Origin: Lytechinus pictus
Taxonomy: Eukaryota
Length of the DNA stretch: 64,000 bases
Assembly: GCF_037042905.1 (NCBI RefSeq)
Contig: NC_087251.1
Location: forward strand, 42,038,001 to 42,102,000
Reading direction: 5' to 3'
A program made the position numbers and the translations under genes. Under the pieces are notes generated by a model. That model was not told the origin of the DNA and searched no databases. It saw only the letters and a list, made by a program, of their open reading frames with translations. Shown piece by piece: positions 1 to 64,000 of the stretch (position 1 is its first letter; every line of letters begins with the position of its first letter).

Positions 1-60
1 CTCAAGTCAGTCTCCCGTAAGATAGCTACCGGAGAGCTTTCGTCTGCACGTCTGAAGTGA
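1..60 (+). CDS. Possible 3' end of a terminal coding exon of an upstream gene (LKSVSRKIATGELSSARLK*), unidentified
   Basis: Frame 1 is open from base 1 to TGA at 58-60. It is more GC-rich than the AT-rich, CpG-poor 3'UTR/intron-like sequence that follows. Too short to identify. Confidence 0.2.
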   Translation, partial: LKSVSRKIATGELSSARLK

Positions 61-1699
61 AGTAGCTCTCATTCGGGTACTTGCACTTCAGACTGCTTGT
101 ATATTACCCTATTAGTCTTTTTTTTTTTACTAAACCATGCTTTGATTAACACTTGCTGAAGACTGGTAAATTATATGTGATATGCTGTAAATATATTATC
201 AGATCATGTGTGATGTTTTTTTTTTAGGAAAAGGGATATGAAGATGTATATTTGCCCTGATCCGTGTACATGCATTCACTGGAAGTGCTTTTATTTAACT
301 GTTTTTTTGAATGGCAGATTAGAAGGAGATCATAGATTGTATTGTGAATTTATGAAACTGTAAATCATGATCTTTAGAAACTGCCCTGTTTGCTGATGAT
401 AAAGCAATTGTGAGTACTCTGAACTGCTTTTAGATCTGGTCTTTAATACCCAGTTATTTGTGTGGTTTTTTTTGGTCATAGATGGAAAGAATAACATCAA
501 TCCCTTTAAAATAATCATAATGATCATTGTTTTAAATTATGTTGATCAGGATTCTGCCCCGTCACTGCAATCTGTAAATAGGATTACTTCCACTCAGGCA
601 GGGTCGGCAATAAATCACTTTATTTTCATTTTTTGTTTTTTTCTTTATTTTTCATTTTGGGACTTTGCAATCCTTGCGTCTTATTTCTTCATCCTTCTCT
701 ATTAATTCATGTATATCTTATTCCTATCCTTTCTCTCCTACCCTTTGGTAGTCTAAACTCAAGCACTCAAAGTAATTTTACATTTTCATCAAACTCTCTC
801 GTGTAAACATTCTTGATGTATATTTGAAAGTAATATTCAAATGTATTTTATATACTTGTAGTGCCTGTGGTGTGGACTCTTTCCATGGCAGTGCCTCTTT
901 TTTTATACTCCATTCTTCTAGCTATTGATAACAAAAATTGTTGAAAAAATATAGTATTTGACATTCCAGTAGAATGTAGAGGTAGATTCTTCAGCATTGA
1001 AATATTTATTGTAGTCAAGACTGTTCTGAGTATGAGTGCCTCGATCCCTTTATATATTTATCAGGAGGAGAGCTGGGCATAGAGTTTTGCTAGGATTAGC
1101 AATTCACATTAAATCAGTCTTTTATTTGAGTATTTGCTATGAATCAATAGGTAATAATTTACCTAAAAGCTATTCATCTAATCATGATGTTAAAGTAGAA
1201 GCAAATTAATGGACAAACTTCTGAAGTCACCCAATTTACTGAAATCATTTTCACAAGTATCTTTTCTATGCCGTCAATACAAATGACAATTTCTTGGAAA
1301 GAAATTAATATAGAAAATGCCCAAGTTCTTCCTTTTATATTTCTTTGTTGGACTGCGGGCACACCCGATCTCACTAGGATGTTGAAATTTGCTGTGTTTG
1401 AATTTCTAATGATACTGGCTTGGATATACAGGGTTTTTCAATCAATCAGATTGTGGTTATTTCACCTAGTTTAGTTGAGAATCTATAACAGTACTAAACA
1501 ATTTGTGTCATATTTTATCTTGAGGATAATAATGGAAGCATGCTACAGCCCACATATTAATTGACTCTTGCCACTTATTGATTGAGATACTAGATCGTGT
1601 GATAAGGTTGATGTTCCTTTTCTTCTCTATGTTCACTATTTCAAAGCAAAAAAAATTCTGCCGGTTCATTTAGCAATGTCACACTTGGAGTACTGTTTA

Positions 1700-1833
1700 C
1701 AGGTGCAATTTTACACCCCTCTGATCTAAAAGGGGCAAAGTTGCACCTATAAACAGGATAAGGTCCTCCCAGTGTACCATTGGGTTGCACCCAATAAGGG
1801 TGCAGAGTTGAACCCTATTTTTCTTAGAGTGTA
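1700..1833 (-). mobile_element. MITE fragment with GGTGCAAnnTTGCACC sub-repeats
   Basis: Repeated ggtgca...tgcacc palindromic units ending in TTTTCTTAGAGTG-TA. A related segment lies in the opposite orientation at ~7605-7830. Confidence 0.4.
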
Positions 1834-3229
1834 ACTCTTTCCTTCACATTGAATCCGCTAGCTATGTAAATTTTGTCTACCTCAAAATATTCAAATCAAT
1901 AAGGAAAGGGCATAGATTTTCTTTCAACTCTGATTGACCGATCCTATTTCGAATTGATTCTTGGTGTGTTTTATGTCCAGGAATGGGACTAAGTACATAA
2001 ATGTGTGGCATTATGACTCACTGTTCTTTATAATGTTTGAAAAACATTTTTTTTATTCAGTAATTTGACATTGCTCATAAAAGTGGCTGTCCATTTTATT
2101 TCAAAATAACTTCATAAAGGATCTCTTAAATATTGGCAGTGTATGGTGTTCTTGTACAAAACTAGGCTGAAAGATTTAATAATGTGCCTCATTATGTGTG
2201 AACATTTTTATGAGTACCTAATTTTAATATTGTGTGAAATTTAGATTGTATATTTGTATTCTAAATAAGACTTAGCATAGACATATGATGTAAACTGAGA
2301 ATGAAATTAGTTTTGCATTAAAGTGATCCTTCTGAGTTGGCATATATTCAAAGAGGCATGCTTTTCTGGCACTTCTTCCCATCCTATATTTAATTTTATT
2401 ATATTTTTGGTTTGTTCTAGGTTTCTAATAAGGGATTTTACGATTTCATGATTGAAATTGGGATATTTCATATTTTTTTTGTGTATCTCCATAAGTATAC
2501 TTGTTTTAAATTAATATAACTGAAACTCTAATTTGACCAACTCTTAAAAAAAAAAGCTTGCCATGAGAAACGTAAACTGTTTTTGCCAAAATACAGCATT
2601 CTTGTCACAAATTTTCATGAAGTAGCAAAGCTATGATGACCACTTCTAAATCATCTCCCCAACAAAATTGTTCTATTATTTTGAAACTCATATTTTATAT
2701 TTTACTGTAATATATAGCAAAGCTTTTTTGTTTACAAAAGCAATGTATTGGGGGTTGGGTTATCACATCTCATGTTATTTTTAGTCTCATTTATTTATCG
2801 CCAGTAAGACAGAAAGAAGTGTGGTTTCAATGGGAGGTGTGCTCACATGCTTGTTAACTGGATTGACATAAATTGTTTTTGAGTATTTACATTATAATAT
2901 TTGATACATGGATATTTATTGTAGGCAGAATATGAAATAATGATGTATTATCTAGAGTGTTATCGGGTCTATAAATGGCTTGATGTCATTGTTTGTTTTG
3001 TCAGGAATTTTAGGTACAATTTGTTCTAGATATACCCTACTTTTATGGTAGCTGTAATATGTATATATGATGTCAGATGAATCTCATGGTATTGATTTTT
3101 ATTTCCTTTTTCTCTTATTTTCTTTCGTTTATGGTGTATTTGGGCATCTAGGGATACCGAAAATAAAATGGTAAGAAAACGTAAATTGTATTGCTGTATT
3201 GCCTAGTTTCATGGAGTGAATTTTGATTG

Positions 3230-5080
3230 GTTGGTTGGTTGACCGAGTGAGTGAAAGTATTTTGAATTCTCCCACTGAGATCAACTGATACATATATGAT
3301 GTGAATAATAAATTATACTAAATATAATTAGCTTTTGAATGTGTAGGAGTGAATGGGCGAGTACATAGGCAGTTAGTGAGTTCAGTAGAGTCAGTTACTT
3401 TGAGCAAGTGAGTGGATAAAGTGAGTTTGTGAATGTGTGAATTAGTGAGTGGATGAGGATGGGAATGAGTTGTAAATCTTAATGAGTTGTTTGAATGAGT
3501 ATGTAATTGAGCAAGAGAATGAATAGTGTAGTGTGTTTAATTTGGTGAATGAGGTAGTGAGTTAGTTAATATGTGAATGAGTTGTTGAATTGATATGTGA
3601 GTGAATGAATGAGGTAGTGAATCTAATTGGTGAGTGTGTGGATAGGGTGGTGAGTGATAAAAGTACACATTTAGTGAGTTGGTGAATAAGGCACTCGAGG
3701 TGTTTCAATGAGTTGGTAAAGGAATGAGGGTGTGACCGAGTTGTTGAGTTATTGTGCGAGTTGGAGGGTAGGTGAGTGAGTAAATGGGGTTGCTAGTTTA
3801 ATTGGTGAAGAGCTAATGAGTTCGTGGGTGGGTGAATGCATTATGTTGAAGGGATCAGTGAATAAGTGAGTGAGGGTATGAACAAGTTGTTGAGTTCGTG
3901 TATGAATGATTTAGTAGGTGAGTGCGTGAGTTAAAAAGTAAGTTTAATTGGCGAATGAAGTAGTGAGTAAGTTGGTGGGTGAGTGAGTAAGTGAATGGAG
4001 GAGTGAGTGAACGTGTTAGTGAGTTGGTGATTAAGCAAATTAAGTATTTAGTGAGAGTGTGAATGAGAGGGTGTGTGAATGAGGGTGTGATTGAGTCGTT
4101 GAGTCAGTGGGTGAGTGTGTGAGTGACTGATGAGTGAGTGAGTGAGTAATGAGGGTGGGAACAAGTTGTTGAGTTAATGGGTGAGTGAATGAGGTAGTGA
4201 GTGACTGGTGAGTGAGTGAGTAATGAGAGTGGGAACAAGTTGTTGAGTTAGTGGGTGAGTGCGTGAGTGAATGAGGTAGTGAGTGAGTAATGAGGGTGGG
4301 AACAAGTTGTTGAGTTAGTGGGTGAGTGCGTGAGTGAATGAGGTAGTGAGTGACTGGTGAGTGAGTGAGTAATGAGGGTGGGAACAAGTTGTTGAGTTAG
4401 TGGGTAAGTGAATGAGGTAGTGAGTGAGTGAGTGAGTGATGAGGGTGGGAACAAGTTTAGTTAGTGGGTGAGTGTGTGACTGAATAAGGTAGTGAGTGAC
4501 TGGTGAGTGAGTCAGTAATGAGGGTGAGAACAAGTTGTTGAGTTAGTGGGTGAGTGTGTGAGTGAATGGAGTGAATGAGGTAGTGAATGACTGATGAGTG
4601 AGTGAGTAACGAGGGTGGGAACAAGTTGTTGAGTTAGTGGGTGAGTGTGTGAGTGAATGAGGTAGTGAGTGAGTGAGTAATGAGGGTGGGAACAAGTTGT
4701 TGAGTTAGTGGGTGAGTGGGTGAGTGAATGGAGTGAATGAGGTAGTGAGTGAGTGGTGAGTGTGTGAGGGTGGGAACAAGTTGTTGAGTTAGTGGGTGAG
4801 TGCTTGAGAAGTGCATTTAATTGGTGAATGAGGTAGGGAATGAGTGAATGGGGTGCTGAGTTTAATTGGGTGAACGTGTGAGTAAGTTGGTGATAAAGTG
4901 GTCGAGGTAATGACACTGTGGATGAGTGAGTGAATGAGGGTGTGAATCGATTGTTGAGTTGGTATATGAATGAGTTCGTCGGGGATAGAGGTGTACCGGT
5001 TTTAGTGAGTGGATAAGTGAAAAAATTAATACGAATGAGGAGTATACTTAGAAAAGTAAATGGATGTGTGAATGAATGAT
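3230..5080. repeat. GT-rich (TGAG-based) minisatellite with homogeneous core and degenerate flanks
   Basis: About nine units of 66-92 bp anchored on TAATGAGGGTGGGAACAAGTTGTTGAGTTAGTGGGTGAGT at ~4140-4800. The + strand is almost C-free. It explains the His/Thr/Ser/Leu ORFs on -. Confidence 0.9.
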
Positions 5081-7043
5081 TTTAGGTAAATATTTAAGGT
5101 GTTAATATGTCTTAATACTGCTGATATGTTTGATAAGTATATATTCGAACACTTAAGATACAATCGTTGTCTAAAAAAAAACTATAAATCACTGTGATTA
5201 ATTGACATTTAAATCGCAAATAATTCCTCACAAGGAGGTGTTCGGAAATCATGCTTCCAAGAGAATGGTTTGTATAATGGAATCGATTTAAAGTATTATA
5301 CATTTAATAATTTAAATATTTATTTTCAAAATAGTAAAAGAGAATATGGCTGAAGACGAATATTATTTGACCTTCCCATCTCTATTTCTTTTTCTCCAAT
5401 AAAATTTCCAAAGTCCCTGCATTATGATAGATGAAGTTATATAGGAATCGAAAGTTCAAACATTCACAGGCGTATTTATCTCGATAATGATTAAATTCAC
5501 ACATTTTTAGAAGAGCAATAATAATGTTCGCTCGGCTCCGGCGTGGGTTTACAGTTTCAATGTTAAATGTAGAGACATTTATGAAGATGAACTTGACTGT
5601 ATTAATACATTGCCTTGGGAGCTAATAAGATCTTAATAATTATTTTTCCCAAAAATTCACAGTGTCCCTTAGATTCAAGCAAGGATATAATGTAGTCGTC
5701 CTCTCTCGTATATTGAATATCGCTGGTCGTATGGGTGTTTGATTGTGTGTTTATTAGAATGATTCATATACTTCACTGCGTAATGAATAACCGAGAAGAT
5801 AATCATCTCATACAGGAAGAATACACTAATTCTATTGCTTCTTTATCTGTCATGAAAAAAACTTCTGATTATTGTCATATCTGTTTCAAGAAATTGCTCT
5901 GGCTGAAACTCAACTCTTCACAGCCTTCCTTTCAATGTCTCAGGTTTAAAATTTGGAAAGAAAAAAAAATCAACTGAAAATGCAACTGCCCGACACTCGA
6001 TTCTTATGGCGTACTTTTTCATGTAGGGACTGACAAAAACGGCAGAACACACACAATTATCGTATTTCACGATCAAGTTTCATCACTGAGTGATTTAGAT
6101 TAATCCCTTAATCTGGCTATTCGTCTTATATAGGATTAACAACTTACAATCGGATGTAAACCAAGAATGACACAAAAACAATCGTAGCTTATCTGACTGA
6201 GGTTTCTTTACACTTCGTTTTTAATGATTCTGTTTTTATGTGTCAACCGGAATATGAAGATCCATTCTTCTTTCAAACTGAGTAGCAAACAAAAAAAACA
6301 AAAAAACGAGAAGAGGAGTAAAATAATAGATTTTGTTAAAGAGCTCATTTGGTATTTTAATTTAGAAGATGAGAGGAAGGAAGGTTGGTTTCGGTCTTTT
6401 TAAGGTCTCCGAGTAATTGTTTACTGCCGGAATGTGTAATCTGTTGTTTATGAAACATGGGCTGGAAGGCCACACTACCAGTAATTGCCAAGGCAGAATC
6501 ATTTTCGGCACGCGATCCGTAAACTTTATAGGAAATACGTTTAGGCATCTATCGTGGGGAAGGTGCTTGTACTTCTTTCACAATCTTTAAAGTTAGTGAT
6601 GACTTCAAAAACTTTTATGACGTCATAGTTCTTTTAAAAACCCTTTTGTTGCGCAATATAGTATCGGGTAAGAGTCAACCCTATTCCGCATTCCGATCTT
6701 GATCCCAGATAATTGCTCTTTCTATGAATTTGACTTCGTTCAATTTAATAATACAAAAGTAGCTGTAAATGATAGTAATATAATCGCATTTTTTCTTTTA
6801 CTACTTTATTTGTGTGTGATTTCATTTCACAATTGCACAGTATTGGTCAATATATGTGTTTTGATAGTAAATTCGGATTTAAAGATGATAATCAAGTATC
6901 TCCAGTTTGTCTCCATTATATAAGTACATGATACTGGCTCGTGGTATTTTTTGGGGGGAGGGGGCAATATGAATATATTCGTTACCTTATCGTCGAGTGG
7001 TGATGAATACTTCAGGGCGTAAAACTCACGCGATTTGCAAATA

Positions 7044-7180
7044 AATGTGATTTAGAGTGCATTCATGATGGGAGCGTTCTTTCTTAATGATTTTATTATG
7101 TGGTAACAAAATCAAATGTGAGCTCAAAAGTACATTCATCGGAGCATACTTTCTTAATGATTTTATTATGTGGTAACAAC
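7044..7180. repeat. ~70-bp tandem duplication
   Basis: CTTTCTTAATGATTTTATTATGTGGTAACAA occurs twice about 70 bp apart, with diverged upstream halves. Confidence 0.8.
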
Positions 7181-7604
7181 ATTGCGATCACGTTCTTCCT
7201 TCCTTCTTACTTTCAATGTGTTTTTAATCGGTCAGGTATGTTTCCATCAACCCCTTAGCTCACGTTAATCCAGTTACATCCGTCTGACGCATTCTGCAGC
7301 CGTCAGAACATCAAGAAAAATGAAATTTGAAAGAAATCAAATCATAAGGATAATTTCTCCTTGAGTAATGCTATCAATACTTGATCACGTCTTTAGCTGT
7401 TTAATCTTCTGATCGTCGGTGAGATTCCACGAGATTGAATCACCCAAGGACTTCATTCAATACCACAAACATACACAAATCTGCAAACTCACGGCGAAAT
7501 ATTAATCATATGTATGTAGCTATTTCATAGTGATTAGTAATCTATAGAGCTGTAGGCATAGGCCTGTAATAATATTTGCTAATGCCATAAGTAAGGAATA
7601 ATAT

Positions 7605-7830
7605 TATCTAAGAAAATAGGCGCATCTTTGCACCCTTACGAATGTCTCATTGGGAGCACAATTCAAAGGTGCAACTTTGCACCTTCTATATCTCATGGAA
7701 GTACATTTAATGGTGCAACTTTGCACTTTCAATGTCTCATTGGAAGCACATGTTGAGGCGCAACTTTGCATCATACAGAACGAAGGATGCAAAATTGCAC
7801 CTTTTTACAGGTGAGTCCCCTATCTAAAAT
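7605..7830 (+). mobile_element. MITE fragment, same family as 1700-1833
   Basis: Starts CTAAGAAAATAGG, followed by repeated GGTGCAACTTTGCAC units. Confidence 0.45.
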
Positions 7831-9953
7831 ATGCAGTTACAACTTATAAGGTGTTCTCAGTGTTGCATTGGTCTGTACCTTTCATAATAATAAGATAATC
7901 TGATATTTTGGAAAATAATACTATTAAGGGTGCAACGATCATGACGATGCAACGTATCGTTCTTACAGTGTAGACTGTAAGACATTTGATTATCATTTTA
8001 AACATTTGATAGTTCATTTCAACATATCTCTGACATGACATTTGTTATGTCACATATCTAATGAAAACGAAAACGAAAAGAAGACAATTATTTGTGACTG
8101 ATGGATCTTGTATAAGAAAATTGTACAAGAAAATGTCGCGACGTCAAAATAAGCACATACATTAGTACATAAATGCATTGTAATAGAGAGCGAGGTAATG
8201 TTCGTGGGTAAAAAAGGAAAAAAGTTGTTAAGAATGAAAAAAAATGGTTTTCATGTTGCTTTGTTTAATGAAAGTCATTGTGACTATTTCCATTTCGATT
8301 CTGGCATTTTGAAGAAAAAAAACACATTCGATGGTTTGTTAATTATGAAATTCACTTTTAATCGGAAGGCTCAGAATAGTCAGAAAACTATTCCTCATGT
8401 ATAAGGAAAATCAAGTACATTCTTAAGTCGTATTTGTGATGTAATATCCTGGCGCACTTCTGCATTGATTAGTAGATTTAGATTTAGATTTAGATTTTAT
8501 TTCCGTTCAACAATTTTTTTCAAAATATAATCAAAGTAACAATACATATTCAATATAATCGATAATACAGTACACTTATTATGTAACCTGAATGACTCAC
8601 TAATTTATTTTTTTTTTAATTTACAAACAAGTAAATTTATACGTATATTTCAATTCTTTATTCCATTTCCATTCAAAACATAATACAAAGTAATATAAAT
8701 CAAGTACAATTTTACAGACGAGCATTCTTACTTCGTATAAAAACACACACCAAAAAACAGTATAATATTGAGCATAAATGGAAATGAGGGGTGTCCACTA
8801 AAAGCAAAGCTTGTCAAGTGTGGATCCCCCTTGGAAATGAAGAAAATATTGTCGACTTATTCATATATATCCGTATAATACAGGAAAGAAAAAAGAGAGA
8901 AGGAACAAAAAGTCGAAATCATATCGATGCAAACATAATTACTGACCAAATGCAAAGCTATTCAAAACTAGATTCATGAATCTATTTCAAGTTTCTATTT
9001 TACCATCAATCATTAGAATACGAAGTACAATGACATTCATTGGCTTTCAAATTAAATCTTCCAAAAAAAAAACCCAGCTTACTGTGGATATTTAGTTTTC
9101 GACACTGATATCTCATCCTCGTATTAATCAAACCGTGATAAATAATCATTCTGTGGTGTGTATGCCAATTTGGCGATTTATACAAGAAAATATATAAGTG
9201 GTATAATGAAAAACACGAATTCATGATACCTCCGTATAGTGCAACAGGAAATAAGAAGGAGTCGTTGCGTTAGGATTCGAGCAATAATTTGAGATGTATC
9301 AAGGATATCACAAAGCGAAAATTAATTCAAATTATTCTGACGCGCTGTGGGTCTTTCTTTTTCGTACTTCATTAAGTCTATATGGGAAATGAAAGGATGA
9401 AGGAAATTGACGGTAGGACAATGCCAGCGTTACGATTTGGCCTGGGTAGGGTAAATTAGCTGCGGTCTTCTCCGGGATGCGCAGCCGACCACGACGAGGG
9501 GATGGATATCTCCCTCCATGCAGCGCTCCTTGACTTGATGATTATATTCTACAGGTAGCCATGGCATCAAGCAACTTGCTAACCCGGAGAATCGGGGTAG
9601 ATTGAATAGGAATACAGCTAGATACAAACACTTGTTGCTTGTCGCCAGATGTACTTTCTCTGGAAAATGAAATATAATGCATCGTTGGTCACGGGTTGGT
9701 CCGCCATATTTTTTTTTTAATTATTTCATCCGGTTAATATTCTGATAATGAGAACTTGGCAAAGGAAATTGGTCGGCTCTGGTTTTATGCGTCTTGTATA
9801 CAGTACCCCATCATTTGTTGTATTCTCCATCTTCTGTCTTTTGACACCAATCCACCTGCACACTCGCTCTGTCTGGATGTCTGTGTGTGCAGGATGTGCG
9901 CGTTTCTCCCCCTCTCTCTCTCCCTTTCTTTCTCTCTCTTCCTCTCTCTCGGT

Positions 9954-10172
9954 TGCACAAACAAAATAGTTGGGCAAAAAAATGCCCAACTATTAACCAA
10001 CCCTCGGCAACATACTGTCCACACAACTATTGGTTGAAATTTGCCCAAATTGGGTAATAAAAACTAATAATTGGGTAATAAATTTGCTCAATTTGATAAT
10101 AATTGCCAAAATATAATTTTTTTTACCAACATACATTACCCAACAAAGTGGACAGTATATTGCCCAACAAGT
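9954..10172. mobile_element. Degenerate palindromic MITE with TTGGGTAA/TTGCCCAA sub-repeats
   Basis: GGCAACATACTGTCCAC (~10005) is the near reverse complement of GTGGACAGTATATTGCC (~10150). Multiple ttgcccaa/ttgggtaa motifs. Confidence 0.5.
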
Positions 10173-10704
10173 GTTCACACACAGGCCTACACCATGTACA
10201 CTGTCTTTCTTCCTTCCCCTCCCCCCCCCCCCCTCTTTCCCTTTCCTTCCCTCTCTTTCTCATTTTCCCTCTTTGTCTCTCATATTCACTCTTTTTATTC
10301 CTTTCTCTTTCTGTATTCTCTCATTTTCTATTTCCATATGCTATTTCTGCTTTTTACTCTTTTGTTCGATCACCCCACCCCACTTTGTAGCTGCCAAGTA
10401 AACATATCATTGCATAATAGGAAAACTTGATTTAAAACGATATTATCATAAACTGCTTTTGTGGTCTCCATAATACTGAGTGAGTAATACTAGTACCACG
10501 AAAACATCACATTAATTACGAGAGTTAGAAATATCACCGAAAGGGGGACACCATCCCCCCCCCCCCGTCCCCTACCCGGTGATCAGCTCCGCATTGCCAT
10601 TAGGTCGTATATCCCGCCCCTTCATAAAAAAAAAATATATATACCCCCTCCTGCTCACATTTCCATTATAATTATACATCCCCTTTCTTTATCTCTTTCC
10701 CATA

Positions 10705-10986
10705 CACTGTTACAAAAACCCCTGATTTTACAGAAAAATAAAAGAAGATTTTGCAGAAAGCAATAACAGAATCATTCTGTAAATTCATAAAGCAGGAGAT
10801 TTTCTGCAATTTAACAGAACAGGTCTGTTTAAAAAGGGGGAAAAAGTGTTTGAATTACAGAAATTTGTAAGGTTCCATAAACCAAATACCAATTTCCTGT
10901 AAGATTGCGCAATCTGGTAAGATTACAGGTGTTCTCGATACTGCTGCAGGAACTTCTTTTATTTTAAGGATGATTTTCTAACAGTG
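10705..10986 (+). mobile_element. ~280-bp non-autonomous DNA element with CACTG...CAGTG ends (CACTA/EnSpm-like), copy 1
   Basis: TA-CACTGT ... ACAGTG-TA. Near-identical to 35060-35332 and, inverted, to 36762-37042. Confidence 0.85.
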
Positions 10987-12029
10987 TAGGCTACCCTGCT
11001 CATTTTGTTTTTCAATCATAATTTCTTTTTCCTCTCAGATATTTCGTATGTTAGCCATGCTCATGCTCCTTGATCGGGTCAAGCATATACAGATGAAAAA
11101 CTAAATCGTTTAGTACCCTGTATAGTATATAATATGCAGCTATATTTTATTTGTAATTTATTCTATTCACTGACAATATAACAAAGCGATGCTTATTAAC
11201 AAAATGCAAGGTGTTACTTCACATATACGGGTATACTTATACAGCTTACTCAAGCCGTAATCATTAATCAATTCAACTTAATTCATGCAATCCACTTCCA
11301 CTTAAAGTGGAGTGAACAATATGAATATCCTTGTTTTATTTCCATACATCAGATGCATTATTTTTTTGTCAATATGAACCGTGAATTGTCTTCAAAACTG
11401 CCTGTTTTATTGGTCGCTGTATAATTTAGTAGCGTTCAAGTAACATCATTTAACTTTACCTAATGCACTGATATCATGGATATAAATTACTCTCTTTATT
11501 TTCGTTCAAAATGTTAAAATGAATGTGACTGAAAAATTATTTGCATTTTTTATTTACATAATAAGAGTCGACGTAAGACATTTTTTTATTAAATGATACA
11601 AGTGCATTTCAGGTTTTGTTCATAATGATATTGGCCAGTGCTGACAGTCTTAAGTGAACTGAATTGAATGTTATTTGTATTTTTCACAGACGTAAAGCAT
11701 TAAACCATATATATCCCCGATTTTGCATGTAAAGTTTCATACAATCATGGGCCTAATTCAAGTACATAGTAAGTTTTATTCATTCTTTAGTGAAAACATA
11801 CAAAAAATACCCTTTATCTTCAGGGTCGTTTTCAAAGAACATACTGTAGGTTCAAAATGCGAAATTTACCAGTGAAAGTTACCCACTGCAAGTCTCTCCG
11901 CTCACAATCGCCTCTTTGCTACCAAAATTTAATTATATCCTTTCAGTAAGTTCAAAATTTCAAGTTTAACTGCTGACATTTTTTTTTCTAACTCTCTCTT
12001 TTTGTTGCTAAGCTACCTTGCATAGTTAA

Positions 12030-12616
12030 AGGAAAAGTCCACCCCAACAAAAAGCTTATTTGAATAAAAAGAGAAAAATCCAACAAGCATAACACTAGAA
12101 ATTTCATCAAAATTGGTTGTAAAATAAGAAAGTTATGAAATTTTAAAGTTTCGCTTAATTTCACAAAACAGTTACACATCCTGGCTGGTATGCAAATGAT
12201 GAAACTATGACGTCATCCACTCACTATTTCTTTTGTATTTTATTATATGAAATGTGAAATATTCTAATTTTCTCCTCATTGTCAAGTAATACAACGATTA
12301 ATTCCTCCCTGAACATGTGGAATTAGCATTGTTTAATACTATATGGCTCAGTCAAATCGGTTCTTATTGTCAAATCTGTAAAAAATGAAATATTGTATAA
12401 TTCAAACAATAAAAAACAAAAGAAATAGTGAGTGATTGACATCATCGACTGACTATCCTAGTTGTGCATATCACTGCTGTGTGAAAAATAAGCGAAACTT
12501 TAAAATGTCATAACTTTCTTATTTTATATCCGATTTTGATGAAATTTTCAGCACTATGCTAATTTGATTTTTCTCTATTTATTCAAGTCAGCATTTTCCT
12601 TGGGTGGACTTGACCT
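12030..12616 (+). mobile_element. Kolobok/T2-like MITE, copy 1
   Basis: TTAA flanks (12026-29, 12617-20), AGG...CCT termini and long imperfect terminal inverted repeats (TIRs; AAGTCCACCC). Homologous to 14705-15280 and 42079-42498. Confidence 0.85.
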
Positions 12617-12840
12617 TTAATGTTCATGCCTCTCCTACATTTACTTTTCGTGTCTAAATTAATCTTCCCATGGAGATGATCTTCCTCCCTTTTTTGCATC
12701 GTTTTACTGGCTCCTTCCTCTAGACCCCCCCCCCCTTCTGAAGATCTCTGGCTAATTCGGCATGGGTGATGTAATCATATTGGTAAATTCTGTATACTAA
12801 GTCCCAAATTCATGTTTATTGGCTACATGACGTATGTGGT

Positions 12841-13190
12841 TAATAATAATAGTGATATACTGAGTTATAAGCGCAGAAACTATGTGCATATATTCTACTG
12901 CGCTGCAATTAAGAGCGTGTGAAATGCTTGAGAACAAATCTAGAAAAAGAGGGAAAGGGGAAAAGAAATGTACATGTATGGGAATTATTTGAACAGATAG
13001 GTTTTTAGTCTAAGTTTGAACGTTTCTATATACTGATGGACAGGATCTTGTGGCAAACCATTCCATAATTTTGGGGCTGCACAGGCAAAAGCACGATCTC
13101 CCAAAGTTATCTTTGTATTATGAGTGGGGATGTGAAGGAGCAAATTATCATGTGCATGTAACCTTATGTTGATAACTGTGTCCATACTTA
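12841..13190 (-). mobile_element. 3' fragment of an L2/CR1-group LINE
   Basis: ORF 12985-13185 reads GDRAFACAAPKLWNGLP...FKLRLKTYLF, the typical L2 ORF2 C-terminus. It is followed on - by a GCGCAG...CTGCGC stem and a (TAT)n tail. Confidence 0.85.
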
Positions 13191-14704
13191 GTAAATCATT
13201 TTGATATTACAAACATCAAGAAAATTACAGCGATGCGATTAAATTTAAAAAATAGTATAGTAAAAATTAAGACTAGCCATAAACTGACGTTAAGCCAACA
13301 TCAATCTCAGTAACAAAGCGAAAAATAATTTGGTAAACAACTTGAATTGGACTGTATATTTCTTTGAGGGAACATTAAAAATATAGGACCAGTATCAGGA
13401 AATTATTGGACCTGATCCAATCTGACCGCGTATGCACCCACCCGACACAGGCCTAAGAATGGAAAGAAAAATTGAGGCATTTACCAAGAAATTAACAATC
13501 TGAGAATAAATTTTATGATCTTTCTGGAACTGAAAGGGAAGTTCATGCCCGCATTTCTTGCGAGAAACGAACCGCAAGAAACAAGGTTTTTCACAATAGG
13601 CGTGGGGTGAATAGCGTCTCTCTCTTTTGCGAACTGAGGGGCCAGCTAGGCCGGAACATCTTTAGAAAATATTGGAATGCAAGAATCCTCGTCGTTAAGC
13701 CTTAATCATAAGAGTTCAATGGCGGCTTATGAAAAGATGTTTTGATGAATATGTTTACGACGAGAAGTTGGAAGGCCAAGTTTCTTTATCTCTTTTCAGA
13801 GCTACAGCATGGTTTAACGGTCTGTCGGTTTCTTCGAGCAGCGGCAGTTATTGAAATTCATTGTCGGAGATTTTGAAATCAAAGAAAAGAAGCTGTCGAA
13901 AATAAGACTCTATGCACGCAATCTAGTCTATATTCATACATGATGATCTTTGTAAGACATGATTAGGTGATCAATGTATCCAGTCCCACGGTCTCTAGTA
14001 TCATAAATTATGATAGTGAAGAGGGAAAATGATAAGAAATGGGGCATTTAGAAAACTTATCTTATGAAGAAGACATCACTGGTGTTTATTTTAATTATTA
14101 TTTAAAGAAGCATGTTAAATTGTATAATTTGAAGATGTATTCTTTGTTAGGACTTAATAATGATAACGATCATAATATTCTGGAACAAAATATATAGCTA
14201 AAAAGAGAATTATTCAATTGGGATTAACATTATTCTGCTTAATACGGGCATTTCATTTACACTTTCATTGACTGGTATACTCAATCACCATAACATTTTA
14301 TTGGACATACACAAAGGATGCGACATTATGTCAAAAGAGGAGGATTTTTTTTTGTCGATTCTGATTCTATTAGAATTATTGTAACATATTACAATCACTG
14401 GGTATTGTCCTCTCATTATAATAGCAGTGTCCATAAAGTGATGACATCAGTATGTCAGAGAAATCATGAAAGTAAACTTAGTTTTGTCTGAAATCTAATT
14501 CTGATTGATTATAATCTTTCATCCTTTCATCATGTTCATATAGTAAGAGCATGCAGATCGTTATCTGATTTCTCTTCTACTAAGCCTTTCAGTGACCAGA
14601 GAATTATTAATGTCGTCACCCTCTAAAATTGGCGATCCTATATATTATGACGAAAATCCAGACTCGTATAAATATACTGAAAATACTGCTTGGATGCAAG
14701 TTAA

Positions 14705-15280
14705 AGGTCAAGTCCACCCCAGAAAAATGTTGCTTTTAATAAATAGAGAAAAATCAAACTAGCATAATGCTGAAAATTTCTTCAAAATCGGATGTAAAAT
14801 AAGAAAGTTATGGTATTTTAAAGTTTCGCTATTTTTCACAATACAGTGATGAGTCAGTCGATGATGTCCATCACTCACTATTTCTTTTCTTTGTTATTGT
14901 TTGAATTATAAAATATTTCATTTTTTACAGATTTGACAATGAGGACAAACTTGACTGATCCATATAGTATTCAACAATGCTAGTCCATGTGTTCAGGGAG
15001 GAATTAATCATTGTTTCACTTGACAATGAGGAGAAAATTATAATTTTTCATATTTCATATAATAAAATACAAAAGAAATAGTGAGTGGATGATGTCATCA
15101 GTCTCCGCATTTGCATACTGACCAGGATGTGCATATAACTGTTTTGTGAAATTAAGCGAAACTTTATAATGTCATAACTTCCTTATTTTGCATCCGATTT
15201 TGATGACATTTTCAGTGTTATGCTTATTGGATTTTCCCCTTTTTATTCAAACCAAATTTTTGTTGGGGTGGACTTGCCCT
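14705..15280 (-). mobile_element. Kolobok/T2-like MITE, copy 2 (inverted relative to copy 1)
   Basis: TTAA-AGGTCAAGTCCACCCC ... GGGGTGGACTTGCCCT-TTAA. Confidence 0.85.
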
Positions 15281-16105
15281 TTAAATCATTGAACTGATGA
15301 TTGAGTTTAAGAATGGACCTATAGGCCCATGGGCACACCAACCAAACGGACTCTAGGGTGACCTAAGCGATAAACATGATAAATGTTGCTATCAATGGTA
15401 GATAATTAGTTGGATTGGAGGCGGTTTCGCTTGTGTGATTATAGCATTGTTGGTATCGTTTTTTTTTTATTCATATTTGATTTCTTCCTCATTATATATA
15501 ACATTGTGAAAATAATGATTAACACGAGATCATTAACATTATTGAATCAGAAGTCATACAAAAACAATTCAATTGATTTTTTTCCAACGGCAAACTTAGA
15601 ATCAATCTGTACATATTTCTTTTAACAACTTATAAACACAAAGGGAATAGTTATACAGAATAAAACTTTCTACATGTTCTAGAAATCTCTCTGAATATTA
15701 TTATAAGACACAAACATACTTATAATCTACAGATAAATCTCAAATTGAACATGAAGTTTTCCTTTGCAATACCATTAAATCAAAATAATTTGAGGAAGTT
15801 ATAAAAAAGTGGGGAGGGAGGGAATACACACTCTCAGCCACGCTTCACTACCCAACCCCTCCCCTCCCGAACAAACAATACATAAAAAGAGGGACAAGGA
15901 GAGAGAGAGAGAGAAAGAGAGAAGTTGGTTGGTTCGATTATTTTACATTCACGTGAACGATACCGACTCTAAACCGATCGACGGTGTGCCATTGGAAATA
16001 ACATAATATCGGTCTGTAGTAGGTCGTTCATGTGACTAGCCTATACTGTTTTACCCCAAATGGTTTGGGAACTCCATGCCTTCTTTTGACTTCTTGCGTT
16101 ATATA

Positions 16106-16411
16106 CCGTGTTTACACTTAATCGGCATTTGAATCGGCTCGCGGTTCTGAACCGCGAGCCGATTCAGCATCGGCTTTTTCATAGCGTGTAAACGCGAGCA
16201 ACTTGAATCGGCTCGCGGTTCAGAACCGGCAATTTGCACCACCAAAGTAGTAGGTTCTGAACCGTATATTGTAGGTATGCGTATCATTTCAGGTTTTGCA
16301 TCGGCTCGCGGTTCTGAACCGCGAGCTGTAACAACGTGTAAACGCAATCCAAATGCCGATTCTGCATCGGCATTTGGTTCAGAACCAATTGCCGATTAAG
16401 TGTAAACACGG
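16106..16411. mobile_element. 306-bp palindromic MITE, TA-flanked (Tc1/mariner-like by TSD)
   Basis: TA-CCGTGTTTACACTTAATCGGCA ... TGCCGATTAAGTGTAAACACGG-TA, with five internal GGTTCWGAACC palindromes. Confidence 0.85.
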
Positions 16412-16885
16412 TATTTGTCTGCTGCCGATGGTTTAGGCATCCAGGCCAGGGAATGTATTACGGCACAAGCCGGCGTCGTTTTTATACGATCTCCATATTG
16501 CACTGCATTAGGACCTACTTTGAGCTTTCGAAAGATTTTCAGGTATACAACGTACAGACTGGATATTTGAATCAGAACTATATTCATGATATTGGTGGCA
16601 CCAACTTTTTTACAAAGCATATAGACCTACCGTATACACACATGTCATATCGCACTGCATGGCGCCTGACTATATAGGTCGCTATCCCACTATCATCAAG
16701 GCAGGTTCCTTGGTACGAAACAGTTACAGACCGTCTCAAAACAGGGCTAGAGAAGCTGTTGGTTGCTATGGTCAATGATTAGTCTACTCTCGACAACAAA
16801 AATTGTAATTCTCAGATGTTTAACTGCTATACACTTTAAATGCTAAAGAGCTAATCTGGTCCCAAATCACACACCCTTCAGAGAC

Positions 16886-17063
16886 GGTGAGACAAGGGAC
16901 CAGACATTTTGGAGTGGGATTTGCATCGTGTGATAGTGGATTATAGATCGTTCTGGAGTGAACATGTAAAAAGTAAATACGCACAGTTCACTCCATAAGG
17001 AGTTTTAAAGCACTCTCAAAAGATGCAAATCCCACTCCAAAATGACCGGTCCCTTGTCTCACC
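16886..17063. repeat. Inverted repeat with ~40-bp arms, probable MITE core
   Basis: GGTGAGACAAGGGACC..CATTTTGGAGTGGGATTTGCATC pairs with GATGCAAATCCCACTCCAAAATG..GGTCCCTTGTCTCACC. Confidence 0.7.
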
Positions 17064-20000
17064 CTAAGAAGGGGTTTGGCATTGAGAGAGTAATTTCACA
17101 AAATACCAAATTTGTAAAGAATTTGATTATAGGACTGACCTAGGCTAAAACATAAACATTGTTTTAACTCACGAACATTGCAAATTGTAGACGAAGATTC
17201 CGTAAAACAAATTTCAGTTTGAATAATCCCCCCTACACAGCTTCTTCTGCGGTGTTCTGCGTCGGTTTTGATAGGCAAAGAAGTGTATAAAAACGTCGAG
17301 ATGTTAAATTATGTCAGTTGCCCCCCCCCCCCTTAATGAGTCGATTTCATAACTTTTTTTTCTTAAAAAAGTGACTTATGTGTGAGATTAAGGAAAGGCT
17401 AATTAGAGCTATGAAACAGAAAACCTTATTGAAACAGGCCTCGTTATAATATATCTCTATAGCCCTATACTACGACCTTTTGATAATCATGATTTTCTTT
17501 CACCTCTCTCATTGGTTAAGAGTGAATGAATTATTTGTAATGTAACAAATGATGTTGCATAGACCGTTACGCTCTGCTATCTTCATTCTTTTCCATTGCT
17601 TCTGAATTAGGTGGTCGACTTGTTGCTAGCGTAATAAAGTAAGCAACTTCTCATTTCCTTGACTCGATGATCAACGTCAGGCCTTGTTAAGCCTTATGAG
17701 CTACACTGATTGAAATGGCGTGGAAATTGAAATAAAGTCAATAAAATAAATCAAGAGACTTATCAAGTAAGCATCGACTATCCACCAGAATCTTATTTTG
17801 TATGTCTAACGGTACGAGTGGAATTGGTATAGGAGGCCAAGAGAGCACGTTTTATCCCTGCCTTTTGTTGTTGCATTACACATTTTCTCATTAACGACAC
17901 AGTAAAGCTAATACATTGATACGTGTACCATGCATGCACTGTGGCGTGTAGTATTGCACGATCGAACATCGTAATTTCCCGCGTTTTTCACTTCCCCTTT
18001 TCGATTCTTTGATTAAACTCGGAATACGACATCCAAGATTTCATCTCCATTTCGGCGGCTATTTTGTGGCAATTGTCACGATATATGTAAAGATCTCATC
18101 AAGGAACGAATTGCCTTTGATTGATGTTCTTTCTTGTTTCCCTCCACGAATTACAATTATCTGAGCGAGGAATCAAATATTATGCTCATCTTGGCGAGAT
18201 CTTTCGAGTGTACAACACGCTTTCAGTCTATCATATCACACGCTTGGAATCAGTGGGCCCTGAACAAGGGCGGAGAGAAAGAGAGAGAATAATCTTCATA
18301 ATTCAAAGTAAAGAACATACATCAGAATCATGCCAACTGTCACTCGCCTGTTTGACTACATTCTGTCATTTAAGGGCTTATTAAGAAGGCTATGCCATGT
18401 TGTCGAGGTCAATAGTAATATATTAGCTTTTATATTCTCTTATCCATGATCACTGCTAAGTATCAGAATAATGTGCTATTATTCCTCCCATTAAGAAATC
18501 TCTTCTTCACTCAGACTTTCAAGCCCAACTGAATGGAATAAAATGTTAACTCATGTGGCAAAAGATCACGAAATTGAAAAGTTGATAACAAAAAAATATT
18601 AAAACACAGTAAGAACCAAATATTAAATATCCTCGTTTATCTTATTAATCATTTTCCGTTGTCTCGTCTGCGTGGGGGGGGGGGGTTCAGATTGTTTATC
18701 GCTTTTCATTATAAGCTCATTTTAATCTTTGTAATTATTTGTCCTTAGTATCTTAAATCATTATTATATTCTCAAAATTTCTAATATATTTCCATTCAAA
18801 GGCGTGTACTCATAATACTTTACTTGCTAATAATGTTTATCACTTACTTTATCAGAATTATATAGCGATCTACAATAATGCAGTATCATACCATGGGAAA
18901 GGTAAAGTGTACTTTACTACTAGTAAATGTAAATTCATCGAAAACTATTGTTTTTTGGTGAATGAAACGAGCCATTCTCGATGCATCATACAAAAATGAC
19001 TACTATAATTGGTATTGTCTCGTCAACTTTATTAAGATGTTTGTCCTAGCTTTCAAATTATGCCATAGCAGTGGACCGTGGACGCTAACGGTAAAAGGTT
19101 GGATAACGTTGTATTTAATATAGAATCGATTAGATCGATCATCATTATTTCTTGCTTCGAAGAACATTATCAAACCTTATACATGTATTTCAATATCCTA
19201 ATCCCTTCATTAGCTTTTCAGAGAGAGACAGAGAGAGAGAGGGGGGTGGGTAAAGTATCACCAACCATCGTATGTGGTGACGCTTCCTACGCCGATTTAA
19301 ACAAACCTTTCTCAACCTTTGTGACATCTCCTAATTTCAGGGCTGCACGCAAAGGGTAATGTGATTTGCTGTCGGGGACGGGACGACATCCCCAGTTCCC
19401 ATAGCAATGGGACGATGACAGATCGACCCCGTTTCTCCCCCTGTCCTCAGCTTTCGCTTCTTGGCTCAAAGTGGGGAGACTGGAGAAACTCACTCACTGG
19501 GTCGAATTCCATGATAAATAAATCTTTACTGATCGAAAGTGATAATTCAAGATATGCAGCGGTATAATGATAAATTGATTGATCCTGATCAAAGAGAGAA
19601 TTGAATATATGCACCGAAATTATTTGTCTATTATTACAGAAATGAATGTATCTTCATTGTATGAATTATCATGAAAACAGATGTATATCTCCGTCATCCT
19701 TTATAAAGAATTTAGGGCAAAGTTTAATTGGGGAGAATTTGGTTTCCCGTTATGGGTCTTTTAGCTCCATCAGTTATTCAAACATTGTTCTCTTACCATT
19801 GGTGGTCCAAATTAATTTATGTAATATACCCGTTTTAGAACGAGCACATTGAATATAAACAAAAGATATTAATTCTAACTTAATTAAAATAGTTAGTTAA
19901 CTAAATTAGAACAACACAATAGGGCAGTTCAATGGTTAAATTACCATGACAGGAGACATTGAATAATATTGTTTAATTTGGTCAAAATCTGAAAGAAAGA

Positions 20001-23000
20001 AATAAAATAAGCTGAAGCTTTTGTCATTGGATCGCTCGCTTTTAAACTCCAGTTGGGGTTTATATTCGAAGTATTTGTTTACCAAAATACACTGCTTGAT
20101 TTCAATGATGTCCATAATGCGAATCTTTTAAGTCAAAATGTGTTTTTTGTATTTCATATTAATCACAATTAATGTCTGCGCTCAGCTTTTAAAGGAAACT
20201 TTTTGAGGTAATCTCATTCGTATTTAAGTTTTCCTAAGTGGTGTAAAATATTTCTTTTCTGTTCAATTTATAATTCTCTTTCTCAAAACTCGTATGTTGA
20301 TAACTCATATTCAGTATCCTGAAAACACAATAAGCCCCCTTTGATTTATAAAAAAACTTACGGTTTGACTAAGAATATTGTCCCAAATCACATTAATTAC
20401 AATTTAGAATCAAATCAGAACAGGAAATATTTGCTGGAAATTCGTTAGAGGCATTCCTGTGGTTAACTATTTCCCTTGACTTTGACCAACTGTTTACTTC
20501 ATTATAAACCGAAAGTGAGTAATTAAAATCTTTCAATAATAGGTGAGCTTAATGTACTATTGTTGCATGTTTAATTTTGGCCTTGAATCTTTTGGGTTCA
20601 AGATGGAAGGGAGGATCTCTTTAACTACGTAGAGAAATCGGTTAAAGAATTCGTAAGTTTGTTATCTTGAAATACAATCCAATACAATTTTTATTTCAGT
20701 TATGTAGCAAGATACCGTCATTTTCATAAAATCCAAATGTCGAAGTGGAAAAAAGTTCGATGTTTAAGGTATATGTTATTGGTTCTTTCATTAATTAAAT
20801 CCCACCGAAGGCGGCGCAATCTTTTGATACGATATGAACTATTCCTTCACGAAGATTTACAATATTACAGTTTGTATTGGAAAGCAATGACGTTCACCAT
20901 CTCTTCTACCCTTCGAAGATATTTTAGGGGAAATGGCAGGCAAGAGATCACTCTTATTTTTTTGAAGTAAAAATGGAGTGATGGCCTGAACCCTGAGAGG
21001 TTGTACTTTGACGACATATGGCCAAAAGAGATTCCTTTGAAGATCTCGAACGCGCACCATGCAAAGAGTGCAGTTAGGTACCGCACAGAGAGGGAACGGT
21101 GAACTTGGCGGGAAATTCTGATTGCCGGTTCTCTTGTAACGAGGCATAAGCTATACCCAGAATTGAACTTTATTATAAAGACGGTTCAGGGGGAAATAGG
21201 AGAAATAAAAAGTCTTGTTTTCGAGGGAGACAGAGGACGATTTAAGATAGAAATAAAACGCCCACGCCCCTGTTTTGACCATGTTTTAACGAATAATGAT
21301 TCAAATTGGTCGTAAAGAGGAATCTCATGTGTGCCCTTTGCTCCAATGTTTTCGTTAATTCCTTGGGCTATTAAAACTGAGAGGGAAAAAAATGCTTTGC
21401 TTTGGAAAATTGCGAATCTAGGATACCATGATCACCGCTACTGACTTTGTTTGTACCGAATTATTTGGTCAAATAGAAAGCTTCATTAGTAGGGCGGGGC
21501 ATAAAACAAAGAGAACTTCAACATTAATATTTTGGTTCAATTATCCATTATTAGATAGCACTTGCTTATTCAGAGAGAATTAAAATCAAGAAAACATTTA
21601 CAGTTCACCAAGAGCCAAAATGACTCCAAGGTTTCAACTGTATATCAATTAACACGTTTAAAGAAGAGGTAAGAGCAACCAACCATCACTTTGATAAAGG
21701 GGGAAAGTGCTGTAACTACAGACTTTCAATAACTATTAAACGCTGTCGAGAGATTACCTTTAATTGAAACATTTGGAGAAAGCTGGATTTAATGCGTTAT
21801 TAGGGAGACCATCATTCGCTCGATACGATCGACGATGGCGGTGGGCGCGAAAGATCCCGGAGCGGCATTTAACGCGGCGTCATAGTGCAAAAAGCGTACC
21901 GACTTTCATGTCTGTTACCCATTGTTCGCCAGCATCGGCTTGAGATGATACCACAACCTCACTACTCGATGCTTGGCTTGTTTCTGTTCTGCAAGTTCGC
22001 TTCTGTTTATATTGCGTCTATAAGTGCAAAACTATGTCCTAATGAGTGAGCCCCCCCCCCCGGCCCCCACCCTCTCTCTCTCTCTCTCTATCTCTGATAC
22101 TCAACAGGCATGTTCAGTAATGTTGGCAGAGAACTTCAGGCTCTTATCAGTGAAAACCGCGCACCGAAAGTACACCGACCCATAATAGTCTTGCTTTGAC
22201 TCAAGTTTATCTTTATTTCAGTCAAACTAGTTTCCGAGCCGAAAACCGGGCCGCAAACCCGGCTTCTCTGAATCGGAATCAGGCTGATGCCGCTATATTA
22301 TATTCAAACAGAATGCCGTCACTGCTAAGCCACACATGCGATCGCAAATTCATGATTTAAGAAGGAATTGACAATTAAAGAGAATCGGCAAATATTCGTG
22401 AAATTAATTGCAGACATTATGAAGATTGTAATGACAATCCATTGATAATGCTCATTATCGCATGGTTAGAAGTAGGATGGCGGGAGCAGACGATCATCGT
22501 GCCGTTATTGTCCATTTCTAACTTAAAGAAATAGGTTAAAGCCATGAACTGTCTACTTCGAATGCCGTCTGATGGTTTGTAATTTCCTTCAAAATGTTTG
22601 TGATCGGTTACAATAATTTACTGACGAGATTCGCCAGTATGTTTTCGCAATCGTCAAACACTCTAAAAACATAATCTATATTTGGGAATTCCATTTTCTA
22701 CAATGTATATCTTTTATTGTTATACTTGAGTGTGAATTATAATTGTTTTTTTTTAATGTTTGGAAGTATGTATAAATATACGCTTTCATTCATTATTATT
22801 AAGAGGTTTTATGTTGATAGACGTCATTTTCATATCCGTTCTGTAAGCCTTTCACGTTCAAGGTGCCTCCACAGACAAGGTATTTTGACAGGAAATGCAG
22901 GCACAGATAGCGCAAAATGGTGTCAATATCTTAAGCTCCAAAATAATGGCGAGAGCGCGTTTTGATGATTGGTGATTATCCGATCGACTTGTAAGCTGAT

Positions 23001-25734
23001 GAAAGTCGAGATCCTTAGTTTGATTCGATACACTTCTGCCCAATTACCTAATGGGGCTCTTTAGTGTTGCTTTTACGCGTGCCTACATGAAACATTTATG
23101 AATCAACGTTGGCCGATAATTGCTAGAGCGCATCTCAGTCATGTCAGTGTGGTGGCCTGCGAGTATGGAGCACTGAAAACCTGACGGTACAATTGCTCTT
23201 TAAGTGAATGTCGTAATTTCTCCCGCCAAAATGGAGGGAGGAAAATGTGATGGGGGCTGATAACAAATTGATGCGTAATAGCAAAAATGAGATGCAGAGT
23301 CTTCAAATCTTCATTTCAAAAACTACTTTGTGTTCTATGATAACCCTGCATTATTGATATTCGTTCTTTCAGACACCCACAAGTTGGAAGAATATTGAAC
23401 AGCATCAAAAGTCATTAGCTTTCGCCTGGTGGTAATAATACTCTGACAAGATGATTAGGTATCAATAAAATATGAGATACGGAGGACAAAAGAACAAACA
23501 AGAGAGGCGGGGGATGACTACTTCATGAGCGCTCTTCGGCTGCTTCGTGTCTTTCAAGGATGAGTAAATTACTCAGGAGATTTATCAATGAAATAAAGGT
23601 AATGGGACGACAAACAAACTCGGTGGTTTGAATCCTTTAATTAGCGCGCCATCTCGGAGCGCGGGAAAAGCTAGGGTGGGTGTCGTCTGCGTACAATGAG
23701 TGTGTATTCTATATTACTTCATGCTCAGCCGAACACGGACGCCAACTGTTGTCATCGTGGTTCAGTCTCCTGATCATCGCCATGAAGATACATCCCCTTT
23801 CTGCGGCTTCAGAGAGTCAACACTCCGAAAATATATATGCAAACAGCAGATAGTACTTATCATCGTCAACAAACAGATAAAATGGAAAATAGAATATAAA
23901 GAATAGAACTTGACGTAACATCTCTACATTTTGTGTCCTTGAACCTCTTAAAATTAAGTTGCATTGTTAAGAAAGACTCTACCATTCTGTTTTTCGATAT
24001 TGATTTACTTTTCTTTCATACTTTATAACCTTATCGAGAATGTTGATATATATGCGTTGGATATAAGCTATCAGTTGAAATTGTTTGTTTTGTGGTGGTA
24101 GGTTGAAATTGTTTTGTATGTTACGGGGAGTCCCTTATATGAATAACACATTGTATACAAATATAAGATGAGTCATTATTTATGTTTATGGGATATCAAT
24201 GTACGCACGATTGCATCCTGCGAAGCCCACGGCCAATCCTTCCGGGGTCAATTATTGAATGACAACACGGAATAACATGTAAATAGGAAGACAAATAGAT
24301 TTATTTCCGGAAAATTACGGTTCCAAATTGAAATGAAGATTTCAAGTAGGTTTCATTATTGCTATTCCATAACGGCAAAACTTTAAAAATGATTGATCAA
24401 ATGGTCAAACATGCCTTCACGAAAGTGTCCAACCAACAAAAATAATCAAAATCGAAAATCATTGGTCACAAATCTACCAGAATTTTTGTCGATATCGACC
24501 ATTTTGAGCGGTATGACACCGACCAACAGAGTATATTTCTTTACTTTGACCAATCCTTTTTAAGAGTGTAAGTCATACAAACATCGATTTTAATTAACAG
24601 AAATAATCTACCAAAAGATCATGTGAAGTATAGGAAACTGGTTGTATAAGGAAGTGGTATTATGCAGGCTATCTAATGTGGTATGCAACTCAGAAATCTG
24701 GCGATTGAGACACGTCCACTTTTTGTTCACTTATTACACGAAATTTTCCATAATATTATCTGATTATTTAAATGCTTTAGTTGACATGTGTGAATTAGCA
24801 GCCAAGAGCTTGAATAAAAACTGATTCGCAAGGTCGCATAAATAAAATCCTAAACATTACGAAATCAAGAAGTAAAATGACAGAAGATGAATTAATCACA
24901 GCATTCATATTATGATAACCAAGGTCTAAACATAAACTGCTATCAAAGCAGATTTGTGAAAAATTTTCATAATCAACTTCACAAAAAGATTATGATTAGT
25001 GATTACACACAGTAAATATTTGAACATAATAAATTCAACATTTGTGTATCATTGTGGTTTATGAAAGGATTGAGGACATCCTTCGAGGGTGGTATAGGCA
25101 AGATAGGACTATTATGGAAATTAAATATCAGAGAATCACTGGATAAAGTCTTCAGATGTCTTAAGGTATAGTGATAAATTTGATATGTGACACTGCATAT
25201 ACTACAAAATTCGTGCAAGAAAAGAAATTTAAATAATTAAGTAATTATTCAGAAAATCCTGAAATCCATGTGTTAAAGAATGAAACCAACAAGCCAATGG
25301 GCTTTAAATCAAAATGTGAATAATTACTTCTGTATATTAGTTTTTATAAAATGGAATCCATAATTATTATAAGGAGAATATATCTAAGTATATCTAAGGT
25401 ATATAGCATAAAAATATCTAGAACAAAAATCATAGTAAGATCATTACGTGTATATAGGGTGAAATAATTGTAATAGACCAAGAAAGGTAAAATTTGTTCA
25501 ATTTAAAACATTATAACGAAACTGAATTGCTGCACGACTTTGTACCGTATAATTATTACGGTATACCATATAAGACCCCCCCCCCCCCAGTATTTTCACC
25601 GTAAAATTACATGAAATTGCATTTTTTTGTACAGATTGTCTACTTATTAGCATCGCACCTATTAGTTGCACAATGTAACTTGCCTGTTGTTCAGGCGAAA
25701 ATTACCTCTCTTTGATTTGAAGGAGGATGAATGC

Positions 25735-25843
25735 AAAAATATTGCAATCATTCACAAATAATCAATGATCGAAATAATCATGTTGATACTCTTGGTAAAA
25801 AAAACAAAGTTGGTCCCAGAACAGAGCCCTGTGGTGCACCACA
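25735..25843 (-). mobile_element. Decayed reverse-transcriptase fragment of a CR1/L2-type LINE
   Basis: 25843-25802 translates as CGAPQGSVLGPTLF (consensus GVPQGSVLGP.LF). 25758-25735 reads FVNDCNIF, a possible decayed FADD motif. Confidence 0.7.
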
Positions 25844-26203
25844 AGAGGTTCCTTTATACAACAACAAAACAAAAAAAAAGAGGCGCAATTGTGCTGGACA
25901 TTTTATTATGTTGTGTTAAGTAGATTATTACAATATCATCGTTTCTTTCAATTCTAGATATCTACTGCAATGAATAGGGGGGAGTTGCTATTTTGGAATC
26001 GTGTCACTTTAAACAGAGGAATTGTTTTGAGAGTAGACTTTGATGGTGGTGTTGTTTCTAATTCGTTTTGGCGTTGGAATCGATAGGATGCTTGAAAGGG
26101 ACTTGGGAAACTCCTACTAAACATGATTTGTGTCTCCTGGAGAGCGCGTAACATTTTGCTGTCTGACAACTTCCCTTGATTCTGATCGGCCGATAAGTAC
26201 AAA

Positions 26204-26285
26204 CAGGGGCGTCGATCCATTTTTCAGATTGGGGGGGCGAAATCATTAACGTTCCAAAGGCGCTCGATCGTACAAAACACCCACC

Positions 26286-26329
<44 letters not shown>

Positions 26330-26349
26330 TATATATATATATTATATAT

Positions 26350-26401
<52 letters not shown>

Positions 26402-26996
26402 ATATATATTTATGACTCATGAGACACAGACACGTATCTCACTACACAGATAGTACGAGTGCCGAGAGTGAGCTCAAATTTCTTTATATTCTGAGCTGAA
26501 AACTTGATATTCTAAGCATTTTTGGTACCAATGATTAAGATTTGTATCTAAAAGAGAATAGATGCGAGCGCGAAGCGCGAGCTGAAAATTTTGATATTTC
26601 GATCTGAAAAAATGACAGTTTACTGGACGTTTTTGATAAAGAACAAGCTATATATCCAAGAAAAGATGATTGCAAATTGAAGCAGTTCTTTTGAGGCTTA
26701 GAACTGAAAATGGGACATTTACATTCACCAATTTAATCATGAAAAGTATGGGTTTTTGCTACAGAAACGAGCGCGAAGCGCGAGCTGAAAATTTTTATAT
26801 TCCAATCTGAAAAGCGGACATTTTGAGCACGATTTTAAATAAAGAACGAGTTGTGTATCTCAATCTCGCTTGCTGAACATTACAATCTTGTTTTTTTTTA
26901 ATGCATATCCGGAATTATTGGGGGGGGGGGCAAAATGATATGTTTGCCCCCCCAATATTTTCATTGGTGGGGCGATCGCCCCCCTGCCCCCCCGAT
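26204..26996 (+). mobile_element. hAT-like non-autonomous element with truncated right end
   Basis: Starts CAGGGGCGTCGATCC, has G/C-run subterminal tracts, and carries GCGCGAAGCGCGAGC units (~26564, ~26771) shared with 37993-39177. The matching right TIR is missing. Confidence 0.6.
26290..26408. repeat. Compound (CA)n/(TA)n microsatellite
   Basis: Direct reading of the sequence. Confidence 0.95.
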
Positions 26997-27699
26997 ATGT
27001 CTGTTACGGTAACGATCCCATTGTCTTAAGGGTTTGAAGTTTCAACAAATGACAGACAGGTTTATTACGCATGTAAATATAAACTTTCCACTTAATCACA
27101 GTTGATTACAATTCATTTCAAGCCTCGTGCCCATTCGAAACACAATGCAGATATTTCTGCTTGTTTGCCTTTATACCAAATTGAAGTGCGTTATGCTGAA
27201 CGTTCTTGTTCCAAACACTTAATGAAGTGAAGTTATTGCATAACTTTTCGAAAAAGCAACACTTCAAATAATCATGTTTCATTTTCGTAACGTTTATTAA
27301 GCACCTTTATTAATCCGCCACAAAAATGTGCTTTCTACTCAGCTAACATTAAAGGCGTATTGGAACTCTAAACCACAGCAAATAAAGATAGCGATTCTTT
27401 ATCAACGATCTTTTATCACGATCATTGATGATAGCAAAGATAACGCATCTACGTCACTTCAACTTTTGACAATACTTATTAATCTTTGCCTACCATTGTT
27501 TGCCAAATCTATCACGTTAATATATCACGATATATTTTGTCCAACGGGGTGTTATCGATTACAATTATTGAACGAGTGATTATTCTCTAGCATTGTAAAA
27601 AAAAGTATTGATTACGAAAGTAGAACGATCTTTATGGTTTACTATACGCGAAAAAATTAAAGAGCCCTTGCCTTTATTAACAGAGCAACTTACTGATAA

Positions 27700-28002
27700 A
27701 AGTGATATACAACATTTTACACAGCGTCAATACATTTTTTCTATGTGGAGCATACTTTTACTTCCCGCTGGTTTCATCACGGCTACCCTGATCGGATGCT
27801 CGAGCATTCAAGAGATTTCTTCCGACCAGTTACCCATTTACTACACTTGGGTGCAAGGAGAGTGGTAAATGTAGATAAACGCCTTGTCAAGGATCTGGAA
27901 TTATGTTTCCGTGTTTTCCGATATTCATTCAAACACGGCTGGCTTTGAATCCCGGACCTTGTAGTTCAAAGTCCGTAGACCTATCCACTGAACTACAGCA
28001 CC
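27700..28002 (-). mobile_element. Degenerate tRNA-derived SINE
   Basis: On -, it reads GGTGCTGTAGTTCAGTGGATAGG (A box) ... GACTTTGAA ... GGGATTCAAAGCC (decayed B box). The body resembles the SINE at 59274-59555. Confidence 0.7.
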
Positions 28003-30329
28003 TGTCATATCAGTCACTGTCATTCATAACGCCGAGACAATATTCTGCTTTCAGCAAGAGTAAGGGTCAATGTCTAACAGTGGCGTCTAATCTAATACAA
28101 AAAAAAAACAACGAAGACAATCAGGTTCAATGACAATTGCTCCGATTGAAAATCTGCACGCTAGGTCAATATAACCTATAACCTCCAAAGCTTAATAAAC
28201 CCTAATCATCATCTTTACATTATTCTAAACCAAACACTCTATTTACAATCCTAACCCTAACCCTATGCCAGCTGTGATATCAATGACCGGAGCATAATCG
28301 TTTCATCGACAATCAACATGATCAAGGAGCCGAAAATATTATTATTCATTTTCTTTTATAAATACATACATTCAAATATTTCAAGATTGATTGCCATGGT
28401 TGACTATTATTTTGGAAGCGCGTGATGTTTAAGCAGAGCACAACGCACCTGGGCATAACTCAGAATCAAAGATCATCCCTTTAGCCAAGGTCACGAGTAC
28501 TTTTGGAAGCATAACAATCACGTGGTATGAGACTCCAGACTGTTAGTTCACAAAACAATTCCATCCACAATTGGCTTGTTTAGCCTCCAAAGAATGGAGC
28601 CAGAAAATATCATACCGGCCGAAAACTCCAAATAAACACTTCCTACGTTTACCAACAAAAAAAAAAGGGTCTGGATGGATATTCATTCTAACGTCAGTCT
28701 TGCTCTATTAGCATCCGTGCATGAGTCTGAAGATGGAATTTATTAGCGGTTAGGGGCAAGACGGGAAAAGATTGGGGGAAAAGTAGAGGAAAGGATGATG
28801 ATAAGGAAACAGCGAGATGAGAGGAAAAGAGCGCCGACGATGAGGCAAGGAAGAAGATCAAAGCGATGCCGACTGAAGATCACATCTTTGGTTGCTCTTA
28901 GAATCGCTAGCTCTGATCTGATACATCACTTTAACAACATCACTAAAGATCCACCGAGATGGGCTAGTATCACTATACCCCCACCCCCTGTCTCTCTCTC
29001 TCTCTTCCTAGTTCTCACTATTTTGCTCTCTTTCCTTGCATAAGATATCACGAATAGAAAGAAATCTTTCATTATTTCCATACTAGAAATCTGATGCATA
29101 ATTGGTGTATAAAGCTGATGATTATCGCACCTCTCTCTCTGTAAACCTCTCACTTACATAAGCATGATAAGACAGCGCTTCTTCGTCGCTGTCCCCAAAA
29201 CACCTTCACCTGTACCATAGTTTAAAAAGGGAAAATAAAAAGGAACCAGAGAAAGCGATCATACTGATTACTTCTCGACTCTCAAGTCTGCTTTTTAATT
29301 TACTTTTCACTTTATCTTTTGAGGCTTCGCTAAAAGCCTTTACCGAAACGATAAAATCAATTCATATATATAAATAATCACCTAAAATGACAAACACATT
29401 AGAAGCTGCCTGCGTCAAGCCTTGTGAATAATAATCTTGTGTTTCACGTCTCTCACGGAAAACAGTGCCCTCTTAAAAAAAAGAGACACTTTTTGAAAGG
29501 AGAATTTGCATTTGTATTTCAAATAACCGTTTATTTATTTTTCTTTTACCTATACATTTGTCGTAGAAAAGTATAGTTGATCCTTGCGTGTTTTTATTTA
29601 AACGACTGTCATGTTCTATATCTTAGTACTATGATCAAAGAGGCTTGGAATGATATTGCCTTTTCATGTAATTCTGATAAAAAGAAGCCGAGATTAAAGA
29701 CCTCGTTACGCCATTTCCGGACAAAGTCTAAGTGCAGACATGCTTGATTAGTTGAACTGCAATTTAGATCTTATTACCTCTCGTTCAAAGACCCAGCCTG
29801 ATATTAAACACATATTTTCATCATTTCAAGATTAGAAGCTAAGGTCATTAAAGAATTTATTGGGTTTTTGTTTTATTACGCAAACTTGCTCTTGAAGAAT
29901 CTAATTTGATAATATCCCGGACTTTTTTTAATGTAACGTTTGAAAGCAAGAAGGAGACCGATATATTTTCTTATAGACCTATATTACTGGCATATCCTAC
30001 AGTACTTCGGTACATAGATTCGGCGTCTTCTTTCAATTAAGATCGAATGTTATAATTTCCTTCTCGAAACTGAAAATGAGCAAAGGCACCGCCAAGCCGC
30101 CGGAGACAGGGCATAAAGAGAAGCTCCGAAGACGGCGAGTTGTCGGCGGGAAGGAGGCCTAAGAGTCGATAGGAAGATAATTACCCCGTGCACTGGAAGA
30201 TGGGTCTACCGGATAAATCAAGAAGGCTTATTACCATCCAAGTTACCAACACGACCAATTAACTCGATGAAAAGGTTTAATATGGCGTGAAGATACCCAG
30301 GAGAAATAGGGTTAGGAAAGAGACGAAGA

Positions 30330-31070
30330 CTGGTAAAGAGAGGGAGAGGGAGAGAGAGGAAGAGAAGGCGTGCAGAAGGTATAGGATTCAGTACACGGTT
30401 GGCGAGAGAAGGTGGGTGTGTGTGCGTGAGGGTGTGCGTGTGAATGTGTTATTATGGAAATGGGAAGAGAGAGGGAGAGAGAGAGAGATGGATGGGAGGG
30501 TGCAGGGTACACAGTTGGCGAGAGAAAGTGGTAAAAGGGGATGGTGTGGTAGTGTGTGTGTATTGTGACAGAGGGATAGAGAGAGTGTGGGTGTGTGTGT
30601 ATGTGAGAGAGAGATGAGAGGGTGCAGAATACACAGTTGGCGAGAGTAAGTGGTTTGAGGGGTGTGTGTGGGAGTGTGTGTGTATTGTGACTGAGGGATA
30701 GAGAGAGAGAGTGTGGGTGTGAGAGAGAGATGAGAGGGTGCAGTATACACAGTTGGCGAGATAAAGTGGTAAAAGGTGTGTGTGTTGTGAGAGGGGGATA
30801 GAAAGAGAGAGAGAGAGCGTGAAAGATGGGAGTGTGCTGGATACAGTCCACAGTATGCGAGAGAACGTGTTTCGAGGGGTGGGCGTTGAGTGTGTGGGTG
30901 TTTGTGGGTTGTGAGAGAGGGATAGAGAGAGAAAGGGGGAAGGAGGGGGGCGTGAAAGATGGGAGGGTGCAGGATACGGTCCACAGTTGGCGAAAGAAGT
31001 GTGTGTGCGTGTGTGTGTTTATGTGTGTTGATATGAAGAAAGGTATAGAGAGAGGAGAGGGGAAGAAGGG
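30330..31070. repeat. Purine/GT-rich compound minisatellite with ~110-125-bp units
   Basis: About six units anchored on GGGTGCAGnnTACACAGTTGGCGAGA, separated by (GT)n and (GA)n tracts. Confidence 0.85.
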
Positions 31071-34000
31071 AGTAATTAAGAGATTTATAGGAAGAATCTT
31101 CTCCCTTTAAATACATTCAAGGATTAATGAATCACTGACTCTTTTACAGGCTTATGAGACACTATTTAAAAAAAATACAAACTATAAAAATAGGGCAGAG
31201 AGGACGGAAACCAAAATAGAAAGTATAGGAGGAGACAGAGTGAGAGAAGGAAAAAGAGACATAGAGAATGAAAGGACCAGATATACAAGTTAGCGATGAG
31301 AGCTATAATGATGCTTGAAGTTGTATGCCCTTAATCATGTCTAAATATTTGGTATCTTCTCGGGTTGATTAGGTACTCTGAATTACTCCAGTCATCCCTC
31401 TAGCGTTAATTGTGGCGCTCATTTTGTCTTCCCTATCTCGATATTTGCTTCTTTCTTCCCTCGCTGCGCTTTTCTTCCTCTGAAATATTCAAGTCAATAT
31501 TTCCTCACCAATTCCTATCGATAAAACTTGGGTCATCAGAGTGACTTAAATGTCAGCCTTTTATGCCATTTTTCATCATTATCTACAGAGCAAATAATAT
31601 CCTAGAAGTTCATACTATATAACAGCCAGCAAAAGACAATTCAAACGCATGATTGTCTGTGCTGAACAATCCCCTGATAAAAACCGCCAAACATAAGAAT
31701 AATAAATGACAGAGGAGTAACCTTCGAAGATATTCTTTGCTATGTATGAATTTTATAAATATCATTTAATCAACTGATTTGATATAAGAATTATCTAAAA
31801 AAATCGGCTTATATTTTTGAAATTCTAATTCTTATAAAACTTTATCTTTCTGTTGTTTCCGTGACATGTTATTCGTTTTATTATAAACATAATTAGACGA
31901 TATAATTAACCTGCAAAAAAAAATAAGAAAAGTGAGGATACTTTAATCTCAAATCAACTTGAAAGAGGTACATTATTGCTGTAGGTCACATGACTCCCAA
32001 GTCACATGACTAGCACATGACACATTGCTATATACTGCAGATGATAAATCGTTGTGATGGGGAATCATTTAAGAGAGTCCAATTTCATCAAAGTATCTTG
32101 TTAACGATATTAACATCAAACTCAAGGATCCACGATGACTTAACACAAGTTAAATCCCTATAGTTTGGGTTTATAATCCGAATCAATATTATTGAGGCAC
32201 AACTAATCTCGAGCCATTTCCAAATATTGAAAAGATATTGATATCCCCCTCAATGGGTGGGTGGGTAAAGTGGGGAGTCCTCAAGGACACACTAAGAATT
32301 TACATCCATAGCTTTACATAACAGTAGAAGAAAGCTAATACGAAAAATGAGGGTAAAATCGTAAACATAAAAAATTGCCTTCAAATAAAATATGAAGCAA
32401 AATATGAAGCAAAATACATCTCGTTATTTTTTTCAACCGCATGTGTTTGTTTTACAGATGTTTTGTTCTTGTGGTCCTTATAATTTCCGCTCTTTGACAA
32501 GGTTTTACCAAGGATTTCTGTAGCATGGAATTTATGGTCATGGTGATAAGAAGTGGTTTTTTTTTTTTTTTTTTATAAACATTTCCACGATGGTTTATTT
32601 GCGCATGCCCGGTGCTAGTAAATAGTAAGATGTGTTTTGTTTCGAGGTGTGGGGCTATCAAAATGATCTTATAAGGTATCATTTTAAATTAGGAATAAAC
32701 ACACAAAATAGAAGAAAAGTTAGAAACTTTGGGGAATACCATGAATACTGCATGGTTATATTATTATTATTATCATCATTATCTTGTTATAGATAAACAA
32801 AATGAACCTTCGCAAGGTTACTTGTTTAATTAAAAAAAAATTGCACAATGAGTAAACATATACGATTTCGAGTAAATATTGTGACTCTTTCTGTTTGTTT
32901 ACAAATTAGGGCCTACCGATACATACAGACAGCAGTTTGTGCTGTGAATGAAAATTGTTACTATAAATATATAGATGCATTTCGAATATTAGTGTCAAGT
33001 ATTATGTTTGAAAAATAGCCTATATACGATTTTGCCTGCTGTTGCTTTATCTGTAACCGAGCGATTGTGTACCAAATTTGGGGAAGGAGATCAAAGTGTT
33101 TTCTTGAAGATTGCGTCCGGGAAAGCGGCGGCTCAATTTCCCTTGACGATTACGATATGTTGCACTTTTATCGGCCCAAGCAATTTCTTCAGAACTCCGC
33201 CGCGTTGCCCTGCGTCTTGGGCGGCTCTCGCATCCGCCCGTTTCTCGAGCTTTCTGTACTTTTTTGGCGGCAACGCAAGAATCGTGTGTACTTTTATTGG
33301 GTCTAAGTGTGGGGTTCGCGGGATCAGTATTAGGTAGCTTTGACGGATAAGTTCTGAGATTAATGTGATTATTAATCATCATCTGATTAATCTCAAAGGA
33401 ATTATCTAAAGTACCAAGCTCTCTTCATGAAACAATACTGACATCTGTAAATATATATATATATATTATATCTACATAAAAATCAATGTATATTCTTGCA
33501 AAGATATTTTTTGTTAAGAAGTATTCAATTGGAAAACACTTTGAGTTCGACCAGAATTCGTTTTCTCTCTTTGCCTTTTCATTATAGTCTTATTCACTTT
33601 CAAAGGTAAGTGGATTGGCCCAAATAATGCGACATCAATATTATCAGCATGAATGAATTTGATAAAGAGATTTCTGAATGAAAGATGACTTGATTCATCA
33701 TAGTTTCCTTTAAACCGATCTTTAGCTTGTTTGTTTTGAAAGCATTGTTACAATGCAGTCCAGTTCTGTCGCATTTCCTTTCAGAAAAATACAACCTAAG
33801 CAAGCTTTAGTGTTTCACATAATGCAGTCACAGTGCATGAACTTACACTACCCTGACTACATTTAGAGGGAGCAAATAATTCTATGACCACTATGCTGAT
33901 GGTTGTATGATACAAAATAGTTTTCTTCATAAAATAATGAACCCTTTTCGACAAAATGAATCGATTTGTAATCCTTTAATTTGATTGAATTAACAAACAT

Positions 34001-35059
34001 TTTGTTATATTTTAGCTCTGTGCTATTTTATTGTGATTTATCATTGATTTGTCCGTTGAACTGAAAAATAAATAGTGTTAAAAATTACTAGATTGTAATT
34101 CTCGACTATATCAAAGTATTCAATATTAAGTCATATTTAAATGCTTTAGTAATTATAGGTTTCCTCAAACTCTCCATTATTTTGATCAATATTTTGCAAG
34201 ACAGGTGTATTCAATGATCTTTGAGTTCAAAATAAAATTGTAATCCTTAGGTCCAATCGTTACAGCATTGAAGAATGACGCACGGTATTTCAACAATTAA
34301 CCATCCTCATTTTATGGTTTATATTAAATTAACCTAAAGTAAATATGAAGACTTAAAACGCAGATATTGCCACTTTCGCAAATTGAAAACGAGAATTGCC
34401 TAAACAAAGTTTATTACCACGAATTGAGAATTGAAGATTTAAAATGTTTCCAGTCGACTTGGCATCATCATTGTTATTAATATTATTATTATTTATTTAT
34501 TTATTATTCGAACAAGTCATGATACAACCATAAATGGCATTATACATAATAAAAACAAACAATACAGAATGGAGCAGTGGTACATGCTGGTCAGGGGTGA
34601 TAAAAGCATAATAAATTGCTGTTGCTCGGAAGCATATCACCCCCACATGTAGCACTGCGTACACATATCAACTTACAAAACATACAAATTACAACAATTA
34701 ATCTAGCTCAAATGTTTCGCGACATTTCAGTAAAAAGAAGCTGATTGATGTTTTACATAATTATAACTGGAAAATGCTTGAAAGTGATGATTAGAAAGGT
34801 GATCTACACGCCATGCTAGGAGTCTGTGGGTCAGAATAAGTGTGGTCGTCGTTTATTACAATAATAATTTGGGCCACGCCCCACGAGCCACGCCTATAGC
34901 TATTATTTTAATTATTATTTAGCTACCGCACTATGATGACGATAGGAGCATGGTAAAATTATACTAAATTTCTCATCAACGAAAATTTGAATAAGAAGAA
35001 ACACACACGAGAAATGGCTTGAAAATGTTTGTTTTTTCTTCAAATATTATAATAATATA

Positions 35060-35332
35060 CACTGTAAAAAAACACCTGATTTTACAGAAAAAAAACATTT
35101 GCAGAAAGCAATAACAGAATCATTCTGTAAATTCATGAAACAGGAATTTGTCTGCAATTTAATGGAATAGGTCTGTTTAAAAAAGGGGAAACGGGTGTTT
35201 TCTTTAAGGAAATTTGTAAGGTTACCAAATACCAGTTTCCTGTAAGATTACGCAATCTGGTAAGATTACAGGTGTTCTCGAGACTCTGCTGCAGGAACTT
35301 CTTTTATTTTCAAAATAAATTTTCTAACAGTG
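35060..35332 (+). mobile_element. CACTG...CAGTG element, copy 2
   Basis: TA-CACTGTAAAA ... CTAACAGTG-TA, homologous to 10705-10986. Confidence 0.85.
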
Positions 35333-36761
35333 TACAAGAATGAATCATGCATGTAAAAGCAGAATTCAAAGAAATCCTATAAAAGTTGATATTATTTATC
35401 TAGAATAAACTAAAAGCACAATGAGTTGAATTATACCTTTTCTAAAATAGTGTGGGGGTAAATAGGTTTTAGGTTTTAATTCAGTGTAGTAGCTGCAGCA
35501 CATCACACGTTATGTCACATACCATGACGTAATGAGCCAAATATTTTGTGAGATACACAACATAGCACATTGGGCAAAGATAACATTTTTTTAAAGTTGC
35601 GAGTGAGCCAAAATTTATATTTTTATGAAAAGAAAATATAAGTTGTTGATAGGTTTTGACATATTATTCAGAAAACTATATCATATTTCAGCTTGTTCAT
35701 TTATTTTCTTTTCTTTTTTTCCCCTTCATTTCTAATATTCATTGGTCTTGGAACGTTGGGGGTCTTGTGTCCCCAAGCCCCCCCCCCATCCCCCATCTGT
35801 GTATAAGCCAATGATCACATTTCTTTATAAAGGACCAATTAGAGCAATAATGAGCTAAAGTTGCAAACCATTACATCCATGAGTTGTATTTTAGAAAGAA
35901 ACTAAATAATGACTATATATTTCTGAGAGAGAGAGAGAGAGCAGATTCTAGATTTGTCGAGGAAGCATTCATATTATATTTCACAATGCAAAATATCCCC
36001 CTTTCTAACCGCTACGATTTTACGATATTTTTTTTCTTCGAATTCATCTATCTTGATGGATAAAAAATGAAAAGAAAGCAAGTTTTTGTGGTGAATCTTG
36101 GCGATGTAGCTGGGCTTACGTGGTTAAATCCACGTTGGTTAAAATAGAATTAGTTGAGATCACTAGTATTAATTTCCAAACTCCTTCCCACAAATCTCTT
36201 GACGTTCATTGCAAATGATGGGCAGAATTAGCGAATCTATACCGTGCAAAGAATATCACTTTACTTGGCAATTTTCACAATTCGATATTGTGTAGAACAA
36301 CATGGTCATGTGACCTTGGCGGAGACTAGTCAAAAGTACACAGTAACGTCACTCATCTATAAGGTGTCCTAAAAAAAACACGAGTGTCGATTTGAGTGCT
36401 TTCTGTGTAACGAAAGTTCTTGACGTAAAGCTCAATGATATGTTTTGAAGTACAACTGGCCCGATTTCAAGCGATTAACGAGGTATATGATTTCATTTCT
36501 CCTTGGAAATTCTATTTTCTAATTCAATTTGTCACTTTCGATGTGTGAGACGTAGCCATCAACAAGAATCCTGCATTCATTCATTAATTTCACAGAAAAT
36601 TTCGAGTGGAAAACAAATTGCAAATAATCTTCATCCTGTAAGTTTGCATTATCAGTGTTTTGTCTTATTTAAAGCCACTCTCAAACTATATTCATGAAAA
36701 TACACTTGCTTTAGATGAAAATGAAAACAAAAAGTTTGAAAAAGAATCTAGCGGTTGGATA

Positions 36762-37042
36762 CACTGTTAGAAAATTTATCCTTAAAATAAAAGAAGTTCC
36801 TGCAGCAGAGTCTCGAGAACACCTGTAATCTTACCAGATTGCGTAATCTTACAGGAAATTGGTATTGGAGTATGGAACCTTACAAATTTCCTTTAAGAAA
36901 ACACCCTTTTCCCCTTTTTAAACAGACCTGTTCTGTTACATCGCAGAAAAATTCCTGTTTTATGAATTTAAAGAATGATTATGTTACTGCTTTCTGCAAA
37001 ATCTTCTTTTTTTTCTGTAAAATCAGGTTTTTTAAAACAGTG
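36762..37042 (-). mobile_element. CACTG...CAGTG element, copy 3 (inverted)
   Basis: TA-CACTGTTAG ... AAAACAGTG-TA, the reverse complement of copies 1 and 2. Confidence 0.85.
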
Positions 37043-37992
37043 TACATGATTATTAAACTTTCAAAACAACTACAGTACTACACCCTTCTTTGGCATCACG
37101 GCAATTGAACAAAACATTCCCTAATTTCATATTTTGTACACCAAAACATATTTTTTCGTAATTCACGATTATATTACTAGAAAATGATAATTCTTTATAG
37201 AACCGAATTAACTATGAATTAATACAAGGAATTATGAAACAGTCGACATACTGCGACCACGTAAGAAATCAAAATTTCTTACCAGCAAAAAATACATAGC
37301 TATTTCAGAAACGAGGTCGAGGAAGTAAATCACATGTATTTGGATGATTAAGTTGCAAAATGATTGATTTTCTGCTGGTAAATGATAACTAAAATACACT
37401 TATCAAACAAGTAAAGAAATGGAAATCAAAGAGCGGCTTTCAGAAAAGAGTAAGAAAGACGAACTGATTATTTTTTTTTTATGTTTGCTGTTTCATTTCA
37501 TTTTATTAGAAATGTAACTTCAACGATGATAGCATAATGATCATAAATTTAAGAAATTTCTTTCTTTAAACTTGTGATTCAATGAAATGGGCACAGGGTT
37601 TATATTTTTTTTATAGAATGATATAAGGATAAGGATTATTGTTTATGTAGTCTTGGAGATTAGGTTTAATGTTTGGCTTAACGTGCAGAAATTCCATCGG
37701 AGGAATTGTCGCCGGAGCAAATGTCATGGAACCCTTAGTCTATTTATTGATTGCAAATTTTTCGTTTAGAAAGAGTTCATCAAACCATAGAGACGAAGCG
37801 TGTTAATTAGCCCAAGTAGACGATAAGGGTGGCGACGAAATTGTATAAAGGAGGTAAATGGCAATGAGATCAAAAGGAGACGAAGTGGTAGTTAGGCAAA
37901 CTAGGATTAGACCAAATGGGAATGGACGAAGTGGAAAGTATGTTAGACGCAGACGGGGTGTTGACCAATCGGCAATTTATAACGGTACCATC

Positions 37993-39177
37993 CAGTGGCG
38001 TACCGTGGGTCACGGCATTGGGGGGGCACCAGCAAAAGTTTTGAGTCACTAAGTGAGCGCGCGAAGCGCGCCCAGCTGCCAGGTATACCTAATAGAGACA
38101 TTTTAAGGACAGTGCCATTAAACGGATATGTCTCTCACTGGTCAAATAATGCGAGCGCGAAGCGCGAGCTTAAAATTTTTGGTATTTAGACCTAAAAAGG
38201 GACATTATAATCAATTTTTGTAATCATGATATGTACCTGTCTCGCTAAATAATGCGAGCGCGAAGCGCGAGCTGAAATTTTTGTAAATATTGACCCCAAA
38301 ACAGAAAGATTTTAAGGACTATATTTTAGGAATGCATTAAGAGTATACACATCTCACCATAGTCATCTAATGCGAGTGCCAATAAGCGCTTGCTGATTTT
38401 GTTAGAATTACATCTAAACATGCACATAAAGCACTTGTAATCATGATTAACATACCCATCTCACTAATCAAATCTTGCGAGCGCGAAGCGCGAGCTGAAA
38501 ATTTAGGAAATTCAGACCTGAAGAGGGGCATTTTAAGGCTTGTTTGTAGAAATTCACGAATACCATACGTAGTTCACTAACCAAATTATGCGAGCGCGAA
38601 GCGCGAGCTGAAAATTTTTGATATTCAGATTAGAAAGAGGGACATTTAAGGACTGATTCTAGGAATCCATGGAGAGCAGACATATTTCACCAATCCACTA
38701 CTGCGAACGTAAGCACGGACAGGAAATGTTTTATATCAAGACCTTAAAATGGGGCAATCACTTTAAGTAGTCATGAAAAAGAAGCATACTTTTGTACATA
38801 AAACAATAACTCGAAGTGCGAGGAATATATTTGGCAGTTTGGTGTATATTGACTTGAAAACGGGAGGTTTTAGTATAACAGGATTATATATCTCGGTAAA
38901 CAGACAATGCGAGCACCAGGAAAAATGAGGACATAGGCCCTGAGCAAATTATGTTTCATAAAGTTATGAAAAAAAATGTTTCTTATGTAATATAACATAA
39001 CATAATTATGATATAATATAACATTATAATGAACAATAATGTCTTCTTTCCCACTTCGTTTTTCTTCCTTTCTCCCTCTTTTTCTCCTTTTCCCCGTTTT
39101 TTTTTTTTTTTTTTTTTTTTTTGTCAGCCGATTGGAGGGGCACGTGCCCCCCATGCCCCCCCGTAGTTACGCCACTG
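37993..39177 (+). mobile_element. 1185-bp non-autonomous hAT-type element
   Basis: TIRs CAGTGGCGTA/TACGCCACTG and a perfect 8-bp TSD GTACCATC (37985-92, 39178-85). Internal ~95-120-bp diverged tandem units. Confidence 0.9.
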
Positions 39178-41093
39178 GTACCATCTCACCCATTTCCCGA
39201 TAAATAATAACACTTTTGATTTGATATAATAACGTGAAATGTACTCGGCACAAAAGAAATAAGACCTGGCTATAAAAAAAACCCAAACACCACACGATGT
39301 CTATATACTGAAGACAGCATTCAGGGAAATTCTAAACGATTCCAAGAGTAACATCTGTTACTCTCCATCACTCAATAGAAAAAAATAAGCAAATGAATAA
39401 CAGGAGGCGAAGGAAAAGCAAATAAAAAGAAATATTGCATCGGTGTTGGGTTCTGCAGACTGGAGAAATAATCATCGTCTGCAAAGAATCATTTGCATTT
39501 TAACAGTAATAAGATGTTTTGAATTTGTAATCGGATCAGGTGTTTCCATTATTCCAAAATGACGGAGTCGTTATTTTTTATCAAGAAGACGGAGAGAAGT
39601 TTAAACGCTTGATAGCTAAAAGATGAATAATTGATATGCAACACGTGCATATTTGTTTCATTCGGCACTTTGTGTAATCTAGTTCGTATTGCCACCAAGT
39701 TTACATTAATAAACATTACACTATAGAGAATAATACATTTTCAACATTTCAGATATCCTTTAATGCACGGGAGATCATATTTTGACAAATGAGTCGACTA
39801 ATGGTCTGATTTAATTATCTTTGGTTCTTATTGTTGAATAAACTTAGCCGTTATATATATTCATTCAATTCAATTCAATTCAACTTTATTTTATTGTCCA
39901 CATGGAAACAAGTTTTGTTTACATTATAAGGTATTTTCTGTCAAATCTTTTTTTTTTTAAAACTTTTAAGAAGGGTCAACTGCATGGGTACAACTGTAAT
40001 TTTTCATTAATAAGTTATTTGACTATTTTAGTCATATTTGACGAACACAGTTAATTGGTTACTGAAATATTGTTTTAAAATATATGACTCGACATAGCAG
40101 TTGTAACGAGCTGGCTGTTATTCTTAATTAACCTGTTTTTAGAGAGTATAAAGATATAATTTGCTTCATGTAACTGCTTTGTCATTGTCACATTTCCTGA
40201 ATTGTTCACAGTACACGACTTCAGTCAGCGATCTCAAAATCATTTCAACACATTTTGATACTATGATCATTTTAATGTTTTGGAGGGAAAAAAATTCATA
40301 ACCTAAATTGTAATCATCGACTTCCTTGACAAATATTCCTGTACATCTGACCTTTGATTTACGAAAAGAAGAATTGTAAAAAAAAAATATAACGGTCATT
40401 ATTTGTGATTATGATCATCTAGCACATTGCGTGTATATTCATGAGCATGATCATGAACAGGATGTCAGTCATCTGTTTCATTACAAGGATTTCGACGTAG
40501 CCGATCTCTATAAAAACTCGATTAATGATTCAGAATTTGTTCGATATAATAGATTAAGAAAAAAACAACAGATTGAATGATTTTTTTTTAAACCTCACTT
40601 TATTTAGGAGGATACCCAAATATTTACCGTATACCGTTCTGATAACTTTTGAGTTCTATCTGTTAAGGTAATTGACCTTGTACTCGAAACACCATTACCC
40701 CTTTTGGAAAAATAACGGCCTTGGTGTACTCATAATGAAGTACTCCTCACGTTTTCCTCTTTCCCGCCTTTCTCGTGAATCTTCACACCACTTCTTCAAA
40801 ATAGTCGTTCGGTCACTGGATCATTACTTTAAAAAATCATGGAGATATGATAAATGGTAATATTTATGCCTACCTCAATGATAAAAATACACCAAAGATT
40901 ATGGATTCATTGCTTTATGTTTGCATGCAATACTAATTATTTCATAGATCTAATTTCATCTTCGCTATTTCTGAAATAAAACGAAAATAAATATATACTC
41001 AATAATCATGTAAATCTTCTATCCCTTTATTAACTGTTATACTGTGTGTATGTTAAGTACTACAACAAACATTTACATAGAGGGCGTTGCAGC

Positions 41094-41369
41094 CAGTGGC
41101 GTACAGATGGGGTACTTGGGGCGCCCCCGCCCCCCCCCCCCAATTTTTCACGACCAAGAAACAAAAGAGAAAGGGAAAAGAAGCGGAAATAAAGAAGGGT
41201 AAAATATGATATTTTCTAAATATCATATCAAAATCTATCACAAAATTTGATTTTTGTAATAAAAATGTTGATTTTTTTAGTGCTCTCTTCGCTCGCTCAC
41301 ACCATTTTATAAACTTTACCTAATAAGCCATATCTAACCCTTCAAATTATTTGGCTTATTATGCCCTTG
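41094..41369 (+). mobile_element. Short older hAT-type MITE
   Basis: Starts CAGTGGCGTA with a decayed right end TATGCCCTTG. The 8-bp TSD has one mismatch (GTTGCAGC / GTTGCTGC). Confidence 0.65.
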
Positions 41370-42078
41370 GTTGCTGCATTAAAAATCAATATAGCCCCGA
41401 AATGATAATTGATATTTAGCATAATCAGGTTTATAAAGTAATGATCATTGGAAGTTATCGTCATAACGTAATTGGCAACTAAACTGTTTGGTTATAACAA
41501 CCTGGTTACATCAATCACTTTTACTTATTGCTATTGCTATGTCATTAGTGTGAATGATTCTCTGATTAAGAAATGACACCCTTAAAAATACGATGTTGTT
41601 ATTTATATTGTTATCTTCTTTCCTACAGTTTATCATAAATCTGTTATGCTCTTTAAGTACCCCAACAACGGGCGAGCGGATCCAGAGGCTGAGCGGACCT
41701 TGCCTTCCTTCCCCATCCTTTTATGTCTGATTTTCATTTGTGCGTGTGTGTGTGTGGGGGGGGGGGGGGTGCGTGAAAAAGTGCCCCACCTCTTGTCAAT
41801 CCTGGGCCCTACCCCTTATTGGTTCTCCATATCTCTGACATAGCAGCAGCGTGCATCGAATTCGACGGTGTAGACTGTAGACCCCCCCCCCCCCATTGTC
41901 CTCATCTGCTCCGTGTTTTAGCCCACCCCTTTTCCCCAATCATATTTTGATGCTTGAATGAATGAATGATAATTTTCCATTTCATTTTTGTTAAAGATTA
42001 AAATCATACTTTCATTATGTTAGCGCAGAAGCTGAAGCAACATACTTCTCCTCTATGCTCCACTCCCAAATCCTTTAA

Positions 42079-42498
42079 AGGACAAGTCCACCCCAACAAA
42101 AAGTTTGTTTGAATATAAAGAGAAAAATCCAACAAGCATAACACTGAAAATTTCATCAAAATCGGATGTAAAATAAATAAGTTATGGCATTTTAAAATTT
42201 CACTTAATTTCACAAAACAGTTATATACACATCCTGGTTGGTATACAAATGAGGAGACTGATGACGTCATCCACTCACTATTTCTTTTGTATTTTATTAT
42301 ATGAAATATTATAATTTTCTCCCCATTGTCAAGTGAAACATCGAATAATTCCTCCCTGAACATGAGGAATGAGCATTGTTTAATACTATATATAAATCAG
42401 TCAAGCTGGTCCTTATTGTCAAATCTATTTTCAGCGTTTTGCTAGTCGATATTTCTCTATTTATTAAAATCAACATTTTTCTGGGGTGGACTTGACCT
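42079..42498 (+). mobile_element. Kolobok/T2-like MITE, copy 3 (internally deleted)
   Basis: TTAA-AGGACAAGTCCACCCC ... GGGGTGGACTTGACCT-TTAA, about 165 bp shorter than copy 1. Confidence 0.85.
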
Positions 42499-45400
42499 TT
42501 AAGTAGACGAATCATATTAAATGCCCAAATTCCATATTGATAAACTTTAGGTGTTATCTTGGTTTGCACATTTTTGTTCAATTCTCAAATGTGGCTTTGT
42601 GGATATAACGGGTGTATGGAGGATCGGGGGGGGGGGGTAAGTCTCGCCCATCAGTTCACAGTTCATAATAAGTACATAAAATTATAGGTTGTTGTTTAGG
42701 TTTAACCATAACGTGATTACTTCTCTATCTCAAGATGTCATAGAACTCTTCTTTAATCAGCAATTAGTTTAGTGCTTGATCTCTCCCGTTTCCAACATTT
42801 GAAACCACGACCACTTTTATGCTACAGTCATACTATTGAAGTCGATCACAGACCGATCAAAGCTATGACGTTATTTCGAATGGCATTAAGTCAATCGTTT
42901 TGGAGGCGGTTCTTTTAGTATGAATGAATACAGACAATAACAATGAAGCTCCTCCCTCATCGTTAAACATTCAACCCTCCTTTCACCACAGAATGTCCTC
43001 GATCTAGCTTTCTCGAATGAATCCTTGATGTCGCTTTCTCGCTGATTGGGATTCCGTATTCTAAATTCTCAAAAAAATATGTTTTTACTCGGTGCGTGTG
43101 ACGACGCAACGGAAGGCCTTGCGTTTTTGCTAACGGTGGTGGTAAATCGAAATTCGACCAAGAAGTGACTGTACTTTTCATTCAGGGTCTATTGTCTTCA
43201 TGCCACTAGTGATCTTGGCTGGCATGTTTAGAGTATGAGTTTGAGAAAAAGCATGGGAGATAAGAAAAAAAAAACAATGGATGATTATCTGGGAATGATT
43301 CCGTTCAATGCAATGTGTAATATATTATGAAGAATAAAATTGAAGGACGCACATGTGAGATATATAAAATCTACATATTATAAAATCTACTGATTATCTG
43401 AGGGAGAGAGAGAGAGGGGGGGAGGGGGAGGGGGAAGCGAGGGGGGCATGAGGAGATTGGTAAAAGGGAGAGAGAGAGAGAGAGAAAAGAAGAGGTAATA
43501 CTAAAGTGGGCCGCTAGAGGGTATTCATACACACAGAGAAAAAAAATTATGGAGAGAAAAGAACGGGAAGAAAAATATAATGCCTATTTATGTTGCCTTT
43601 ATTCTAGATTATATCATAAAACATGAACAATTTGAATGTAGGCCAGAGGTTAGTATCAATTGCCAGTAAAGTATGGCCTATACTGTCAACTATTTTAGAT
43701 TAATTGATGTAGGCATCCATTTTCTAAATAAAGAAATGATTACACCCATATTTTAATTTGGTAAATTCTCTTTCATATCTTACGACATGGATATTTTTGT
43801 AATCATTGGGTAATAAAAAAAGGGGGAGAATTTTTTTTTTTAAGCCATAGGATGATTATCAAAAAAAATATCAAGACTGTGCAGTATTATTGTTACCGAT
43901 AGATGGCGTTATGCGCTAAAAAATACAGGGGTTCAACATGACTTGGATAGGTGGGACCGTCGTGGGACCCCCTAGAACTCAAAAATGTTTTTGTTTTTCA
44001 CCCTAATCACATCTTGATCAGTTATTTTTTTTGACATGGAATCAACAACTGACCAATCCCAACCACTTTAAACAGTAAAAACCGAAAGGAGATTAATCTG
44101 ATATACAGATAATGATTATGTGTTTTACCCCAAAAAAACCCAATAAATCACCAAGAGCTGATACAAAAATATGTAATGTCAGGATTTGACATAAGATCGC
44201 TACAATTCACACAGCTCAATCGCAGAGGTGTCACTAGAAATTTTTGGCAGGGATGGGTAACCGGAAACCCCCCAAATGTGATAATGTTTTCTTTTTTTTA
44301 TGAAGAGTAAAATATTGTATTGAACACTTACAGCTTTAATTTGATGCTTGTGAATTCTGGAGGGGGTAATTTAAAAAAAGTCAGGATGGAGAAACAAAGG
44401 CTCTAACTCCCCACCCCTTGGTGCCGCCACTGAGCAACCAGGCAGTGTATATATATATATTTCAATGTATTCCTCTGGTAAAAAAACAAACAAAAACACG
44501 ACAAAACTTCAAATCCGTCGTAGATGGCGTAGTGACAAGTCAAAGCACTGCCGGATGAATGTTTTCAAAATGTATCTTATCTTTATTCCAACAGAAGATA
44601 AGCAGTTGATTTATGTTTATCTGGAGGCCTTACATGAATTGAAAGTGTCATGATTCGGAGGAAGTCTAAACCTATTAGCTATTATGGCCTCAAGAGGGAC
44701 CTTTCATTCAAATCATAATTGAAAACAAAATTGATTGACCCACAGTGAGGAAGTGAAACTTAGGACGGTAAGGGGGGGGGGGGCGCCCGGGGGGGGGGTG
44801 GGCTTCCAAGTCTCCTCATCAACACTTAGTCCAAATCGTCCAAAGTGATTTAGCAGCCAAATTATTCAATTCAATTTCAATTTATTAGTAGTAGACACAT
44901 GTACGTTTATGATATACACCGGGGATATATACATTCCCGGGTACCGGATACAGAAAATATAACAGAAATAAAGTGAAGTAGAAAAAAACAAAAAATACAA
45001 ATAAAATGAATAATCGGTAGAGTCCATGGTCTGCGAAGACAAAAAAGGTGCAAAATACAAAATATAAATAAAGCGTCGCAGTTCGCACATGCAGCTTACC
45101 ATACTTTACTGCGGAAAATATGGTAGGCACTTATGATCCAAGTTTGAAAGGAGACTCGTAAAATGACGTCAGTCTCGCCGATGAATATTCATTAGATCGT
45201 GGTCGTGCGTGTTCAATACACACTGCGTGCAGGCATGCAGATAGTTATATGCGAGGAACTTTGGCTCCAGAGACAAGTTGTCAAATAACGTGTGTGTGTG
45301 TGCGTGTGTGTACCATCGGCTGGTAGTATGCCATGCTGTCTAAGACTTCAAACGCGTCGGAGAGAGTGCATGGCAATTCGGTAAAACGAAGTTTCCGATA

Positions 45401-45756
45401 TAAAGAGATAATAAAATAACACTATGTACAGTACGCCCGGGGGGGGCCACTTACATTGACGAGTGGATACCATGCGCGACCAAAAAAACACGTAAAAAGG
45501 ATGTCTTTTTCAAGAGAGGGCACGTTACGTACGTAATTAACGTGATAAGGGTGTCAAAAACACAAAAATATTGAAAAAAGGGTATCTATTTCCAGTACGT
45601 TCAGAGGCAAATGTCAGATCAGGGGAGGCAGGAGTACAATCAGGTTTTTTTAAAGGGAAGAATAGTGTAGAATAAAAGGTATTATATATAGCCAAATAGG
45701 TGAGGGAAGTGAACAATGATGTTTTTAAAAAAAAGAATGAATATACCTTACCTGAA

Positions 45757-47891
45757 TATTATGGTGAAGCCAATTTAAAAGGAGGTGAGACAAGTTTCAA
45801 TGGAGGTTTTAAAAAAGAATAAACTGTATTATGGTGAAGCCAATTTAAAAGGAGGTGAGGCAAGTTTCAATGGAGGTTTTTAAAAAGAATAAACTGTACT
45901 ACAAATTATGGTGAAGCCAATTTAAAAGGAGGTGTGAGGCAAGTTTCAATTAACGTTTTTAAAAAGAATAAACTGTACTACAAATTTAAAAGGAGGCGAG
46001 GCAAGTTTCAATTGAGGTTTTTAAAAAGAATAAACTGTACTACAAATTTAAAAGGAGGCGAGGCAAGTTTCAATGGAGGTTTTTAAAAAGAATAAACTGT
46101 ACTACAAATTATGGTGAAGCCAATTTAAAAGGAGGTGAGGCAAGTTTTAATGGAGGTTTTTAAAAAGAATAAACTGTATTATGGTGAAGCCAATTTAAAA
46201 GGAGGTGAGGCAAGTTTCAATGGAGGTTTTTAAAAAGAATAAACTGTACTACAAATTATGGTGAAGCCAATTTAAAAGGAGGTGAGGCAAGTTTTAATGG
46301 AGGTTTTTAAAAGGAATAAACTGTATTATGGTGAAGCCAATTTAAAAGGATGTGAGGCAAGTTTCAATGGAGGTTTTTAAAAAGAATAAACTGTATATGG
46401 TGAAGCCAATTTAAAAGGAGGTGAGGCAAGTTTCAATGGAGGTTTTTAAAAAGAATAAACTGTATTATGGTGAAGCCAATTTAAAAGGAGGTGAGGCAAG
46501 TTTCAATGTTTCCGATATAAAGAGATAATAAAATAACACTATGTACAGTACGCCCGGGGGGGGCCACTTACATTGACGAGTGGATACCATGCGCGACCAA
46601 AAAAACACGTAAAAAGGATGTCTTTTTCAAGAGAGGGCACGTTACGTACGTAATTAACGTGATAAGGGTGTCAAAAACACAAAAATATTGAAAAAAGGGT
46701 ATGGAGGTTTTTAAAAAGAATAAACTGTACTACAAATTATGGTGAAGCCAATTTAAAAGGAGGTGAGGCAAGTTTTAATGGAGGTTTTTAAAAAGAATAA
46801 ACTGTATTATGGTGAAGCCAATTTAAAAGGAGGTGAGGCAAGTTTCAATGGAGGTTTTTAAAAAGAATAAACTGTACTACAAATTATGGTGAAGCCAATT
46901 TAAAAGGAGGTGAGGCAAGTTTTAATGGAGGTTTTTAAAAAGAATAAACTGTATTATGGTGAAGCCAATTTAAAAGGAGGTGAGGCAAGTTTCAATGTTT
47001 CCGATATAAAGAGATAATAAAATAACACTATGTACAGTACGCCCGGGGGGGGCCACTTACATTGACGAGTGGATACCATGCGCGACCAAAAAAACACGTA
47101 AAAAGGATGTCTTTTTCAAGAGAGGGCACGTTACGTACGTAATTAACGTGATAAGGGTGTCAAAAACACAAAAATATTGAAAAAAGCCGGGTATGGAGGT
47201 TTTTAAAAAGAATAAACTGTACTACAAATTATGGTGAAGCCAATTTAAAAGGAGGTGAGGCAAGTTTTAATGGAGGTTTTTAAAAAGAATAAACTGTATT
47301 ATGGTGAAGCCAATTTAAAAGGAGGTGAGGCAAGTTTCAATGGAGGTTTTTAAAAAAGAATAAACTGTACTACAAATTACGGTGAAGCCAATTCAAAAGG
47401 AGGTGAGGCTAGTTTCAATGGAGGTTTAAAAAATAAACTGTATTATGGTGAAGCCAATTTAAAAGGAGGTGAGGCAAGTTACAATTGAGGTTTTTTAAAA
47501 GAATAAACTGTACTACAAATTTGAAAGGAGGTGAGGCAAGTTTCAATGGAGGTTTTTAAAAAGAATAAACTGTATTACAAGTTATGGTGAAGCCAATTTA
47601 AAAGGAGGTGAGGCAAGCCTCAATGGAGGTTTTTGACAAGAATAAACTGTATTATGGTGAAGCCAATTTAAAAGGAGGTGAGACAAGTTTCAATGGAGGT
47701 TTTAAAAAAGAATAAACTGTATTATGGTGAAGCCAATTTAAAAGGAGGTGAGGCAAGTTTTAATGGAGGTTTTTAAAAAGAATAAACTGTATTATGGTGA
47801 AGCCAATTTAAAAGGAGGCGAGGCAAGTTTTAATGGAGATTTTTAAAAAGAATAAACTGTATTATGGTGAAGCCAATTTAAAAGGAGGTGA
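45757..47891 (+). repeat. 70-bp tandem array in the left arm of the foldback element
   Basis: Unit ATGGTGAAGCCAATTTAAAAGGAGGTGAGGCAAGTTTCAATGGAGGTTTTTAAAAAGAATAAACTGTATT with ~63- and ~77-bp variants. Interrupted at 46508-46702 and 46997-47194. Confidence 0.95.
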
Positions 47892-50254
47892 TCACATCCT
47901 AAGCTGTAAAATGATTTATCTTGTTAATATTGATCAATAATATCCCTCGCTAGTACTTCATTGAATGCAGAAGAAGTTTGGTGAGAGCTTCAACAAATAA
48001 GAGAACAAGATTTGGGGTTCACTTAAGCATGCGATGTGTAATATGTAGTTCAACTACTTAGCAGTGAGCAAAACACGGATATCAAAGTCTTGTATTTTGT
48101 CTTCAACTTTTACAACCTCACATTTTGACAGTATGAAGAAATTTCTTTTTTTTTTCGGATAAACCAATATTCTAAATATGCGTTTGGAAAACTGAATTAC
48201 TATTTTGGTTATTTTCTACGAACCTTCCCTGGCAACTTATTGTTGATATTTGGGTGGCTGGCCACATTTGTTTTGAGAAAAAATATCAAAGAGTATATGA
48301 AAAAAATATTTATGTAAAAAAGCTTGCCTAGCTGTTGGTATTTTCTTCTATTGTACTTTGTCATGTAACTCTGGTAGATTTCATTTCGTTACACAAAATG
48401 GGGTTCAGTATTCAGAAAAACCATTAACCTTGCCTCAACCACAACAGTACTTGCCAAACTGGATAAATCAACATTATATCAAGCTGTGTAGAAGAACTTA
48501 ATGATCATGTAGATACCATTAAGTGCATACATATATAATGTCTTTCAAGCTGTATGACAAAAATATTCTTTTCCATCCAACATCAGCTTCTACTATTTTT
48601 TAAGGTTAGTTTTTATTGTCATGTTGGCAAATTGTGAAATAGTTCATGTTGAAATATGTTGTATTACCTGTCATGCATTTGTAATGTTATTTTTTTAGAA
48701 TATATTCTGTCATCATTTTCAGTACATAAAAGTTTATTCAATGTATGCCTTTACCAAAGTTGGCCATAAGCACAGTGGGTACCAACTATCACTGAAGACA
48801 ACACAACAATTACTCAAAATATATGCATAGCCTTATGAATGTACAAGTCAATAAAATCTACTATGACTACATAGCTTTTTTTTTGTGCAACACAGTCATA
48901 TTTCATTTGGATCAATTCAAAATTGAGTGGTGTTTTGGGGGTAATGCTATGGTAACTGCAGTTCTGTTGTCCTCTGACAGTTGGTGTTGTAAGGATGTGA
49001 TTGGCAGTGTGTGGACGTCATGTTATAAGAGAAAAAAGAAAGTTAAAGTGAGAGTGTTGGCTTTGAAATGGACTCAACCTATGAAAGTTAAAGTTTGTGC
49101 TGCAGAAACTGGTGTGGTAGTGGGATGATAATGATGATGAGGAACAGGGCCGGTATTCAATGCTACTCTTAAAGCCACAATTTCAAGTATATTTTACTCA
49201 GTATTTTGCAAAAGTAAAATACTTATCCATCTTTGGTATTCAATTGCATTTTTTTTGGGCTAAATATTTTGCTTAAATGTAAGTCAGCCATCTACTAGAC
49301 TTAAGTCTACATATACAAAAATGATACGCACAGAAATACATTCACACATTTGGCACTATTTGGCTCAAAACTTATAACATCACAATGGGTATTAGTATTT
49401 AGTTCAATTTGGATAAGGTAAATTCTGAGATCTGATCTGCATACAAGTTTAAGCATTTTGATAAGCCAGCCAAATTGCTATAAGTAAAATACTTACAAAA
49501 TCAAAACTTAGAATTTAATAGGCGGCCGAGGTATTATTTTCTTCCAGAGGACATGTACAGATTTCTTGTTGACAAAGGATGACATGATGATTATTTTGCA
49601 AATATGGCTTATTAAAAAATATATTATGTATATTCCATTTCAGTGACAATTGCATTTTTGGGGAGGGGATATTACGTATTTGGGAATGGAAAAGTTCAAA
49701 ATTAATGCAAACTTAACCTATTTACGCAGGGGGGGGGGGGGCTCTGAGCTCTGCGATTTAAAAAAAAAAAGTCTTTTGCATGTTTTGAGACCAGTTTTGC
49801 GAAGCCCGGGTACTGGGTTCTGAAAATTACCAAACAATTTGTAAGTGCATATCAGACAAAAATGGCTCAAAATTGTGATATTTGTGTACCACGTCAATGG
49901 AATATGCGTTTTCAACCAAAATTCATGAATGCCTAATTGTTTTTAGTTTTGTTGAACTAAACTGATTTATTTTATGCTGTTACGAGAGTCCGAGCATCGT
50001 TGAAAAAAAACAATGCAATACAAAGGTAAAAACACAAGAAATACATTATCGAGGACACCACAAAGAGTTTCTAAACCAAAAATTAGAACATTTGGAGCTT
50101 TATTTAGGGAGTTAGAGGAATAGGTATAGTATACTAATTATGCACAAATGAGCATAATCAATTAATAGCAATTTGCATGAAATAAATAACCACACAATTT
50201 TGTGGATTATTAAAAGCAATTGCGATCTTTTTCTTCACTATTCATTGTTTTTAG

Positions 50255-51445
50255 AAACCTCATTGTAGACTTGCCTCATGCACCTCTCAAGATGGCTTCA
50301 TCATTTGAATTATATTCTACACTTATCATTCTTTAAAAAAAATCATTGTAGACATGCCTCACCTCCTCTCAAATTGCCTTCACCATAACTTGTAATACAG
50401 TTTATTCTTTTTAAAAACCTCCATTGAAACTTGCCTCACCTCCTTTTGAATTGGCTTCACCATAATTTGTAGTACATGCAGTTTATTCTTTTTTTAAAAA
50501 CCTCCATTGAAACTTGCCTCACCTCCTTTTAAATTGGCTTCACCATATACAGTTTATTCTTTTTAAAAACCTCAATTGAAACTTGCCTCACCTCCTTTTA
50601 GATTGGCTTCACCATATACAGTTTATTCTTTTTAAAAACCTCCATTGAAACTTGCCTCACATCCTTTTAAATTGGCTTCACCATAATACAGTTTATTCTT
50701 TTTAAAAACCTCCATTAAAACTTGCATCACCTCCTTTTAAATTGGCTTCACCATAATACAGTTTATTCTTTTTAAAAACCTCCATTGAAACTTGCCTCAC
50801 CTCCTTTTAAATTGGCTTCACCATATACAGTTTATTCTTTTTAAAAACCTCCATTGAAACTTGCCTCACCTCCTTTTAAACTGGCTTCACCATAATACAG
50901 TTTATTCTTTTTAAAAACCTCCATTAAAACTTGCCTCACCTCCTTTTAAACTGGCTTCACCATAATACAGTTTATTCTTTTTAAAAACCTCCATTGAAAC
51001 TTGCCTCGCCTCCTTTTAAATTTGTAGTACAGCTTTATTCTTTTTAAAAAACCTCCATTGAAACTTGCCTCACCTCCTTTTAAACTGGCTTCACCATAAT
51101 ACAGTTTATTCTTTTTAAAAACCTCCATTAAAACTTGCCTCACCTCCTTTTAAACTGGCTTCACCATAATACAGTTTATTCTTTTTAAAAACCTCCATTG
51201 AAACTTGCCTCGCCTCCTTTTAAATTTGTAGTACAGCTTTATTCTTTTTAAAAAACCTCCATTGAAACTTGCCTCACCTCCTTTTAAATTGGCTTCACCA
51301 TAATACAGTTTATTCTTTTTAAAAACCTCCATTAAAACTTGCCTCACCTCCTTTTAAATTGGCTTCACCATAATACAGTTTATTCTTTTTTAAAACCTCC
51401 ATTGAAACTTGTCTCACCTCCTTTTAAATTGGCTTCACCATAATA
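50255..51445 (-). repeat. 70-bp tandem array in the right arm (reverse complement of the left array)
   Basis: Same unit on -. The innermost units (50255-50390) are degenerate. Confidence 0.95.
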
Positions 51446-52011
51446 TTCAGGTAAGGTATATTCATTCTTTTTTTTAAAAACATCATTGTTCACTTCCCTC
51501 ACCTATTTGGCTATATATAATACCTTTTATTCTACACTATTCTTCCCTTTAAAAAAACCTGATTGTACTCCTGCCTCCCCTGATCTGACATTTGCCTCTG
51601 AACGTACTGGAAATAGATACCCTTTTTTCAATATTTTTGTGTTTTTGACACCCTTATCACGTTAATTACGTACGTAACGTGCCCTCTCTTGAAAAAGACA
51701 TCCTTTTTACGTGTTTTTTTGGTCGCGCATGGTATCCACTCGTCAATGTAAGTGGCCCCCCCGGGCGTACTGTACATAGTGTTATTTTATTATCTCTTTA
51801 TATCGGAAACTTCGTTTTACCGAATTGCCATGCACTCTCTCCGACGCGTTTAAAGTCTTAGACAGCATGGCATACTACCAGCCGATGGTACACACACGCA
51901 CACACACACACGTTATTTGACAACTTGTCTCTGGAGCCAAAGTTCCTCGCATATAACTATCTGCATTCCTGCACGCAGTGTGTATTGAACACGCACGACC
52001 ACGATCTAATG

Positions 52012-52642
52012 GTTGGTTGGTGTTGGAGTTTAGTTGGCGCTCTTCAATCTGGTAGATTATCTGCGCCAGGTCGTTTCCATGTTGCTTAATTCCCGCTTCA
52101 ATGTCCTCGGCCGGCGTTAGACTAGTCTGACCTGTCATATAGCGAGGTGCAATATAATTAAGATTAGTTACCTCCACCATTAAATTGTGCATTTTTGTAC
52201 TTCGTAGTATGCAAACTTTTATAAGAAGCTATGTCGAAACACAATTTTAGTAGTCTATAAGAATTAACATCACTAAATATAATCCTCAGAACAAAAGGAA
52301 GCGAGAGGGAGAGATGGAGAGAGATCAGTGGAATATTCTTATTCGAATCTCTTTGTTTTTTTCACATAATTCAGGATTACTTTATAATCTGCATTTCTTC
52401 CCAATAATGTTGCTAGGTCTGATATTGGCGTATTTAATTTCAGGCTTCTTTGCATAGTTCTTCTTTCTCTTTCATATTTATTACAATGTAGTAAAAAATG
52501 TTCTATTGTCTCAGGAACCTGACAATGTGAACATAGACCATTTTCATGTTGATTACATTTATACTGATAATAATTCAATTTACATTTTCCAAGTCTTAGC
52601 CGGTGAATCATAGTCTCTTCAAATCGAATGAGACCTTGATAA
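52012..52642 (-). mobile_element. 5'-truncated I/Nimb-group non-LTR retrotransposon inserted in the right TIR
   Basis: ORF 52339-52611 reads RLRLGK..LN...C-x2-C...ETIEHFLLHC..Y...R (ORF2 C-terminal CCHC finger). It has a 3'UTR TGGCGC...GCGCCA stem-loop (52035-68) and a CCAA-type tail. CTAATG is duplicated at 52006-11 and 52643-48, and the insert is absent from the left arm. Confidence 0.88.
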
Positions 52643-52666
52643 CTAATGAATATTCATCGGCGAGAC

Positions 52667-52674
52667 TGACGTCA
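52667..52674. promoter_or_regulatory. Full palindromic CRE (TGACGTCA) inside the right TIR, ~145 bp upstream of the RMDN ATG
   Basis: Motif seen directly, with a mirror copy at 45164-71. Function untested. Confidence 0.35.
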
Positions 52675-52817
52675 TTTTACGAGTCTCCTTTCAAACTTGG
52701 ATCATAAGTGCCTACCGGAAAATATGAACTGTGACCTGCTGCGCTGCTGAATGTACGGGAAATCATTAATTTTCTCCTTTTTTGCATTACATTTCTCTCG
52801 TGCATTTTAATATAAAG

Positions 52818-53176
52818 ATGTTGAAAAATCTAATGACTTGGAAGGAATTTGGACTCGGTCTTCTTATAGGAGCAAGTGGAACGATTGTCGTCACTCACTT
52901 AGTAAACAATATTTGGGCAAGTGATGTGCAACGGCTCGCAGAAGCTACCAAGGAACTCCAACGGGAGTGCAGGGAGCTCCGGGCAGCTCTCCGAGCGTCC
53001 TCCGACGAGACGGATGGTGAAGTTCGTAGACGAGGAGGACGACCAAGAACACCTGGAGACACTCGGCCTCGAAGTCGGGGTGGTGGTATGAAGAGAGTTG
53101 GATCAGAGATAATATCATTGCACCCTAGCACAAGTGATGAAGATGAAGATCTTGACTTTGAAGAAGCTTACGAGGG
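52818..53176 (+). CDS. RMDN3: RMDN-like coding exon 1 (hydrophobic anchor, coiled coil, acidic FFAT-like tract)
   Basis: MLKNLMTWKEFGLGLLIGASGTIVV...VQRLAEATKELQRECRELRAAL...SDEDEDLDFEEAYE. Donor GG|GTGAAT, phase 2. Alternative ATG at 52833. Confidence 0.88.
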
Positions 53177-56100
53177 GTGAATAACATTTTATTTCCATGA
53201 TGATTTATTACAGTCACGAGTCAGCGCAGCTCTTAGACAGCTGGCAGCCGTCTGTTTCGAGGAGTTTTTTAACTTTTTTTTTAACGGAGTTCAGCTGAAC
53301 AACCAACATAACAGAGACCGAAGCTTTTGGTCTACGCAGCTCTATACTATAGTGGATCATATTCCCGAACACTTTTCATGAATTCAAAACAATATTCTCA
53401 TAAACTTCACCAAACTTTCACCATAAACACTCAAATACTTAGTAACTTACAAAATATAAACATGTAAAATTTTTGCTGAAATCATTTTTCTTTTTCATGA
53501 TATTATCAGCTTCCAATCTACCTCAAGCGAAGTTCGTGCAGGTGTCACTCCACTTCACTACCGCTACACTATGCTCCACCTACCCGAACTTCGAGACCGT
53601 GAACTCGATCTGATATTCCGAGTGACAAAGGTGGGATTTTATGGGGGGAAAATATAAAATTCATGCAACATCACAATCTTTAAAAACAAGTAAAACTAAT
53701 ATTGTTACTTTACACAAAGTTTCACTTCTTTTCCATGCTTCTATCAGTCTCAAAATTGGTGATTTAGAGCCAACGTGAAGTTCCTCACACGTATAAATAA
53801 TTTGCTGCCGATTTCAAAACATCGCATGTGCGAGGGTCCAAGCTCGGACCGGACCCTGTACCTCGCGCATATCGCATCCGCATGCGATGTTTTGAAATTG
53901 GCAGCGAATTATTTATACGTGTGAGGAACTTCATGTTGGCTCTAAATCACCAATTTTGAGACTGATAGAAGCATGGAAAAGAAGTGAAACTTTGTGTAAA
54001 GTAACAATATTAGTTTTACATGTACTTGTATTTAAAGATCGTGATGTTGCATGAATTTTATATTTTCCCCCCATAAAATCCCACCTTTGTCACTCGGAAT
54101 ATCAGATAGAGTTCATGGTCTCGAAGTTCGGGTAGGTGGAGCGTAGTGTAGCGGTAGTGAAGTGGAGTGGAGCCTGCATGAACTTCGCTCGAGGTACTTC
54201 CAATCAGACCCTCAAACTTCGCATGTGAAATATTTTGGTCACTTGAAAATGGTATGATATCATCACCGAACGTGTGTTTTCTATGGGTAAAGTTGAGAAA
54301 ACAAAATCACTGATGAGCTATTTACCATAATGTATTATTTTGTGAATATGAAGACTTTTTAAACGTGTTTTTGACAATTTTTCTAATCAAGTTCCCTTTG
54401 GAAGGATGTTGAAAAACTTTTGAGCGTATGAAATTATTACTGACACGTATTATGTGCACGTTCAGTAATACGAGGCCGGTTGGTAATACAATCACTCACT
54501 ATACAAGTCAGATCAACATTAGATTTATTAGATCTGAGTTGAACCTGGTAGATGTACTAGGTAGTAATTATTGGGGAAATGGGTCGATGTTTAATATTGT
54601 TATCAATTACTGGTTAAATTGAGATATCAAGACAAAAGTGCTAGTTGGTACTTGGTTCTTACTCTAAATAAACGCCACCCATCAGTTTATAATTTGAATG
54701 TTATTTCCGAAAGATCTCCAGATTTATAAAGCAAAATAATTGCAAACTTTTAATTTAATAAGAATATAGTGAGAATTATATGTCAAACATTTTCCCTGGC
54801 TCCCCTACTTTTAACAAGGTTCAAGATCTTGAGGTCCTTGAGTTCTTGAAGAGAGGAATTGCAAGGCATAATTTCTGGAGGCATTTCCAGCAAGTACATT
54901 ACCATTATGTATGGTAGTGGATCGTATTACCGAACACTTCATGAATTCAATCATATCAAACACATTATTCTCATAAAATTCACCAAACTTTCACCATAAA
55001 TACACAATTACCTAAAAATATAAATATGTAAAAATTTTGCCGAAATCGTTTTTCCTTTTTACGATATTAGCTTCCAATCGGACCCCTCTTCGCATGTGAA
55101 AAATTTTGGTCACTTGAAAAAGGTATCGTATTACCGAACGTGTGTTTTCTATGGGAAAAGTTGAGAAAACAACAAAATCACTGATGAGCTATTTTGACCA
55201 TATTTTATTATTTTTAGAATATTAAGACTTTGAAAATGTGTTTTGACCATTTTTCATCATCTTTCTATTTAAGTTATCTTTGGAAGGATGTTGCAAAATT
55301 TTGAGCGTATGAAATTATTTTCTGATGCGTATGAATGCGCGCGTTCGGTAATACAAGGCCGGTCGGTAATACAAGCACTCACTATACATGTGTCATGAAT
55401 TAAGACAAGATCTAGGGCAACCAAAGGTGATAGATCATGAGCAATGATAATATGATGATGATGTTGATGAGTGCAGTGATTATTGATATGAATGAATTGG
55501 TATGCAATGTTCATTATAACAGATGACAATTCTCTTTTTATCCTTTTCCAGAGTACATGCAGCTGTATTAGTTGTAGACATAACCTGTAGGTTTGTCTTA
55601 TTACTTGCCTGACCAAAACTAACCATAAAACTTTATTTTTTCAAATGAAGATGAATGTTTTTGATAAATCTCATTCATGTAGCTATTCATGTTAGAAAAA
55701 CAAAAGACATGCACTACCAGCCATCTGTACACTCACCTTAAACCTATTTCAGATAAATTTCAAATTTGAATATCATAAGGAAAAATCAACAAATGACAAA
55801 TTAATCTGGTCTTCAGTTTCAATTATTGTAGAGCAATGCCATTTTTCTTTTAGACACATTTCTAAATTGCAGCACGTGAGAAAGGGCACAAGAAATCAAT
55901 AAGGTCAATATAAAGAGGGGCATCAAAGCCAATCAACAGGTTATCCACTGCCATACATGGCATCCAATGGCCTTGCGTTAGTCTGCAAGTACAGACTCGA
56001 ATTTGACACTTTAATTAAAACCATGTCTAGAGTTAAGACTAGACTCCAAACTCTCTGTTTGAGCCAGCCATAGTACAGTGAATCTAGTCTCACTACTTCA

Positions 56101-59100
56101 GACTCTGCATTAATATGCATTATGCACTTTGCAAATTGTGAAAGCAAAGGGTCTGTGCCTGCAGACTAGCTTTGATCAAGTTCAGCCCTGAATACATGCT
56201 GAAAAAAAATGAAATGAAAATTATCCCCCTGTTATCATATTCTTACAGATTCACTACCCCCGAGTATCCACTCCTTTACAAAGATGCCCCTGAACAGAGG
56301 TTTCAGAGCATAGCAACATCTTCAGAGGAACTGAAAGAATTCTTGGTGGAAATTGACAAACTCTTTGATGGTTCCCAATCTGATCACCAGGAAGCCCTTC
56401 GGAGAATGCTAGCTAAAGAGTCTCAGGTATGCCCCTACTTCAGCCCCCTTTATTGTACAAAGTACTAGAAAAATTACAAAGTATTACAAAGTATTAGAAA
56501 TTGAATATTGATTTTGATGATACTTGAAAATCTGGCTCCATATATTTTTAAAATTTTAATGGGGGATGGAACTCTTGCCAAAAATCCACGCTTGTTTACC
56601 GGTAATCAATAAGTTTTCTTTTACTTGTTGAAAATTATCAATAATTTATTTGACATTTTGTACAATAAAAAAAGTATCTTTGAATTTGATGAGTTTTTAA
56701 ATTTCTTAAAATTTGAAAACGATTGTCAAATAGAAAATTACATCACCTAAACCATCAGAGATAAACTTTGGAGATCTGTACTATCTATGTAAATGTATCC
56801 AATGTTTTTTCTTAGAAGTGAATCTGAAAAAAAAAGAAGAAATGTAATGTATTGAGCAACGTCCATGTTTCTATCCCCCTTTAGTATTCGTCAGAGTCAG
56901 AATTCTTATGGCGGTTAACAAGGGCTAAGGTCTTAGTCTCTGAGGTTTGTAGAATTGAAGGTAATGATGAGGAGCGCAAGAGACTTGTTTTTGAAGGTAA
57001 GAAATTGAGTAAAATTATGTAAAGAAAAAAATCCAGAAGGAAAATTATTGTAAAATGATTGGCATGCTTGCTTTTTTCATCATTAAATGAATAAATATCC
57101 AGTCTGTAATTAAGATAATGTTCTTTGTTCGACAGTCATGAAATTACCTGTTTCGGTACAATATGCATTCACTTGCGAGGCTGCAGGCTTCATTAGGCCT
57201 TCATTGTAGATGGTTTTTCTGATATAGCATAATGATGGTGAAAAGAGAATGATATTTGATGTCATCGAACCAATCGTATCTGAACCTTTTTAATTGATCC
57301 AGCCGTTAATAGTTATGGTGTGCTTTATTACATCAAGGCATTATGAGATATCAACATCAATTCTTGTCGCTATACTTTCTAACCTTTAGTAAGTAATCAT
57401 CAAAATCTCTATCAGAAATAAACTTTGCAATTCAATGTAATCAGAGTTGCCAATCAGTAGGATTTTCATCCTATTAAGTAGGATTTTAAGTGGAAAGTGA
57501 CATTAAATTTTATTTCCCCCCAGAAATAGGAGTTTTGAAACTTGTAAGAATGACATAATTTTAAGAAAATGGGATATTAGGCTTGAAAATGAGATGAAAA
57601 GAAATCAAGAAAAAAAAATCACCTGGCTTGAGTCATTATGTTCATTTTTCAGAATATGTAAACACTAAAAAAGAAAACTTCACCAAAAGTTGCTAAAATT
57701 TCATGTTTTGCGTCTTTAAATAAAAATGGGAATCTATTTTCTGTTTCTTATTTTTCACAGTTTTGGTTGGTAGCTCTGTGTCATGGTCATTTTTCATCAT
57801 TACCACAATAATTGTATGTTTAGTGACTGTTAAAGTAGGTTTGACTTAATGATTATATTTTCATTGCAGGAAGGGAGCATGCTAAGCGTGCAATAGATCT
57901 GAATGATGAGAGTTCGGATAGTCATAAATACTATGCAATCACTCAGGGTATTATAACAGATTGGGTGTCTTTCTCAGAAGCAGCTTCACTTGGCAATGAG
58001 TACAAGGTAGGTGTTCTGATAGTCATAAATACTATGCAATCACTCAGGGTGTGCTGTCACATGATGTAGTTTTGACCAATCAATGATAAGAATGTTTTTG
58101 TAAGGTTAGCGTTAATATATCAATTATAAACAGTGACAATATAAGATTGTAGACAAATATAAATGAACTCACCAGCTTTTGAGTACTTGCTGCGGGAATA
58201 GTTGATAGATTCTCCCAATGTAAAAGAATTCTGATAATATCAATTCACATATTCAAATCATATCTCAGGCCTGATGGCATGATGTCTGTTAACAACAGCA
58301 GTGCGAAATACATGTATGATACAAATGAAGAGTATGGAGGTCATGCTGCAATGACGTCTGCACACGAGAGGCCTTGACATACATGTAGTGCGTTGCGATG
58401 ACAGTGAGTGAAGCATTCTCCATAATGATATTGCGCAGCTCTCAATAGATAACACAAGCAATGATAATTCAGAGATGTTAATCAAAGATTCAACTAAAAA
58501 GCTTGTTCTCATGATGATGAAAATCCAATGTGTAATAATCCACAAATGTTGACAAGCTTCTTGCTGAGTTAAGAGAGAATAAGGGTGACAACTGACAAGG
58601 AGATGACTTTGTAATGTCCACTCTAAGTGGATGCAGTGAAGTGAAGTATGCTTATCAAATGGGGTTTCTCTCATGCTTTAATCTGGTGTGGTTGTTGCTA
58701 ATTGAGGAACATGTAGTAACAGTAGCTGATGGAAAATGTTAAACATTCCTTTGCTGTCAAAAGTACACTGTTGACTGTGTAATGTACACTGTTGATGGTA
58801 TAAAGATACATTGTTGACTATATAAAGATACATTCCTGACCATTACTGAACAATGAAGCTCAGACCAGTGGTTGCACAAAAGAATCAAGTTGAATAGAAC
58901 AAAAATCTGTCTTTCGATTGCATGATCAGATTAATTCAGGTGTTGATCAAGCTTTGATCATACTCAGACAAAGAAAAAATACAGCTTGTTGCTCCAGAAT
59001 ACAAAATCACCAAGCCTAAGGTTGAATTGTGGTAACCTTAATAATTGACAATCTGAATGTTGTATGTCATCAAAATTATTTGTGAAATAATAACATTTTG

Positions 59101-62100
59101 TGGTATGTGTACAAGTAAAGTGATAATGAATGTGTTGGGAAGTATGGTGTTGAGGAAACCAATCATTGTCATACTCACTATTTGTTTCATATTTCATTAT
59201 ATGAAATGTGACATATTTAAAATCATTCCTTCATTAATATAAGACTTTGGTGTGATTCCCCATGGAAATGTGTGGAGCGTTGTGGCTCAGTGGATAAGTC
59301 TTCTGACTTTGAAACAGAGGGTCGTGGGTTCGAATCCCAGCCATGGCGTAATTTCCTTCAGCAAGAAATTTATCCACATTGTGCTGCACTCGACCCAGGT
59401 GAGGTGAATGGGTACCCGGCAGGATTAATTTCTTGAATGCATGAGTGCTGAAAGGCAGCTCGAGCTAAAGCCGGGGTAATAGTAATAATAACAACCCGCC
59501 TCGGTATAGAATATTTCTAGATAGATGGCACTATATAAATGCCTATTATTATTATCAAATGTCAAATAAATGTATTATGATTTATCAATATTTGGTCTTC
59601 ATCCTTTGTATCCTCAAATCGCTGAAATTGAAATAATTGATGATAAAGTACAAAAGAAATAATGAATGTCTTCCTCATTTGCATACCGACAGGGAGTGCA
59701 TTCAGCCATTTTGTTTCATTGTGCAAAGCTTTCTTGTTTTACATTTGAATTTGATAAAAATGCAATGTTTGTCTAATTTTCTCTATTTTCTTTTCATCTT
59801 GTCAAGGTAGATTAGGCCTTTAATATATGAACAAGGTACCGGTATTGATTAATTCTGTCTCATTTTTTAATTATTTTTTTTTATCAGCAACATATAGAGA
59901 GAGCATTGGAGTTAAGACCGGAAGAGCCCTACCTCAATCATCTATATGGCAGGTTCCTTTTTAGTGTAAGCATTCTGAATTTGACCAGTAGATCGGTCTT
60001 TGAAGTCTGAATATTTCAGGTTGTCTCAATTTGATCAAATCAGTCCATTATCACTCAAATTTACTTGCATTTACTTGTAGAATGTATGTGATATGTCCAT
60101 TCTTACATATCAGAGTATTGACCCTGAGGGTTAATTGACTTGGTTCGACCAGTTAATCTATCATTCATAATTTAGTTTAGCATACTTAAAACATCAAATT
60201 TAGAATGGCTGAATTAAGTATAGGTAACCTTATAAGCATTCTTTTGTATTAATATTGATTTTGTGGTTGTTGAATGAAATTATTCAATAATTCAACTTCT
60301 GTCCCTAAAGTAGTTTATCAATATAAACTGAAATACAATCAATTTGTTTAGCTTATTAAGTCAGCTTTGTCATGTTATATGTTCAGTAGTCAGTAAACTT
60401 GGAGGACACTTAACGCAAATAATTCTATGTCAATGTTTATAAAACAAGACCTACTTATGCCTAAGATTGATTTTTCAGTCTTAATAGATTAAGCTGAAGC
60501 TTAAATTTTTGGAGTAAAATCAATCTCTTCATGAAATAATGTCAATTAGTTCATGATGATACAATTTTTTATGTGAATGAAATTGCTTATGTGAAAATAA
60601 TGTATTGTGTATGATAGTAATAATCATAAAATCACTGACTTGTTTTTCTTTGTGAACCCCCCCCCCCCCTTTAGATTGCCAATTTAGGGTGGATGCAACG
60701 AAAGGCTGCTGTTATGATGTATGGTCTGTCTCAAAGTCTCAGTCTAGATGACGCCCTCGCTTGGTTTGAAAAGGCAGAGGAACTTCAACCCAGTTTTTCC
60801 AATCTCAATCCATTCTATTCAGCAAAAGTGAGTATGATATTCATTCAACATTGTGATAAAATCAATACATGAATATGCACCTGTTCACATATTTTTATGA
60901 ATGGAGCTTATTCAATATTTACTATCCCCAACTCGTAACTCTGCATTATACCTCGGTCACATTTGCTCTACGAGGGCCGAATTTCGACTCGCCGTAGAGC
61001 AAATGTGACCGTGGTATTAAAGTTAATTTAAAAAAATGACAAAGCTTAACATATTCCTTGCATCAAAAGTAGTGTGATTTCAATCCCTCAGAAATTTTCA
61101 AAGAAGTGGAGAAATATTTTTTCTCTAAATTATATCAAGCCACACACTAAACTCTACCCTTTTTAAGATGTTTTTTTATTTCATGACTTTGAGCCTTATT
61201 CAGGGCCTGTACTTGATATGAAATAAGTTTTATAACCTAACATGGATTGAGAATGGTCATATTCATTTATGAAATTTGTATATTAAATGTCACAGCTGAT
61301 TGAATATGCATTATTGAGCTTACATTTGCAAAATTGATTTGAATATTTGAGATATTTATTTTTTTGTGTGCATGTAAGTGATATGTTAATTCAGGTTGAA
61401 TTAAAATATGGGATTCGTAGACTGAAGCTCATAGCTGATTGCATTTTTGATAGACATGAAATGAAAAGGAGGAGGGAAGGGTGTCCCAATCAAATGCATA
61501 ATTCTTTTAAAGTTTTCTTTGAACATTCTTTTTTCAAATGGGTAGATAATCCACTTGAGGCTTCTTAACAAATGCCTTGAGCCGCACTTTCAGCGAGAAT
61601 CTCAATATTTTGGATTGTGTCTTACCACATCTAATCCTCCCCATACACAAGACAATTGGGAATGTCAGGAGAGCTGCTGGAAAGACACCAAGTGAAATTC
61701 CTGTTAAAAGTAAAAAAAAGATGATAGGGATATAATTGGTAAGGTGTCTGATGCATCATTTTCAACATTCATTAACAGTGTTACATTGCCAAAGGACAAA
61801 CTGACGTTGCAGTGGAATTCTTGCGCAAGGCCATTTCCGATCCTGGCAAGAGTTTTGAGGTGTGTACAAGATGGTGTAGCAGTCTTACGATCCTGTATAT
61901 TGAAATATTCCTGTGCAAATGATTTGCTGTGTCATCCAAATTATTCACTTGAGATGAGGAAGAAATACAGTGTAGAATAATATTTCATATGACCTATATC
62001 CTATTTCAATTTCTAATATCTGATAAGGAGTAGGTAAATATCTCACGAAACATAGAAGGGAACATCAATACTAAGGTGTATTTAGATGCATAGAGTGTAC

Positions 62101-62569
62101 CATCCCCCTTTATGCCTAGGTTATTGCTTGAGGCATTATGTTTTTGGACCATCCTACCATCTGTTTTACCTTTGTAAGTATTCTTGTGACTTCAAAGAAT
62201 ATATAAGTATGAATACTATCATTGTTAATTTACGTCACAGATACATTGCTTTGTATAAGAGTGGTACAGTCAAATTTCATTGCAAATGTTTTACTTTGAA
62301 GAAAAAAAAACACTTAAAGAGTTAGCAATTTTCCTTTGGCTCCTGGGGCCTGTTCCATAAAACTTTTGCCATAAAAAAATTTGGCAAACAAAAATAATGC
62401 CATTGACACTTATACATTAAAACACTCCGGCCAAAAAAATGCCATTGTTTTTCTTTTATGCAACAGGCCCCTGTAGTCATTCTTTATTATATTATATTTT
62501 TTCTGTATCTGTCTGCAGGAACACGAAGTACGACAAGAAGCGAAGGAACTTCTTCAGAAGTATGAATGA
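52818..62569 (+). CDS. RMDN3: Regulator of microtubule dynamics protein (RMDN2/3, PTPIP51/FAM82-like), 8 coding exons, 382 aa; paralog assignment uncertain
   Basis: join(52818-53176, 56249-56426, 56885-56996, 57870-58006, 59888-59965, 60675-60827, 61779-61859, 62519-62569) = 1149 nt. All introns are GT-AG with consistent phases. Family motifs: EFLWRLTRA, HKYYAI, HIERALELRP, LGWMQRKAA, FEKAEELQP, AKCY. Confidence 0.92.
53348..54503 (+). mobile_element. ~480-bp repeat (probable MITE), copy 1, interrupted by the 678-bp palindrome
   Basis: TATAGTG...CACTATA ends. Colinear with 54915-55386 once 53519-54205 is removed. Confidence 0.75.
53519..54196. mobile_element. 678-bp palindromic (foldback/Mutator-like) MITE in RMDN intron 1
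   Basis: ~310-bp inverted arms (TACCTC...GAGGTA) with a ~50-bp spacer. The 9-bp TSD CTTCCAATC lies at 53510-18 and 54197-205. Confidence 0.92.
54915..55386 (+). mobile_element. ~470-bp repeat, copy 2 (uninterrupted)
   Basis: Homologous to 53348-54503, with a single CTTCCAATC at 55071-79. Confidence 0.75.
56249..56426 (+). CDS. RMDN3: RMDN-like coding exon 2
   Basis: ttacAG| (G)FTTPEYP...EIDKLFDG...AKESQ |GTATGC. Confidence 0.9.
56885..56996 (+). CDS. RMDN3: RMDN-like coding exon 3
   Basis: tttAG| YSSESEFLWRLTRAK...KRLVFE(G) |GTAAGA. Confidence 0.92.
57870..58006 (+). CDS. RMDN3: RMDN-like coding exon 4
   Basis: ttgcAG| REHAKRAIDLNDESSDSHKYYAITQG...GNEYK |GTAGGT. Confidence 0.92.
59070..59823. 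mobile_element. Highly degenerate Kolobok-like MITE interrupted by a SINE
   Basis: Shares ACTCACTATTT...TTATATGAAATGTGA and CATTTGCATAC motifs with the three younger copies and ends CCTTTAA. The left boundary is approximate. Confidence 0.45.
59274..59555 (+). mobile_element. Full-length tRNA-derived SINE with L2-like tail
   Basis: A box TGGCTCAGTGG (59283-93), B box GGTTCGAATCC (59327-37), core ACCCAGGTG..AATGGGTACC, and tail GCACTATATAAAT..(TAT)n. Confidence 0.9.
59888..59965 (+). CDS. RMDN3: RMDN-like coding exon 5
   Basis: atcAG| QHIERALELRPEEPYLNHLYGRFLFS |GTAAGC. Confidence 0.92.
60675..60827 (+). CDS. RMDN3: RMDN-like coding exon 6
   Basis: tttAG| IANLGWMQRKAAVMMYG...FEKAEELQP...YSAK |GTGAGT. 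Confidence 0.92.
60948..61017. repeat. 70-bp hairpin, probable collapsed MITE
   Basis: ATACCTCGGTCACATTTGCTCTACG pairs with CGTAGAGCAAATGTGACCGTGGTAT (1 mismatch), with a 20-nt loop. Confidence 0.8.
61779..61859 (+). CDS. RMDN3: RMDN-like coding exon 7
   Basis: aacAG| CYIAKGQTDVAVEFLRKAISDPGKSFE |GTGTGT, phase 0/0. Confidence 0.88.
62346..62470. mobile_element. 125-bp PIF/Harbinger-like MITE
   Basis: CTG-GGGCCTGTTCCATAAAA ... TTTTATGCAACAGGCCC-CTG (3-bp CWG flanks). Confidence 0.7.
62519..62569 (+). CDS. RMDN3: RMDN-like terminal coding exon 8
   Basis: ctgcAG| EHEVRQEAKELLQKYE* (TGA at 62567-69). Confidence 0.88.
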   Translation, partial: EHEVRQEAKELLQKYE

Positions 62570-62934
62570 GATCGGATAGAGGTTCGAAGAAAGTACGACA
62601 AGAAGCACAGGAACTTCTGCAGGGATATGAATGAGGTCAGATAGAGGGTTAAAGGTCTACAAACCATGCTGCTCAACTAGCACAAAACAAAGATACATCT
62701 TGGTTATCATGCATGTTTACAAATCCCACCCATCCATAGGCGTAAATATTTGATGTTTGCTTGAATTTATGCCAGTGCTCCCATCTATTCAGATGTATGA
62801 ATGTGCTATCCCATTTGTCTATCGTGTGATTTGTCATTGTATGATATTACATGATAACTAGCTTAGATAGAATTAAGGTCCCTTCATAGCAAAATTATGT
62901 AAATTAATAAGGTGGTTACAAATCCAGTTTGTGT

Positions 62935-62940
62935 AATAAA
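62935..62940 (+). terminator. Candidate polyadenylation signal of the RMDN-like gene
   Basis: First AATAAA after the stop, followed by a GT/T-rich tract. Another AATAAA lies near 63769. Confidence 0.35.
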
Positions 62941-64000
62941 CCAGTGTTTATTTGTATTCAAGTTAAATGAGTATTTATAATTCTGAAACATAATTACTAT
63001 GAAATATTGATATAATTGTGTATTATTTTTCTATTTCAGGGATTGATAACCATTTTGTAAGTATTTCTCTAGAGACTCTAAGAGGCTTTAATGGCAACTT
63101 CTTAAAGAGGAGGGGGTTTTGGACCTTTTCAATTCTCCTTCCATAGGGGTAATACAGAGACCCTTTTGCTTGTATAGTTCTAAGATGATGGGAAAGTTTA
63201 CCTGTGATAAAGAAAATAACAAAGAAAATAGAATAATAAGCAAATAATCACTGTTGGTGAAGGTGATGGGCAAACTATCACTTACGAGGCAAGCTAGATG
63301 GGGAAAGATAGCTATATCCATCTTTCTGAGGAAGTGATAGTTTGCCTCTTAACTTGAAATCAAGAGTTGATCATATGCTTTATATTCCACATGGAGAACC
63401 ACTATAAGAAGGAAGTTTGATTTAAAAAAATAATTGAGTCGTATGTATACATATTTATACCTTAGGCTATAAAAGAAGGTATTTATTGGAACTGCAATCA
63501 ACTTGGGAATCTACACTGACGTGAGCATATATTGCAGTCATATGTAAACTTGTTCATAGAGTCCTGCCTCACTTTATGAATAGGTGTATGAAACACCCTC
63601 CTTGGAGGATCTTAGTAGCAGGTTTTATACAAAATATTCAAATGATTTCTTTTACTTGGAACTACTCTATGATACATTAAAATTGGTATAATATTTTGGG
63701 GGGTTATTTTCCTTTTCATGATTAATTTGTCATTTGTGTATATATTGTTTAGTAAATTGAGAAATATAAATAAATTTTTGAACTTATCTGAACTGAAAAT
63801 GTTATGAAAAAATTTATAAAAATGATATCATTGACAGATTTTAAGTTGAACAGCTCTGTTAATCAATATGAATTAACTGTTGGGTAAAGAGCTTTTTAAT
63901 GACCGATGCCATGCTAACTAATTAAATTTTTACCATTTATCTATGACTGCTGCTTTATCACCTAAGCCAAAATGATTCAATTCAATTTTATTGTTTAACC

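Follow-up and report, generated by a model that had tools for sequence, protein, structure and literature searches.

The TU elements of Strongylocentrotus purpuratus, reported by Liebermann et al. in 1983, are said to be foldbacks of sea urchins in which long inverted arms of modular build flank a middle that varies, and reportedly have short outer tandem repeats of ~15 bp and an 8-bp target-site duplication (TSD). According to the accessible parts of two reports, most foldbacks are Mutator-like and have TSDs of 8-11 bp (PMC4079207, PMC6446971). The TSD lengths given in the available text are 7 bp for Galileo (PMC3573991) and 8 bp for Merlin (PMC10045372). In maize, 20 of 33 Mu alleles gave Mu-initiated transcripts, 15 of these 20 involving terminal inverted repeat (TIR) sequence only, as stated in the accessible portion of 10.1101/2023.06.05.543741, which also cites the hcf106 work on the outward-reading promoter of maize Mu.

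The element described here precedes a conserved gene in the sea urchin Lytechinus pictus, in a window of 64,000 nucleotides of contig NC_087251.1, and all positions are those of the window. A literature search turned up nothing published on the element or its locus, with most subscription papers, supplements, Repbase and Dfam outside the scope of the search. The structure is a genuine non-autonomous foldback-type DNA transposon without a transposase. It is 7595 bp long (45122-52716) and is bounded by an exact 9-bp direct duplication. A preliminary description had claimed inverted ends, this duplication and this length, and both the coordinates and the TSD were found again exactly (Table 1). 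The chance identity of two given 9-mers, computed at the local base composition, is ~8e-6. The outermost 68 bp of the two arms are identical. Farther in, left 45190-45760 and right 52011-51442 are 99.5% identical and differ by two substitutions (45234/51967 and 45349/51852) and one G-run indel, which are exactly the differences previously seen by eye. The next 141 bp contain two further substitutions, and overall the arm alignment differs at 4 of 780 positions (0.5%). The left arm measures 2770 bp and the right arm 2477 bp, or 1840 bp without a 637-bp LINE piece, in agreement with the earlier figures of about 2.8 and 1.8 kb.

Table 1. Features of the foldback element and its flanks (positions in the window)
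Feature	Positions	Strand	Remarks
Left TSD copy, 9 bp, GGAAAATAT	45113..45121	+	Exact match to right copy
Left arm, outer non-tandem domain; terminus GGTAGG; palindrome TGACGTCA at 45164	45122..45760	+	Arm alignment
Captured truncated end of a very abundant MITE-like short repeat, in both arms	45437..45586	+	Right-arm copy ~51610-51765
Left array, 62-83-bp units, 70-bp consensus, stops abruptly mid-unit at 47891	45757..47891	+	
Insertion in left array, 195 bp, exact copy of 45391-45585 (100% identity)	46508..46702	+	
Second copy of the inserted 45391-45585 piece, via a 489-bp higher-order duplication, 3 mismatches	46997..47186	+	
Non-coding centre, 2348 bp	47892..50239	.	
Right array, 70-bp units, degenerate inner units absent from left arm	50240..51445	-	
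Right arm, inner part of outer domain	51442..52011	-	Arm alignment
5'-truncated non-LTR retrotransposon (LINE), 3' end of an RNase H-bearing ORF, 6-bp duplication CTAATG	52012..52648	-	
Right terminal 68 bp, identical to left; palindrome at 52667; probable site of the RMDN transcription start	52649..52716	-	
Right TSD copy, 9 bp, GGAAAATAT	52717..52725	+	Exact match to left copy
Host leader between element and start codon, 92 bp	52726..52817	+	
RMDN1-like exon 1, coding part; 382-aa product, seven more exons to 62566	52818..53176	+	

The arms have the features of a foldback. There are long terminal inverted repeats (780 bp at 99.5%, in arms of 2770 and 1840 bp) and tandem repeats in unequal number (70-bp arrays with 23 anchor matches on the left and 16 on the right, counts that underestimate degenerate units). 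Besides the 9-bp TSD there are dispersed copies of the terminus, as the preliminary description had anticipated: two contigs of sequencing run X5 leave it at 52716 into different flanks, their TSDs lying outside the view. It is extremely improbable that the whole structure was created by fold-back in the assembly or that its repeats came together by chance. The checks against other reads concern the right junction, and the array unit counts could be mis-assembled. However, the duplication is direct and exact at the very low chance level given above, and the arms differ from each other by the LINE, two templated insertions and the order of array units. Independent contigs cross the right junction, and a contig from a related organism fits an empty site.

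The arms may have arisen in steps in which a MITE end was captured, sequence was copied from arm to arm, the arrays expanded, templated repair added insertions, an internal deletion removed the coding region and the LINE inserted late. The ordered series of capture, inter-arm copying, array growth, templated repair and LINE insertion that they preserve would show how modular foldbacks form. The short common word AAGTTTC is found beside the junction of the 195-bp insertion. In an overlay of contigs on the right end, the MITE-like piece coincides with a depth peak and has loose ends at 51610 and 51762-51765, and a joint 51616>51789 in the related organism bypasses it. The modules differ greatly in abundance, the summed contig depths giving a rank only and not a copy number, and versions without the LINE and without the MITE piece exist. 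The LINE piece is present in the right arm only and is a later insertion into it; LINE-skipping joints occur in the related organism. The first 1.6 kb of the centre is CpG-depleted (o/e 0.23) and resembles gene bodies within the window.

None of five centre ORFs tested matched Pfam, and no helicase or transposase remnant was found among them. A 110-aa centre ORF gave no usable match in the ESM Atlas, with low recognition. The earlier statement that the element has no ORF holds in that a transposase is lacking, but not for the nested LINE, which carries a 103-aa ORF end. Mobilisation would be by a transposase encoded elsewhere. Rfam gave no match over 44000-54500, and the exact terminal patterns did not occur in metagenome or viral contigs, collections that are not expected to contain this genome.

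By analogy with classified elements, the superfamily is probably Mutator. The 9-bp TSD lies in the Mutator/MULE range of 8-11 bp and the TIRs exceed 100 bp, whereas the P superfamily with Galileo (7 bp) and Merlin (8 bp) have other TSD lengths. The Repbase rule for non-autonomous elements demands that the terminal 11 bases match a classified member, and the likeness here extends over six bases only, the right end CCTACC resembling CCTACCC, motif A2 of Tm1 in the accessible text of PMC3169594. Descent from AcademH, the helicase-bearing Academ, or from another group with 9-bp TSDs would leave the remaining account the same and is unlikely. The TSDs of AcademH, 9 or 10 bp in the available part of PMC10045372, agree with the 9 bp here, and the target site has a 5-bp symmetric match 18-22 bp on either side, a weak signal because 3% of random sites reach it. 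However, Mutator foldbacks typically have arms with tandem repeats, the terminus resembles the Tm1 motif, and the centre ORFs are devoid of helicase and transposase remnants, although a fully deleted derivative would lack both too.

The gene downstream of the element is the L. pictus RMDN1-like gene, and its ATG at 52818 was counted to be 101 bases past the element end, the distance given before. As had been proposed, the element separates RMDN from its former upstream sequence. In the related organism, contig X12 record 16 (888 nt) aligned over 52716-53181, and its 124 letters towards the element stayed outside the alignment. An empty site would share one base upstream of the TSD, which predicts that the alignment stops at 52716, as it does. 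This one contig is compatible with an empty site at the orthologous position. The arms differ by 0.5% (4/780) compared to 3.3% (15/461) between the species, a comparison that can date the insertion provided that the arms escaped later homogenisation. Together with the relative's contig, it agrees with the earlier view of a young insertion, and the element likely inserted just before RMDN after the split of this sea urchin from its relative. The word shares of runs X1-X8 (0.62-0.66) are such that filled and empty alleles are indistinguishable by them. The segment 52649-52817 has a CpG o/e of 1.29, as in a dispersed CpG-type promoter, and the 5' leader folds no better than shuffled sequences (z -0.44).

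In the two contig runs of L. pictus, which come from two studies, contigs extend from exon 1 into the right terminal repeat (2/2). X1 record 8 (1956 nt) spans 52707-53176 and comprises exon 1 and 10 terminal-repeat bases, and X5 record 24 (960 nt) spans 52690-53176 with 27 such bases, both with no differences from the window; the stock behind the two runs may be related to the animal used for the assembly. Both contigs part from the window sequence at the splice donor of exon 1, 53176, which suggests that they are derived from RNA. The intronic segment 53451-53510 has depth 0 in X1, X5 and the raw RNA run X21. The contigs represent the filled allele because the empty allele would share only one base before the TSD; its upstream bases are identical to the terminal repeat at 3 of 10 and 7 of 27 positions. 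These gene transcripts carry TIR sequence in their 5' part, as Mu-type transcripts do. The element is thus likely more than a spacer, since gene transcripts include bases of its right terminal repeat.

Because the contigs join exon 1 to terminal-repeat bases, the RMDN start would lie inside the last ~95 bp of the element. X5 has depth 0 across 52278-52622, and the sole X1 contig over most of this segment shows 15 differences and is another copy of the LINE; neither run thus reads through continuously from the LINE. The segment 52623-52690 contains three AG dinucleotides, all GAG. GAG is a rare splice acceptor. Since the upstream LINE is uncovered and there is no good splice acceptor, the start is placed at ~52623-52707, a placement to be read with the fact that contigs cannot show transcription starts and that the 5' end of X5 record 24 is about where the repeat would break a contig anyway. 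The palindrome TGACGTCA at 45164 and its right-terminus counterpart at 52667 we take to be CRE-type, and transcription would begin near the latter.

A reading in which the element is transcriptionally a bystander, with the core promoter in the 92-bp host leader, dispersed starts and a minor share of them inside the terminal repeat, is rather unlikely. It would agree with the CpG content of 52649-52817 and with X21, which differs by two exon variants, is a different haplotype and expresses the gene too. In X21, of which ~6 in 100 was read, depth at the leader is ~1 and there is no listed place where many molecules begin. The junction depth is not resolvable from contigs; the depth of words at the junction may fall below the contig mean of 7.6-10.9, and the main start could then sit in the host leader. 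However, both runs reach into the repeat at these low depths (7.6 and 10.9), at which rare forms tend to drop out.

Still less likely is that the native promoter left of 45113 continues to drive the gene and that splicing removes the 7.5-kb element as a new intron, with its donor at the GT of 45123 and a cryptic acceptor within the right terminal repeat. The left terminus has a donor-like GTAGGC, an AT-rich TATA-like stretch was seen by eye near 45064, and the accessible part of 10.1101/2023.06.05.543741 acknowledges that Mu insertions might be spliced out. The same part reports, however, that read-through or spliced products were not detected in any of the seven maize alleles tested. Furthermore, the X5 contig continues without a gap across the AAG at 52707-52708 as far as 52690, and farther up every AG within the covered limit is a GAG. 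The contig overlay covered the right end, with the left flank outside it and splicing from an upstream promoter beyond its view. Of 54 upstream ORFs hand-picked from 223 candidates, 50 had no Pfam match and four had sub-threshold matches only, and an upstream exon scan gave a single weak minus-strand candidate. A divergent upstream gene, suggested by a minus-strand ATG followed by GTAAG at 45102, was unsupported by the ORF and exon scans.

The account that we favour, and consider rather probable, is that a gene-less foldback, likely of the Mutator superfamily, likely inserted before RMDN after the split of the two species, and that its right terminal repeat likely acts as an outward-reading RMDN promoter, as in maize Mutator. 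A bolder version is offered tentatively and is somewhat doubtful. The CRE-bearing terminal repeat would be the main RMDN promoter, a recent and species-specific promoter replacement that is common or fixed in L. pictus, and the terminal module, very abundant in Lytechinus, would be a portable outward promoter that allows landings in gene leaders without loss of the gene.

The foldback architecture is already known, and the interest is in the likely promoter takeover at this locus, where, between two related sea urchins, a conserved gene has apparently had its upstream DNA exchanged for the end of a transposon. Confirmation of the start site would make this a naturally occurring equivalent, in an animal, of the maize Mu outward promoter. 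It would also make it a case in which cis-regulatory turnover can be tested directly, in a species that serves for reporter assays. From TU, as it is reportedly built, the present element is set apart by its internal 70-bp repeats and 9-bp TSD. Galileo, of the P superfamily, also has long TIRs, which lengthen through internal tandem repeats and by taking internal sequence into both arms, but its TSD is 7 bp compared to 9 bp here (PMC3573991, accessible text). The animal Mutator/Foldback elements Tm1 and Muta1 share 9-bp (8-9-bp) TSDs, composite TIRs with repeat numbers unequal between the arms, and non-autonomous derivatives with varied internal DNA. In the available parts of their descriptions they have short TIRs, 12-15-bp repeats and known transposases, whereas the present element has 1.8-2.8-kb arms, 70-bp units and no known transposase (PMC3169594, PMC5225508).

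Tetris of Drosophila virilis is also non-autonomous, with non-repetitive outer and tandem-repeat inner TIR domains, a heterogeneous non-coding centre and 8-10-bp TSDs, and is assigned to Mutator by inference only. The likeness described is one of architecture, and the units are 70 bp here and ~220 bp in Tetris. As far as the accessible text of PMC4079207 goes, only the present element has a captured MITE end, templated insertions and a LINE, and only it fronts a gene and is present in a transcript. In maize Mu, as here, a TIR element stands just before a coding sequence and TIR-bearing transcripts enter an intact reading frame. The maize cases in the accessible part of 10.1101/2023.06.05.543741 are induced mutant alleles under epigenetic control, whereas the present locus is a naturally occurring one in an animal, appears in two studies and has a start that is inferred.

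The element upstream of the RMDN1-like gene RMDN has the structure by which foldback transposons are recognized: a left arm of 2770 bp, a centre of 2348 bp and a right arm of 2477 bp (1840 bp without its LINE piece), flanked by a target-site duplication (TSD). The preliminary description had given the 9-bp TSD, the 7595 bp that it bounds, arms of about 2.8 kb and, without the LINE, about 1.8 kb, and a distance of 101 bases from the element to the ATG at 52818, all of which proved correct. It had also counted two substitutions and one G-run difference between the arms; these are exactly what separates left 45190-45760 from right 52011-51442 (99.5% identity). The arms are the same over their first 68 bp, and two further substitutions lie in the next 141 bp. 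Two given 9-mers are identical by chance with a probability of about 8e-6, which argues against an artefact, a highly improbable origin. The element is a fairly young foldback and almost certainly a genuine insertion.

Features at and around the element, in window coordinates
Feature	Position	Observations
TSD copies	45113-45121; 52717-52725	exact direct 9-bp repeat
5'-truncated retrotransposon (LINE piece)	52012-52648	interrupts right arm; 6-bp duplication
Upstream ATG frames in leader	52646; 52724; 52751	short, out of frame (7, 8 and 19 codons); first inside element
Abundant short repeat, RMDN intron 1	53182-53403	bypassed by contig of organism B (joint 53181>53404)
Second foldback, RMDN intron 1	53519-54196	678 bp; 310-bp arms 96% alike; termini TACC..GGTA; exact 9-bp duplication CTTCCAATC
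1.2-kb element	37993-39178	short inverted ends CAGTGG..CCACTG; 8-bp duplication GTACCATC; internal 113-bp repeats
MITE-like element	42075-42502	inverted ends; TTAA-flanked
MITE-like element	36760-37044	inverted ends; TA-flanked
ATG, then donor-like GTAAG	45095-45102	minus strand; 11 bp left of TSD
Tandem duplication (65 bp)	62526-62647	over RMDN stop codon; degenerate second copy of last codons in 3' UTR

In each arm, a non-tandem outer part of about 630 bp precedes an array whose units measure 62-83 bp (consensus 70 bp). The units of the right array are degenerate toward its inner edge; the left array ends abruptly in mid-unit at 47891, which suggests an internal deletion. The left array contains two exact copies of 45391-45585 from the same arm, the second derived from a 489-bp duplication with 3 mismatches. 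A short shared word next to the junction of the inserted copy would fit template switching during gap repair. At its ORF end, the right-arm retrotransposon shares 92% identity with an RNase H-bearing protein. Matches to the centre were found neither in Pfam (0/5 ORFs) nor in Rfam, nor in an Atlas search with a centre ORF. The CpG observed/expected ratio of the centre's first 1.6 kb (47892-49500) is 0.23. This resembles the value for gene bodies in the window (0.35) and not the 0.65-1.05 of most 2.3-kb blocks from 4.6 to 46 kb, so the segment may, as a lead only, represent captured gene-body sequence or an internal region of old origin.

The stretch 51450-53510 was compared at 88% likeness with sequencing runs, 4 of the 23 listed. 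Organism A (runs X1, X5 and the raw RNA run X21) was taken as Lytechinus pictus, since its contigs match the window exactly; organism B (run X12) is a relative about 3% different in the compared stretch. Exactly one base upstream of the two TSD copies is common to both, so an empty allele is expected to stop aligning at 52716. An 888-nt contig of organism B (X12 record 16) aligns over 52716-53181, and a further 124 letters toward the element do not align; judged by this stop, it appears to carry the empty site, as predicted. Other copies of the terminus, for which a search had been proposed, do exist: at least two X5 contigs exit at 52716 into different flanks, and among the matches listed X1 and X5 contain arm pieces unlike either arm of this copy. 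Depths summed over contigs of organism B, relative to a single-copy exon, are ranks only and not copy numbers; they amount to about 2,200-2,500 at the outer terminal segments, 40-70 at subterminal parts, 47,000 at the MITE-like piece and 1.4 beside the array.

Among the matches listed, joints in organism B bypass the LINE (51997>52645, 51999>52643) and the MITE piece (51616>51789), a captured short repeat; both are thus additions. The MITE piece is present in both arms and would therefore have been copied between them before insertion here, or by later conversion. The LINE, found in one arm only, would have arrived last. At two positions where the arms disagree other contigs show the left-arm base, so it is the right arm that carries the derived state. 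The arms diverge by 0.5%, compared to 3.3% between the species, which fits an insertion after the species split, provided that the arms underwent no later homogenization.

The eight exon translations of RMDN are all found exactly and in order in a 382-aa Lytechinus pictus protein, regulator of microtubule dynamics protein 1-like. Identity is 100% for exon 1, exon 6 scores above the Pfam RMD1-3 threshold, and the reading frame is intact. The short repeat directly behind exon 1 is, by the contig comparison, a further lineage-specific insertion. The empty site of the intron-1 foldback is visible in a paralogous copy of its host repeat near 55067-55085. The 1.2-kb element is presumably hAT-like, given its TSD length. 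The minus-strand ATG and GTAAG may point to a divergent gene, for which the window yielded no downstream exon.

Two contigs of organism A join the element to the gene. One, the 1956-nt record 8 of X1, extends over 52707-53176; the other, record 24 of X5, is 960 nt long and spans 52690-53176. They show zero differences from the window and leave it at the exon-1 donor. Neither run is recorded as RNA, but this exit and the zero depth at intronic 53451-53510 in all three runs of organism A indicate that the contigs are most likely spliced mRNA. The right terminal repeat contributes 10 bases to the X1 contig and 27 to the X5 contig. An empty allele would be identical at 3/10 and 7/27 of these positions and could not be their source; the filled allele thus occurs, and is expressed, in two studies. 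X5 depth is zero over 52278-52622 and the sole X1 contig over most of that interval is a different LINE copy; the RNA therefore starts, or is spliced in, within the last ~95 bp of the element. Splicing would allow an upstream promoter to drive RMDN with the element removed, which is quite improbable: each of the three AGs in 52623-52690 is a GAG, rare as a splice acceptor, and this argues against an acceptor there. A putative CRE-type palindrome is located at 52667.

The main start could instead remain in the host leader. Contigs are unable to show transcription starts, the junction words may represent a minority of transcripts, the X5 contig ends near the point where a contig is expected to break at a repeat, and X21 covers the leader at a depth of about 1 and shows no clustered starts. 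Because the X1 and X5 contigs reach into the terminal repeat, we consider a host-leader start unlikely, though a serious contender. X21 also carries two exon variants common with organism B, at 53027 (3/3 reads) and 53081 (7/7), so another haplotype exists in organism A; X1 and X5 may derive from relatives of the assembled animal. We favor, with moderate confidence, an account in which a non-autonomous cut-and-paste element, mobilized in trans, would have inserted into the RMDN leader or promoter and pushed the upstream DNA 7.6 kb away, after which RMDN would be transcribed from the element's right terminus. Transposon-derived start sites are well known in animals in general; the likely capture of the RMDN start, with the relative's empty site as a natural control, lifts this case above routine.

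No paper on the element or locus was found, in a search whose coverage excluded Repbase, Dfam, most subscription journals and supplements. The TSD and terminal inverted repeats (TIRs) agree with the Mutator criteria (PMC6446971), and the element works similarly to Tetris, Tm1 and Muta1 (PMC4079207, PMC3169594 and PMC5225508). Its terminus resembles that of Tm1 in 6 terminal bases (PMC3169594). A superfamily other than Mutator, chiefly AcademH, which has the same TSD length (PMC10045372), is less likely; this question is independent of the promoter. The TSDs of 7 bp in Galileo (PMC3573991) and 8 bp in Merlin (PMC10045372) do not fit the 9 bp seen here. In maize, one study (10.1101/2023.06.05.543741) describes an outward-reading Mu promoter in 20/33 alleles, with TIR sequence only in 15 of these 20, and the RMDN transcripts match such outward reading.
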